Positions 1-64,000 of a DNA stretch of 64,000 bases are shown in pieces. Numbering within the stretch: the first letter of the stretch is position 1; the number at the start of each line of letters is the position of its first letter. Below the pieces are notes generated by a model. That model had not been told where the DNA came from. It saw only the letters and a program-made list of their open reading frames with translations, and searched no databases. Source of the stretch: Octopus vulgaris (taxonomy: Eukaryota); assembly GCA_951406725.2 (NCBI GenBank), contig OX597837.1, positions 18,972,001 through 19,036,000 on the forward strand. The letters are read 5' to 3'. A program made the position numbers and the translations under genes.

Positions 1-688
1 ACTCAATTTCACTCAGAAAGCAAGAGTCAACCTGAGGCTAGAGAAAATGATGTTTGTCCAAGATGCCATGCAATGGGATCAAACACAGGAATCTGTGTTT
101 GTGAAGCAAACTTTTCAAGCATTTGGCCATGCTGTATCTGCACACACACACACACACACAAAATATACATGTATCATGATGATCATCATTTCCAAACTAT
201 TATGGGTTGGATGGTTTGACAGGATTAGATGGGTCCAAGGACTACATCACACTCCAATTGTCTCTTTTGGCATGGTTTCTGTGGCAGAATGCCCTTCCTT
301 ACACCAACCATTTCACAGCATTTACAGGGTACATTTTAATTTTACATACTAAATGTAAAGACATGAACTGACAGATATCAAATGTATATGCATATATTGG
401 TAGACACTAAAAAATTAATAACATATTTACAAGAACAAAGAAACAATAACAAAAGCATTTCTATAAATAAATTTTCACATTCAGAGATCTTTGCTCTTTA
501 TTTGTATTAACTTTCATACTTAAATAAAGGAAAGGTTAGTTTGTTTTTTATTTTTCTTTAAATACAGAGGATTGTGCTTTTATACATACATACACACACA
601 CATTTTATATATATATATAAATCACACATGCATATATACATACAAGGATATATATATATATATATATATATAGACGTGTATGTGTGTA

Positions 689-736
<48 letters not shown>

Positions 737-992
737 GATATATGTATGTATATGTGTGGGTACAGCTATGTGTTACAGCGTGTATAACAATAAATATTTG
801 AATTCTTTTGTTTATTTTTAGGCATTAGGAAAATACTATTATTTGTCACATGTTAATGTATGTGTGTATGTATGTATGCATGTATTAGTTTTAGCAGGAG
901 AAAAAGGAAAACAAAGAAAAATAGATGGCTCATATGAGAGTAAGAGTGGAAGTAGAGGCAGCACATGGAAAATGACAATTGCTTCTTGAAGG

Positions 993-1220
993 TCAATTGA
1001 ATTTCATTTTTGTTGCAGTAAATCGTTCCATATAATTTTCATATCCTGGAATGTTGTAGAAATCTTTCATGTCAAAAACATTTCCATCAACAGAGAGAAG
1101 AGAAATTTTGGAGTTTTTCATGATTTTTGGTGTGAAAGCAGATATATCAAGACAGTTTTCCAGGAGGCGCAAAACTTTTAGTCGTGGGCAGTCAGCAATA
1201 TCTTCAGGTAATGTAGATAA
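993..1220 (-). CDS. LRRC57: LRRC57 coding exon 2 of 2 (75 aa + TGA)
   Basis: Acceptor tttacAG, then LSTLPEDIADCPRLKVLRLLENCLDISAFTPKIMKNSKISLLSVDGNVFDMKDFYNIPGYENYMERFTATKMKFN*. CPRLKxLRL and YMERFTATKxKF are diagnostic of the LRRC57 C-terminus. In frame with exon 1; total 240 aa. Not present in the ORF track. Confidence 0.93.
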   Translation of the reverse strand, partial: LSTLPEDIADCPRLKVLRLLENCLDISAFTPKIMKNSKISLLSVDGNVFDMKDFYNIPGYENYMERFTATKMKFN

Positions 1221-2081
1221 CTGTAAATGAAAAAATTAAAGAAACCACATTATTTATTGAAGAAAACAAATGCCTTAAATATATTTGGCTTAAGTAGCAA
1301 CATTTTGTTACACACATTCCCAAGCCCTGGAGATGAAAGTTAAGGTGGACTGTGATGGGATTTTATATAGATTTTGAAAATAAAGGAATATCATTCATAA
1401 ATTTCAATTATATTTGCATCAAGAAGTTTGTTTTGTAATTACAAGGTTCTGTGTTCAATCCCATGGTGTCGAATCCTGAGCAGGTGTCTTTTGTCATTTT
1501 GGCCAGTGAATCTAGGTTGGCAGAGGCTTATAAACTGTACCTGAGATTCAAATGGTCACCTTTGTCACACAGTTCATCTGAATTATGTTAAAGGCAGATG
1601 TGTCAGTAGAATACCCAGCCAAATGCACAACAATTTAATGACCACTAAAAAAGACAGATGATTGAATCAAAAGGGCTTCAACAATTTTTTAGGTAAATTT
1701 TATATATATATATATACAAATAGAGATAGGGGTTGTAAGTGCAACCCTCCATGAGATAACATATATCCAATATACTGCTAGTGAAGCACCCAACAAAGTT
1801 AATACATAAATGTTAAGAACTGCGATGCAATTAATTCATTTACTGTATTATATGAGCAAAGGTAAAATGTTTTACCACAAATTAATAATACAAAATAAGA
1901 AAATGGAGAAACACATCTTAATCAATGATCAACTACCAGATAATACCCAATCACATAATTTATTAAACCACTATATATGAACATTATAGAACAAAACAAT
2001 GTACATGAAAGAGTAATATGATACAATAAGTACAGTATGTATAAGTGAATATAAATAAATACAAATATAAATATAAACTAC

Positions 2082-2965
2082 ATCTTACAGCTGTTTCAGC
2101 CATGCAGATATGGGTGCCTCATTATGCTCATATTAGCCATGTGTGATAGGTTAATATCATCATCATCGTTTAACGTCCGCTTTCCATGCTAGCATGGGTT
2201 GGACGGTTCAACTGGGGTCTGGGGGGCCCGAAGGCTGCACCAGGCCAGTCAGATCTGGCAGTGTTTCTACAGCTGGATGCCCTTCCTAACGCCAACCACT
2301 CCGAGAGTGTAGTGGGTGATTTTATGTGCCACCGACACAGGTGCCAGACGAGGCTGGCAAACGGCCACGCTCGGATGGTGTTTTTTATGTGCCACCGACA
2401 CAGGTGCCAGACGAGGCTGGCAGACGGCCACGCTTGGATGGTGTTTTTTATGTGCCACCGACACAGGTGCCAGACGAGGCTGGCAGACGGCCACGCTCGG
2501 ATGGTGTTTTTTATGTGCCACCGACACAGGTGCCAGACGAGGCTGGCAAACGGCCACGATCGGATGGTGTTTGTTACGTGCCCACAGCACGGAGGCCAGT
2601 CGATGCGGTACTGGCTACGGCCACATTCGGATAGTTTTCTTATGTGCCACCAGCACTGGTACCACAAAGATACAAATTCCATTGATGTTCATCTATTTTG
2701 ATTTGGTTTGATTTTGATTTTCACTTGCCTCAACAGGTCTTCACAAGTGTCACAAGAAGGAAGGTATGCACAGGTGGACTGACTACGTCCCAGGTAGGGG
2801 CCACGGGTTATGGCTTCACTAGTCTTGCCGGGTCTTCTCACGCACAGCATACTTCCATAGGTCTCGGTCTCTAGTCATTTCCATGGTGAGACCTAAAGTT
2901 CGAAGGTCCGTTATATAGTTATAAATGAGACACTTACAAAAATATCCCAAGGCCTCTTCAGAGAT
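2082..2965 (-). ncRNA. Type I hammerhead ribozyme motif with very long stem II
   Basis: Minus strand: atct-CTGAAGA-GGCC...[long insert]...GGCT-GAAA-CAGCTG-TA-agat. Palindromic stem III ACAGCTGT; GUA site. Confidence 0.6.
2156..2908 (-). mobile_element. SINE/RTE-tail-type retroposon with (ATG)n tail and an internal 60-bp tandem array (about 4 copies, 2321-2580)
   Basis: catcatcatcgtttaacgtccg... end shared with copies at ~28560-28930 (+), ~31775-32000 and ~36195-36450. The 60-nt unit ttttatgtgccaccgacacaggtgccagacgaggctggca.. explains the repeated ORFs here. Confidence 0.8.
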
Positions 2966-3625
2966 TATGAAGAACAAACTAAATTAAATATGAAAATCAG
3001 AGGAGGTACACCCATACAATAGTGGGTACATACCCATAATATATAATATAATATACACATACATATGAGTGCATATATCCATACTCCTATATATATATAT
3101 ATATATATACATATATATAATAATAATAATAATATACAGCAATATACATACATATGTTCTATATTCAAGGTTACAGTTAGTCACAACAATATATTAGAAT
3201 ATTACAATATAGAAACATACACATATCTATATTCAAATGCAGATATACAAAGTCAATAATTCATTATATTAAGTTACAAAATGCCATTAATATTACTATC
3301 ATTACTATTACCATTGCCACTATTGCTACTAATATCATTATTAATAATAATAGCATTAATACCAGCAAAACAATATATGCATCACGCGGTTAGCAACATA
3401 ATAGCAAAAACAACAACAACAACAATACAGTACCATGCAAAGCATTAAGATCGGCAGATACATATAAAAAGAAAGATGGAAAACATTGATTTACATAGTA
3501 GAAAATTCCACAGGAGTACAAGCGTTTACCCGGACTGATATATATGCAAAGTATTAAATTATGTGATTGAGCATTATCTGGTAGTTGATCATTGATTAAG
3601 ATGTGTTTCTCCATTTTTCTTATTT

Positions 3626-3659
<34 letters not shown>

Positions 3660-3771
3660 ATCCAAACAAGAAAACACAGAAAAAAAGAGAAAAAAACACA
3701 GCAACGCAGGACGTGGAACAATTAAAGTATTATTGACGCTCAGGAAAGAAGGGAAGGGGGGTTTATATATG

Positions 3772-4055
3772 TGGAGGCGCAATGGCCTAGTGGTTAGGGC
3801 AGCGGATTCCCGGTCGCAGGATCGCGGTTTCGAGTCCCAGACCGGGCGTTGTGAGTGTTTATTGAGCGAAAACACCTAAAAGCTCCACGAGGCTCCGGCA
3901 GGGGGTGGTCATCCCTGCTGTACTCTTTCACCACTCTTTCTTCTGTTGGCCTGCTCGCTTAGCTAGTGGGGTGACGTCATTCGAAGGCTAAAACAATGCG
4001 AACGCATTGTGACCAGCGATGTGTAACAACATCTGATGGTCTGGTCGGTCACGTG

Positions 4056-4057
<2 letters not shown>
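3772..4057 (+). mobile_element. tRNA-derived SINE, apparently full length
   Basis: A box TGGCCTAGTGGTTAGG and B box GGTTTCGAGTCCC, followed by a body ending in (TA)n. Confidence 0.8.
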
Positions 4058-4087
<30 letters not shown>

Positions 4088-4110
4088 ATATATATATATG
4101 TATGTATGTG

Positions 4111-4155
<45 letters not shown>

Positions 4156-4278
4156 GTGTGTGTGTGTGTATATATATATATGTGTGTGTGTGTGTATATA
4201 TATATATGTGTGTGTGTGTATATATATATATATGTGTGTGTGTGTATATATATATATGTGTGTGTGTGTGTATATATA

Positions 4279-4328
<50 letters not shown>
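4057..4328. repeat. Compound (TA)n/(TG)n microsatellite
   Basis: Directly visible. Confidence 0.95.
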
Positions 4329-4331
<3 letters not shown>

Positions 4332-4434
4332 TAGCTACGCCGGTACATATTCTAAATTTGGAACAATACAGAGAAGATTAGCATGGACCCTGCGCAAGGA
4401 TGATACGCAAATTCGTGAAGTGTTCCATATTATT
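4328..4434 (+). pseudogene. U6: U6 snRNA retrocopy, near full length
   Basis: ggaacaatACAGAGAAGATTAGCATGGacCCTGCGCAAGGATGAtACGCAAATTCGTGAAGtGTTCCATATTaTT matches U6, including the ACAGAGA box and AGC triad, with about 10 substitutions. Upstream is microsatellite, not a PSE/TATA promoter. Confidence 0.93.
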
Positions 4435-6825
4435 CTGGGGAGCTAAAGAAGCAGTAACTGGAAGTTCCCCTGTGCCAGTGGTCCTACAAAGGAACAGAGC
4501 CCTCACCCCATTAGAAAAACAGAAGTAAAAAGGAAGGACAGAAAACAAAAATAAAGAAGCAAAGGAAGGAAAAGGCAAAACAACCAAAACTGAAACCCCA
4601 ACCCACCAAACAAACAACAGAAAACCCTAAAGGAAAGAAGAAATCTGGAAGGCACCCAAGAACCTGTAAATTTTACCTGCAGGGCAAATTTTGGCATTGG
4701 GAGGACGGCAAAAACTGTTGGTTTGCCCATCCAACACCCCGCCAGAACTACAGGGGCCTTAAAGAGAAAAACTTTACTGAGGAAAGACAAGAAATGTCTC
4801 CCAGGAAAACATTCAGAAAAGAAGTGTGCTCCTCAGATGTTCTGCACAACGCAGCAGCTGAGCAAGAGTCTTTTTTATGCATGTCGCAAAGGATTGTCCA
4901 GCAGCTAATCTGGCTACACCAGGCACAGAGAAGGAACCTTGCCCACCACTATGCAAGACCACCACAGTCAACAGACACGGGATGGCCTCCCCTAACGCCT
5001 GCACAGTCGTCACCCCAATACTTTTACTAAATATTGGGGGCCTGTTGCATCAAAATAAAATCAAAAATTCTTTCCTGAGAGATCTTACTGCATGCAATCA
5101 AGCCCTATGCATAGCACTCATGCAAACCCACCTCAGCCCTGATATAGAGGACGCAGAAGTACATGTACCAAACTATGCCATACTGCGAACAGACAGAAAG
5201 GAAAGGAGCCATGATGGAGTTGCTGTATACATCTGTGATGACCTCACACTCAAATTCGTATGTCATACTCAAATTCGGTATGTGACACTCTAATTGTATA
5301 CATAAGACAACATAATATAGTCATATGCAATACATATTGCCCACCGGATGCCCCAAGTCACATAGGCAAGTTTGAAGACTGCCTCAGAAGAATTAAAGAA
5401 ATCCTTATGAATCTGGAACACCATGTGACCATATTTCTTATGGGTGATTTCAACTTCCTGAACATCTCATACTCTCAGGAATGACTCATTGCAAGCAAGC
5501 ACAGGTGGAGTCCCTGCTCAACCTCACCAATACCCTATTCATGGAGCAATCTGTACTCAGACCAACTAGGGCAATAACATTCTGGATCTCTGCTTCACAA
5601 ACAATATGGACATCATTCATGATGTGAAATTGACACCGACATTAGTCTCAGATCACATAATAGAGCTGTCTATGTTTGGGCCGAAAGTAACCAGAGACTA
5701 AAGGAAGCACTCGAAATCTCTCCAATCTGAACTTCCACAAAGCAGATTGGCACAAGGCCAAAAAAAAATATGAGCAAGATTCCAAAAGAGAGGAAGATCC
5801 TCATGAGACGACGGACGAAGGTTGCAAATCAACTCAACCAACATCCCAAAAGTAGCGAAATGTTCTACCTAAAAACAACACTGATAGAGATAGAAAAAAG
5901 GCTGCAACAATCCTATGTGAAGGAGAAAGCAGGCAAAGAAGCCTGGGTTATAAAAAACATTAAGTCAAACCTAAAGGCCTTCTTTCATTATGCAAAAGAA
6001 ACAGCCTCAGTACACAAGATGGCTCCCTCACAGACAGTCCAAGTAAGATCAGTGAGATACTGAATGACCAGTTAAAAAGTGTCTTTACCACCCCGTTGGA
6101 GCACAAACCAGTGAACGAACCAGTGGATTTCTTTGCCGCGTTACCTATAACCAGCGAGGCAGTTACAATGGAATACATTGACATTAGCGAAGAAGATATA
6201 CTACTAGCCATAGATGAAGTGGACACAAACTCAACTGCTGGTCCTGATGGTTTCCCAGCAATCCTCCTCAAAGCGTGGCAAAACCCCTGAAGATTCTCTT
6301 CCAGAGCTTTCTTACAAATGGCAAACTGCTAAGCAAGCTGAAGGAGGGAATAATATGCCCAATACATAAAGGAGGAAGTAGAGCAGATGCCAAAAACTAT
6401 AGGCCTATCTCTCTGACTTCACACATCAGCAAAGTCATGGAACAGATAGTCAGAGGGAAACTAATCGTATTCCTTGAAAAAAAAATAACTTGCTGAGTAA
6501 TACCCAGTATGGTTTTCGACCAGGTAGGAGCTGCCTGACCCAGCACTTACAACATTATGATTGGGTGTTGAGGCAGTTACTCAACAAATCAAATGTGGAC
6601 GTAATATACCTTGATTTTGCAAAAGCTTTTGACAAGGTGGATCATGGTATGATATGCCACAAACTGTGTGACCTTGGCACAGCTGGAAAACATAACTTCC
6701 TGAAAGATAGGAGTCAGGCAGTAGTGGCTAATGGGGCCACCTCTATGAACACACAAATAGTGAGCGGCTTTCCACAGGGCACTGAGTTGGGACCACTGCT
6801 TTTTATAGTGGCCCTCTCAGATATG
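4435..6825 (+). mobile_element. Decayed CR1-group (CR1/L2/Crack-like) LINE: ORF1 3' part, APE endonuclease and RT, 3'-truncated
   Basis: Frameshifted motifs: LLNIGGL, RTDRKERSHDGVAVY, YCPP, MGDFN (endonuclease); AGPDG, PIHKGG..KNYRPISLTS, QYGFRPGRSC, YLDFAKAFDKVDH, GFPQGTELGPLLF (RT). Ends before YADD. Confidence 0.9.
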
Positions 6826-8095
6826 TATATATATGATAAATTCAAAGTCAGTTTGGGTGAGATTTGAACTCAAAATAACACAGATACTGCCTTTTACCTT
6901 TCCTTTTATTTGGACTGTGGCCATGCCGGGACACCATCTTGAAGAGCTTTAATTGAATGAATCAAACCCAGTACTTACTTTTTCTTTATTAAAACCTGGT
7001 ACTTATGCTATCAGTCTCACCTGCCAAACTGCTACATTACAAGAATGTAAATAAACCAACATTAGTTGTCAAGTGGTGGTGGGACACACACACACAATGA
7101 GCTTCTTTCAGTTTCCTTCTGCCAAATCCACTCACAAAGCTTTGGTGGGCCTGGGGGCTATAGTAGAAGTTGCTATGCAGTGGGATTGAACCCAGAACCA
7201 TGTGGTTGGGAAGCAAGCTTCTTACCACTTAGCAACACCTGTACCTATCTACATACTGCTCCACATTTAGTCCAACACTTTACAGTTTTTGCCACTTTGC
7301 TGACTTAAATGATGGATGACTTCATGTGAATATTTGCAGTTGAGTGTGGAGTCTGCTAAAAGGGCCCAAATACTGGGTGGTGCTGAGGAAAACAAAGGAC
7401 GATGTCTACCATACAAAACAGAACCAGTTCTCTAAAATTTCCACTTAGCTTTTGTCTACAGAATTTCATTTACAAGGCTTTAGTCACCCCAAGGTACCAA
7501 TTCAGTGGGATCAAATTTGAAACCCAGAGCTTTTTTTTTAATTAAATTTCCTTACACCTACAGTTTAGGAAGCAAAGCTTCATTTTACAATGTGATGAAA
7601 GTGAGGCATCTGACATGAATAAAATCACTTCAGATTAAAAACACCCCTGACTAAAAGTGATCCAGATGTGGCTATCATATAGTTATTCTAAACATTGTAA
7701 TCTAGGACTATATCAGCCAATGCTCTCTGTTTCTAAAATTGCAGGGTGTGTCTTGACTGCTATTTCTCACTAGTCACCTTGCACATGTAAGTGAAATAAA
7801 TGGATTCTTTATTGATTTCCAATCAACTGAGCTACCAACTCGTAGTATAATAAACTGGCAGAGTATTCCACAGACATTTGTACCTTGATGTAATCCTTTG
7901 GCAGAATCTGTATGATAAAGTACGTAATAGGGTGGTTCTTTGAATTACATGCACAGTCCATCAGATGGGTTTTCATAATTTCCCTTATATGGTAAAAGGC
8001 TAAGCTAAAAGACACTACCTAATGATGCTACACAGCAGGACTTCATTTTAGCAAGTCGAACTTCTTAACTGTTTGGTGTGTGTGTGGCTATAGAC

Positions 8096-8480
8096 ATAGG
8101 CGTGGCTGTGTGGTTAAGAAGATTGCTTCCTAACCATGTGGTTTTGGGTTTAGTCCCTCAGCTTGACACCTGGGCAGAATGTCTTCTACTATAGCCTTGG
8201 ACTGACTAATGCCTTGTGAGTTCATTTGGTACGTGGAAACTGAAAGAAGCCCGTCATATATAAATCTATTTGTATATCTTTGTGTTTGACCCCACCAACA
8301 GCTTGACAGTCGGTGTAGGTTTGTCACCTTAACATAGCAGTTTGGCAAAAGATATTGATAGAATAAGTACCCAGCTTAAAAAAGTAAGTACTGGGGTTGA
8401 TTTGTCTGACTAAGACCCTTCAAGGTGATGCCCCAGCACAGCTGCAATACAATGACTAAAAGAAGTAAAAGATAAAAGGT
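8096..8480 (+). mobile_element. tRNA-derived SINE of the most abundant family in the window (other copies ~6890-7245 -, 14722-14880 -, 25720-25975 -, 28340-28490 -, 33505-33605 +, 35620-35780 +)
   Basis: Head ggcgtggctgtgtggttaagaag..cctaaccatgtggtt..gggtt, body ggaaactgaaagaagcccgtc, tail gaataagtac..ctggggttgatt. Confidence 0.75.
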
Positions 8481-8774
8481 AGAGTGGGGCACAATGAGGA
8501 GTTTTTACTACATTTTTGACTTTGCGACAAAATATATTTTTTACAAATGTTTACAACCTTACAAAAACTATATCAGCTAAACAAATGACATTCTCTAAAT
8601 GCACTAAAAACATTATAACATAATCTGAACACTATTTCCAAAGATGAACATCATTCTCTTTGACCATATAGAAGACAAATTTAGCCGGGGCAAAATGAGT
8701 AGTATTCTGCATTGATGTTGCAACCTTTTGGCAGGTATTTTATAATAATGATAATGAAATTATTGCATACAGAG

Positions 8775-9548
8775 CTCAGGTGCTGCATCTTTGTCCCAGA
8801 ACACTGAAACCAGAATCTTTCCAGCAGACTTCGGGGTCTGAAACTTCTTGGGATACAGTGAATTGCTGTGGTACCACTCCACTGATTGCTGCTTGGTCTG
8901 GGGGGAGGGTCATAATGAAGTCAAGTTTCATCCATGGTGATGAAATGAACCATAAAATCAGCCTCTCCTGCTGCAAACCAATCCAAAATCTCCTTTGATG
9001 TTGTCCCTCTGATGCACTTCTGATCTATGAGCTCAGGCATTTTGACGCCCACTTTGCAGAACGATGTGGGTGATGTCAACTTTTGCACAGGAAATCCCCA
9101 GTCTCAGCTATGACTTCAGCTGAAATTCAGTGGTTCTTGAGAATCAGGATATGCACAGCATCGGTTTTGTCCTCTATAGCTGTGGAAGTTGGCTGCCCTG
9201 ACAGGGTTTTACCTGTGACCTCGAAACGACCAGTCCAAAACCATGACACCCAGATTTTCACTGTGGAGTAAGATGAGCAGCCATTCTTCAAAACATCCTT
9301 CACTTTGCCATATATTTCCGCTGATCCTTTATTTTGCAAAAAGAGAAATTTTATGACCGCCAGTGCTTCAATTTTACTAAAACCCACTGTAGGACCTGCC
9401 ACTGTGAGCTAAATCAGCAAAATAAAAAAGTGAGATGTATTGTATACCATCAAGATTTTTCCTCCTAAATAGTTGTCCTACCTCCCCTACAAAGGTAACA
9501 GCGCTTTCCTTGAATCCAAGGAACCTTTCATCACCCACCCCCCTCGTT
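8775..9548 (-). mobile_element. Mariner transposon remnant (5' TIR, HTH region and start of catalytic domain)
   Basis: AVIKFLFLQNKGSAEIY..SYSTVKIWVSWFWTGR..SGQP (mariner HTH); frameshifted FITMDETWLHYDP and SAGKILVSVFWD; TIR-like acgagggg..gaaaggttcc at 9521-9548. Confidence 0.85.
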
Positions 9549-10405
9549 CATATAAATATAGCACATACTGCAGTAATTTCCTAAGGTTTTTTTTTTTTTT
9601 TGTTACTTGGCCCATTTTCCTCTCTTTTGGCATGACTAGGTTTGACAGTTGTACAAGCATCACAAACAAATGTTGGTCACGGTGTAAAAATCAATTTCTC
9701 CCGATTCTCTCCCCTGCTTTCCTATTTAACACATGCCAGCCGAAAAGATGGGTGTGAAATAATAACACGTTCGCGCGCGCGCGTATATCTATGTATACAC
9801 ACGTATTGATGTCAGGCTATATACAAAAAAAATTCCTATTAATCGAAGAAATATACAATACTTTTTAGTAAAAGTCTTACAAGGAAAAGATTGACAGTTC
9901 AAGCTTTCTCTTACCAAAAAGCACTTATAGTGAAAATAATCACAACTTAATATACTATAAAAAAAAAAAAAAAAAAAAGAAAAACAGACAACGTTGCGAT
10001 TAGGACGCTTTTCACCATAGATTTGCTAAATTAGTCTGACCCGGGGTTAAACAACAGCTACACCTCACTTCACGCATTGTCTTTCTACACTATATTTGTA
10101 CTGCTCTACTTCGCTATAATCCACGGAATCAATGAACGAGACTACGTGGTCGTTCGACCTGTTAGAAACAGCAACCTAAATCTCCCTCAAATGCCACCTT
10201 TTTGTGTTAAATAGAACAAGGACACATTAGTTAATATAATTCTGCATAACCTTAAAAAGATATTATAATCACAGTAGAAATAGCTTTAAACTAGCGGATC
10301 AAGGTTGACCTGTGCTTGCGGATAAACAATATCGGTTACACACACATACACACACACACCTCTGTTGAATAACAGACGTTTGTGACGTCTGTTAAAATAT
10401 CTTAC

Positions 10406-10900
10406 CTGGTTCTGGTTTAAATTAAGTTCGATAGCTTGGAGACTGTTGATGCTGGAAGGCAGTCGAGTGATATGGTTGCAAGACAAGTTGACAGAGTCGA
10501 GGTTTAGAAGCTGACACAGTTGTTCGGGGAAAACATCAATTTTGTTGTTGGACAAATTAATAGTCCTTAACGCGGTCAAGCTGCCCAGTGAAGCGGGTAA
10601 TCGGGTGAGATAGTTGTTATCAACAGAAAGACATTCGAGCTTCTTTAAATGTTTGAGTTCAGCGTCAGGAAGCTGGCAGAGAGAATTGTGGCTGGCGGTC
10701 AACTGTTTCAGCATTGTAAACTGACCCAGGTCGGGTGGGCACAAACGTTGGAGGTTATTGTTGGACACGTCTAGAGTTCGTAGGGTTTTTGAAAGTTGCA
10801 TGAGCTCTGGAGGCAGTTCCCTCAGTTTACGAAGTGTCAGCTGGCAGGCACCAGTCTTAGAAGCTGTCTCAATGTGTTGTTTGATGTTGGAGTTACCCAT
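10406..10900 (-). CDS. LRRC57: Leucine-rich repeat-containing protein 57, coding exon 1 of 2 (165 codons)
   Basis: ATG at 10900 gives MGNSNIKQHIETASKTGACQL followed by LxxLxLxxNxL repeats, ending ELNLNQNQ at a phase-0 GTAAG donor (plus-strand cttac at 10401-10405). The MGNS start is a likely N-myristoylation motif. Matches the LRRC57 family from memory. Confidence 0.93.
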
Positions 10901-11297
10901 TTCGAAGACGAATATGACGACGAATGAACGAAAAAAGAAACACAAATCGAGGGTCAGAGCCACAAGAAATATTTGGTTATGTAAGGACTAATTTCGGTTG
11001 TCATATGGAAGTCTTGAATTCGTCCTTTTCTAAGCATGAATTTATTCCGTTACCGACTCAACTCGCCATTAAATGTTTGCATTTGACAGTAAGAGTTATC
11101 GCGGCTGTTATGCTGCTGCTGCTGTTTTCTGTTGTCATCTCTCTCTCTCTCTCTCACTTTCTCCTTTATGCGCGCGTTTGGTATATGAATAAACACACCC
11201 ATATTCTCTTCTCTCTTTTGCCGAACCGCTACGTTACGGGGACGTAAACACACCAGCATTGGTTGTCAAGCGATGTTGGGGGAACAAACACAAACAT

Positions 11298-13262
<1,965 letters not shown>

Positions 13263-13308
13263 CAATCATAAATCTCTGAACGAGATGTAAGCAGTAACCG
13301 CACGACGA

Positions 13309-13760
13309 CGTAAAGTATACTAGCCATCTCAATATGGCTAACCACTAAGGGTGGGTGTTACTGTAGCTTTTAGCCCCAGGAGATCATCGTCTTCAGCTGG
13401 CTTTAGGCACACTTTCTGTGCACTTATGGTATTTGCAAAGGGAGGTCATCCCTCTCTCGTAAGCCTAAGTGATACGCACGGACTGCAGTTTCTAGAAAAC
13501 ATTAAATATTTGCAAACAGGTCCCCCTTTCATCGAAAACCGGTGATTGCCGTACGTTGACAAGAGGTAAATACCTAGAAATTGCAGTCCGTGCGTATCGC
13601 TTAGGTTTACGAGAGAGGGATGACCTCCCTTTGCAAATACCATAAGTGCACAGAAAGTGTGCCTAAAGCCAGCTGGAGACGATGATCTCCTGGGGCTAAA
13701 AGCTACAGTAACACTCACCCTTAGTGGTTAGCCATATTGAGATGGCTAGTATACTTTACG
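13309..13760. repeat. Long inverted repeat (~188-bp arms, ~75-bp spacer) embedded in (TA)n; fold-back or Penelope-like inverted end
   Basis: 13309-13497 is the reverse complement of 13573-13760 with about 5 mismatches. Confidence 0.9.
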
Positions 13761-13766
13761 TTACAT

Positions 13767-13841
<75 letters not shown>

Positions 13842-13845
13842 CACA

Positions 13846-14659
13846 TGGTTGCAGGTTTATTTTAGCGATGAATCGAAGTTTAATGTGATTGATTCCGATG
13901 GCGTGATGTACGTCCGACGAAATGGTAAAAGGTTATCTCTTGTATGTGTGAAGAAGACAATAAAATATGAAAGAGGAAGTGTAATGGTATGGGGAGTGAT
14001 CTCTGCTGCTGGTGCAGGTCCACTTATTCGCTTACAAGGCTGAAATCTACTAGCAGATTCTAAGACAACAACGTCAGTTCAACCTTCTATCTTGATGCAG
14101 GACAATGCTCCCTGTCACATTGCAAAGAGACTCAAAGATTTTTTGAGTGATGAAGGGGTTGATTTTATGGACTGGCCACCTCAAAGTCCCGATCTCGACC
14201 CTATAGAAAACGTTTGGAAGATTATTGGAGATGAGGCGCGAAGGAGGAATTCAAAGAACCAAGAGGAACTCTGGGAATTATCGAAAAGCGAATGGAACAA
14301 TATTACTCCATCATTTTGCAAGAAATTAATTCAGCCATTTAGTAACAGATGCCAGCCGGTCAGAAATAGTAAAGGGGTGTTCACAAAATATTAATAGTAA
14401 GGGTTTCTTTTTTGTTCTTGTTCCATTTTTCATTGTTTTTCTAAGTGACCCTTAACTTTTGGTGGTTGCAGTTTGGAAGATTATTTATTTCCTCACAACT
14501 TACGAAATATTTATTCCATTCACTTGAAATCTTCACGAAAGATAGATATTAGACAAATCTAAAGATGTGCGAAATATCTAGACTCAACGTGTTGTTAATC
14601 CTCCATAATAACTATTTCAATACACTTGTTCTTACTGACCCTTATATTATGGTCACTAC

Positions 14660-14662
<3 letters not shown>
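13846..14662 (+). mobile_element. Tc1-family (DD34E) transposon remnant, 5'-truncated, with 3' TIR
   Basis: FSDESKF, GSVMVWG, QDNAPCH..WPPQSPDLDPIENVW with exactly 34 residues between D and E. Repeated tgaccctta motif at ~14445 and ~14636 suggests an IR/DR-type end; ends in TA. Confidence 0.9.
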
Positions 14663-14722
<60 letters not shown>

Positions 14723-15445
14723 GACAGGCTTCTTTCAGTTTCCATCTGCTAAATCCACTCACACGATTTAAATAGGCCAGAGGCTATAGTAGAAGACACA
14801 TGCCCGAGGTACTACGGAGAAGAACTGAACCCGGATCCATGTGGCTGGACAGCAAGCGCCTTACCACACAGTCATGACATAGGTGATTCGGCTAAGCAGC
14901 AGGTTGTACTGGAATCCATGTTACCAGTAGCACTCATAAGAAACCTCACAAGTGACTTGACATTGTTAAGACATGTCTGTAGGAAAAGTTCACTTTAATA
15001 TAAAACCAGATATGACGGAGAATAGCTTTTGAACATTCTGGGGGATCATTTGCTTGCGCTTGAGGTCATGGTGCTCCCACATTCCTTAGCATGTGACTCA
15101 TATTGGTATTGGATATCTTGCTCTGGCTTGTCTCTGGATTATGTCAGTAGAGTGGAGAGGGTCTGTGAGGTGGTGTACAAGATTTATTGGACCTAAAATT
15201 TTAGGTTGTGCAATCGTCGGCGAGGCGACTTTCCGATGCTCGTTCAAATAGGAGGGAGTCGCAGTGAACATGGAAGCCACGGGAGCGAGCACAGGTGAAA
15301 CCAGCTGTCGGTGCGATAACCTCATGCACAGGATTTGCTGGCATTTTGCATGGCCAATGGTCAGTAATAGCCTTCCTTGGTCACGAGCTGACAGTTATCA
15401 TCATCTTTAATCTATGTATGTATGTATGTATGTACGTACGTACGT

Positions 15446-15520
<75 letters not shown>

Positions 15521-16519
15521 CGTATGTATGTATGGCGAGTATACATTTTCAAATTGTAAACTGCTTTGAGCTTGGCTAAAACATCGAGAAACATTTCTTT
15601 TGTCTTTTTCTCTAAGAGAAACCTGTAGTTTTTTAAGTCTTAAAATTTATCCAAGCGTTCGTAAAAGAAATTACGAACAGTATCTCAAAATAAGGGGCCA
15701 TACTTTGCAATTCTTATAAGTGCAAAACCGCGTAACCTGAGGTAGCTTGAATGCTGTGATGGTGTCATGACAACTAGTTGATCAGGAGAGTGTGATATGC
15801 GATGCAATTAGGCGAAATACTTAGACCATCTAAGATTATGCAAGCACTTAGGAGACAGAAACTTCCTCTTTGAATGGTAAAAAATATAAAAATGGTATAA
15901 GGGAGATAACTCTAATAAAATCAATTGACTGAAATATTTGGACAAGCTAAACAATGTAGATTGAAGTGGATGTGGTCTTTAAAACCAACTGGTGAAGACA
16001 ACAGACCTATTTCTTCGGTGAAGCAAACCTAGTTATAAAGTTGGTCAAGACCAAAAGATACTTGAAAATAATAAATATTAAAATAAATTTGTGTGCGCAG
16101 GGTGTTGGCATCTGGACACCGACCAAAAGACTTAGAACAATGCTGGGTGGCATCCTCCACGCCATTTTGAATTTACTGTCGCAAACGTGGCGACCATGCT
16201 CTACGCCATTTTGAACATGTCCTGGAAAGAACTTCCTAACAAAGAAAGATTATACAAGAAATTTTCTAAAGTATCAGACACCATTAGAAAAAGAAGAGTT
16301 TGTTCTGCTGGATACGTCACAGGAAACGGAGGAGCTGGTTGCTGAAGCTCTACTTTGGGTACCTCGACATGGTCATAACCACATTAATCACCTTGTAAAT
16401 TGAAGGATAGAAACGAGTGGTGGATTAGGGCAACCGCAACCCAATGATCTATCTATCTATCTATCTATTTACTTAGGGGTCCTGGCAAAATCCACCTATG
16501 AACTATGCGAATGAAAGGA

Positions 16520-16890
16520 AGATGATGGAGGAATTTGTGAATGGTGTCGGACACAACATCAGGTTGCAGTAAAATGAATTTTAAATGACACTTAATGAGG
16601 CTTTCAATATTATTTTTGATCAGGCAGGAACTCTTGATTCAGCTTTAAAATATTCAGGATTTGTACATTAGTAGGGCGTTGACCCATTGAACTAGAGTTG
16701 CTACATTTGACTAAACTATAACTTGTTAAATCAGTGTTGACTTTAAGACAGTTAAAGCAGCAGTCAGTGCTAATTGCTTTTCCTGTGAGTTTTCAAAACA
16801 TCCACAGAATGTCGTGCACATGAATTTGTGTGTCAGAAGTGTCAAAAGAAGGGTCAGATAATGGCGGCCCGTCGGAGAAATGAGCCGTTA
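16520..16890 (+). mobile_element. Probable Gypsy-type LTR retrotransposon gag remnant
   Basis: Degenerate double zinc knuckle CFSCEFSKHP..ECRAHEFVCQKCQKKGQ across a frameshift; upstream FVNG..IR..TLNEA. Confidence 0.5.
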
Positions 16891-17002
16891 CAGTCATTAC
16901 CGTGGGGCAGGGGTGAACACACCATTTGTTCTGGGGTATGTGGCCCATCGCCATCATCCTCAATTTTCTGCTGCTTTACTCCCTACATTGTAGAGATATT
17001 GT

Positions 17003-17325
17003 GAAGGCACGTGGCTCAGTGGTTAGAGCATTGAGCTCCCAATTAAGAGGTAGCGAGTTCGATTCCCGGACCGGGTTGTGTATTTGAGCAAGACATTTTA
17101 TTTCACGTTGCTCCAGTTCACTCAGCTGTAGAAATGAGTTACGACGTCACAGGTGCTAAACTGTGTTGGCCTTTGCCTTTCCCTTGGATAACATTGATGG
17201 CATGGAGAGGGGAGGCTGGTATGCATGGGCGACTGCTGGTCTTCAATAAACAATCTTGCCCGGGTAACTTTCTAGGTGTAATCCCATAGTCCTTCATGAA
17301 CGAAGGGTGGTGGTCTTTACCTACC
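17003..17325 (+). mobile_element. tRNA-derived SINE, second family
   Basis: A box TGGCTCAGTGGTTAGAGC and B box GAGTTCGATTCCC; near-identical bodies at 48525-48845 and 56866-57203. Confidence 0.85.
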
Positions 17326-17834
17326 CCACACCTTTTTTCTTTTTCTTTCTTATCTCCCTTCTTTCCTGTTTCTTAGCATTTAAATACTTTAATAAAATAA
17401 GGATGTTTTCTTTTTTCCTCTTACTTTTGCTACAGTGTGTTGCACTGCTACTTGACAACTTCAGCTACCCCAGAGGTGTGTGTGTGTGAGTGGGGTATTA
17501 TCGAAAGCATGAGGGAAGTTAGTCCTCAAGGGACCTAAAGTGAATGGTTAGATAAATAACTGGTGGTTCTGAAAGTTTTAGTCTTTCTCAGGCGAAACTG
17601 TATACATATTTAGAGTGAGAAAAGTTTTGTTTCTATTGATGTTACATCGCGCTTTCTATGAATGTTGGGTTTTTTTTTTTTTGTATGGTAGACCTAAAAT
17701 GAACTACGAAACTATCTTAATGAACTACGAAACTATCTTAATGTATCTGCTTATACTTCTTCAGCTCTTATTTGAGGATTTAGCATTTATACATTGACCC
17801 ACCACCGTCTGATTATTATTATTATTATTATCAT

Positions 17835-18390
17835 TATTATTGAGCGAGAGAGCAGTGCATGCCATCAAAGTGACACTGGGGTAAAATATACGAAGCCCAG
17901 TATACCCATAATGACTACCTGTCTGATAAGGGTACACCAGGCACATGCATCACAACCATATGTGCGCGAGATGGTGATTTCATATCAAAATAAACAGCGC
18001 ATGACCTTGCAGGTGAGGCCCAGTTAGAATTTTCTTCTGCTCAAGTAACCCATCCTGCTCAAAAGGTCCTTGAATAAGGCTTGTTTAAGAATGTTGAACG
18101 AGCCACCCATGTTTCCAAATGTGAATTATCCAAACCTCCAAGAATTCCTTTCAACACACGGCTATGATGCTCCCCCACTACTTCTGCTCATGATCAGAGA
18201 TGCACATATCGTCAGCCACTAAGGGACATTGTCAACTGGTTAAGGTCAAAGCAAATCTGTGGTATTGAGCAGAATATTTGCTGTAGTCCATCTTTTATAC
18301 CAAGACAAAACAATGTACATGATAACACTTCCAATCAGTTAAGATCGGAAGCCACGAGAGCCACTGTCTGGTACTGCATCAGGGCATATT
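17835..18390. repeat. Interspersed repeat flanked by (ATT)n; partial second copy at ~40540-40745
   Basis: Shared block tcaacacatggctatgatgctc..ctgctcatgatcagagatgca..gcaaatctgtggtattgagcagaatatttgct. Confidence 0.65.
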
Positions 18391-18410
18391 ATTATTATTA
18401 TTATTATTAA

Positions 18411-18726
18411 GGTCACTGCCTGGAATCGAACTCGGAATCTTGGGGTTAGTAGCCCGTGCTCTTAAACGCTATGCCATATGTCCGTGGGCATATGGTTAAG
18501 AGCGCAGTCTACTAACTCCAAGATTCCGAGTTCGATTCCAGGCAGTGACCTGAATAATAATAACATCGCAAAATACCTTAGGAATGAGAATCCAGGTTCG
18601 AAATTTTCCCCAAGACACCTGATGAAGGTTATATCAGCTGAAACGTTGTGTTAATAAACATGATGAGGACAAATATGTCAAATGTAAATAATGTACATAA
18701 TTCCACATCTCTTAAATATAGAACTG
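18411..18726 (+). mobile_element. tRNA-headed element with an inverted duplicate of the head and a downstream minimal hammerhead motif (Penelope-dependent SINE or retrozyme-like)
   Basis: 18411-18483 is the reverse complement of 18486-18550 (tRNA-like, B box GAGTTCGATTCC). gacac-CTGATGA-..-GAAA-CG-TT-gtgtt at 18614-18652. Confidence 0.65.
18614..18652 (+). ncRNA. Minimal type I hammerhead ribozyme motif (Penelope type), weak stem II
   Basis: Stem I gacac/gtgtt, core CTGATGA and GAAA, palindromic stem III ACGT. Confidence 0.55.
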
Positions 18727-18760
18727 TATGGTTAGTGTTTATGTCTCCTTGCGACTATAT

Positions 18761-19246
18761 AGGTACTTTGACGGAATACTGGTTTCTGTACCCCATATAA
18801 TCCCTCACAACTTTTTTTTTTTGAATTTTCAGGTAATTTTTTTGCGATTTTGCGTTCTACACACGAGAATTCATACAATTATGAGAAAATCTAGACAAAA
18901 ACAACAACAAAAAAACTGCGTGATTTAAGGCCAATTTAGGTGTTATTTTTAGCACACTTCACGACCACCAGGTACTTTCCTCATTTCTTTGTCACTGATA
19001 TGTGTTGCTATTTTTCAATATTTTTCTCCCCATAAACATATTTAATGATTTATTGCAGAGATTTAAGCCAAAAATTCGAATTGTCCATATTTTAAACTCT
19101 GATTTTAAAAAAAAATATCAAAAAAGAGTGGAACTTTTAGGATTTATAGGGGCGAGGGAGTGGGTTAAAAAAATTAGAAAGCATATTAAAAAAAAAATTA
19201 TAACGGGGCTATATGGGGTGCTTAAACCAGAATTCTGCCGGTACCT
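18761..19246. mobile_element. MITE with ~60-bp diverged TIRs (possibly Kolobok-like)
   Basis: aggtac..gaatactggttt..accccatata..tttttttt mirrored by aaaaaaaa..tatatggggt..aaaccagaattc..gtacct. Confidence 0.65.
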
Positions 19247-20749
19247 CAAAGAAGTTAACGAAAGGATGGCACAAGTTATCAAGTCATACTTGATTCTGAG
19301 TGGGGGACTGTAATTTGCATATTAAATCTGTTAGTACTAACTTCAGCATAATTTTTTTCATACAGACACCGTGTCTCAGTATTTTATTTCGTAAATATCA
19401 CATATCTATGTTGTTTTTCAGCCTCTAGTCAACCATCATTTAGCAAACATATACAATCAAAGGCGTTCCAGTTATTATCTTTCAGTTTCTTTTTGTAAAC
19501 GGGTTCTTCCTTTTTCGAAGAGGGTAGGGTGTAATCAAGGGTTTATCTGAGCTGAAGCATCAATAACAATTACAAAGGCACGAGACAATATATTGGTGGG
19601 GAGACGGTTACAGTTAATGGAATCAGTTACACTATCTTTAGTGCGAATATAATTGGCAGTCATCGACTGCAAAATGTTGGAAAGTTGTATCGACCTCAGC
19701 AGGATTTGATCTCACAATATAAAGAGACATAACTGAATACTGCAAAACTTTTTAAATCACAGAATTATTGAGGAAAATTGACCTGGAACGTCTGATGTAG
19801 GAAAATCTGATGGTAAAGAGAGCGCTAGCATCGATTATACGCCCACTTTTAAACTTTTGGTCACACCATAGATATTCACAAAATTCTGAATTCATTAAAG
19901 ACGAAAAATGTATTACAAACGTAAAGAAAATTAATCTCAATTTACAAATTGGTAAAGAATAGAAATAGACAAAATGAATGAGTCAAAAGGAAAGAAGGAA
20001 ATTAAGCAGAAAAGATATGCACACTTGCTCAATTATGGGAATACTGGTGTTTTTCCTCTAAATGTTTTTGCCACAGTTGAGAACATCTACGGCTTTGTCA
20101 ATGAGGTTTGTAGGGAATTAGGGCCTGAAATGGAATGTTGCACCACCTCAATCTCGAGGTGACCCACAGTAATGCCGTGTTTTGGATTCTCTTAAATTTT
20201 TAGAGGATTAATAATCCTAATAATTTTACATTTTTATTTGCTTACTTCTTTCTAACAAACACCTACGGAACTCGGTCAACTTGTAGTAAATAACCACCAA
20301 ATTTTACTAACATCACCCCATACCAACTTACATAACAAAAGTAAGATAATGTAGTCATAGATATATGCCTGAAAAATAAAAAAAGTTATGGTTGCGGCTG
20401 TAATACCGTCGATCGCAAGATTTACTCATTCAGTGCCTAACCTCGTCCTAAAAAGCCACTTAACAGGTAGCGTAATCTGTGTTGGCGGTGTCAGCCGAAA
20501 CATGTTCCAAACTGAAAAATTATACAACATACACAACATTTTAATACTTTATCTCTTATAGTATATACCCTACATACAATCATTAAATTTTTCCAGTTCC
20601 GTAACAGTCAAATAAGAAGAATAAAAAGCAGTTTCATATAGACTGAGGTATTAAATGAATGAAAACACCGCGATATTTCAGAAAAGTAATGTACAGAAGT
20701 CACCGTCGAGGGAAACCTTAATTCCACGTTGTCACAACAGAGTTCAAAA

Positions 20750-20872
20750 ATGGCCGATAGGAACGGAACAGGAGACTCTGTCCCGTCCGCGGGGCAGCAG
20801 TCGAACAACAGCAACAACCCTCTCACTAGGAAACTGAATAAAATACTTGACACCAGAATCGACAATGACAAG
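20750..20872 (+). CDS. COG6: Conserved oligomeric Golgi complex subunit 6, exon 1 of 19
   Basis: aaaaATGG context; MADRNGTGDSVPSAGQQSNNSNNPLTRKLNKILDTRIDNDK then GTAAAC donor. NPLxRKLxKILxTR is the COG6 N-terminal motif. Confidence 0.92.
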
Positions 20873-21913
20873 GTAAACTGCATTGACTCCCACTTACAGT
20901 TTATTGTCATCATGATTAGTAATTACAGTTGTATGTCTGTATATAAATATATGTGTGTGTGCGCGTATATACATACTGCTCACACCTTTCTTACCCCCTC
21001 TCTCCGTTGTGTATGTGTATCACATTGTAAGTGACAAAGGGTACACACATTCTAATTGTTTAGTCGGGTAATGTATTGATATAGTAGGGACGAGAAAAAT
21101 TATCAATAAAACAAGTTTTTACATTTTGCTCATTAAATATTAGTGTATAAACTCTTCATAAAATTTCTCGCTCATTCATGGCGTGAATATATATATATAT
21201 AATATAAGCATAATCCACTGCATCTTATTGCAGAAACATCTGTAAGCTAATTAAGTTCACAACATAACCGTTGCTTTTCATGTGGCATTTTATATATGTG
21301 TGTGTGAGTATACACACCAGTCAGAATTCGCATATTCGAAAAGAGGTACACACTAAAGCATTAGAGCAGTAATATTTAAAAAGCGGTTTGTTGTTGCTGG
21401 TCAGAGAGTGACCATAACAAACAGCCTTATGTATATATATAGGTATGTGTATTGCTAGTTCGTGGGCAGGCTGTAATTTATTGGCATGAGAGAAATTTTT
21501 CTCGTCTGTACGCCTGATGTAAAAACACCTAGAAGTCATTGACAAGCGATATTGCGGAAGCTTGTGGTCTTAGTATATATGTGGGAGTGTATGTGTTCGT
21601 TTATATCCCTAACTTAGAGCATCAACAAAAGATGATCAATAAAATAAGTATCAGGCTGTAAAAGCACAGGTCGTTTCATTTATTACCCGCTGTCAATTTT
21701 CCATTTTAAAATCTAGTGTTCGTATTACTCCCAAATTAAATCTCTGTTTATCTTGTCTTTATCTTATATTTTCTTTCAATATGTATGTAATAAAGTTTTT
21801 ACGTTCGTGTCCAGTTTAGTTAAGATGATTGACATTTGCAATGTGTTTTTCATATTGTTAGGACGAGAGGTTTTAGGCTGACGATGTTGTTGTTTACACC
21901 CCACGCCCCAGAA

Positions 21914-23170
21914 CAGACGTGGGAAACCTTTTCGCGTTGGAAGGTCGCGTTAAGTTAGTTGTAATCTAATTAGGCCTCATTCAAGAAACTTCAATTAGAT
22001 ATTCTTCAAAATCTACATTATTTAGTAAACCTTTATCTACTGTGTACACGAAATAGATATGTTAATTCTAAAGTTAACTAACCTTCTAATGACTTTGTTG
22101 TGACTGCTCTTTGTAGGAAAGCCTTTGAATATTTATTTGGTTGCAGCATGGAGCTTTTGCAGTTTCAGCTGATCCTCTGGATGGGTATCCATCATTTGTG
22201 ACCTTACGGGCGTCTTAATTTTGGTTTGGTAAAAGAATGTAGGTTCGCAGTAATAAGTGGTTGAAAAGCAGGAAAACATTTTTCGCGCATGTTGCCAAAA
22301 ACATGGGTATTGCATTTTTTTGCATATTTCAATCGGATCTTTCTTAGCGTCGAATAAGAACTGAGAGCTCAATCAACTCCATCTATAGTTCTTTAGGAGC
22401 CTTGGAGACATCAAAGACGAGGTCGAAATGCTGATTTGAGCGTGATGTCATGATTCTCAAAGTCAGTGAACCTTTCATGGTATTATCCAATTAATAAGTC
22501 TATAACAGCTGCGTATTCTTCAAATGATTTCCATGAATCTTCCTTTCATCCATGAAAATGTTCAACCGAAATTTCCTTTCGAAGAAGAAAAATTTTGAAA
22601 AAAGATAGCTTTTTTCGAAATGCTTGGATTTTTCGCCACATTTATATAGAAATGGTTTTATGCACTTTAGAATGATACGGCAAATCCACTCTGAATACTT
22701 GTTATGTTATGAAACGGATGATGCCGTGTTGCATTTACACCAGTATAGTTAACAATACTTATAACTTGTTGCCAAGTGTCACTTAAAATAGTAGATTTTG
22801 CTGATGTAAGCAAAGAGATTTTGTTGATCTTAGATACAATGATAAAAAATGAGAGCATCTGGGTCTGATAATACTTTTTATTTTATTCATGCAATAAACT
22901 CTTCATGTTTTCCTGCCATGGAAGATACACTGTCTCTACATACAGTCGCTAAATTAACCAAATTCAGTCCAGCTTCACGACATTTATCTTGAAAATTTGT
23001 GAAGATCTCTATTCCTGTAAGAGTACCGAAAGCCAGAAGCTCTTCGTAGCATATAAAAATCTTCTGTTACGGCCCGAATGAAGTATAGAATCTGCATCGA
23101 ATCAGTATCATCATCATTAGTCGATTGATCCAGAGCGATCGAATAATATATTATTTGCTTTTGGAGTATT
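21914..23170 (-). mobile_element. hAT (Charlie/SPIN/Buster-like) transposon remnant
   Basis: Minus strand YSIALDQST..DSMQILYFIRAV..EELLA..TGIEIF..VCRDSVSSMAGK resembles the SLALDEST..TDGAPSM motifs. Charlie-type terminus cagacgtgggaaaccttt at 21914. Confidence 0.8.
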
Positions 23171-24043
23171 GTGTGATGTTGTTCCGTTGTGTTGACTGTC
23201 GAAGCTTTTTACTTGTTTGTATGTGTTCTTGTTTATAGTTTATATTGTGTCCGTTTATATCCCTAACTTGGAGCATCAATAAAGTGTCAGGCTGTAAAAG
23301 TTCTGGGTGTTTCATTTATTGCCGATCTTCCATTTTAAAATTTAGTGTTCGTATTAGTCCCAAATTAAATCTCTGTTTATTTTGTCTAACATTTTCTTTC
23401 AATGTGTAATAAAGTATTTATGTCGGTGTCCGGTTTGGTTGAGACGATTGACATTTCACGTTTGCAATGAGTTTTAGGTTGACGATATTTTTCTTTACGC
23501 TCCCAAGATGAACCTGATCATTCAGGTTGTTACATCTTGTCTCTTCCTTGGACCTAGTATTTCTAGGACTGTGTTATCCAGTGTGACTTTAGCCTTTTTA
23601 AGGACAGTAAGATGTGATTTAAAGAAAATTTTAGCTGTTATTTCTAGCCACTTAATCGAATACATAAAAAAGTGCTTTCGTTAGGTTGAGTCAAAATGTG
23701 TTATTGCTTGGTAATTCTATTCAAGATAATGCTCAAACCTAGTCTTCGGTGATGTGAGTACGTTTATTATTTGCCATATTCTTGTTTTCCTAATATTTCA
23801 AGTGATTTTTGGCTTAACCTTTTTTAACAGTTCAAACAGTGCCGTAAGTTTGTGTTGTGATGAAGAAAAATCTGACGTTTTGGACATTTGACGTTTTTAA
23901 AGAGAGAACAGTCTTATTAGGCTGTAAAGTTCGTGGTTGGTTTTCCCTCCCGAGCTCTCTCTTCCAAAGAAGGACAAGCGTCCAAAAGTTAGACTTCTCT
24001 CCTTCTTCCTGACTGTTTGAACTATTTATATTGTATATTAACG

Positions 24044-24857
24044 ACAGAGGCAGGATAATTAGCAAGAGGAAATATTTATTTTCACATAAACGTAAATGTT
24101 CTGTTAGAACAAACTTTACTGTTGTTGATGCCATGAGAGAACGTCTCATAGGCTTTCGGTGCAAAATGCTAGTGGGGAGATCAGTGCTGAGACCACCAGA
24201 TCATGTAATTTCAGCCTTACTTGGCCTCATCAGTGATTTATGCTTGATCACTAGAGATCGCAGTGATTCATTTCCTGCTTGCGCTATGTAGAAAATCAGT
24301 GTCTGGACAGGCACTGATGTCATATTTAGCCAGTGAGCTTGTTAAAAAATTCATATTAGCTATAGAAGCAGTGTTAATACAGAGAGGTAATATTTATTCC
24401 CACTTAAACATGAATGTTCAGTTAAAACAAACTGTATAATGGTAGATACCATGAGAGAAGTTATCATATGGGTGCAAAATACACATTTGTTTATATCATG
24501 GAGAGATAAATCCCCACCAACTCCAGTGCTGAGACCACCAGATCATGTAATTTCAACTTTCCTTGGTCTCATTGGTGATGGACGCTCAACCACTAGAGAG
24601 AGCAATGAATCATTTCCTGCTAGCAATATGTAGAATAACAGTGGCAGAACTAGCTTGTGAGCTTGTTAAAAAATATATATTAGCAACAAAGGCAGTATTA
24701 ATACTGAGATGTAATATTTATTCCCACATGGATGTTCAGTTAGAATAAACTCTATAACAGTAGATACCATGAGAGAAACTCCCATATAGGTTTTTTGGTG
24801 CAAAATGCTTGCTTGTTTATATGATGGGGAGATAAATCCCCACCAACCCCAGTGCTT
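24044..24857 (-). repeat. ~2.5 diverged tandem units of ~320-340 bp, each complete unit carrying a hammerhead-like motif (retrozyme-like array)
   Basis: Units start at ~24044, 24361 and 24685 and share taatatttattcccac, ccatgagagaa, ggtgcaaaat and cagtgctgagaccaccagatcatgtaatttca. Confidence 0.8.
24200..24237 (-). ncRNA. Hammerhead-like motif (second, core-mutated copy at 24542-24579)
   Basis: atca-CTGATGA-GGCC-aagtaa-GGCT-GAAA-TTACA-tgat. Confidence 0.55.
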
Positions 24858-25035
24858 ATATAAACAAGCATACTTTTTGCACCAAGGCCTATATGAGGGT
24901 TTCTCTACTGGTATCTATCACAGTAAAGTTCGTTCCAACAGAACACCCATCTTAAATGGGAATAAATATTTGTATTGTGTTTTTCCAATACTGACTATGA
25001 CTAGTTTACTCAGATTGTACTATTTTACTTCATAC

Positions 25036-25715
25036 TACAGGATGGGACAGAGAGAACGGACGTTTTTGAAATGGCTGTTACTCAGCCCCAGTGGGAGGGA
25101 CATATGTCTGACATGTCCATGGTGTCTTAGCATTTTTCTTCTTTTCAGGTGAGGCCTTGGCACTGTGGACAATAGAGCATCGCGTGTTTGCCCATTACAG
25201 TAACACGAAGAATAACGAGTCTGTCACAGCAGTTCAGTTTGAGTTTTGGTGCCAATTCAATATTCACCGAAATCAGGTGGTTCCCTGAATTTTCATGATG
25301 TTTTCATTTGTTTGGGAAGTTAATAGCTGTCCTGAACAAGATTGGTCTTCAAGCAACAAATGACCATTCCTAAAGTGTGGAAACCCATTTGTAAGCTTGT
25401 GTTTTGCTCATGGCATCATCCTTGTAAGCTATTTGAGGCATGACAACTGTTTTGGCCAACGTTTTCCCCAGCAGAAAACAGAATTTCATGGAAGCATGCT
25501 GTTCCTTTGTTTCAGCCATCACAAAAATTGACGATCAGGAGAGAAGCACTGCAAAACTAAGGTGCACCATGTGGCAGTATAACTTCATCAAGCAACACTG
25601 GTTAGCAGGCTGATGCCTGAGGGTTGCATCAAATAGCTTCTAGTGGCAGAAGCCTGAACTACAGTGGGCTTGTCCCACAGAGAACATTTCCAATTATTTT
25701 TGGGCACCCCTTCAT
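25036..25715. mobile_element. Two juxtaposed Tc1/mariner-superfamily 5' fragments
   Basis: tacaggatgg..aacggacg end followed by RVFA..KNNESVTAVQ..FNIHRNQVVP (HTH N-terminus); mariner-like end ccaattatttttgggcacccc near 25710. Confidence 0.5.
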
Positions 25716-26196
25716 ATGATAGACTTCTTTCAGTTTCTGTCTATCATCATGAGATTGGTCCTCACCACTTCATCCCAGGTCTCCCTCTTCCACAGGTACC
25801 ATGCATTTTCAGTGATTGACACTTCTTTATACAGCTGTCTTCATTCATATGCATTACATGTCCAAACCAACATGCTTTAGTTTGAGGCCATAATAGAAGA
25901 CACTTGTCTAAGGTGCCACTGAACCCAGAACCATGTGGTTAGGAAGCAGACTTCTTACCACACAGCCACACCTGCTCCATGTTTGGCTTGTTTGTTAATT
26001 CCAAACTCCAGAAGTTAAGGTGTTATACATTTTCTTTCTTTAGTTTTCAACCAATCATAACATTTTCCTGGGATACTTCTCTTCTGGTCTTTTAAATTAA
26101 TTCTTCTTAATGACTAACGCAATTCAGAGGTTACTGCATCACTGGGGACACTATGTTATTGAAGGCAACTATATTATATGTTTTCTGTCATTTCAG

Positions 26197-26340
26197 GAAA
26201 TGCTGGAGGCTTTAAAAGCCCTGTCAACATTTTTTGTTGAGAATAGTTTGCGAACACGTAGGAACTTGCGCAGTGACATTGAAAGACGAAATTTGTCGAT
26301 AAATGAAGAATTTGTAGAGGCTTTCGATGTTGTTGAAGAA
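26197..26340 (+). CDS. COG6: COG6 exon 2
   Basis: tttcAG / [48 protein letters not shown] / GTAAG; 144 nt. Confidence 0.96.
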
Positions 26341-27561
26341 GTAAGTTTTACTTAATCATTGGTGTGAGAGTTGTAGTCTTGTGGCTACCGGGTTGTGAAA
26401 GCTATGTCAATGTGGGAGGTGTATTGTGAAAGATACTATGTTGGGGGGACTGTGTAGACATGAGAGTTACATGGCTTTTAGAGTGATGTGGCTGTGAGAG
26501 CTGAGTACATCTTTTGCTACGGGAACTATGTAGGTATGAAGGCTTTGTAAGTGTAAGTTCTGTGCAGATATAAGAGCTGTGTAGCTATGTTGATGTGAAA
26601 GCTACATTTATTTCATCATCTTTACATATTGAGTTCAAATTCTGCTGATGTTAGCTTTGCATTTTATTCTTCTGAGGTCAATAAATAAAGTACCAGCCAA
26701 CAGTAGTGAACTGATATAAATGTCAGAGTGTGAGACAGGATGCTTTGCAATGTTAGCTCTGGCTTTTTGCATTCTGAGTTGAAATTCTGCTGTGGCCTTC
26801 AAAAGTAGTCGACTAATCCATTGCCACGTTTAACACCATCAGCTGGCACTTTTAGGTTCTGCTACCAGAGTCCAGCCTGTTGCAAACATTTGGAGCAGGT
26901 TTCTGGTTTTAGGATATCTCCTTCCTCCCACCAATTTTGAAGGCCCTCTAAAGGGTAATGGGCACTGCCTTTCCACCTAACTGAGCAATTAAAAACAATA
27001 TGTAGCTGTCTCAACAATGTAGCTGAGATAGCTACATTGTGGTTGTTGTGAAAGCTGTGAGAGTTCTGTGTGGTCACAAAAGCTCTGTTAACACAAGAGC
27101 TGCACAGACATGATAGATATATAGGTGGGACAGCTACATAAATGGCATAGTTGTTTAAATGCGAGAGTTGTGTAGCTGTGAGAGTTGTCTAGACACAAGA
27201 GTTGTGTTGATGTGAAAGTTGTATATATATAAACATGGGAGCTGTTTCCGTTAGAAATGTTACTGTTTCTTGGTGACAGGGTGGGATTTGAACTTAGAAT
27301 GCACAGATACCACAAGACATCATGTCAGATGCTCTAACAATTCTAACATCCTCTTCCCTGGACAAGTTGACCTTGGTAGGATTTGAACTCAGAACAAATA
27401 AGTGAGAGACATTCTATCCTTCATTTTAACACTTCAGCCACTTCACCGCCATATGAGATATAGCTGTTGTATTGTCACATTGTTTATGCTGAATTATCTT
27501 CACCACTTCTTTTGTCATTGTCATGGTTTGTGTTATAGTTCCAAATATTTTTCTTTCACAG

Positions 27562-27633
27562 CAACTGAATAGTGTTTACCAAGAAGTGAAAAGTATGAAT
27601 GAATGTTGCCAGGACATGACCAACAGATTAAAG
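27562..27633 (+). CDS. COG6: COG6 exon 3
   Basis: tcacAG / QLNSVYQEVKSMNECCQDMTNRLK / GTAAAT; 72 nt. Confidence 0.93.
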
Positions 27634-30139
27634 GTAAATGGAGACACCATCATCATCACCACCATCATTGTCTTCACTGCCAATGCCATCATACCCACCT
27701 GCTATATTCCTCTGTCTTGCCATGCAATCAACCTTAGTCCTTTATTACACGCTGTCAAAGTCATGGTCCTTTTGTCCTATTTTGGCTTGTAAAATACTTT
27801 ACAGACGTTTTCTAATAATTGAAATAATCATGAAAAAAATTATTTAAAATCAGTTTATAGAAATGAACATTATAATATTTCTTTTTACTATTGGTAGAAG
27901 GCCTGAAATTTTGGGGGAGGGGGGTAGCTGATTACATTTATCCCAGGGCTCAGCTGGACCTCATTAACCTGAAAGGATGAAAGGCAAAGACAACTTGGCA
28001 GAATTTGAACTCAGAACATAAAGCTTTAATTTTATTGTGTCTTGGGAGGGTCAATATGCCAATAATAATGACACAGTCACAGGTTCAATTCCACTTCTTT
28101 ATTGTTAGTTGAGTGAGAAGGGAAGTCACTGAAAAAGGTTGTGAAAGAAATCAACGAAAAAACTTTGACTAACAAACAACCGGTTGATTGTTTAACCATC
28201 ACACTAAACAAATGATTGATTAGTTAGTTGGTTAGATATTTAACTAATTGAATAATGGTAAAGAAGTGGAATTGAATCAGTGTGTGTGTAATTATTATTA
28301 CACAGACACAAAGAGAGATACAAAGACACACACACACACGATGAGCTTCTTTCAGTTTCTTATTACCAAATTCACTCACAAAGCTTTGGTTGACTTGAGG
28401 CTATTGTAGATGACACTTGACCAAGGTGCCATGCAGTGGGACTGAATCATGTGGTTGGGAAGCAAACTTCTTGCCACACACCCATGTTTGTTTGCACCTG
28501 TTATAAATATAGATATATAGCCCATCCAAAGTACCTTGAATCGCAGGATGGCCTGCTGTGCTTACCTTGGATCGTAGGGTGACTTGCTGTGCTTGAGGAG
28601 ACCTATTGAGTCAAGTACATCAACATCAATATAAAAATCAAATGGAAATTGTAGTTGTGATACCTGTGCCAGTGGCACATAAAAAACACCATCCAAACGT
28701 GGCCGATGCCAGTGCCGCCTTGACTGGCTTTCGTGCTGGTGGCATGTTAAAAGCACCAACCGATTGTGGCCATTGCCAGCCTCCCCTGGCACATAAAAAG
28801 CACCCGCTACACTCATGGAGTGGTTGGCTTTAGGAAGGGCATCCAGCTGTAGAAACACTGCCAGATCATACTGGAGCCTGGTGCAGCCTCCTGGCTTCCC
28901 AGACCCTGGTTGAACTGTCCAACCCATACCATCCTATATATACATATACACACACATCAAATATTTTCTCCAGACAGTTCTATGTTTCCTGTACAAACAC
29001 AGCAATAAACATTATCATTGTAAATATAAACTTTTTTCATTTTTATTGAGCTCTCTGCTAAAATATTTTGTGCAAGAAATATTTTTTATATTTATGAGAT
29101 ATTATTTTTAACATTTATTTCTGTAAGTTGATTAAATAAAAAAAAAATGTTAATTCTAGCTGTTAGAGCCCTCTTTATAGCATTTTGCAAGCAATAAAGA
29201 CCCATAAAAAAGATCCACTTTTTTCAACTTCCCTTCAGTGTTTTGTATATGAGTGGCAAAGTTTAATATGACTGCTTCTTTTTGTTTCCATTGATGACAG
29301 AGCAACAACAGTTAGCTTCTGCTATGTTTGTTGTAGAAACACATATCATTGACTAGTGAAGGTGTGTAATCTTAGTTTGGGTGTATAGCAGAGCACAAAT
29401 GAACTGAGGGGATGTACAAGAAAGAAAATTATGCATATAGTGACAGGTGATGCATGGGAAGATGGCCGATTTTGTGTTGTTACATCCATAACTTGATACA
29501 TCAATTTGATGCTGCGGTAGTTACTTCTCTGTAAATTTGCTGTTTTAGGATTTTGATAATGACATCATTGTGTACGACTGGTGTGTGTGGTGTTGTATAT
29601 GTATGACTATGTATAAGTACAATGTGTGAAGAAAATAAACTCTTCATTTATGGTGAGAGGACTGCAAATGGAGGAAGAGCAAACTTTGTTGTTAGGGTGG
29701 AACTGACCAGTTGGCAATATATATATATATATATATTTCTGTTCATGAGGACAAGGGGAAAACACCTCGCTTTTAGTGTTCAGGTTATTAATAGCCTAAA
29801 TTATACTTTTCCTTTCAGCCATTTCCAATGATTGTCAATTTACCTTTCTTTGCTTGGAAGGTTCTGAAACTGCCTAGTAACATGAATTAGCTGTTAGAAT
29901 AAATTTATAATATTATATGAATATTTTGACCACTCTGTTATCTAATGTATGAGTACCTGTTTTGTTCCGACTTGTGAAAACTTACTGGACAAATATACCC
30001 AGGATACATGTATATATTATTAATGAATGACATTGGAATAGATGCATAATTCATTTTCACTTGTAAATAACAAAATTGTCAAATAGTCTAATTGCCATTT
30101 TAATAATTAACTCTAATATTTCCTTCCATCCAACTCCAG

Positions 30140-30198
30140 ACTGCAAAAGAACAAACTCGTGACCTTTTGAACCAAACCACAGGACTGCAAGGTGAAAG
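30140..30198 (+). CDS. COG6: COG6 exon 4
   Basis: ctccAG / TAKEQTRDLLNQTTGLQGE(S) / GTCAGT; 59 nt, ends in phase 2. Confidence 0.92.
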
Positions 30199-31559
30199 GT
30201 CAGTATGCACTTCTCTGTGTGTGTGTGTATTGGGTTTGAAGTAATGTGTGCTCAGCTGCTGTGCTAAAAACAATTGTAAATATGAAACGAAACTGAAGAT
30301 ATAATGAAATTCTGTAGCATAATGTAACAATTGTAATGAAAACCTTTATATTTATGCATCAAAAGAGAAATAAGAGTCGCCATGGTTTCATCTACTCTGC
30401 ATTTCGAAAGTGAAGGCGATACGCATCTTCGATAGAAACCTTCCTTCCTGTGAAAAGCAAATTAAATAAAATTTGAGATCTTTTTGCGGAGGGGTAAAAA
30501 TGGTAACAAAAATAGGACAGTAACGACAGTACAAAATATAAACAGTAAAAGACAGGACAAGGAGAATAACAAGTCAAGAAGGGCTGTTAAGCCGAACGAG
30601 AAAAAGTATTACGAACGCTATTTTGAAGAACGGCGAAGGAGCAACAGAAAATGCCGTCTACACTTCAAGGAAGTCAGGCCAGAAAGACAGTAGCAGAGCT
30701 CTCGTCGTAGGTCAATGACGGGAGGGAGGAGGAGGAGCAAGAGAAAGGGAGAGAAAAAAAGGGGATGGTTGTGAGGAAACCAGAAAGAATGAAGAATGAG
30801 AGAGAGGGAGAGACAGTAAGGTAGAAGAAAAGGAAACCAGAAGGAATGAAGGCTGAGAAAGGGAGGTGGACAGAAAAGTCAAGAGTGCGCATCATTATTA
30901 ATATCAAGAACAATCTTACTTAGAAATGGATGCATGCGTTCCGTCATATAATAGATTAATAAATAAAACATATGCATATATACATACATATATATATGTA
31001 CCTACCTCTACATGTATATATACATGCATATATGGGTACAGGACACCAAAAATATGTCGAACACAATGAGAAACGAAAACATAAGCACAAAACCAAGGAA
31101 CTGGACATTTTTCTTAAACAACGAAAAAATAGAGTACAGGACAAATAACATAGTGCTAGTGCATGTATATATGTGTACGTATTACATGTACATCTATCTA
31201 TCTATATATATATATATATATATATACATCTACACATAAAATACAAAGTTATATCTTGATATCGCTAATGATAACAATACTGAAAATATATAATAGACTG
31301 GAATTGTAGGACTATTCCATTTCTGCACGCTAATTTTATTTTTAATTTATGTGAAACCACTTATTCAAGTTCAAGTCATTGATGCAATTTTATACCAATT
31401 GCTATTTTTTACTTTTGTTATGTTATGATTATATTATACTTTAGTTTGATTTTAATTATTACTTACTACATATACTTCAATTGTTATTATTATCTCTAAT
31501 TTTTATTGTTAAAGTGAAAGTATCTGACATAAAATAGAGAAATGTTTTTGTTTCACTTT

Positions 31560-31761
31560 TAACACGTAATACTGAAATAGTGGAGAAGATATGATATTGC
31601 TGGGCTCGCCCTAGGCAAGAAGTTGAACATTTTTTTTGCCCATGAAACTACATGGACCCTAAGTAAGGCAGGTGTAAAATTTGAATGAAATTGGTTGTGT
31701 AGTTCTCAAGTTTTAGTGAAACAGACAGACAGACACATTCTCAGTTTTATATATATAGAGA
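31560..31761 (-). mobile_element. Non-autonomous Helitron/Helentron-like 5' end
   Basis: Minus strand A|TCTCTATATATATAAAA then a (TCTG)n microsatellite and accaatttcattcaaatttt, the typical DINE-1/Lep1-like layout. Confidence 0.6.
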
Positions 31762-33378
31762 TGTATGTATGTATCATCATCATCATCATCGTTTAACGTC
31801 CGTTTTCCGCGCTAGCACGGGTTGGACGGTTTGACCGGGGTCTGGGGAGCAGGGACTGCCCCAGGCTCCAGTCTGATCTGGCAGTGTTTCTACAGCTGGA
31901 TGCCCTTCCTAACGCCAACCACTCCGCGAGTGTAGTGGGTGCTTTTTACGTGCCACCTGCACAGGTGCCAGAGGGGTCTGGCATCAGCCACGATCGGTTA
32001 TTGCCTTTTTTCGTTGCATTGCGGCAGGGGGGAGGGTTCCGGCAGAGAGGAGAGAGGGAGAGAGAGTGGGGGGGGTGCATGTAATATAGGGGAGCACCAG
32101 TGGGGAAGGTTCGGGGTAAAGAGAAACGATGACAGGTAGGGTTGGTGGCAGGTTCTAGACAGAATGAAAAGTAGGAAGTAAAACGTAGGATATCACGAGT
32201 GGGGGAGGGGGCTGGAAGGAGATAGCCGGTTGAGGCAGTGACACATTTCAAAACAGGAGGAACATAAGATAACAGGTTAAATGGGACGTTTGATGAGCTG
32301 CAGCGCTAGCTGCTTCTGTCCAGGGGGAGAGAGGCAGGGGTAAAATACATAGTGAGAAAGTATATTGAGGAGGAGGGGTAGGAGGAACAGACACACGTAG
32401 TGGTGGCGGTGGTAGAGGGGATATCCGGTGAGGATGGTGTAAACAGAGTGTTCTCCGGTATGGGTGGTGGGGGTGGGAGGGAGGGCGGGCAAACCGCGAA
32501 CGAATGGCGGGCTGCGAAGATTTTGATTGGGGACAGTAGACTTAAAACAATTGGGGTTTGAAGAAATGAACAGAGTAACGAACAAATTAACTTGGTACCG
32601 AGGGGTTAAACAAATTAAAGGGTTATATTTTAAGAACAAGCAGAATTAGTGAATAGATTCGAACATTTAAGGGTAATATATATTAATGAGTATGTAGTAT
32701 TTTTATTATTCATTAAATTATATTCAATTGTATCTTTTGGAGAGAACAGGATATAAAGCTTTCATTTTTTTTATTATAGTAGTAACTATGGAAGACTGGT
32801 GGGATTATTATTTTGATGGACTTAAAGATTGGTCACTACTTAGTACATAATTTAGTTATTGTAGGTTTACTATTAATACCGATATAGATGTACATAGATT
32901 TATGTGTTTCTTTGTTGTATTTTAATTTTAAAGTTAGTGCTTAATCCTGCCTGTATTTAGATTGAATGAATGTGGTTATTAAGCTTTCACTTTTATATTA
33001 TACCATGGAAGACGGTAGAGAATAATTTTTGTATGACTTAAAGGTTTGGTCGCTGTTTCGTTACATAGTTAAGAGTTAGTTATTGATTTACTTGTTGAAT
33101 TTATTTACCGATACGATTGTACATAGGGTAAATGTGTTTGAAAGTTGTGGTTTCTTTGGTATGTTTGTTCCCAAACAACACTTATTTTAGTGCTGTTGAC
33201 ACCACCAGATTGAATAGTACTTCCCATGTGTTGAAACCATAATGATATCCGTGGGGCAGCTGATGTAGGTATGTTGGATTGTTGGTATGACTGGAATAGT
33301 ATTATAACACATCCTTTTGATATATATATATATGGATGTATATTATATATGTTATATATGAATATATACTTGTGTATG

Positions 33379-33413
<35 letters not shown>

Positions 33414-33700
33414 GTTGCATATCTATATGTGTGTGTGTGTAAGTGTATATAATATGTAGGTATATATATACACACACACACACACATATACACACATACA
33501 TGCATGGCTATGTGGTAAGAGGAGGTCTGCTTCCCAATCACATGGTTCTGGGTTCAATCCCACTGCATGGTACTTTGGGAAAGTGTACCTGACTAAAGCC
33601 TTGTGATGGGATTATATGAGGTTGAAAAATTGGGTCAGTTTCCGTTTGAAATTGTATTGAAACCTTTTCAATTACTATTTTTGGTTTCTTGCCAATCTAG

Positions 33701-33812
33701 TCAGAAATTACAGATGAAAGCACAAGTCGCTGACGCCTTCTTGGATAAATTCCAGCTGAAACCTGAAGAATGTAAAGTTCTGCGTGGTTCTAAAACCACT
33801 GGTCTACATAAG
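33701..33812 (+). CDS. COG6: COG6 exon 5
   Basis: atctAG / (S)QKLQMKAQVADAFLDKFQLKPEECKVLRGSKTTGLHK / GTAATT; 112 nt. Confidence 0.93.
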
Positions 33813-34099
33813 GTAATTACTACTTTCCATTGTTGTTGTTTTTACTCTTTCTCTTCAAGGACGAAGTTGGGATCTAGTTAAATTGCTTCACAAAATCAGC
33901 CCCCTTTAATTTTGCTCAGATTGCTTTCAGTTTTGGTGTATTGATGCAACTCTGAATTTTGATTATGATCAACCAATTACTTTATCTCATAGATTAAAGA
34001 ATCTGATGTTATTTGGAATTAAAGTTGGGAAATTTGGATAATTTTAGCCAATCAACAGACAGTATGGCATTAGCAGCTTGTTACCATGACAACTGCATG

Positions 34100-34546
34100 T
34101 TGTGTTGTGCTTCACTTCCCCACATCTGTGCTACACATGTGTTGTGCATGCATGTGTGTGTATGTATGTGTGCATGTATGTGTGGATGTTGTGTGTGAAG
34201 AGGTTTATGTGCATTTGTGTGTGCATGTGTGTATCTGTGTGCATGTATGTGTGTTGTGTGTGTATGGGTATATGTGTATTCATGTGTGCATATGTGTGTG
34301 TGTGTGTGTGTACATGTATGTGTGTGTATGTATGTATGTTGTGTGTGTATGTTGCGTGTGTATGTATGTTGTGTGTGGAGGGGTATATATGTGTGTTCAT
34401 GTGTGTGTGTGTGTGCATGTGTGTATGTGTGTGCATGTATGTATGTTTGTGTGGGTATATATGTGCATTCATGTGTGTGTCTGTGTGTGTGCATGTATGT
34501 ATGTTGTGTGTGTATGTATGTTGTGTGTGTATGTGTTTTGTGTGTG
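34100..34546. repeat. Degenerate (TG)n/(TATG)n microsatellite
   Basis: Directly visible; source of the Cys/Val/Met ORFs. Confidence 0.9.
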
Positions 34547-34620
34547 GGATCTAGTTAAATAGATTCACATGTACATATAAATTTATATATGAATACATAC
34601 ATCCACATGTGCTTATATAG

Positions 34621-34896
34621 TTTTAATGAAACACCAGTGTCAACTTTAAGGTTGTACTCTGTGAAATTTATAGTTTAGTGTCTGTGAAATGACCTGTTTC
34701 TTGTGTTTACTTTATGCGTATTTCAGTATTATGTATACCTGTCATGTCCATGACATGTATACATAATGGACATGACAGGTATACATAATACTGAAATACG
34801 CATAAAGTAAACACAAGAAACAGGTCATTTCACAGACACTAAACTATAAATTTCACAGAGTACAACCTTAAAGTTGACACTGGTGTTTCATTAAAA
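34621..34896. repeat. Perfect 131-bp inverted repeat with a 14-nt spacer (COG6 intron 5)
   Basis: 34621-34751 is the exact reverse complement of 34766-34896. Confidence 0.95.
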
Positions 34897-36078
34897 ATAC
34901 ACAGTTGTTTTCGATTTTTAAACCTCTGTAACTTTTCCCTCAAATTTTTTTTTCCACAAGATCATGGATTCACAGCAATAAGAGTGGAAAACTAAATCAA
35001 TATAACTGATTTTCAGATTTTTTTTTTACTTACTTTTTAAAAATGCAGATTCTGTGAATCAATTTTGATCCCAAATTTGTAACTTGGTTGTATTGTAAAG
35101 TATTTATGTGGAGCCTCTGTATTTATTGTGAGATCATGGAACTCTACCTGAAAATTACCTGTCCATGGTGCAGCTCTCAACAGGTTTATTTTTTAACAGA
35201 AGGTTAGCATTGCCCATTTATATAAGCCTTCTCTATCCACACCATTGATGTTTTCCAAGTGAAAGGACAAGAATCGATACTGCTTGGTACGAATCAAACT
35301 GCAAAGAGTGCAGGGAATTCAAATGAACTCTCAAACATTCTACCTATCCACCACCCTGTATTTCCGTAATTGTATTTTATCTCCTGATATTGAAATGATG
35401 AAAGGCTATTTTGAACTCACAGGGAACCATATCAAATACCTTGAAGATATTCTATTTGCTGGTCTACCAGGTCTCTTATTATACACCTCTTTATATTATT
35501 GTCAGCAGATTCAAAGAACTGTTACCTGTGTTAGCAGGGTACCTCTTCCTGCAAATGGAAATTTCTAGATTACAAATATTAAGCTGCTCTCTGAAATAAA
35601 CAGTAATTTAATATACATTATAGGTGAAGCATGGCTGCGTGGTAAGAAGTTTCTTTCCTAACCACATGGTTTTGGACCCAGTCCCACTGCATGGCACCTT
35701 GGACAAGTGCTTTTTCCTGTAGCCTTAGGCCAACCAAATCTTTGTGAGTGGATTTGGTAGATGGAAACAGAAAAAGCTTATATATATATATATATATATA
35801 TACATACATTGAAGAAAAAGAGATTAAGAAATCCAGTCAGATATCAATAAAGCATTCAGTTTAAATGAATTTGATTAACAGTATCCAATGATCAGGCACC
35901 AATAACTGTAAGTCAAATACACATCCAAGATAAATCCTCATGTATCACAAGTAGATCCAAATATCATTTAGACGAATTTCAAGAAACCCAGTGTATTTGA
36001 CAACAAAAAATATGTATAGAGAAAAGTACATCTCTATTGTAGAATTCACCTTAAAAAGCCGACAATTGTTTCTATTGT

Positions 36079-36115
<37 letters not shown>

Positions 36116-36191
36116 ATCACTGGCATTGATATTTCCAAAAATATGCAAAACATATTATCATGGTGATTCAAAATTAGTGAAATTCAAAGTG

Positions 36192-36227
<36 letters not shown>

Positions 36228-36454
36228 TTAATGTCTGTTTTCCATGCTGGCATGAGTTGGACAGTTGACTGAAAACTGGCAAGCTGGGGAGCTGCACCAG
36301 ATTTTACTCTGATTTGACATGGTTTCCACAGCTGGATGCCCTACCTAATGCCAGCCACTCCAAGAGTGTAGTGGGTACTTTTTACGTAGCAGTTACAAAC
36401 CACTGGCATCAGCCATGACTACAATCTCACTTGGTATGACAGGTCTCAATCACT

Positions 36455-37030
36455 TGTCATTGCCTTCATGTCTTCTTGGTTCTACCTCTTCCACAGGTTC
36501 CCTCCACAGCTAGAGACTGGCATTTCTTCACACAGTTGTCCTTGTCCATACACATTACATGACCATACCAGCACAGTCTTCTGCCAGATTTTTCTCTCAA
36601 GATGCTTACACTGTGTCGTACATGCACGCTGACATTGCACATCTGGCGAAGCATACCAGCTTTATTTCTTTCAAGCCTTCACATGTCTTCGGTGGTCACA
36701 GCTCTTGTTTCATTGCTGTGTAGCATGTCTCTTTGCACACAGGTATTGTACAATCTGCTCTTCACTCTGAGGGAGAGGCCCTTTGTTACCAACAGAAGTA
36801 GGAGCTCTCTGACTTTGCTCAGCACCTGTACTCTTGGAGCATCCACTTTTGCTACTGACTTGGTTACCTAGGTAATGGAAGCTATCAACTACTTCTAGTT
36901 TTCCCAATTGGCATTTGACAGAGTCTCTTTTCAGTACATTTCTAGTGTTCATTGTACTTGTGCACCTTCCACACAAAAACTATTTCCCCTGTTGACATTC
37001 CTCTGATATTGCTGTACTTCTTATGTGTTG
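36455..37030 (-). mobile_element. RTE-clade LINE 3' fragment
   Basis: LEVVDSFHYLGNQVS, MLRQMCNVS, RLCWYGHVMCMD, EGTCGRGRTKKT. Confidence 0.85.
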
Positions 37031-37559
37031 GTGTTGTTTTTTGTTTTTTTAACTATGTTATGCTTATATACTGTATTTATCGGTTCCAAATTTTAGTCAA
37101 GACCAATAGTTTTAGGGGAGGAGCTAAGTTGATTAAATCAACCTGAGTGCTCAACTGGTACTTAATGTTATCGATTCTGAAAGGATGAAAGGTAAAGTCA
37201 ACCTCAGCAGAATTTGAACTGAGAATGTAGAGATGGAGGAAATGCTGCAAAGCTTCTTGTCTGGCTTGCTAACGATTCTACCAGTTTGCTGCCTTATACG
37301 TACTGTACATATTAATGTATAAGGTGACAGAGTGCAGAAGGTGCATAAGAATTTACCAAAGCAGAGGTTAATCTACCACCCACCCACCAACCAACCAGTT
37401 AACAACTTACTGTTCATCACAAGGTTTAAGGGTCAGATTTTATACTTTATTTTATAAGGGAAGGGGATGTTTTTAAGGTTAGAGAGTCATCTTATATTCC
37501 AGAATATATGTTTTTTTCTGTTGTTATGTGACTTAAAACATTGTAAAATATCATTTCAG

Positions 37560-37642
37560 GACTTCTTCAAAGTGTTGTCCAGAGTGAAACAGATCCACAA
37601 CGACTGTAAAGTATTACTGCGAACCAACCAACAGACTGCAGG
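37560..37642 (+). CDS. COG6: COG6 exon 6
   Basis: tttcAG / [27 protein letters not shown](G) / GTAAAG; 83 nt. Confidence 0.95.
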
Positions 37643-38145
37643 GTAAAGATGTAGCATTTCTTTTCAACAGATTGTGTTACTATTTCTAAATAATAATTCT
37701 CATTTAAGGAAGGTTTGGCTGCTATGTCTAAATTGTAGAATGTGATATGATAGAGATTTATTTGCTGTTTCTTAATTATTTTGTGTGATTTGAAGGAGAT
37801 TTGGTCATTATTTCTAGATGATAGGATATGATTTGAGGGAGATTTGGCAGCTACTTCTAAATAATTAGGTGTGATTTGAGGAAGATAAGGTAGAAAAGGA
37901 AATTGATTGAATGGAATGTTTGATATAAACTTCTAGCTGAAGTCAAAGTTCAGTGGTACATGTTTACAGCTAGGCAGACTGTACCACTCCATGTCTGCTT
38001 GATTGACTACTAAATGATTAACATTCAGTTAATAGTAATAAATTATATACTGACACAGCCAGTACTGTACAATAACACTGTCTGTGTTACTGTGTGGTGC
38101 CCAGTACCATGTATAGACAATAACATGATTAATTATATTATCCAG

Positions 38146-38216
38146 ATTAGAAATCATGGAATCAATGGCATTACAGCAAGAATCAGCTTACGAGCGACTT
38201 TACCGCTGGACTCAGA
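38146..38216 (+). CDS. COG6: COG6 exon 7
   Basis: atccAG / (G)LEIMESMALQQESAYERLYRWTQ / GTAAGT; 71 nt. Confidence 0.95.
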
Positions 38217-38869
38217 GTAAGTTCACTTTAGTCACTGTTGTCTTTTATATATGTGTATGCTAGTGTGTGTGTTTTGTGTGTGTATCTCAGAAAGATCGTC
38301 ATCGTTTTAATGTCCACTTTTCAATGTTCATATGGGTCAGATGGAATTCTGTTGAGGAGGATTTTTTATAGCAGGATGCCTTTCCTGTGCCAACCCTCAT
38401 CTGTTTCCCAAGTAAAGTAATATTTCCATTTGGCCAGACATATTTTTCATGGAAGTTTAGGAGTAAAGGACACAACTTGAATGGGAGAGGCATTCATTTC
38501 CAGCTATCAGGTGATGTTAAGCCAAACTGTCTATGCGACTCATCGCCTTGCCAGCTTCTGTCAAACCATCCAACCCATGCCATCATGGAAAATGGATGTT
38601 AAATGATGATGATGATGAGGGCAATGATATATACATGCATGAATACATGCACACCTAAATGTATATTTCTTCAGTATATATGTTTATATAATCACATATA
38701 TGCATGTGTGTGTATGTCTATGTGTGTGTATACGTATATATATATATATGTGTGTACGTATATATCTGTGTGTGTGTATGTGTATTTATGTGTGTATGTA
38801 TTTATTTTCAAGCAGTAGCATTTAAATACGAATATATATATATAAACAAATGAGTTGGTTTAATTCCAG

Positions 38870-38963
38870 ATGAATGTCGGGCACTCACTGGAGATTCTCC
38901 TGACATTTTCCCTCTCCTCTGCTCTGCCATGGAAGCTCTTCAAGACCGACCATTGTTGCTAAA
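38870..38963 (+). CDS. COG6: COG6 exon 8
   Basis: ttccAG / (N)ECRALTGDSPDIFPLLCSAMEALQDRPLLL / GTAAGT; 94 nt. Confidence 0.94.
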
Positions 38964-39211
38964 GTAAGTACAAACTGATATCTAGTTTATTTTTGTAACC
39001 CTGCAGATACCAGACAGATAGAATTGAATAAATCACTAGAGAAACAAATAAGTCTGCTTGATATCATGGTTGTAGTTGGTACCAGGAGGATAATTCCATT
39101 AGACAAAAATGAGAAAAAAGACTAGGTCAGTGAAAAAATACTTATTAAAATAAGCACAAATATGAGATACAAGGCCTGAGTCAGACTTCCCATTGAGAAA
39201 AAAACAGAAAA

Positions 39212-39495
39212 GTCATATCATTTTAGCCCCTGGCAGAACTTCTGCTAGCTGATTACAGGTGCAGACTGCACCCTATATATATATATATTGGAAGCAGGGA
39301 AGCGAATCCCTATTATCCTCCAGCAGACAATGGGATCACGAGACTAACTCAGTTTCAGTGTGGGTCAGTCTCACGATCCCTTTGTCTGCTGGAGGATAGT
39401 AGGGGTTTGCTCTCCTGCTTGCAATATATACAGGATATAGGCTACACCTATAATCAGCTGGCAGAATATCTGCCTGGGGTTAAAATGGTAGTGAC
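39212..39495. repeat. Diverged palindromic MITE-like hairpin (~135-bp arms, ~10-nt loop) in COG6 intron 8
   Basis: cattttagcccctggcaga..tatcctccagcagacaatgggatc mirrored by gatccctttgtctgctggaggata..tctgcctggggttaaaatg. Confidence 0.8.
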
Positions 39496-40287
39496 ATTGA
39501 ACAACCATATTGATGTGGTGATTAACTTTACTTGTCAGTTTAGAAACTACTCTCATCTCTTACTAAGAATTTTCCAATTGGCTATTTTGCTAATCACATT
39601 AAACATTCACTTTAATAAGTTCTCAGATAACTGTCCATTGATTACACATAGACTTGTTGAATCACATTAAATGTGGAATATTTCATGCTGGCGAGGGGGA
39701 AAAGAGGTATCCATTTCTGTTGGTTCACAAACTCTTCAACTTTTTTCATTCATCCTACGATGTGGTTGAACAACCAATTTCTACCGGTCGCGATTCACTG
39801 TATAGGTTGTGTTATTCATCTTTCCAACCACTAAATGCCAAATGTGGCTCACATGACCTCCATTCTCATCCTTGTAATGCCAATCTGTCACAAGATTACC
39901 CATTTACAAATGACTGGGCAGAAGCAACATGAAATTATGTGTTTTATAGTCAGGAGCACAACCTATAACTGGTCAGGAAATAGAACTCATGAACTTGTGA
40001 TCACAAGTGTCACTCCCTCGCCACTAAGCCATCTAGAATGCTAGGTTCTTAACAGTTATTACATCCGCACAGTTTCTGCTGGACTATTGCTCTGCCACTG
40101 TGTACCTGTAGTCACTGCTGTCATGCAATGTCCTGTGTTCTGAACAGTTATTACTGTTACATGCATCACTATTGTCATATATCTCTAGTTGTTACTGTTA
40201 CATCTAATATTACCCTGTCTTTGTACAGTTGTTGTGACATGCTTTGTACAGTTGTTGTGACATGTAACAATATATTTTCCTTTGCAG

Positions 40288-40364
40288 TTACTCCCTGGAT
40301 GAATATGGTACTGCTCGGCGCACAGCTATTGTCCGTGGTTTAATTGATGCTTTGACCCGAGGAG
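40288..40364 (+). CDS. COG6: COG6 exon 9
   Basis: ttgcAG / (N)[25 protein letters not shown] / GTCAGT; 77 nt. Confidence 0.94.
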
Positions 40365-41823
40365 GTCAGTTTGGTTTGTTGTTTTCAAATGTTTTCTCAG
40401 TAAATTCCCTCTGAGAGCACCTTTATCAATTTCTCTTATTCAATCTCAGGTCAGTTGATTACACTGTATAACAAAATGTTTGTCCTTGAGTAGCAATTGT
40501 CATTTCCTATTTGCTTACCCCTAGAAAGTATGTGAAATGGCTAATATTTCCTTCAAACTTTGCTTTTCTCAAATTTATTCAAACCCTTATGAATCCCTCT
40601 CAACACATGGTTATGATGCTCTCCAACTACTCCTGCTCATGATCAGAGATGCATATACTGACAGCCATTAAGGAACATACTCAAGTAGTTAAGGTCATGC
40701 AACTGACAAGCAAATCTGTGGTATGGAGCAGAATATTTGCTTCAGCAACTCCACTGAATCTGTCTGAAATGTAATGGAAAATAGGTCAGTTTCAAAACAT
40801 TGATGTCCAAGTCACGAAAGCAAAGTTTGAAGGGAATGGTAGTCATTTCCTCTGATTTCTAGATAGAAGCAAATAGGAAATAACACTTACTAACCAAAGA
40901 CAAAAAAAAATAATAAAAATTTTGTTACTCAGTGTTGCATGAGGTATTTAAGCTGTGACCATCTCATCTATTTTAAGATATAGTATATGGAGGACTACAT
41001 TATCAATTATGACTTTTTTAAAGAATGAGATTTGGTTGCTCTATTTAGCTGGTCAAGCAACTATGTAGCCATGTAGAAGCTCCCCTGTTGAACACTGTGA
41101 CCACCTGACATACACCGATGTCACCTTACATAGGAGTATAGGAGAATTTTGTTAGACAGTGATATAACAGACCTGACCAGACAAGACCAGACAATTGTGT
41201 CATTTGCTACGAAACAACTCTCTCTCTCTCTCTCCTCCTCTCCATTAGTGGTTGGTGTAAAAGTCATTGTGAGCTCTGAGATACTTAAAAAAGATATCAA
41301 TTTACCTCTTGTGGTTAAGGTAGTGAGCTGGCAGAATCATTAGCACGCCGGGTGAAATGCTTAGCAGTATTTCAACTGTCTTTATGTTCTGAGTTCAAAT
41401 TCCACCGAAGTCAACTTTGCCTTTCATCTTTTTGGAGTTAATAAAATAAGTACCACTTAAGTACTGGAGGTCACTGTAATTGACTTACCTCCTCCCCAAA
41501 ATTTGCTGACCAAGTGCCAAAATTTGAAAGCAATTTACATGTGTGGTTGGTGAATTGACAGAGTCACTAAGCCTTTTCCTACCAAATTGCTTGAGACCAC
41601 CCCTAGTTCTATGGTACACACTTCAGTACAAAGCGTTTTTAATCACTAGTGTTGTTTTTTAATATTTTGTCAGCTCTGACGATTTTGGTTATTATTATAG
41701 GGCATAATGGGCCCTAACTGAAATGAAAAGTAAAGGGGTTTTTTTTGTCTTTCAAATGATGTATGTGTTAGATTTTACTTGGAAATATTTTCTTTGTTTC
41801 AATGTATCTGCATTTCTGTTCAG

Positions 41824-41961
41824 GCCCAGGAGGTACTCCACGTCCTATTGAATTACATTCCCATGATCCTCTGCGCTATGTTGGAGATATGTTGGCATGG
41901 CTGCACCAAGCTGCTGCATCGGAGAAAGAATACCTGCAAACTCTGATCAAATCCTGCAAAC
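41824..41961 (+). CDS. COG6: COG6 exon 10
   Basis: gttcAG / (G)[45 protein letters not shown] / GTAAGT; 138 nt; contains the COG6 signature [24 protein letters not shown]. Confidence 0.97.
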
Positions 41962-43399
41962 GTAAGTGCCTATACTTTACCGATTATTGCAAGACAGTTG
42001 GGGAGAGTGTTGTTTTTGTTATGGTTCAACCTAGGGTCAGTCATAATACAGCAGACTTATGATCAAAAGCATTTTCTCTATAATCATTCTGGGGCTTTTT
42101 TTTTCACTGGCATAGTGTATCCCAGAATAAATTAGTTAATGGGATTTTGCTTTTGAATATAATTGAATGTGGTTTGAGGACAATTTGACTGCTATTTCTG
42201 AAATGTCATGCAAACACATAAAGGCTCCTCTGTTGCTAGATTTTTGGCTTTCATCATTCAGTGTTTTTAATATCAATACCAGTAACATACTAGTGTTGAT
42301 TGTACCTTACTGCTTTCAGAAGGAATGGAGACATTGCATCTTGTTGTCTAAGATACACTATGACTGAAAAAATAGGACAATCAAGGTTGAAGTTTTTTTT
42401 ATCATAAGGTCTGCTCAGTTACAGCCAACCAGGGATTAAACAACAAGACCCTGGCTATTCTATTGGGGCTCAAGTGACATATTATTTAAGTCAGGGATTT
42501 CTAACCCCTCTTTTGCCAAACACTCACCAAAAGCTTGTGAATACTTACTACTGGTCTCACCTTTCACCTTTATGTGATAAAAGTTATTATACATTATTAT
42601 GTCTCAGCCCTTGAAACATGAGCAGCATTTAATTCAGGTTTTCATGCGAACTATAAATGTTAAGTATTCCTATACTGAGGATCTCTCCTGGTGAAAACAT
42701 ATCCTCAACATAGCAAAAACTGCACCACAATGAATGACTTTCGTCATGAGGACCAGAAAATTCTTCAGCCCCCCAACAATTACTAACTTTTACAAAGCTC
42801 ATGTGAAATCCACTACAGAATTCTACTCTCACATGTAGGTGCTGCTGCTAAACACAACCCCTTCAACCTCTGCTCTACTAATATGTCTCCTTCCCCTTTC
42901 TCAGTGTTTCTTAGCCTGTTTTCCCTCAGGCCCCACTATAACTTTCCAGGAAAATATATGCCCCACCAATGGTTGGAAATAAACAACTTTATTTTTAATA
43001 TTTCATAATTATACACTTTCCTTAAAGAAATATCCACACCAGGGCATTAGAATGACACTATACTGTAGCGAACAATCTTCACACAGTATGCTTGACTGGA
43101 GAGATTGGTTTGACTGAGCTGAATATGAATGTAATATGTTTGTTGTGAAAAAAAACAAGAAAAAGATTTTCACAATTCCATATCACTAAAAACAAAAAGA
43201 AAAAGAAATTTTGGATTGCATGCCCCACTACAATTTTCCCAGGCCCGACTGGTGTGGCATATGCACCACATTAGGAATCACTGCTCTATCTTTTCTCCTA
43301 CTATCACTACCACAGAGGCTCCCTGACCCTCTGAACTGGCTAGGCTTATGCCACTCCCATTCCAGCATTCTCAATATACTCGTATCTCTTCGTCACATC

Positions 43400-43830
43400 T
43401 GCCAGCAGCATTCAACGCAGGAGAAACTTGGAAAATGGCTGCTAAAATTACTCAGAGGTTGTATACATTCCACCAGCAATGTCTATTTAGAATACTGAAG
43501 ATCATTTACAGAGACAGAGTCACAAACTCTGAAGTTATGAGAAGAGCCAAACTATGAAATCTGCATAAGACTGGTGGAAAGAAGAGCAAGACTTGCAGGT
43601 CATGCTTTCTGAATGCCAGAAGGATGAATACTCCAAGACAACGATGTAATAGGTACTGCCAGAGAGATAAAAGAAGAGTGAGAAGACTCAAGAAGATATG
43701 GCATGCCACCTTCAAAAAAGATGTACAGCATCTTTAGCATCACCTGGGAAGATGCAGGTGACTCTGCTCAAAACTAAGATGATGGAAGATGTCTTGTTGC
43801 TCGATGTACAGGCTAACTGTAGGGGAAGAA
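43400..43830 (+). mobile_element. RTE-like LINE 3' fragment (second family)
   Basis: GETWKM..RLYTFHQQCLFRILKIIYRDRVTNSEVMRRA. Confidence 0.7.
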
Positions 43831-44920
43831 GTAAGATTCAGACAAAGACTTCCTCCCATTTACATTCTGTCTAACCTTCCTACCAACCGCTGATGACAAT
43901 GGCCTTTGATTCTAGAATGTTGGTTTTCTCTTCTAGATTTCTTTTCCTGGATATGGACAAGTATTATTTTAAAAAACTGAACTTTGAACTTGAAATAGAA
44001 ATGTGGTAATAAGACACAGGGAAAAGAACCAAAAAATGAGAAAGTTGAAAAGAGCAAATATGAAAAATATTTATTTGGGTATGATCAGATGCATTCAAAT
44101 AGTAGCCATCCCAGCTTTTATTCAGATATAGTGTATCTAGGACTACATTATCTAATGTGATTTTAATTTTGTAAGATGGTAGAGTGTGGTTCAAGGGAGA
44201 TTTGATTGCTATTTCTCACAGGTCAAGTGATCTGTGTTTCAGGGTACAAATGTCTGTGGAATATTCAGCTTCATACCTGCAATGAGATGATAGTTCTGTT
44301 TATTGAATAACTGGAATGTTGATTTATTTACCTACTTTCTATAAGGAGACAAATGATCAGCATCAACTCAAGGGAAGAGAGAAATCTTTAGTCTTGGCAG
44401 AGACAAAACAACTTCCCTGTTGCTGGTCAATGAATGGGAACAATGCAGGGATGCGGAGTCTTGCTGTAGAAGAGACCACCTCAATAGTGTTGATGAATGA
44501 ATAATGACTGAATGACTGGAAATGATGTGGAGCAGAGAGAGTCCTTTTGTCTTGTTAGAAACAAGACAACATCTGTAATGCTGGTGCACCAAGTACACTC
44601 TGTACTATGGCTGGTGACTGGAAGAGCATCCAGCTGTAGAAACTGTGCCAAGGGAAAATAGAAAGTAGGAATGTGACATGGACCTTGATCCATCCTGGAA
44701 AGGAAGTAATTCCATATAAGAACTAACCTGGACTATGATGATCCATCCAATGCATATCAACATGGAAAAGCAGCGGTAAAATGATGATGATGTTGGTGGT
44801 GGTGATGATGTTGATATCTGTGTAACATGTATGTTAAATGATACTAATACAAGACAATCAAATGCCAAAAATATTAAAGATAATACAAAATAATGTCTCC
44901 TTTTTCTATCACCATTTTAG

Positions 44921-44985
44921 CTGACTCTGAATTAATCCAGAAAATTCTGGGACATATTACTGAAGGTGTATGCCGTCCTTTTAAG
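44921..44985 (+). CDS. COG6: COG6 exon 11
   Basis: ttttAG / (P)DSELIQKILGHITEGVCRPFK / GTAAAT; 65 nt. Confidence 0.94.
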
Positions 44986-45294
44986 GTAAATATCATCTCT
45001 TGTTTTGTTATATATAAGACTGATAGAATAACTGCCACATTTAATAAGTAAGTGCTGGAGTTGAACTGTTTAACTAAACCTTTAAAGGTGGTGCTCCAGC
45101 ATGGCTGCACTCCAATGACTTGAAACAAAAAAAAATATAAAAATAAAAGTAAATCAACAAATATTCAGATTTGAACCCCCAAACCTTATCTTCTGCCTGA
45201 AGGCCCTACTTAAGGGTCACACCCTTCAAACAGGTTGTTGTGCTCTCTTTTTCTATCTTCTCTATTTGTAACTCTCATTTATCTTCTCTTCCAG

Positions 45295-45386
45295 GTGCGT
45301 GTTGACCAAGTCTTAGCTGCTGAACAGGATGCTGTAGTGTTAAATAAACTGAATAACTTGCTCAAGTTTTACCATAATACCGTAAA
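45295..45386 (+). CDS. COG6: COG6 exon 12
   Basis: ttccAG / VRVDQVLAAEQDAVVLNKLNNLLKFYHNTV / GTGAGT; 92 nt. Confidence 0.94.
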
Positions 45387-46259
45387 GTGAGTAGAGGTTA
45401 TTATTTTTTGTGTGTGTGTGTGTGTTGTCATTGTTGTTATTTTTATTATTATTGAGAGCTGGTTGAAGTGTAACAGCATCAGGAAAATGCTTTGCAGTAT
45501 TTGTTCTGACTTTTTCGATTCTTAATTCAAATTCTGCTGATGTCAACTTTGCCTTTCATTTTTTAGGGGTCATCAAAATAAGTATCAATTGAGTGCTGGA
45601 TGGATGCTTGTTGCATATCCTCTTTGATTTTGACACTAACATAATAAAGTGATATTGTTAGATGATATTGATATAATTATACAGAGTGGTGTATCTTGCT
45701 TAAGGTTTAACACTTTTATATATATAAAAAAGACAAAAACATGTTATTTTCGGATATTGACAAAAAGCTATACATTTTGTGTGGGGTGGGGCTATAATTG
45801 ATTATATTGATCATAGTGCTTGACTTTTTTTAATATTATCAATCCCAGAAGGAGAAAAATTCAAATTCAACTCCCATGGAATTTGAACTTAAACCATATA
45901 AGAATAATGATTTTCAACATTGGCATGAGGCCACAAATTCTGGGTGATGTTGGGATTAATTGATTATATTGATCTCGGTATATGACTAGTCCTTATTTGA
46001 TTGCATGAAAGGCAAAGTTGATCTTAGCTGGATTTGAACTCCAAAATGTAAAATAATAGTTTTGAATTTAAGGGAATTACATCAACCCAAGTGTTTGACT
46101 TGTATTTATTGGAATTCAGTGGAATTTGAACTCATAGCCAGAAGAAATGACTCTAAGCATTTTGTCCGATTTGCTAACGATTCTGCCAGCTCATCACCAA
46201 CCACAATATATTGCAGTGTGAGGGTTTTTCTCCATGGAGATTTGTGTTTTTTATTGCAG

Positions 46260-46374
46260 GCAAATTCTTGGTGATTCAGCTTCATTGACAATTACAGTTG
46301 AAGAAATGGCCACCCTTAGTCACCAGATGTTCTTTAACAGTCTTAATTGTCATGCTAGTAAACTGCTTGACAAG
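46260..46374 (+). CDS. COG6: COG6 exon 13 (followed by a GC donor)
   Basis: ttgcAG / (K)QILGDSASLTITVEEMATLSHQMFFNSLNCHASKLLDK / GCAAGT; 115 nt; frame with exon 14 requires the GC donor. Confidence 0.9.
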
Positions 46375-46749
46375 GCAAGTTTAGTCTTGAAACTATTTTA
46401 TTGTTGTTGTTGCTGTTTATATCCTCCACTGTCCAGATCAAGTAGACCTGTAGTCAAAGGTGTTCTGTGGCCATCCTATTTTATTTTTAGCCATAGTATA
46501 CCTTGGTGTACATTATCCAGTATGTTCTTCTCTGTATTTTAAAAACAGTTGTGAGGTGTTTGGAGGGAAATTTGACTGCTGTTTTTATCAGATCCTGGTG
46601 GCTCCTAATCTGGTGTATTGTTGATTAGCTGTGTCAGCCTTAATTGAGTACACTTATGATCAGACATTCCAACCATGATCATCCTGTCTTTTTTATATTT
46701 AAATATTGTGTAATCTGGTTGTCTGTTTTCCTACTTATTAGGACTTTAG

Positions 46750-47370
46750 TCTTTGCTGAATCAACTCTAAGGCCCTTTGATTCCAGGCCTTGCTTCCTTA
46801 CCTGAAATTTCTTTTCTAGAGTGTTAGTGGTTCAACGATAAGAACAAGTTCATCACAGTAGAGGAGCTCTCAAGGCCAGTCTGTTTCAAATTCCTCTGTT
46901 ATAGCCTGGAGGACTGTGATAAACAAGGGTGTATTGAGAACCAATCCCTGATGGACTCCTACTTGTACACTAAGCTCCTTGCTACACTTATTGGTGACTC
47001 TCACCTTACTGACATCTCTGTACATGGCTTGTATGGTTGTCACTAACCACTCACCTATCCCTAGCTTCTGCATTCCCCACCAGATAAGGGAGTGGAGGAC
47101 CCTGTCAAAGGCTTTCTCCATGTTAACAAATGCCAAATACAGGGGTTTATTTTTGACCAAGTACTTACCTTGCAGTTTCCTCACCAAGAAAATAGCATCA
47201 GTAGTGCCTCTCTGTGGTACAAATCCAAACTGCATCTCATCTAGGCTAACTCTCTTCCTAATTCATTGAGTTATGACTCTTTCTGTAACTTCCGTCACCT
47301 GGTCCAGCAATTTGATGCCTCTTTAATTATTTCTATCTAAGTCATCGCCTCTGCATTTGTAGTAGTTACA
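46750..47370 (-). mobile_element. RTE-clade LINE RT fragment
   Basis: MQFGFVPQRGTTDAIF, AFVNMEKAFDRV, VGVHQGLVL. Confidence 0.9.
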
Positions 47371-47479
47371 CCTCTACTGTAACAACAAACATTATAACTA
47401 TATTGCCACTAGCACCCCCTCCAACCATGCTACTTCCTTCAACCCCTGTTATAATGACTGTTTTGCATTCTGTTCACAG

Positions 47480-47611
47480 GTAGAACTGCCGCCCCCTGAT
47501 CTTGGACCCACTTCATCATTGAAAGAATCTCTACAACTTCTGCGAGATGTTCTGGCATGTCAAGATGCCTCAGTAGTTCCATTGGACAACAAAAAACAGG
47601 ATTTCAAACAA
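47480..47611 (+). CDS. COG6: COG6 exon 14
   Basis: tcacAG / [44 protein letters not shown] / GTAACA; 132 nt. Confidence 0.95.
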
Positions 47612-48524
47612 GTAACAACCCTTTTTTGTCATTCTTTGAAATCTGTTTTATTTATTTTATTTTTAAAATTTTGTTGTGGGCAAACAACACTGCCATTGTT
47701 CATTGTATTTTATGTCTGTATTACTCAGTACAGAACAAATACCACTTAAGACTTGTGATTTGAAAGGCTTTAGTTTTAGGTTGATATGCAGATGTTGATA
47801 GACATTGAAATATACATTCTTCCACTGATTCATTCCTCCCTTATTCCTTGTCCATTTAATCATCCATCTGCCGGCCCACCTGTCCATCCATCCACCCGTC
47901 CTCATCAAACCCTCCCTCCCACGTACATGTCACATTTCAAGCCCCAACAAATGTTGGACTCTACAAAATTCTAGTGAAGCCCATGATAATGAAGTATTGT
48001 TTCCATATCTCATCTGCTTCTTCCACCATTGAGGGTCTTTGGGTGTTGACTGCATTTAGTCTGGGTCCTTGTCTTCAACTTTGCCACCTAGGGTGGCCCT
48101 ACCTACCAGGAATTTAGAACTCCTGATAGCATTACTCTCAGTCATTGATCCAGCGGATGAAGGGGGTTGCACATGACGGACATACAACAGAAAGTGTCAC
48201 TCAAAACCAGGTCAGCAGCAGTTCCATAACTGGATCCTACATGTCTCATTCTATGTGCTGCAGAGGAAGGACATGAAGTGGCAAGTTGAGGTCCACCTTA
48301 AACGAATCTATGCCATTGGCCCTTTCTTCTACCAATGATGATGACAGTTTCCATATCTGGCATAGTGTTACTGCTATACTTACAGACATCCTGGCCTGTG
48401 TCCAGAGACTGGTCACTTTAATGATTGACATATAGTCACCCTCTGACATGCTCCAGCCCCTGGCCTGCAGACATGCTGTTTCTTCTCTTGGCTTTTTCTA
48501 CAGGTGTTATAATATCCTCTATTT

Positions 48525-48845
48525 CTTGGCTCAGTAATTAGAGTGTTCAGGTCACAATCATGAGGTAGTGAGTTCGATTCCCAGTGTGTTGTGTTCATGA
48601 ACAAGACACTTTATTTCACGTTGCTCCAGTTCACTCAGGTGTAGGAACGAGTTGCGACATCACAGGTGCCAAGCTGTATTGGCCCCTTTGCCTTTCTTTT
48701 GGATAACATTGGTGGTGTGGAGAGGGGAGGCTGGTATGCATGGGTGACTGCTGGTCTTCCATAAACAACCTTGCCTGGACTTGTACTTTAGAGGGTAACT
48801 TTCTAGGTGCAATCCCATGGTCATTCATGACCAAAGGGGTACTTA
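48525..48845 (+). mobile_element. tRNA-derived SINE (same family as 17003)
   Basis: B box GAGTTCGATTCCC and shared body. Confidence 0.8.
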
Positions 48846-49051
48846 TACTGTCGGTCTTTTTTGCAGAACTGCTAAGTTAACGGGACATAAACACATCAAC
48901 ACCAGTTGTCAAGTGGTGGGGGAAACAAAGACACACACACACATGTGCATATTTACTATGGGCTTCTTTCAGTTTCTGTCTATCAAGCCCATTCATAAGG
49001 CTTTGGTCAGGCTGAGGTTATAGTAGAAGATACTTGAGTGTGTGCGGTTGT

Positions 49052-49083
<32 letters not shown>

Positions 49084-49350
49084 GCAGTTGTGTGTGTTTG
49101 TGTGTGTGTGTGTGCAGTTGTGTGTGTATGTGTGTGTGCGCGTGCGCATGCGTACTTTTTTATTCTTGTAATTGGCAGAAAGTTACCAAACAATTGACTA
49201 CAGGGTTGAGAGTTTCGTGCATAGAACTTTATCAAACTGACTTGAAATCTGAGAATTTGTTTCTTATACCGAGTGACTTATAATTCTTTATGGAATGTTT
49301 GATTTACAGCTCAGTGCTGCTCTAACTTTCATGCATGTTTCTTGTTTCAG

Positions 49351-49518
49351 GTTCTCTCCTGTGTTGTTGACCCAGTACTACAGATGTGTTCAGTGTCTGC
49401 CAGCAGGTTAAATACAGTTGATATGGCAGCTTATATGACCAACTGTATATACCTCACGCAAAATGCTCTTGCTGTTTACCATTTCACAGACAGTAGACTG
49501 GAGATGCTGCAGGCTCAG
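49351..49518 (+). CDS. COG6: COG6 exon 15
   Basis: tttcAG / VLSCVVDPVLQMCSVSASRLNTVDMAAYMTNCIYLTQNALAVYHFTDSRLEMLQAQ / GTAAGG; 168 nt. Confidence 0.96.
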
Positions 49519-50179
49519 GTAAGGTTTTCTCTCAATGTTGTGGACGGCATTCATTTTCTTATTAACATTTCTCATTTATGTCCTCTTCAGATTTTCACTT
49601 ATATACTTCCATTTAAATAGGACCCCTATTTTTCCTTCATGCCAATCCTCATAAATATCGTCATATTTGTCATCCTGAATTCAGTCTAGAGTATCTTGCT
49701 TTACTGGTCTGATGTGAATGAAGAAGAAATGTTCAGAGAAACAAATTCAGTTTTTCTTTCCTAGTTTTAATTCTAATGTCATTTTATTCAGTAGCCTCGC
49801 TATTTTCAAGCTAAGTGTTAAATATTATTGAAGTTAATTAATCTTGGTTAAAATATGCTGTTTTCACCTTTTAGTTTTGTTTGAGTCTTTTATTTGGCTT
49901 CCCTTGTTATGTTTTTGGCATGGGGCAGCCATCCTACTTGGTCATTCATGGTGCATCCTCCTATCCCTTCCCCACTGCCTATACTAGAAGTTTTTCTCCT
50001 GGAACTTTCTCTACCTCTCTCACTGCTATTTTAACTTATGTAAGCAATGGTCTCTACCACACTCTCTTCCCCTGGTAGGCGTGACAGATGTGAAGCAAAT
50101 AAGTAACAGTAAATTAAACACAGGTTGAAGCGTATATAAACTTATATATGTCTGGCAAATATCCTTGCAAATCTTTTTA

Positions 50180-51470
50180 GGCACAGAATGCTGTCCCTCC
50201 ATTCCTGTGTTCCCTCTTACCATTCCTTCCTCACCCTTAGAGTTGGCATGCTCAACTTGGGCACATTGAAAGTTAGGTCTGGTGAGATTGTTAAGATGCT
50301 GGAATGGTGGCATGTAGATGTATGTTGCACCCAAGATGTAAGGTGGAAAGGAGCTTCTGTCAGGTTCTTCACAGAGAAAGAGCATAGGTATAAAATCTGG
50401 GTAGGCAATAATGATGGGGTCGATGGTGTGGGCATGCTTCTTGCAGAGAAGTGGGTTGATAGGGCAATTAAGGTAGTCTGAGTGTGTGAAAGGATAATTA
50501 AGCTTAGACTAGTTTTGCAAAGTGGGACAGCAACTATTATTTCTGCCTATGTCCCTCAACTGGGGCTACCAAATGAACAGAAAGACCAATTTTATGACAT
50601 ACTTTTGAAGACTACCTTGACAACAAATGACAATGACCTTCTCTTTGTGGCTGGTGACTTCAATAGATGTGTTGGACATCAAGGTGGCTTCCATGGCATG
50701 CGTGGCGGCAATGGATTTGGTTCCTGAAAGGAGGAGGGAACCAAGCTGCTGAAGTTCTGTGACCTTATGATCTGCAATCCTAACTTCAGGGAACCAGCCA
50801 GCTACCTGTTCACCTTTTAATCTGGTGGACACACAAACCAGATTGACTACATTCTCACCAGAAAATGAGACAAACAGTTGCTTACACATGAAAAGACCTT
50901 CCCAGGTGAAGAGTGCTTCCCTCAACATAGGTTGGTTGTTAATGACTTCAGTCTCTGCTCTCTCGTCTGGTGGCCAATGTGGAAGCTAGGGATAGATGAG
51001 TGGTTGGTAAGCACTGTGCAATTCATGTACAGAGATGGTGTCAGTAAGGTGAGTGTCGACAACGAGTATAGCAATGAATTTAGTCTACAAGTAAGTGTTC
51101 ACCAAGGATCGATTTTCATCCCCTTCTTGTTTATCCTAGTCCTCCAGGCCATAACAGACGAATTCAAGACTGGCTACCAATGGGAGCTCCTTTACACTGA
51201 TGACATTGTTCTGGTAGCTGAATCACTATATGAAGCAGAGAGGAAACTTCAGGTGTGGAAGCTATATCTGTAATCTAAGGGTATTAGAGTTAGTTTAGCA
51301 AAGGCCAATGTCCTTGTAAATAGGAAAACAGACAAATTACAAATCCCTTCAGGGAAATGGCCCTGCTCAGTATGTCAGAAAAGCATTGGTTGAAAATCTA
51401 TATGGTCTACCCAGCACAAGCTATGGATACATTAGAAGTGATGCAGTATCTCAGAAAGATTAACATAAAG
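50180..51470 (+). mobile_element. RTE-clade LINE with internal deletion (endonuclease joined to RT 3' part)
   Basis: LRVGMLNLGTL, CTQDVRWKG, ISAYVPQ, AGDFN, QIDYIL, QHRLVV, then SVHQGS, ELLYTDDIVL. Confidence 0.9.
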
Positions 51471-51846
51471 ATTAACATTGCCGAAAGTAATGAAAATCTG
51501 TTTGTTTAAATAGACACACACAGTCATGTATCAATTATGCAGTCATGTTTTATGTGTGGTAGACTTGATCTACTACCTATCTCTTTGGTGCCTCGAGACG
51601 GAGTAGATTCTGTTGCAAGCATTTTGGCTGAAGTCTCCAGTTTGAGGACAGATTCTTCCATTCCTTCACCAGTCTTAGAGGCTGTGCAGTCCTTCCCTCT
51701 TTCAGTAAACTTTGTGATTATATTCACACAATTTGAATATAATCACTATTTCCTGAAGGTTTTCTCATCCTGTTGTTCACCTGAATTCATTAATTAATAT
51801 ACTTAAAGCAATTTATTTTATTGTAGTTTGTTTTATATTATTTCAG

Positions 51847-51954
51847 ATCGATGCCCAAGTTGATACATTGGTCAGTGAACAGGCGGCTTTCATTCTTAAC
51901 CGAGTGGACCTTGCTCATGTTTATAGTACAATTCAAAGCTATGAATCAAGCCAG
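51847..51954 (+). CDS. COG6: COG6 exon 16
   Basis: tttcAG / IDAQVDTLVSEQAAFILNRVDLAHVYSTIQSYESSQ / GTCTGT; 108 nt. Confidence 0.93.
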
Positions 51955-52533
51955 GTCTGTTTCGTGTTTCATTATTTTCACTAATTACATTGCAACCTAA
52001 TCAAGACCAATATATTTTGCTTTAATTTTACATTATTTTAGGTTTGAAATTGATAAAAGTGATATAATTATTTGTGATTTGCTTTACATATAGGTAAAAC
52101 CTGTTTCATCACATTTAATATTATTTAGTAATATATATTACAGGTGTGCCTGGTGTTGATAGAGGATGAGGGGAGGCTGTACTCAATACCAGTGCAGTAT
52201 TGTTGCTGTTTAGTTTGAACTTTTCTCAGTTGCAGCTTGTAGGAAGAATATGGTTAGGAAGTGAATTCCAGAGGACTGTGATTAGTTTTGGGTGGGGTGG
52301 GAGAAGAATAATGATGAGACATTATGTGGTTGAGAGGTTAGAGTTGAGAGAGATACTTGATAGAGTGGGATGAGACAAGTGTAGGATGCAATTTGCTACT
52401 TCAGTGGAGCAAAGATTGTTGTAGTAGTGATAATAGAGGAGGCAAGGAGAATAGCTCAGTGAGCGTGTGATTGCACAGCTATTACTCAGTGAACTTTTGT
52501 CAATCAGATGGATGTCCTTTTGCAGGATGCACT

Positions 52534-52748
52534 TTGACCCTTTAGCATTTGGGTTACTCTGTCAAATGTAAGATTTTTTATTCACAGTGTTCTGATTTAA
52601 TCATGCATTGTCTTGTAGCTTTTAGATTTTGATGATGTCATTGTTTATTTTTAGAATGATATTGTAGGGTAGGTGTGAGGGGTCAGACCTGGTTGGTTTG
52701 AACATAGAACACAGCTAGATATGACTGCTTTAAATGCTAAAGGGTTAA
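52534..52748. mobile_element. piggyBac-type MITE (related copy at 58831-59045)
   Basis: ttga-CCCTTTAGCATT ... AATGCTAAAGGG-ttaa: CCC/GGG ends with a TTAA-like target site. Confidence 0.75.
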
Positions 52749-54335
52749 CCTCAATACAGCTTTGACACAGTTGACCTTTGATTGAAGACACTTAGACCAT
52801 GATATACTTTATTTTTTAGCCATACACAAGTGTATCTAGGACTACATTATTCATTGTATGCTTCTTTTTTTAATACATTAGTTAAGATCTGAGGGATATC
52901 TGGTTGCTAATTCTTGCTGGTTGAGAAATTACATAGAGGCTTTCACGTGAGTTTTAGGATGTCAGCTAAGATGCTAGTGTGTGTAGTAAATCAACAGAGA
53001 TTTAGGGATTTGGCATTATTAGTGTCTTTAAGGGTGTTAGTTATGTTGGTCATATTTAGGGTAGGACTTATGACACAAGATGATTCCCTCAACATATTGT
53101 AATGATTGTGTGTTGGTACAGAGACAAGATGTACTAGGTTTGGCACCAACACTACAAGAATGGTTTTTGTGTCCTTGGCCAAACTAAAGGGTCCTCTCCA
53201 TATTGGGTTATCTCTACTTGTTCGTCAACAACATTACTGTGTGTACTGAATGCATTTTCTTGTAGTACCTGCAGGCCTTTACAAAAACCACTCATTTACC
53301 AACCATTTTACTGAGAGTCTTGAGTGTATTTTATTGTGCCACCAACACAGAGAAATGGCCATGTCCTTCACTAATTCAGAAGGTCGTCTTTACTCTCTCT
53401 TGTCTCTGCAAACATCACCGTCATCATTTAATGTCTGTTTTCCATGCTGATGTGGCTTGGACGGTTTGACATGAGCTGGTAAGCTGGAGGAGGGCTGCAC
53501 CAGGCTTCACTCTGTTTTGGCATGGTATCTACAGCTGGATGTCTTTAAACCTTTATAAATATTCTGTGAGGTTTCCAAGTAGGACCCACATTGGCATACT
53601 GATGCCACATCTGAAGTGAATACACAGATATTCTAGATTGCATCCCCACCCAGAAAGGTCACCCACCCGATTGATTAAATGTGTTTATGAGTTGCTCACT
53701 AACATGCTTAAACCTCTGACTCACAGACTTTCCTCATTCCACCTTTTCTGCTGCTATCGTAGTGTCTTTATCTTGCTGGTCCTGAACCAAACTCACCCTT
53801 GTAGGCCCTACACTAAGCACTGACTCCACTCTTTTCTCCAGCTCTCATGGTTGTTATTTTCGAGTGAGACATCAACTACATCAACCTTGCCTATCTTGAA
53901 AAGTCAGTGATAGTAATGGTTGCCACAACTTCCTTCTGGGCAAATCATTAAAAGTAATGTTCAAATTGTGATAGCTTGACAAACATTGGTTTCAAATTTT
54001 AGTACAAAGTCAGTAATTTCGGGGGACGGGGGTAAGTTGATGGCATCAACCCCAGTGCTTGACTGGTACTTATTTTATTGACCCTGAAAGGATCAAAGAC
54101 AGATGAAATACCACTGAAATGCCATTATGTATTTTGCACAGCATGCTAACAATTCTGCCAGCTCACTGCCTTTAATTCGACAACTCGATTCTATATTCAG
54201 TGTGTAATATGAGAAGATGATTTTTGAGGTTGAGTATCAGAGAAACTTCCATTTTAGTAGTAAGACCTGTTTCTATTTGAGTCCATTAACATTCTTGTTG
54301 AAATTTATTTGTGTATTTCTTTATCTCTTTTACAG

Positions 54336-54389
54336 GGAGAGATTTCATTGATGGAAGGAATGGATTCTCCAACACTGAAATCAGCCATG
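54336..54389 (+). CDS. COG6: COG6 exon 17
   Basis: ttacAG / GEISLMEGMDSPTLKSAM / GTAGCT; 54 nt. Confidence 0.88.
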
Positions 54390-56572
54390 GTAGCTATTTT
54401 TGTATCCTCTTCCCTCTTTAACAATATTATAATATATTGAAATATCAATATACTGTAATATGATTGGTTGATTGGTCCAGTGTGAATACTCCATTAAAGT
54501 AATTTGATTGGTAAATGAAGGCTAGCCAATTAGCAATTTGCAATAAAATTTGTGAATTGAAGAGTGTGTATATGTGTTCATGTGTGTGAGCTGTGCTATC
54601 CTACATATTTGAATTATTGTTGTGTTTAATCACAGATAAATTGAAATTTATATCAAAAATGCGACACATATGAATAGATCTAATGACCCAGTTTTCAACC
54701 ACCACCATGAATCAATGAATAAATATTGAATAAATGAAGTAAAAAAAAAACACATTTAGAAATACTCACAAAAAAATTGAAACAAAGTTCTCTTCTTTTC
54801 CAACAATGTGATACAACATAAATTCATATCATTTGGCATGTTGGAACAATATATCTTCCTAAATGTGGCTATTTTTTAATAATGATAATAATAATAATAA
54901 TGGTTTCAAATTTTGCCACAAGGGCACATAATAATAAAAATCTTTTCTACCACAGGCACAAGGTCTGAAATTTGGTGGGGAGAGGGTAAAGTCAATGACT
55001 TCAACTCCAGTACTTGACTAGTACTTAATTTATCGACCCCGAAGGGATGAAAGGCTAACTTGACCTCAGCGGAATTTGAACTCGGGATGTAGTGGCAGTC
55101 AAAATACTGCTAAGCATTTCACCTGGCATGCTAACGATTCTGCCAGCTTGCCACCTTGCAATAATAATAGTAATAGATATGATAAAAAACATATGAACAA
55201 AAATATAGAAGCTATATCTGGACCGTCAATGCTACACACTATCCAAAAAATAACCCATGTTAGGAACAGCCTATGTCCTTTGCAAGACACTATCAATTCA
55301 AATGAAACATTCCACAAACACAAAACACACTCTATACAGTAAATATCCAATAAAATAAACAACCCCCACAACATGTACTCTACAGGTGGGATACTCAACA
55401 GATGAACACAACTCACATTACACACAATACATACACTAATACAAGAAAAGACTGCAGCCAAACCCCATAACAAAACAAACGAATGCAATACAATACCAGG
55501 AAGAGTTTGCACTCTCCTATCAACAAAAAAGAGTGCACAATGCTGCACACACCTTAGCAACATGGAAGTGCAGCAGGTGGTGCAGTAGAAATCTGCTTGA
55601 AACAATCAGCTGTCAAATAAAAATAATGAGGAGATGCACAACAACTTAGTGGAAAAGGTAAGGAAGCAACAAGTCAAGGAGAGGAAGACCAATGACAGCC
55701 AGAAGTACATGAAGATAGAAAAGCAAGCAGTACAAGAGCCATAAAGAGGAATGTGTTTCTATATGTGGACATTTATGTCTGTAGTTTACATGCCCCCTAT
55801 ATATAGTCTGTCTCTATTGAAATATATGTCTCCATATATGGAGCTGTTTGCCTACATACCCATCATGTGTCTCTATTTGGACATGTATTGTCTCTGTGTA
55901 GACATGCCTCTCTGTTGACATGTCCACATAGAGCTGATGATATCAGTGACATAAACTGTGTTGTCAGTTGGAACGTATCTGTCAGTATAACACTGAGTAA
56001 AATGTGGTATGGTCAGATATCTGGTAGATGCTGGGTTTTTTTGCCTTTCACTCAGGAAGACAGATAATGCCTCTAAGACGGGTGGGAAAGAAAAAGGTAC
56101 CTCCAACCCAAAAGTAAGACTCAAATATTTGCAATGAAATGGCCTCTACTAAAGGCACTTAAGGGTCAGGTGATTAGTGTAGTTAAAATTTGTGATTATT
56201 TTGAGGAGTCTTTGCAAGCTTTTAAATACAAATATGCTTAGTTCATTGCAGAAAACTCATCCATCCAGTTTTACAAATTATTAAGGGAGTGTTAACTGAT
56301 TCACCGTTTCCTGTTAATTCATTTATTTGTTGGTAAACCAGGTGTCAAATTAAGTCTACCAGCCATCACATAAAACCTGATAAGAAGGAAGTAGTAATAT
56401 GATGTTTGCTGTTTGGAAAATTCATTCACCCCATGATTGCATGAGAAAAATATGGAAGATTTCAGATAATTACCTTCTGTTGCTGCTGACGATGAAGATG
56501 ATGATGATGATGTTGTTTCTACTGAAGTGTTTTCAACCATCTCTGACTAATTTTCTTTTTGTCTCTTTACAG

Positions 56573-56652
56573 AGTAAATTTGATAATTATTTGGCTTCAC
56601 CTGATTCCCTCATTCTTCCCCAGAGCAGTCTTTTACTCAGTGCCACTGTCAG
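56573..56652 (+). CDS. COG6: COG6 exon 18
   Basis: ttacAG / SKFDNYLASPDSLILPQSSLLLSATV(R) / GTAATT; 80 nt. Confidence 0.93.
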
Positions 56653-56865
56653 GTAATTTTTTTGTTTTAAGTTTAATATTTTTTAAAAATTTTATTTGTA
56701 TTGGTTATAGCATTTTAATGTTGTTTCTGTTGCTGTTGCTGTTTAGTTCCAGGGCAGCCCTGGTCCAGCAGAACCATGATCAAAGTTGTTACAAATGAGG
56801 TTGTGGCTATTTTGTCATGTTTCAAGTGTATTTAAGATGCCTGTTGCTGGAAACAATGAGTAAAT

Positions 56866-57203
56866 ATGAAAGTACTTGGCTCAGTGGTTGGAGCATCGCG
56901 CTTACAATCATGAGTTTGTGAGTTTGATTCCCAGACCAGACTGTGTGATGTGTTCTTAAGCAAGACACTCTACTCCATGTTGCTACAATTCTCAAAGTAG
57001 AAATGAGTTGTGACGTCACTGGTGCCAAGCTGTATCAGCCCCTTTGCCTTTCCCTTGGATAACATCAGTGGTTTGGAGAAGGGAGACTGGTATGCATGGG
57101 CAACTGCTGGTCTTCCATAAACAACCTTGCCTGGACTTGTGCATTGGAGGGTAATTCTCTAGGTTCAATCCCATGGTCATTCATGACTGAAGGGCTTCTT
57201 TAC
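56866..57203 (+). mobile_element. tRNA-derived SINE (same family as 17003)
   Basis: A box TGGCTCAGTGG and shared body. Confidence 0.8.
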
Positions 57204-59103
57204 TCCTTTGTATAGAAGGGATTATAATCCAAGCTCTGTCTTTGTGAAGAACATTTGTGTATTCCAGTAAAGAAATGTATGTATATAAATGTTTTATTTC
57301 AAACTTATACATACAGGTTAACATTCCTGGTGAGTAAGTATTTATTAAAACAAAGACTGGAATATGTGGTACCATTTTAATACTGTGTTGCATTGTGTTT
57401 CATTACAATATGGGAAATACATTTTGTGAATATAAATATTAATAATTATAATAATAGAAATATAATAAATTCATAACAGATCTTTTTTTATCTTTTACCT
57501 TTTGCTTGTTTCAGTCATATGACTGTGGCCATGCTGGAGCACTGCCATGAAGAATTCTTAGTCAAATGGATTGACCCCAGTACTTATTTAAAAAAATTTT
57601 TTTTTAAAACCTAGTGCTTATTCTGTTGGTCACTTTTGCTAGACTGCTAAGTTACGAGGACATAAACACATCACCACTGGTTGTCATGTGGTGGTAGGGG
57701 AAAAACACAGACACAAAAACACACATACACTCACCCTTTCTCTCTCTCTCTCTCAACACACACGTGTGTATATATACTTTTGCATGGTGATCGCCATAAG
57801 CTTTAAGCCATTATTATTATTATTACAGGATATCTATTTAAGTAATCAGCATCATCATCATCCTTATTAATATCAAAATAGTGAGCTAGCAGAATTTTTG
57901 CTGCATTTATTCTGGTTCTGTAAGTTCTGGGTTCAAATTCCGCCAAGTGCCAGTTGAACACTGCTGTTTATGTAATCAACTTCCTCCAGCTGTAACAATT
58001 GCTGGCATTGTGCCAAAATAAGAATTGCTATTAAGACATTGAGTTGGCAGAATTGTTAGAACTTTGGGAAAAAATGTCTTGCAGTGTTTGCTTTGGTTGT
58101 TTCTGTGAGTTCTAAATCTACCTAGGTCAACCCTGCTTTTATCTTTTTAGGCTCGATAGATAAAGTACCACCCCAGGGCAATGGGTTAACATATTTGTTA
58201 AAGTATCAAATGAGATGATATGAGGATATGTGTTGAGGTTGTTTACATTTTGAGTTGAAATTCCACGAAGGTGTTAATGGCCAGGGTCAATCACCACAAA
58301 AAGGGTGCTCCTTTCACAACCCATAAGCTAACAATGAGATGGTAAGGCCTTTGTCCAGCACTGGATTCACAATGATTGAATGGATGGAAATAATATGGTG
58401 GTGGGTTGATACACAACCTGCCTGTGACTGCCTTGGATCTTACAATATAAACTTCTTATTCTAAAGGAGTCTTAAAACTTTCTATGAAAACTTCATGTTA
58501 ATTTATGTTCCAAGTACCTGCTTAATTACAGCTGTTTAGTAAAAGTTATTTTACTGTATTCTTCATTATTTTAAAAATTAATTGAAACAAAAGCAGTCAT
58601 TTCAGTAGAAATTTAGTTACATTTAGTGGATTATTGGAGTGTCAAACAAAATACTGTGTAGTTTCTAGGAGTATTTCTTTATGTCTTACCCAGGTTGACT
58701 TTATCTTTCGTACTTTTGGAGCTGAAAAGTGAAGTACCTGGATTAATTAAATTAATAATAGTCTGGACAACTATTTGTAGCCTTGCACCTCTGTTAGAAT
58801 CAACTGTACCACTTCCCTCATCATCCATCCTTAACACTTTAGCATTTAAACTGGCTACACCTGGCCAAAGTATGCTACCTGTTTTGTGTGATCTGGCCTC
58901 TCACACCAACCCTACAATATCATTCTAAAAATTAAGTTACCTCATCAAAAATCTCATAGCTACATGATAATGTATGATTAATTCAAATCAATGTGAATAA
59001 ATAAACATTACTTTTGATAGAATAATGTGAATGCTTAATTATTAAATTTGTGTTTTTGTTACAAATGATCATTATCATCATTTATAATTTTATTCTGTTT
59101 CAG

Positions 59104-59251
59104 GGAGAAAGTGAAAAAAATATCTGTGGAATTAATTTGTGAAGCCTATCGCCAGATCTATAACTTTATCTGTGACAAGAACCATGGTTATGCTGATTGG
59201 CAAAGCATTGTACCAAGAACACCAGATCAAGTTGTTAAACTTCTCTCTTGA
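59104..59251 (+). CDS. COG6: COG6 exon 19 (terminal, TGA)
   Basis: tttcAG / (R)EKVKKISVELICEAYRQIYNFICDKNHGYADWQSIVPRTPDQVVKLLS*. Exon lengths sum to 1935 nt = 644 aa + stop with all phases consistent. Confidence 0.94.
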
Positions 59252-59585
59252 CGGCATCAATTTATAAGCATTGTTATTATTTTTATTATCATTACTCATA
59301 CAAAGGTGAAGTGTAAGAAATCATAGAATGATAGAGGACTAACAGTGTTTTGTTGATCAGTGATCTAATCTTAAGCTGGGTGATATGAAGCATCAACTTT
59401 GCCTTTCATTCGACTGGGATCAATAATGAAATAAGGGCGACATTTAATTGCATTGACTGGGTAGCCTTTTTCAGTGCAATTTGGGTGGGGACCTTCTACA
59501 TGTAAAATTAATATTATTGACTCTATATTATCAGTGGGTATAAAATATTGGGGGGTGTTTATTTTGTTTTGTTTGTTGGAAAGAA

Positions 59586-59591
59586 AATAAA
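59586..59591 (+). terminator. Candidate COG6 polyadenylation signal AATAAA (alternative at 59842)
   Basis: First AATAAA after the stop codon, followed by T-rich sequence; weak evidence in AT-rich DNA. Confidence 0.3.
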
Positions 59592-60209
59592 AGTATTTTC
59601 CTCTGGTTCTAAAATTCAGAGACAAAACCTAATTTTGTTTTCAGAGTTTCAATTTCTTAATTTCTTTTCCTTTTTTTGCTTTCTATAATTTTTTTCTGTG
59701 ATTGAGATGGTGTTTAATCTCTTCTTGTCACGATAATCTCAGTTTTTCTTTCAGCTGTAATATACTTTCCACATTGTTCTTGTGTTAAATATAGTTCATG
59801 TGCAAGCTCTCTTACAGATTCCTTTGAGAATGTTCACCAAAAATAAATTAAGGGCAACAGAAGCACTATTAATCGCAAAAGTAATATTTATCTCCCACTT
59901 AAAGTGAATGTTGTGTTTGGGGATGCTATAATCGTTAAATTTTTACCATGCTGTCTCCCAAATTCCCTCACAAGATATTAATTAATTTTAGGTTGTAGAA
60001 AGGTGGTTATTTAGCAGAATCAGTTGCACGCTGGACAAAATGTTTGGTGACATTCCTTCTGGTTTTACTTTCTGAGTTCAAATCCTGATGAGGTTGACTT
60101 TGCCTTTCAGGGTCAATAAAATAAGTACCAGTTGAGCACTGGATACGATATAATCGACTTACCTCTCCTGAAACTGCTGGCTTTGTGCCAAAATTTGAAA
60201 CCAATGTGG

Positions 60210-61340
60210 ATCCAACAGAGGAGCCAGGAACCTAATAGACAAGCTTGGTAGATGAAGCCACCAGGAATCACCACTGAGATGCTTAAAATATCTAGTGGTG
60301 TGTGTTATGGTCTAGTCACCCATATAGTTAACCAGGTTGTACAAGAAGGAGTCATAACCAATGACTGGTGTAGCAGCATTATAGTCAACTGCTACATAGA
60401 TAAAGGTGACGCCTTATCCAAAAATAATTACAGAGGTATCAGATTGTTGGACCAGGTGATAAAAGCTACAGAGAAGGTCTTAGCCCAACTACTTAGAAAG
60501 AGAGTCTAGATGAGATGCAGTTTGGTTTTGTGCCAGGGAGAAGCATGACTGATGCTATATTCCTGATAATGCATCTGTGGGAGAAATATTTAGTCAAAAA
60601 TAAACTTTGCTTTTGTTGACATGGAGAAAGCCTTTGACAGGGTTCCCTTCTCCCTTATTTGGCGGTGCAGAAGTTAAGGATAGATGAGCAGATGGTGAAA
60701 GCCGTACAGGCCATGTACTGTCAGAAGGGTGAAGGTTGGCAACGAGTACAGCAATGAATTCAGTGTACAGGTTCTCAGCCCCTTCTTATCCATCATAGTC
60801 TTTCAGGCTATAACAAGAATTTAAGACAGGTTGCCCTTGGGAATTCCTCTATACTGATGACCTTGATCTTATAGCTGAATCACTACCAGAACTAGAAAAG
60901 AAATGTCAGGTGTGGAAGCAAGGTCTGGAATCAAAGTGCCTTAAAGTTAATTTAGCAAAGACCAAAATCTTAGTAAGTAGGAAAAGAAACAAATTACAAA
61001 TCGTTTCAGGGTGGTGGACCTGCTCGATGTGTAGATAATGCATAGGTAGAAATTCCATAAGGTGTACCCAGTGCAAGCTATGGACACATAAGAGGTGTAA
61101 CAATATCAGAGGAAGGTTAACAAAAAAAGTAGTCTTTGTGTGTGGCAGGTGTTTAGGTAAATAAACACTAGAAATGTACAGAAAATAGATACTTAGAAGT
61201 AGTAGATTGCTCCCATTATATGCCTGACGAAGTCAGCAGTGGAAGTAGATGCTCTGAGAGCGTAACTGCTAAAATAAGAATAGGCTGGGCAAAATTCAAA
61301 GAGTTTCTACTTTTGTTAGTAATAAAGAGCCTATTTCCAA
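60210..61340 (+). mobile_element. RTE-clade LINE RT fragment
   Basis: PPGITTEMLK, KGDAL..NYRGIRLL, MQFGFVPG, DMEKAFDRV, LYTDDL. Confidence 0.9.
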
Positions 61341-61344
61341 AAGT

Positions 61345-61850
61345 CTCTGTCACTAGTCTTTGCCTTGGTGAGGCCTAATGTTTGAAGGTTGTGCTTCACC
61401 ACCTCATCCCAGGTCTTCCTGGGTCTACCTCTTCCACAGGTTCCCTCAACTGCAAGGGTGTGGCACTTTTCACTCAGCTACCTCATCCATTCTCACCACA
61501 TGACCATACCAGCGCAGTCGTCTCTCTTTCACACCACATCTGATGCTTCTTAGGTCCAACTTTCCTCTCAAGGTACTTACACTATGTCCAGTAAGCACAC
61601 TGACATTACACGTCCAGCGGAGCATACCAGCTTCATTTCTTGCAAGCTTACGCATGTCCTCAGCAGTCATGGCCCATGTAGCATGGCTGTTCGTACACAC
61701 GTCATACCTTTTACTCTGAGTGAGAGGCCCTTTGTCACCAGCAGAAGTAGGAGCTCTCTGAACTTTGCCCAGGCTATTCTTATTCTAGCAGCTACACTTT
61801 CAGAGCACCGACTCCCGCTACGTACTTGGTCACCTAGGTAACAGAAGCTA
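61345..61850 (-). mobile_element. RTE-clade LINE 3' fragment, inverted relative to the adjacent copy
   Basis: RNEAGMLRWTCNVS..ERRLRWYGHVVRMDE, GRGRPRKTW. Confidence 0.9.
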
Positions 61851-61885
61851 GTTTAACGTTTCGAGCAGAGCTCTTCGTCGGAAAC
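61851..61885 (-). ncRNA. Compact Penelope-type hammerhead motif (core variant CCGACGA)
   Basis: gttt-CCGACGA-a-GAGC-tct-GCTC-GAAA-CG-TT-aaac; perfect stems I and II, palindromic stem III. Confidence 0.6.
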
Positions 61886-63139
61886 ATGAGAAGGAATGAC
61901 AGAGGAAAAAAAATCGCCAACGGTACCCACGAGGTCACATTTTGAATATATATATATAAATAATGTATGTATGGGGATGGTTATAAATATACAAATACAT
62001 AAACGATGGGCTTCTTTCAGCTTCTGTCTACCAACTCTACTCACCATGTGGGTAAAAAGTAAACTTCTTACCACACAAAATTGTAAGTACATTGAGAGAA
62101 AAATTATAGGTATTATTTCAACCATTTTTTCATGTGTTTTTCTTCGAACATAAGCCTTTTGTGTTGGGGTGAAGAAATACTAGTTATGGTGTAATAAAAT
62201 CCAGTCTTGAAACAAAAAATAAACTGGTTTCTTGTGATGACATTTAACCCTTTCCCTACCACTGTCTTATCTTTCTGCTTTAGCTATCGGGAACGTAGAA
62301 GATAGGATTCTATTTTCCTCATCTGACGTCCAGTTTGCTATATCGTGAGATAAATCTAATTTCAAATCTTGTGTATTTTCTAATGGATTCAGTGGTTTAG
62401 TTGATGGTATTGACATCGATGCGTTTTTCAAACTGGTACTTGTCAATACGACAAATTCATTTTTTGTTGTTGCAATGAGACGTAATTGAATGCATCATTT
62501 AAAACCGGTAAACATGATGAGCGTCCACGTCTCACACATGGAGATCGAAACCGGGGCTGCGAGGATACAAATCGAGTTTCTTAAATATCTTTGTCGGTAA
62601 AGCCGCTTTAATTAAATTTTCATTTCAGCCTAAAAAAAAAAATGTTCATGCTTATCTCCCCTTATAAATAAGTCAAAAGAGGGGAAACAACTCTGGGAAA
62701 AAGGCAGCAAAATATCTTAAATAACAATTATAGAACATGTGAAGCTTGTTGACGGCTGTTTTGTCCAAAGGCTTTCTCTTTGGGTTCCATTCCTATATTC
62801 ACCTAGCCCACCATTTAACGTGTTACTATGTTTGGTCTTTTTGCCTTTTCACTTTTCCTGTCATCACATTTAAGTCTTCATTTCCCTGTGTTGTAAAAAG
62901 TTTTTCTAGTAGTTTCTGTTCGTCTAAAGACTCGTTTCTTACTCTGGCTCGATAGGATTCTTCAACATTTGCCTAAGGTGCCACATACTACAATAGTAAG
63001 TCCTTTCTACTTGTTTGCTGATGCTTTTGATAGCACCATTCTTAAGGATGGGTTCTGTACACACCTCTAGCACTCTTCCCCTCTCTCTTATCGAGTCATT
63101 TATTTGATGACATTGTGTAACAATTTTATTTTAGTTTTT

Positions 63140-63370
63140 CTGTTTGGTCAGTAAGTTGTCCTACTTGCTTTTATCTAGAAATACTTTTTTATGAATATTC
63201 TATCTAAAACCCAATCAAAATGCCCGAAACTTGATACGCCAATTGGATGCTAGCTAGCTGTACGTGATTGGTCGGAGATTTGGACAGTATTCGCGTGTAT
63301 GTGCACACGCACGCAGCTGTATATGCATGCACTAGGTCTATGACCCGGCGTTGCTGGGTCATAGTGCTAG
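63140..63370 (+). mobile_element. Helitron-like 3' terminus (left boundary uncertain)
   Basis: GC-rich hairpin ctatgacccggc-gtt-gctgggtcatag (63338-63364) followed by CTAG|T. Confidence 0.7.
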
Positions 63371-63379
63371 TATACCATA

Positions 63380-64000
63380 AATGATCTTACTGAAAGCAGC
63401 TTTAGCCTGTCTGGTCATTGGCTTAGCTTTCTCCAAAGATACAACTCTTATAATCCATTTGCTGGCTTTCAGTATGAAGTTGGCCAGAATTTTCACTCCT
63501 TGCCACTGTAAACAACTGAACCCTTCACCTGTAGGTGACAAGAGAAGTGGTGTTGTCACTTTCTAAGGTGGCAAAAGTCTGTGCCCTAGTGGTTAGGCTG
63601 TTGGACTCATCATCATAAGGTCACTGAATGGCACATTGGGTCGGTCCTTCACCCCAAATTGCTTCAGTCCACTCAATTGAAAATGAGACATATCTGCTAC
63701 CAAGTGGTGTCTCACAGGCTTTCAGCCCCCAAATCTTGAAGATACAAGATATTAATGGAGTTGCAGCACACTGGATGAAGATGAAATCATCAATTAAGGA
63801 AAAGAAAGAAAAAAGTCTATTTGCTTTTGCACTTTTCAGACGAAGGGCAAGGGTCCTACTATGCTCAATTCTTAATCTTATGGTAACTGAACTTAATAAA
63901 CTTTCCTGCAACAAAGTTTAAACTGCTGATAGCCAGATACAAGAAGGAAATCAAGAGAGAAGATCCATAAGCAACAAACTCCTGTTGTCAAAGTAAAGAA
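63380..64000 (-). mobile_element. Highly decayed RTE-like LINE RT fragment
   Basis: Degenerate motifs across frameshifts (IFKIWG, YDDE, QAKAAFSK). Confidence 0.4.

Follow-up and report, generated by a model that had tools for sequence, protein, structure and literature searches.

In Octopus vulgaris, a promoterless copy of U6 snRNA is joined through a CT linker to a 5'-truncated LINE. With a probability of about 60%, this unit arose as a one-piece insertion in which the LINE reverse transcriptase (RT) jumped to the oligo-U end of U6. The junction lies in the 64-kb window, the whole stretch of DNA analysed here, and is confirmed as real at the level of the assembled sequence. Across the genome, 130 of the 170 U6 copies read, including that of the window, are fused to a downstream partner, and all of these fusions are in sense orientation. 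The locus itself is a dead fossil for which no function is proposed.

The U6–LINE junction in the window

The Rfam model for U6 (RF00026) matches the window copy over all 105 of its positions (1-105; 97 bits, E 7e-24), which bears out a preliminary description of this DNA as holding a near-full-length U6 that ends at 4434. This is the sole Rfam match across the 64-kb window. The genome contains a tandem cluster of seven U6 genes (G000:C1:139.422-139.430 Mb), and locus L071 is a candidate gene of a second U6 type. The seven clustered genes have a common upstream block that includes a TATA-like box. In its place the window shows 270 nt of (TA)/(TG) microsatellite, and no U6 promoter was found there, as had been claimed. 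The further claim that both ends of the unit adjoin TA-rich repeats also stands, with a short TA repeat on the right. The coordinates are collected in Table 1.

The same description let the LINE follow U6 directly, with no spacer after 4434. LINE homology does extend through the downstream sequence, beginning at 4437 in 8 of 8 other copies, but CT at 4435-4436 is not LINE sequence and forms a linker of 1-2 nt. The eight copies carry TA or TG at the linker position and have a different, LINE-own sequence upstream of 4437. Among U6 chimeras, CT is the most frequent dinucleotide after the T run (25 of 100).

Table 1. Features in and around the U6–LINE unit (window positions; repeat family letters A, B, C, E, F and G were coined in this analysis)
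Feature	Position	Strand	Remarks
63-bp tandem repeat	2315-2651		4-5 units; resembles repeat F, which also lies behind U6 at six loci
SINE-like repeat, family C	3771-4056	+	motif match at 3773; TA-rich tail is the insertion host
(TA)n/(TG)n microsatellite, left flank	4056-4328		TRF; no U6 promoter inside
Full-length U6 snRNA retrocopy	4328-4434	+	Rfam; 7 differences in 105 nt from the clustered gene type; terminus TTATT
CT linker	4435-4436	+	not present in 8 other LINE copies
LINE ORF1, 3' part	4437-4876	+	Lys-rich, weak CCCH-type finger; frameshifted; lacks 5' UTR and ORF1 start
LINE ORF2 remnant	4877-6825	+	endonuclease and most of RT; frameshifts and deletions
3' break	6821-6835		ATATG is found both in LINE sequence and in a short TA repeat; about 1 kb of the element, tail included, lost
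Old SINE-B-like fragment	~6840-6900	-	reverse orientation, just past the LINE break; identified by eye
Second, distant RT fragment	46909-47349	-	30% to P0001

The LINE content read earlier from the letters alone, an ORF1 remnant followed by endonuclease and RT, is supported by alignment and by Pfam. Residue 1 of the intact ORF2 relative P0001 (1033 aa) aligns at 4877 and residue 717 at 6825, and Pfam reports Exo_endo_phos_2 (E 2e-5) and RVT_1 (E 7.5e-12). In the ORF1 frame of a relative, the CCCH zinc finger gives weak matches below the cut-off (E 0.07-0.16), and a literature search on CCCH-type ORF1 returned nothing relevant. The element is truncated at its 5' end, where long copies have at least 1.25 kb more common sequence. 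Relative to copy L122, it begins at least 1,258 nt in and lacks the final 992 nt, in agreement with the earlier remark that the 3' end is absent. These 992 nt were found neither in the window nor in the 10 kb upstream. A recurrent 3' truncation site at 6825 was rejected, as the right flank is shared by none of the other 39 top matches. Internal priming as the cause of the lost 3' end also found no support among six other LINE copies whose alignment stops early: three resume past internal deletions, and none ends in a TA repeat.

Among named RT relatives, the best is from the octopod Argonauta hians, in line with an octopod host. Relatives P0001 and P0003 contain PF14529 and PF00078 only, with no RNase H. 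An ORF1 plus an ORF2 with APE endonuclease and RT, and no RNase H, is the arrangement of CR1, and several other clades have it likewise. The window LINE, assigned to the CR1 group in the preliminary description, therefore appears to fit a CR1-type layout that is not exclusive to CR1. A C-terminal SLERRR motif is a mark of CR1. The L1 clade was ruled out by the weak match to L1 ORF2p (E 1e-23 only, over 700 aa) and by the double-hairpin tail held in common with SINE-like repeats. No clade name emerged from the names of homologues, from cluster members or from the protein atlas, and no named clade reference for the RT occurs among 120 homologue matches or 10 clusters. The available parts of PMC4758252, PMC5786205 and PMC10294476 do not name octopod elements of this type.

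U6 fusions across the genome

A 25-nt pattern from the U6 3' end has 285 exact matches in the genome, and its reversed control has none. The 170 copies read comprise the first 100 places of this pattern, the top matches to window positions 4328-4560 and two further subsets, one of which selects C or G after five T. With classes set by the analyst's motifs, partly by inspection, and SINE start sites inferred from free copies, the fused copies are joined to a LINE tail (52), SINE A (37), SINE B (21), SINE C (3), SINE E (1), repeat F (6), a SINE interior (4), tail G (2), another U6 (2), 5S (1) or a LINE body (1, the window). The other classes are 23 inverted-U6 rows, 8 genes or candidate genes, 1 copy at a TA repeat and 8 unassigned copies, of which L208 is SINE A by eye. 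Five of the 52 LINE-tail rows represent one local duplication (L041-L046), the sole shared junction. The SINE-like repeat of family C that precedes U6 in the window is also found behind U6 at L016, L021 and L035.

The first 100 places of the pattern (104 rows) were taken without regard to the partner; of the 96 copies there that are not genes, 78 run into a SINE-like 5' end, a LINE tail or another U6. No partner motif occurs in the opposite orientation in any of the 170 copies, and by chance a motif would start within 32 nt in 0.05% of cases with strict motifs and in about 0.3% with looser ones (159 free starts in 777 kb). What follows each U6 copy was proposed earlier as a check on whether chimeras form repeatedly. 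The junctions vary, indicating recurrent formation, and the suggestion that a non-L1 LINE of a mollusc-like genome produced this U6/LINE retro-chimera is supported. The long LINE-body form is one case, the window, of 170; tblastn and blastn of the downstream sequence found no other among the remaining 169 copies.

The junctions have several common properties. T runs centre on 4-6, and U6 is clearly 5'-truncated (start beyond position 30) in 32 of the 130 fused copies. Linker bases are present at 62 of 82 junctions, with C as the first base in 34, A in 27 and G in 1. Reading the C-over-G bias (34:1) in terms of non-templated purine addition was dropped, because templated trailers can explain it. 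The clustered U6 genes continue T6-CTT and one repeat family continues T5-CTG, while 5S chimeras visibly carry gene-flank trailers; the C or CT linker may likewise be templated by U6 read-through trailers. Such a linker marks the class without proving the route by which it formed.

Of 83 chimeras, 9 have direct repeats of at least 10 bp around the whole U6-plus-partner unit (null mean 1.6, max 6), and 1 has them around the partner by itself. Among U6+SINE-B units, target-site duplications (TSDs) of 9-15 bp lie exactly at both ends in 7 of the 17 with a recognisable 3' end, the 4 of 21 without a 3' end being left out (null mean 0.8, max 3). Where the tail is of the hairpin type, TSDs are absent from most chimeras. 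In the window, the LINE 3' end beside which a TSD would lie is lost.

The SINE-like heads gave no Rfam tRNA match at the gathering threshold or at E 0.05. They carry what we take to be A/B-box-like motifs, and the label "SINE" rests on these motifs, on dispersion and on common tails. At L082, L109, L201 and L223, U6+SINE chimeras lie at or near one site within SINE B copies or at their end. A further recurrent chimera type, at L016, L039 and L156, has a LINE tail attached to the 5' half of SINE C, with almost the same join point in each. Additionally, head-to-head inverted U6 pairs occur at L059, L086, L087, L095, L101, L110, L179, L196, L213 and L221, with single-arm versions at L192, L194 and L209. 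Both arms run into the same AT-rich trailer of 60-100 nt, often with a TA repeat, and several trailer families recur at unlinked loci. Such pairs may stem from two U6 read-through transcripts whose priming took place on opposite strands, or may be fold-back elements.

The LINE tail and its hairpin base

Long copies of the window LINE have at their end a double hairpin and then an A-rich run, and a 28-nt tail pattern of this LINE has 1,265 exact copies. The tail hairpins show modest folding scores (z -1.2 to -2.6). In nine U6 copies the partner is the tail of this very LINE, and the join lies 2-4 templated nt 5' of its first stem. Of the first 30 free copies of the tail, 5 consist of the tail alone and the other 25 retain between 85 nt and more than 1.4 kb of LINE. 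Tail-only joins thus make up 9 of 9 U6 copies versus 5 of 30 free copies (p 9e-6), or 9 of 10 when the window is counted (p 6e-5), which indicates that the hairpin base is the usual point at which U6 is joined to this LINE and that the window is a rare long case.

Related tails occur on other elements: the SINE A tail is related to the LINE tail, and tail 4 closes a sister LINE. At L174 and L175, tail-only LINE copies follow (TA)n and a short T run. These T runs could be the ends of extremely truncated U6 or of other oligo-U RNAs.

5S rRNA, tRNA and three-part chimeras

A full-length 5S query, with the best 40 of 1,364 candidates scored, gave 30 best loci, of which 11 lie in the gene cluster (G000:C4:35.2-35.3 Mb) and 19 are dispersed. 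All 19 dispersed copies have a partner at their 3' end in sense orientation; full length was selected by the query, orientation and partner were not. Judged by eye, the partner is one of the SINE heads or tails also seen behind U6 in 17 of the 19, repeat F in 1 and an unassigned sequence in 1. Many dispersed copies include the gene's 3' trailer, and the presence of gene trailers in chimeras implies that 5S precursors served as partners. The dispersed 5S chimeras, with their SINE heads or LINE tails and frequent gene-flank trailers, are at loci L226-L251. The copies that join 5S to a tail presumably have an internal promoter and are candidate SINE3 starts.

Some loci contain more than one join. 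L190 (323-640) reads U6, a single C, 5S (1-120) and SINE A, with 5S position 1 directly after the C; by Rfam, 5S starts 2 nt after U6. At L065 (325-560), two U6 copies precede tail G, and the first meets the second at its position 1. At L057 (1366-1570), a tRNA ending in CCA is followed by U6, CT and the 5' part of another U6 from position 1.

Origin of the junction

In the preferred reading, formation of the window unit would have begun when ORF2p primed at the TA microsatellite and copied LINE RNA from the double-hairpin tail into ORF1. At a template end or pause, the RT would then have made an end-to-end jump onto U6, with 1-2 linker bases left between the two, and continued as far as the U6 5' end. 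About 1 kb of the 3' end was probably deleted later, between the ATATG of the RT region and the flanking TA repeat; internal priming would be an alternative to this deletion. Several observations favour an end-to-end jump over ligation by RtcB: 5S and U6 can be joined at their very first base, 5S serves as acceptor, some chimeras have three parts, and linker bases are frequent. For the R2 RT, jumping is described as requiring non-templated addition (PMC8857657).

Ligation would have RtcB join a U6 with a cyclic phosphate to a cleaved LINE RNA with a 5'-OH, after which the chimera would be retrotransposed whole. The T runs of 4-6 in this genome suit it, RNA ligation would produce just such a truncation within ORF1 as the window LINE shows, and the hot spot at the tail-hairpin base could be a cleavage site. 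The route has been shown for human L1, where U6 with 4-6 T is joined to 5'-truncated L1 (PMC6789731). Three properties of the class speak against it: joins that fall on position 1 of 5S or U6 or on a SINE-like start, the use of 5S as an upstream partner like U6, and the linker bases at 62 of 82 junctions. In other eukaryotes, 5S and U6 have triphosphate or capped 5' ends and 5S ends in a 3'-OH, and the same is assumed here. If this end chemistry applies, joins at 5S +1 and U6 +1 and 5S as the upstream member fit RtcB poorly, since the enzyme requires a 5'-OH partner and a 2',3'-cyclic phosphate, and gave full-length joins to triphosphate RNA in 0 of 26 cases (PMC6789731). For the window unit alone, ligation is less likely than jumping and has a minority share of our confidence.

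Two separate events, either a U6 retrocopy that later received the LINE in its T run or a deletion that brought both together, are improbable. In their favour, no TSD is seen at the window locus, where the LINE 3' end is lost, the LINE there carries internal deletions, many free copies of the element start in AT-rich sequence, and U6 is nominally more diverged (7/105, 6.7%) than the LINE (26/708, 3.7%). That difference is not significant (Fisher p 0.18), however, and the values are compatible with one age. Moreover, the expected chance co-location of U6 and a LINE 5' end is about 0.003, assuming 5000 LINE 5' ends and 500 U6 copies; few U6 retrocopies stand alone (1 at a TA repeat and 8 unassigned among 170), and the CT linker of the window matches the class. 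An amplified U6-headed LINE or SINE family, the multicopy alternative of the preliminary description, has even less to recommend it. U6 with a 55-nt LINE tail does have the head-and-tail anatomy of a SINE, in 52 rows, but these copies vary in linker, T-run length, U6 type and U6 5' end, and share a junction only in the local duplication noted above. In a genome-wide DNA search with 4328-4560 (best 40 of 840 candidates scored), only the window spans both parts. The other 39 matches cover U6 alone or LINE alone, and a second spanning copy would score above them; the window junction is single-copy, and a U6-headed LINE family was rejected. Internal promoters are not on record for snRNAs (PMC4494074). 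No more credible is an assembly artefact joining two repeats beside a microsatellite: the context is repeat-rich, but structure and linker are typical of the class, and the join falls exactly at the U6 3' end.

Extended from the window to the class, jumping becomes a broader proposal, to which we give even odds: the LINE RTs of this octopod genome would routinely jump end-to-end, sometimes twice, from SINE 5' ends or the LINE hairpin base onto oligo-U Pol III transcripts, namely U6, 5S precursors and tRNA.

Relation to known systems

The comparisons in this section draw on the available parts of the cited papers. The novelty implied in the preliminary description was overstated, since vertebrate U6 chimeras with L2, RTE, CR1-like, Mon-1 and AnolisSINE2 partners are published (PMC4476161). 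Doucet et al. (2015, PMC4476161) describe U6-L2 and U6-Mon-1 in platypus, U6-L1, U6-L2, U6-RTEX and U6-AnolisSINE2 in anole, and one U6-CR1-like case in turkey. As in octopus, the U6 3' end is fused in sense to a non-L1 LINE or its SINE, TSDs are short or absent with L2-type partners, and platypus shows short LINE pieces and many 5'-truncated U6 copies. The hosts there are vertebrates, and the word "invertebrate" occurs 0 times in the accessible text, whereas the host here is an invertebrate. Their classes number 40 in platypus and 16 in anole, against about 130 read here of at least 285. Joins at SINE-like 5' ends, joins at the tail-hairpin base and the like behaviour of 5S are, relative to the available text of that paper, particular to octopus.

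Human U6/L1 chimeras (Moldovan et al. 2019, PMC6789731) likewise combine full-length U6 carrying 4-6 T with a sense, 5'-truncated LINE. Their junctions are spread along L1 without a motif, whereas here 9 of 10 U6 joins to the window LINE or its tail fall 2-4 nt to the 5' side of the tail hairpin, junctions often contain linker bases, and numerous partners begin at their native 5' end. The Magnaporthe WEIRD-MgSINE-MGL elements (PMC2104539) resemble the octopus class in their double jumps, hairpin-linked hot spots and non-mammalian LINE; they differ in being fungal, in having WEIRD rather than U6 or 5S as upstream RNA, and in including one tripartite case in 34. Human 5S/L1 and tRNA/L1 insertions (PMC11838501) also show that small RNAs beyond U6 make chimeric insertions, but these are mostly antisense and truncated through twin priming, whereas the dispersed 5S copies here are sense. 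Crocodilian SINEU (PMC4494074) places an snRNA head on a retroposon body, with a template switch proposed; SINEU was amplified into families, while the chimeras here are independent one-offs.

For an invertebrate animal, no report of U6 chimeras of this kind was found in the literature searched, which included few subscription papers and no Repbase. Chimeras of U6 with non-L1 LINEs are already known, and what is new here is the scale, the joins at native 5' ends, the hot spot at the hairpin base and the sense 5S partners.

Implications

Taken alone, the window locus is an ordinary dead copy of a known type, and the interest lies in the wider class of U6 and 5S fusions. Whether U6 chimeras come from template switching or RNA ligation is debated: ligation has been shown for human L1 (PMC6789731), and jumping has been called possibly non-physiological (PMC8857657). 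Hundreds of natural junctions, with ends that discriminate between both routes, make the question testable outside mammals. Additionally, the head-plus-tail chimeras show how SINEs gain LINE tails. If routine jumping is true, the octopus genome would provide genome-scale in vivo evidence for ligase-independent template jumping. It would also represent a factory of proto-SINEs, each with a small-RNA head and a LINE tail, at a stage before amplification.
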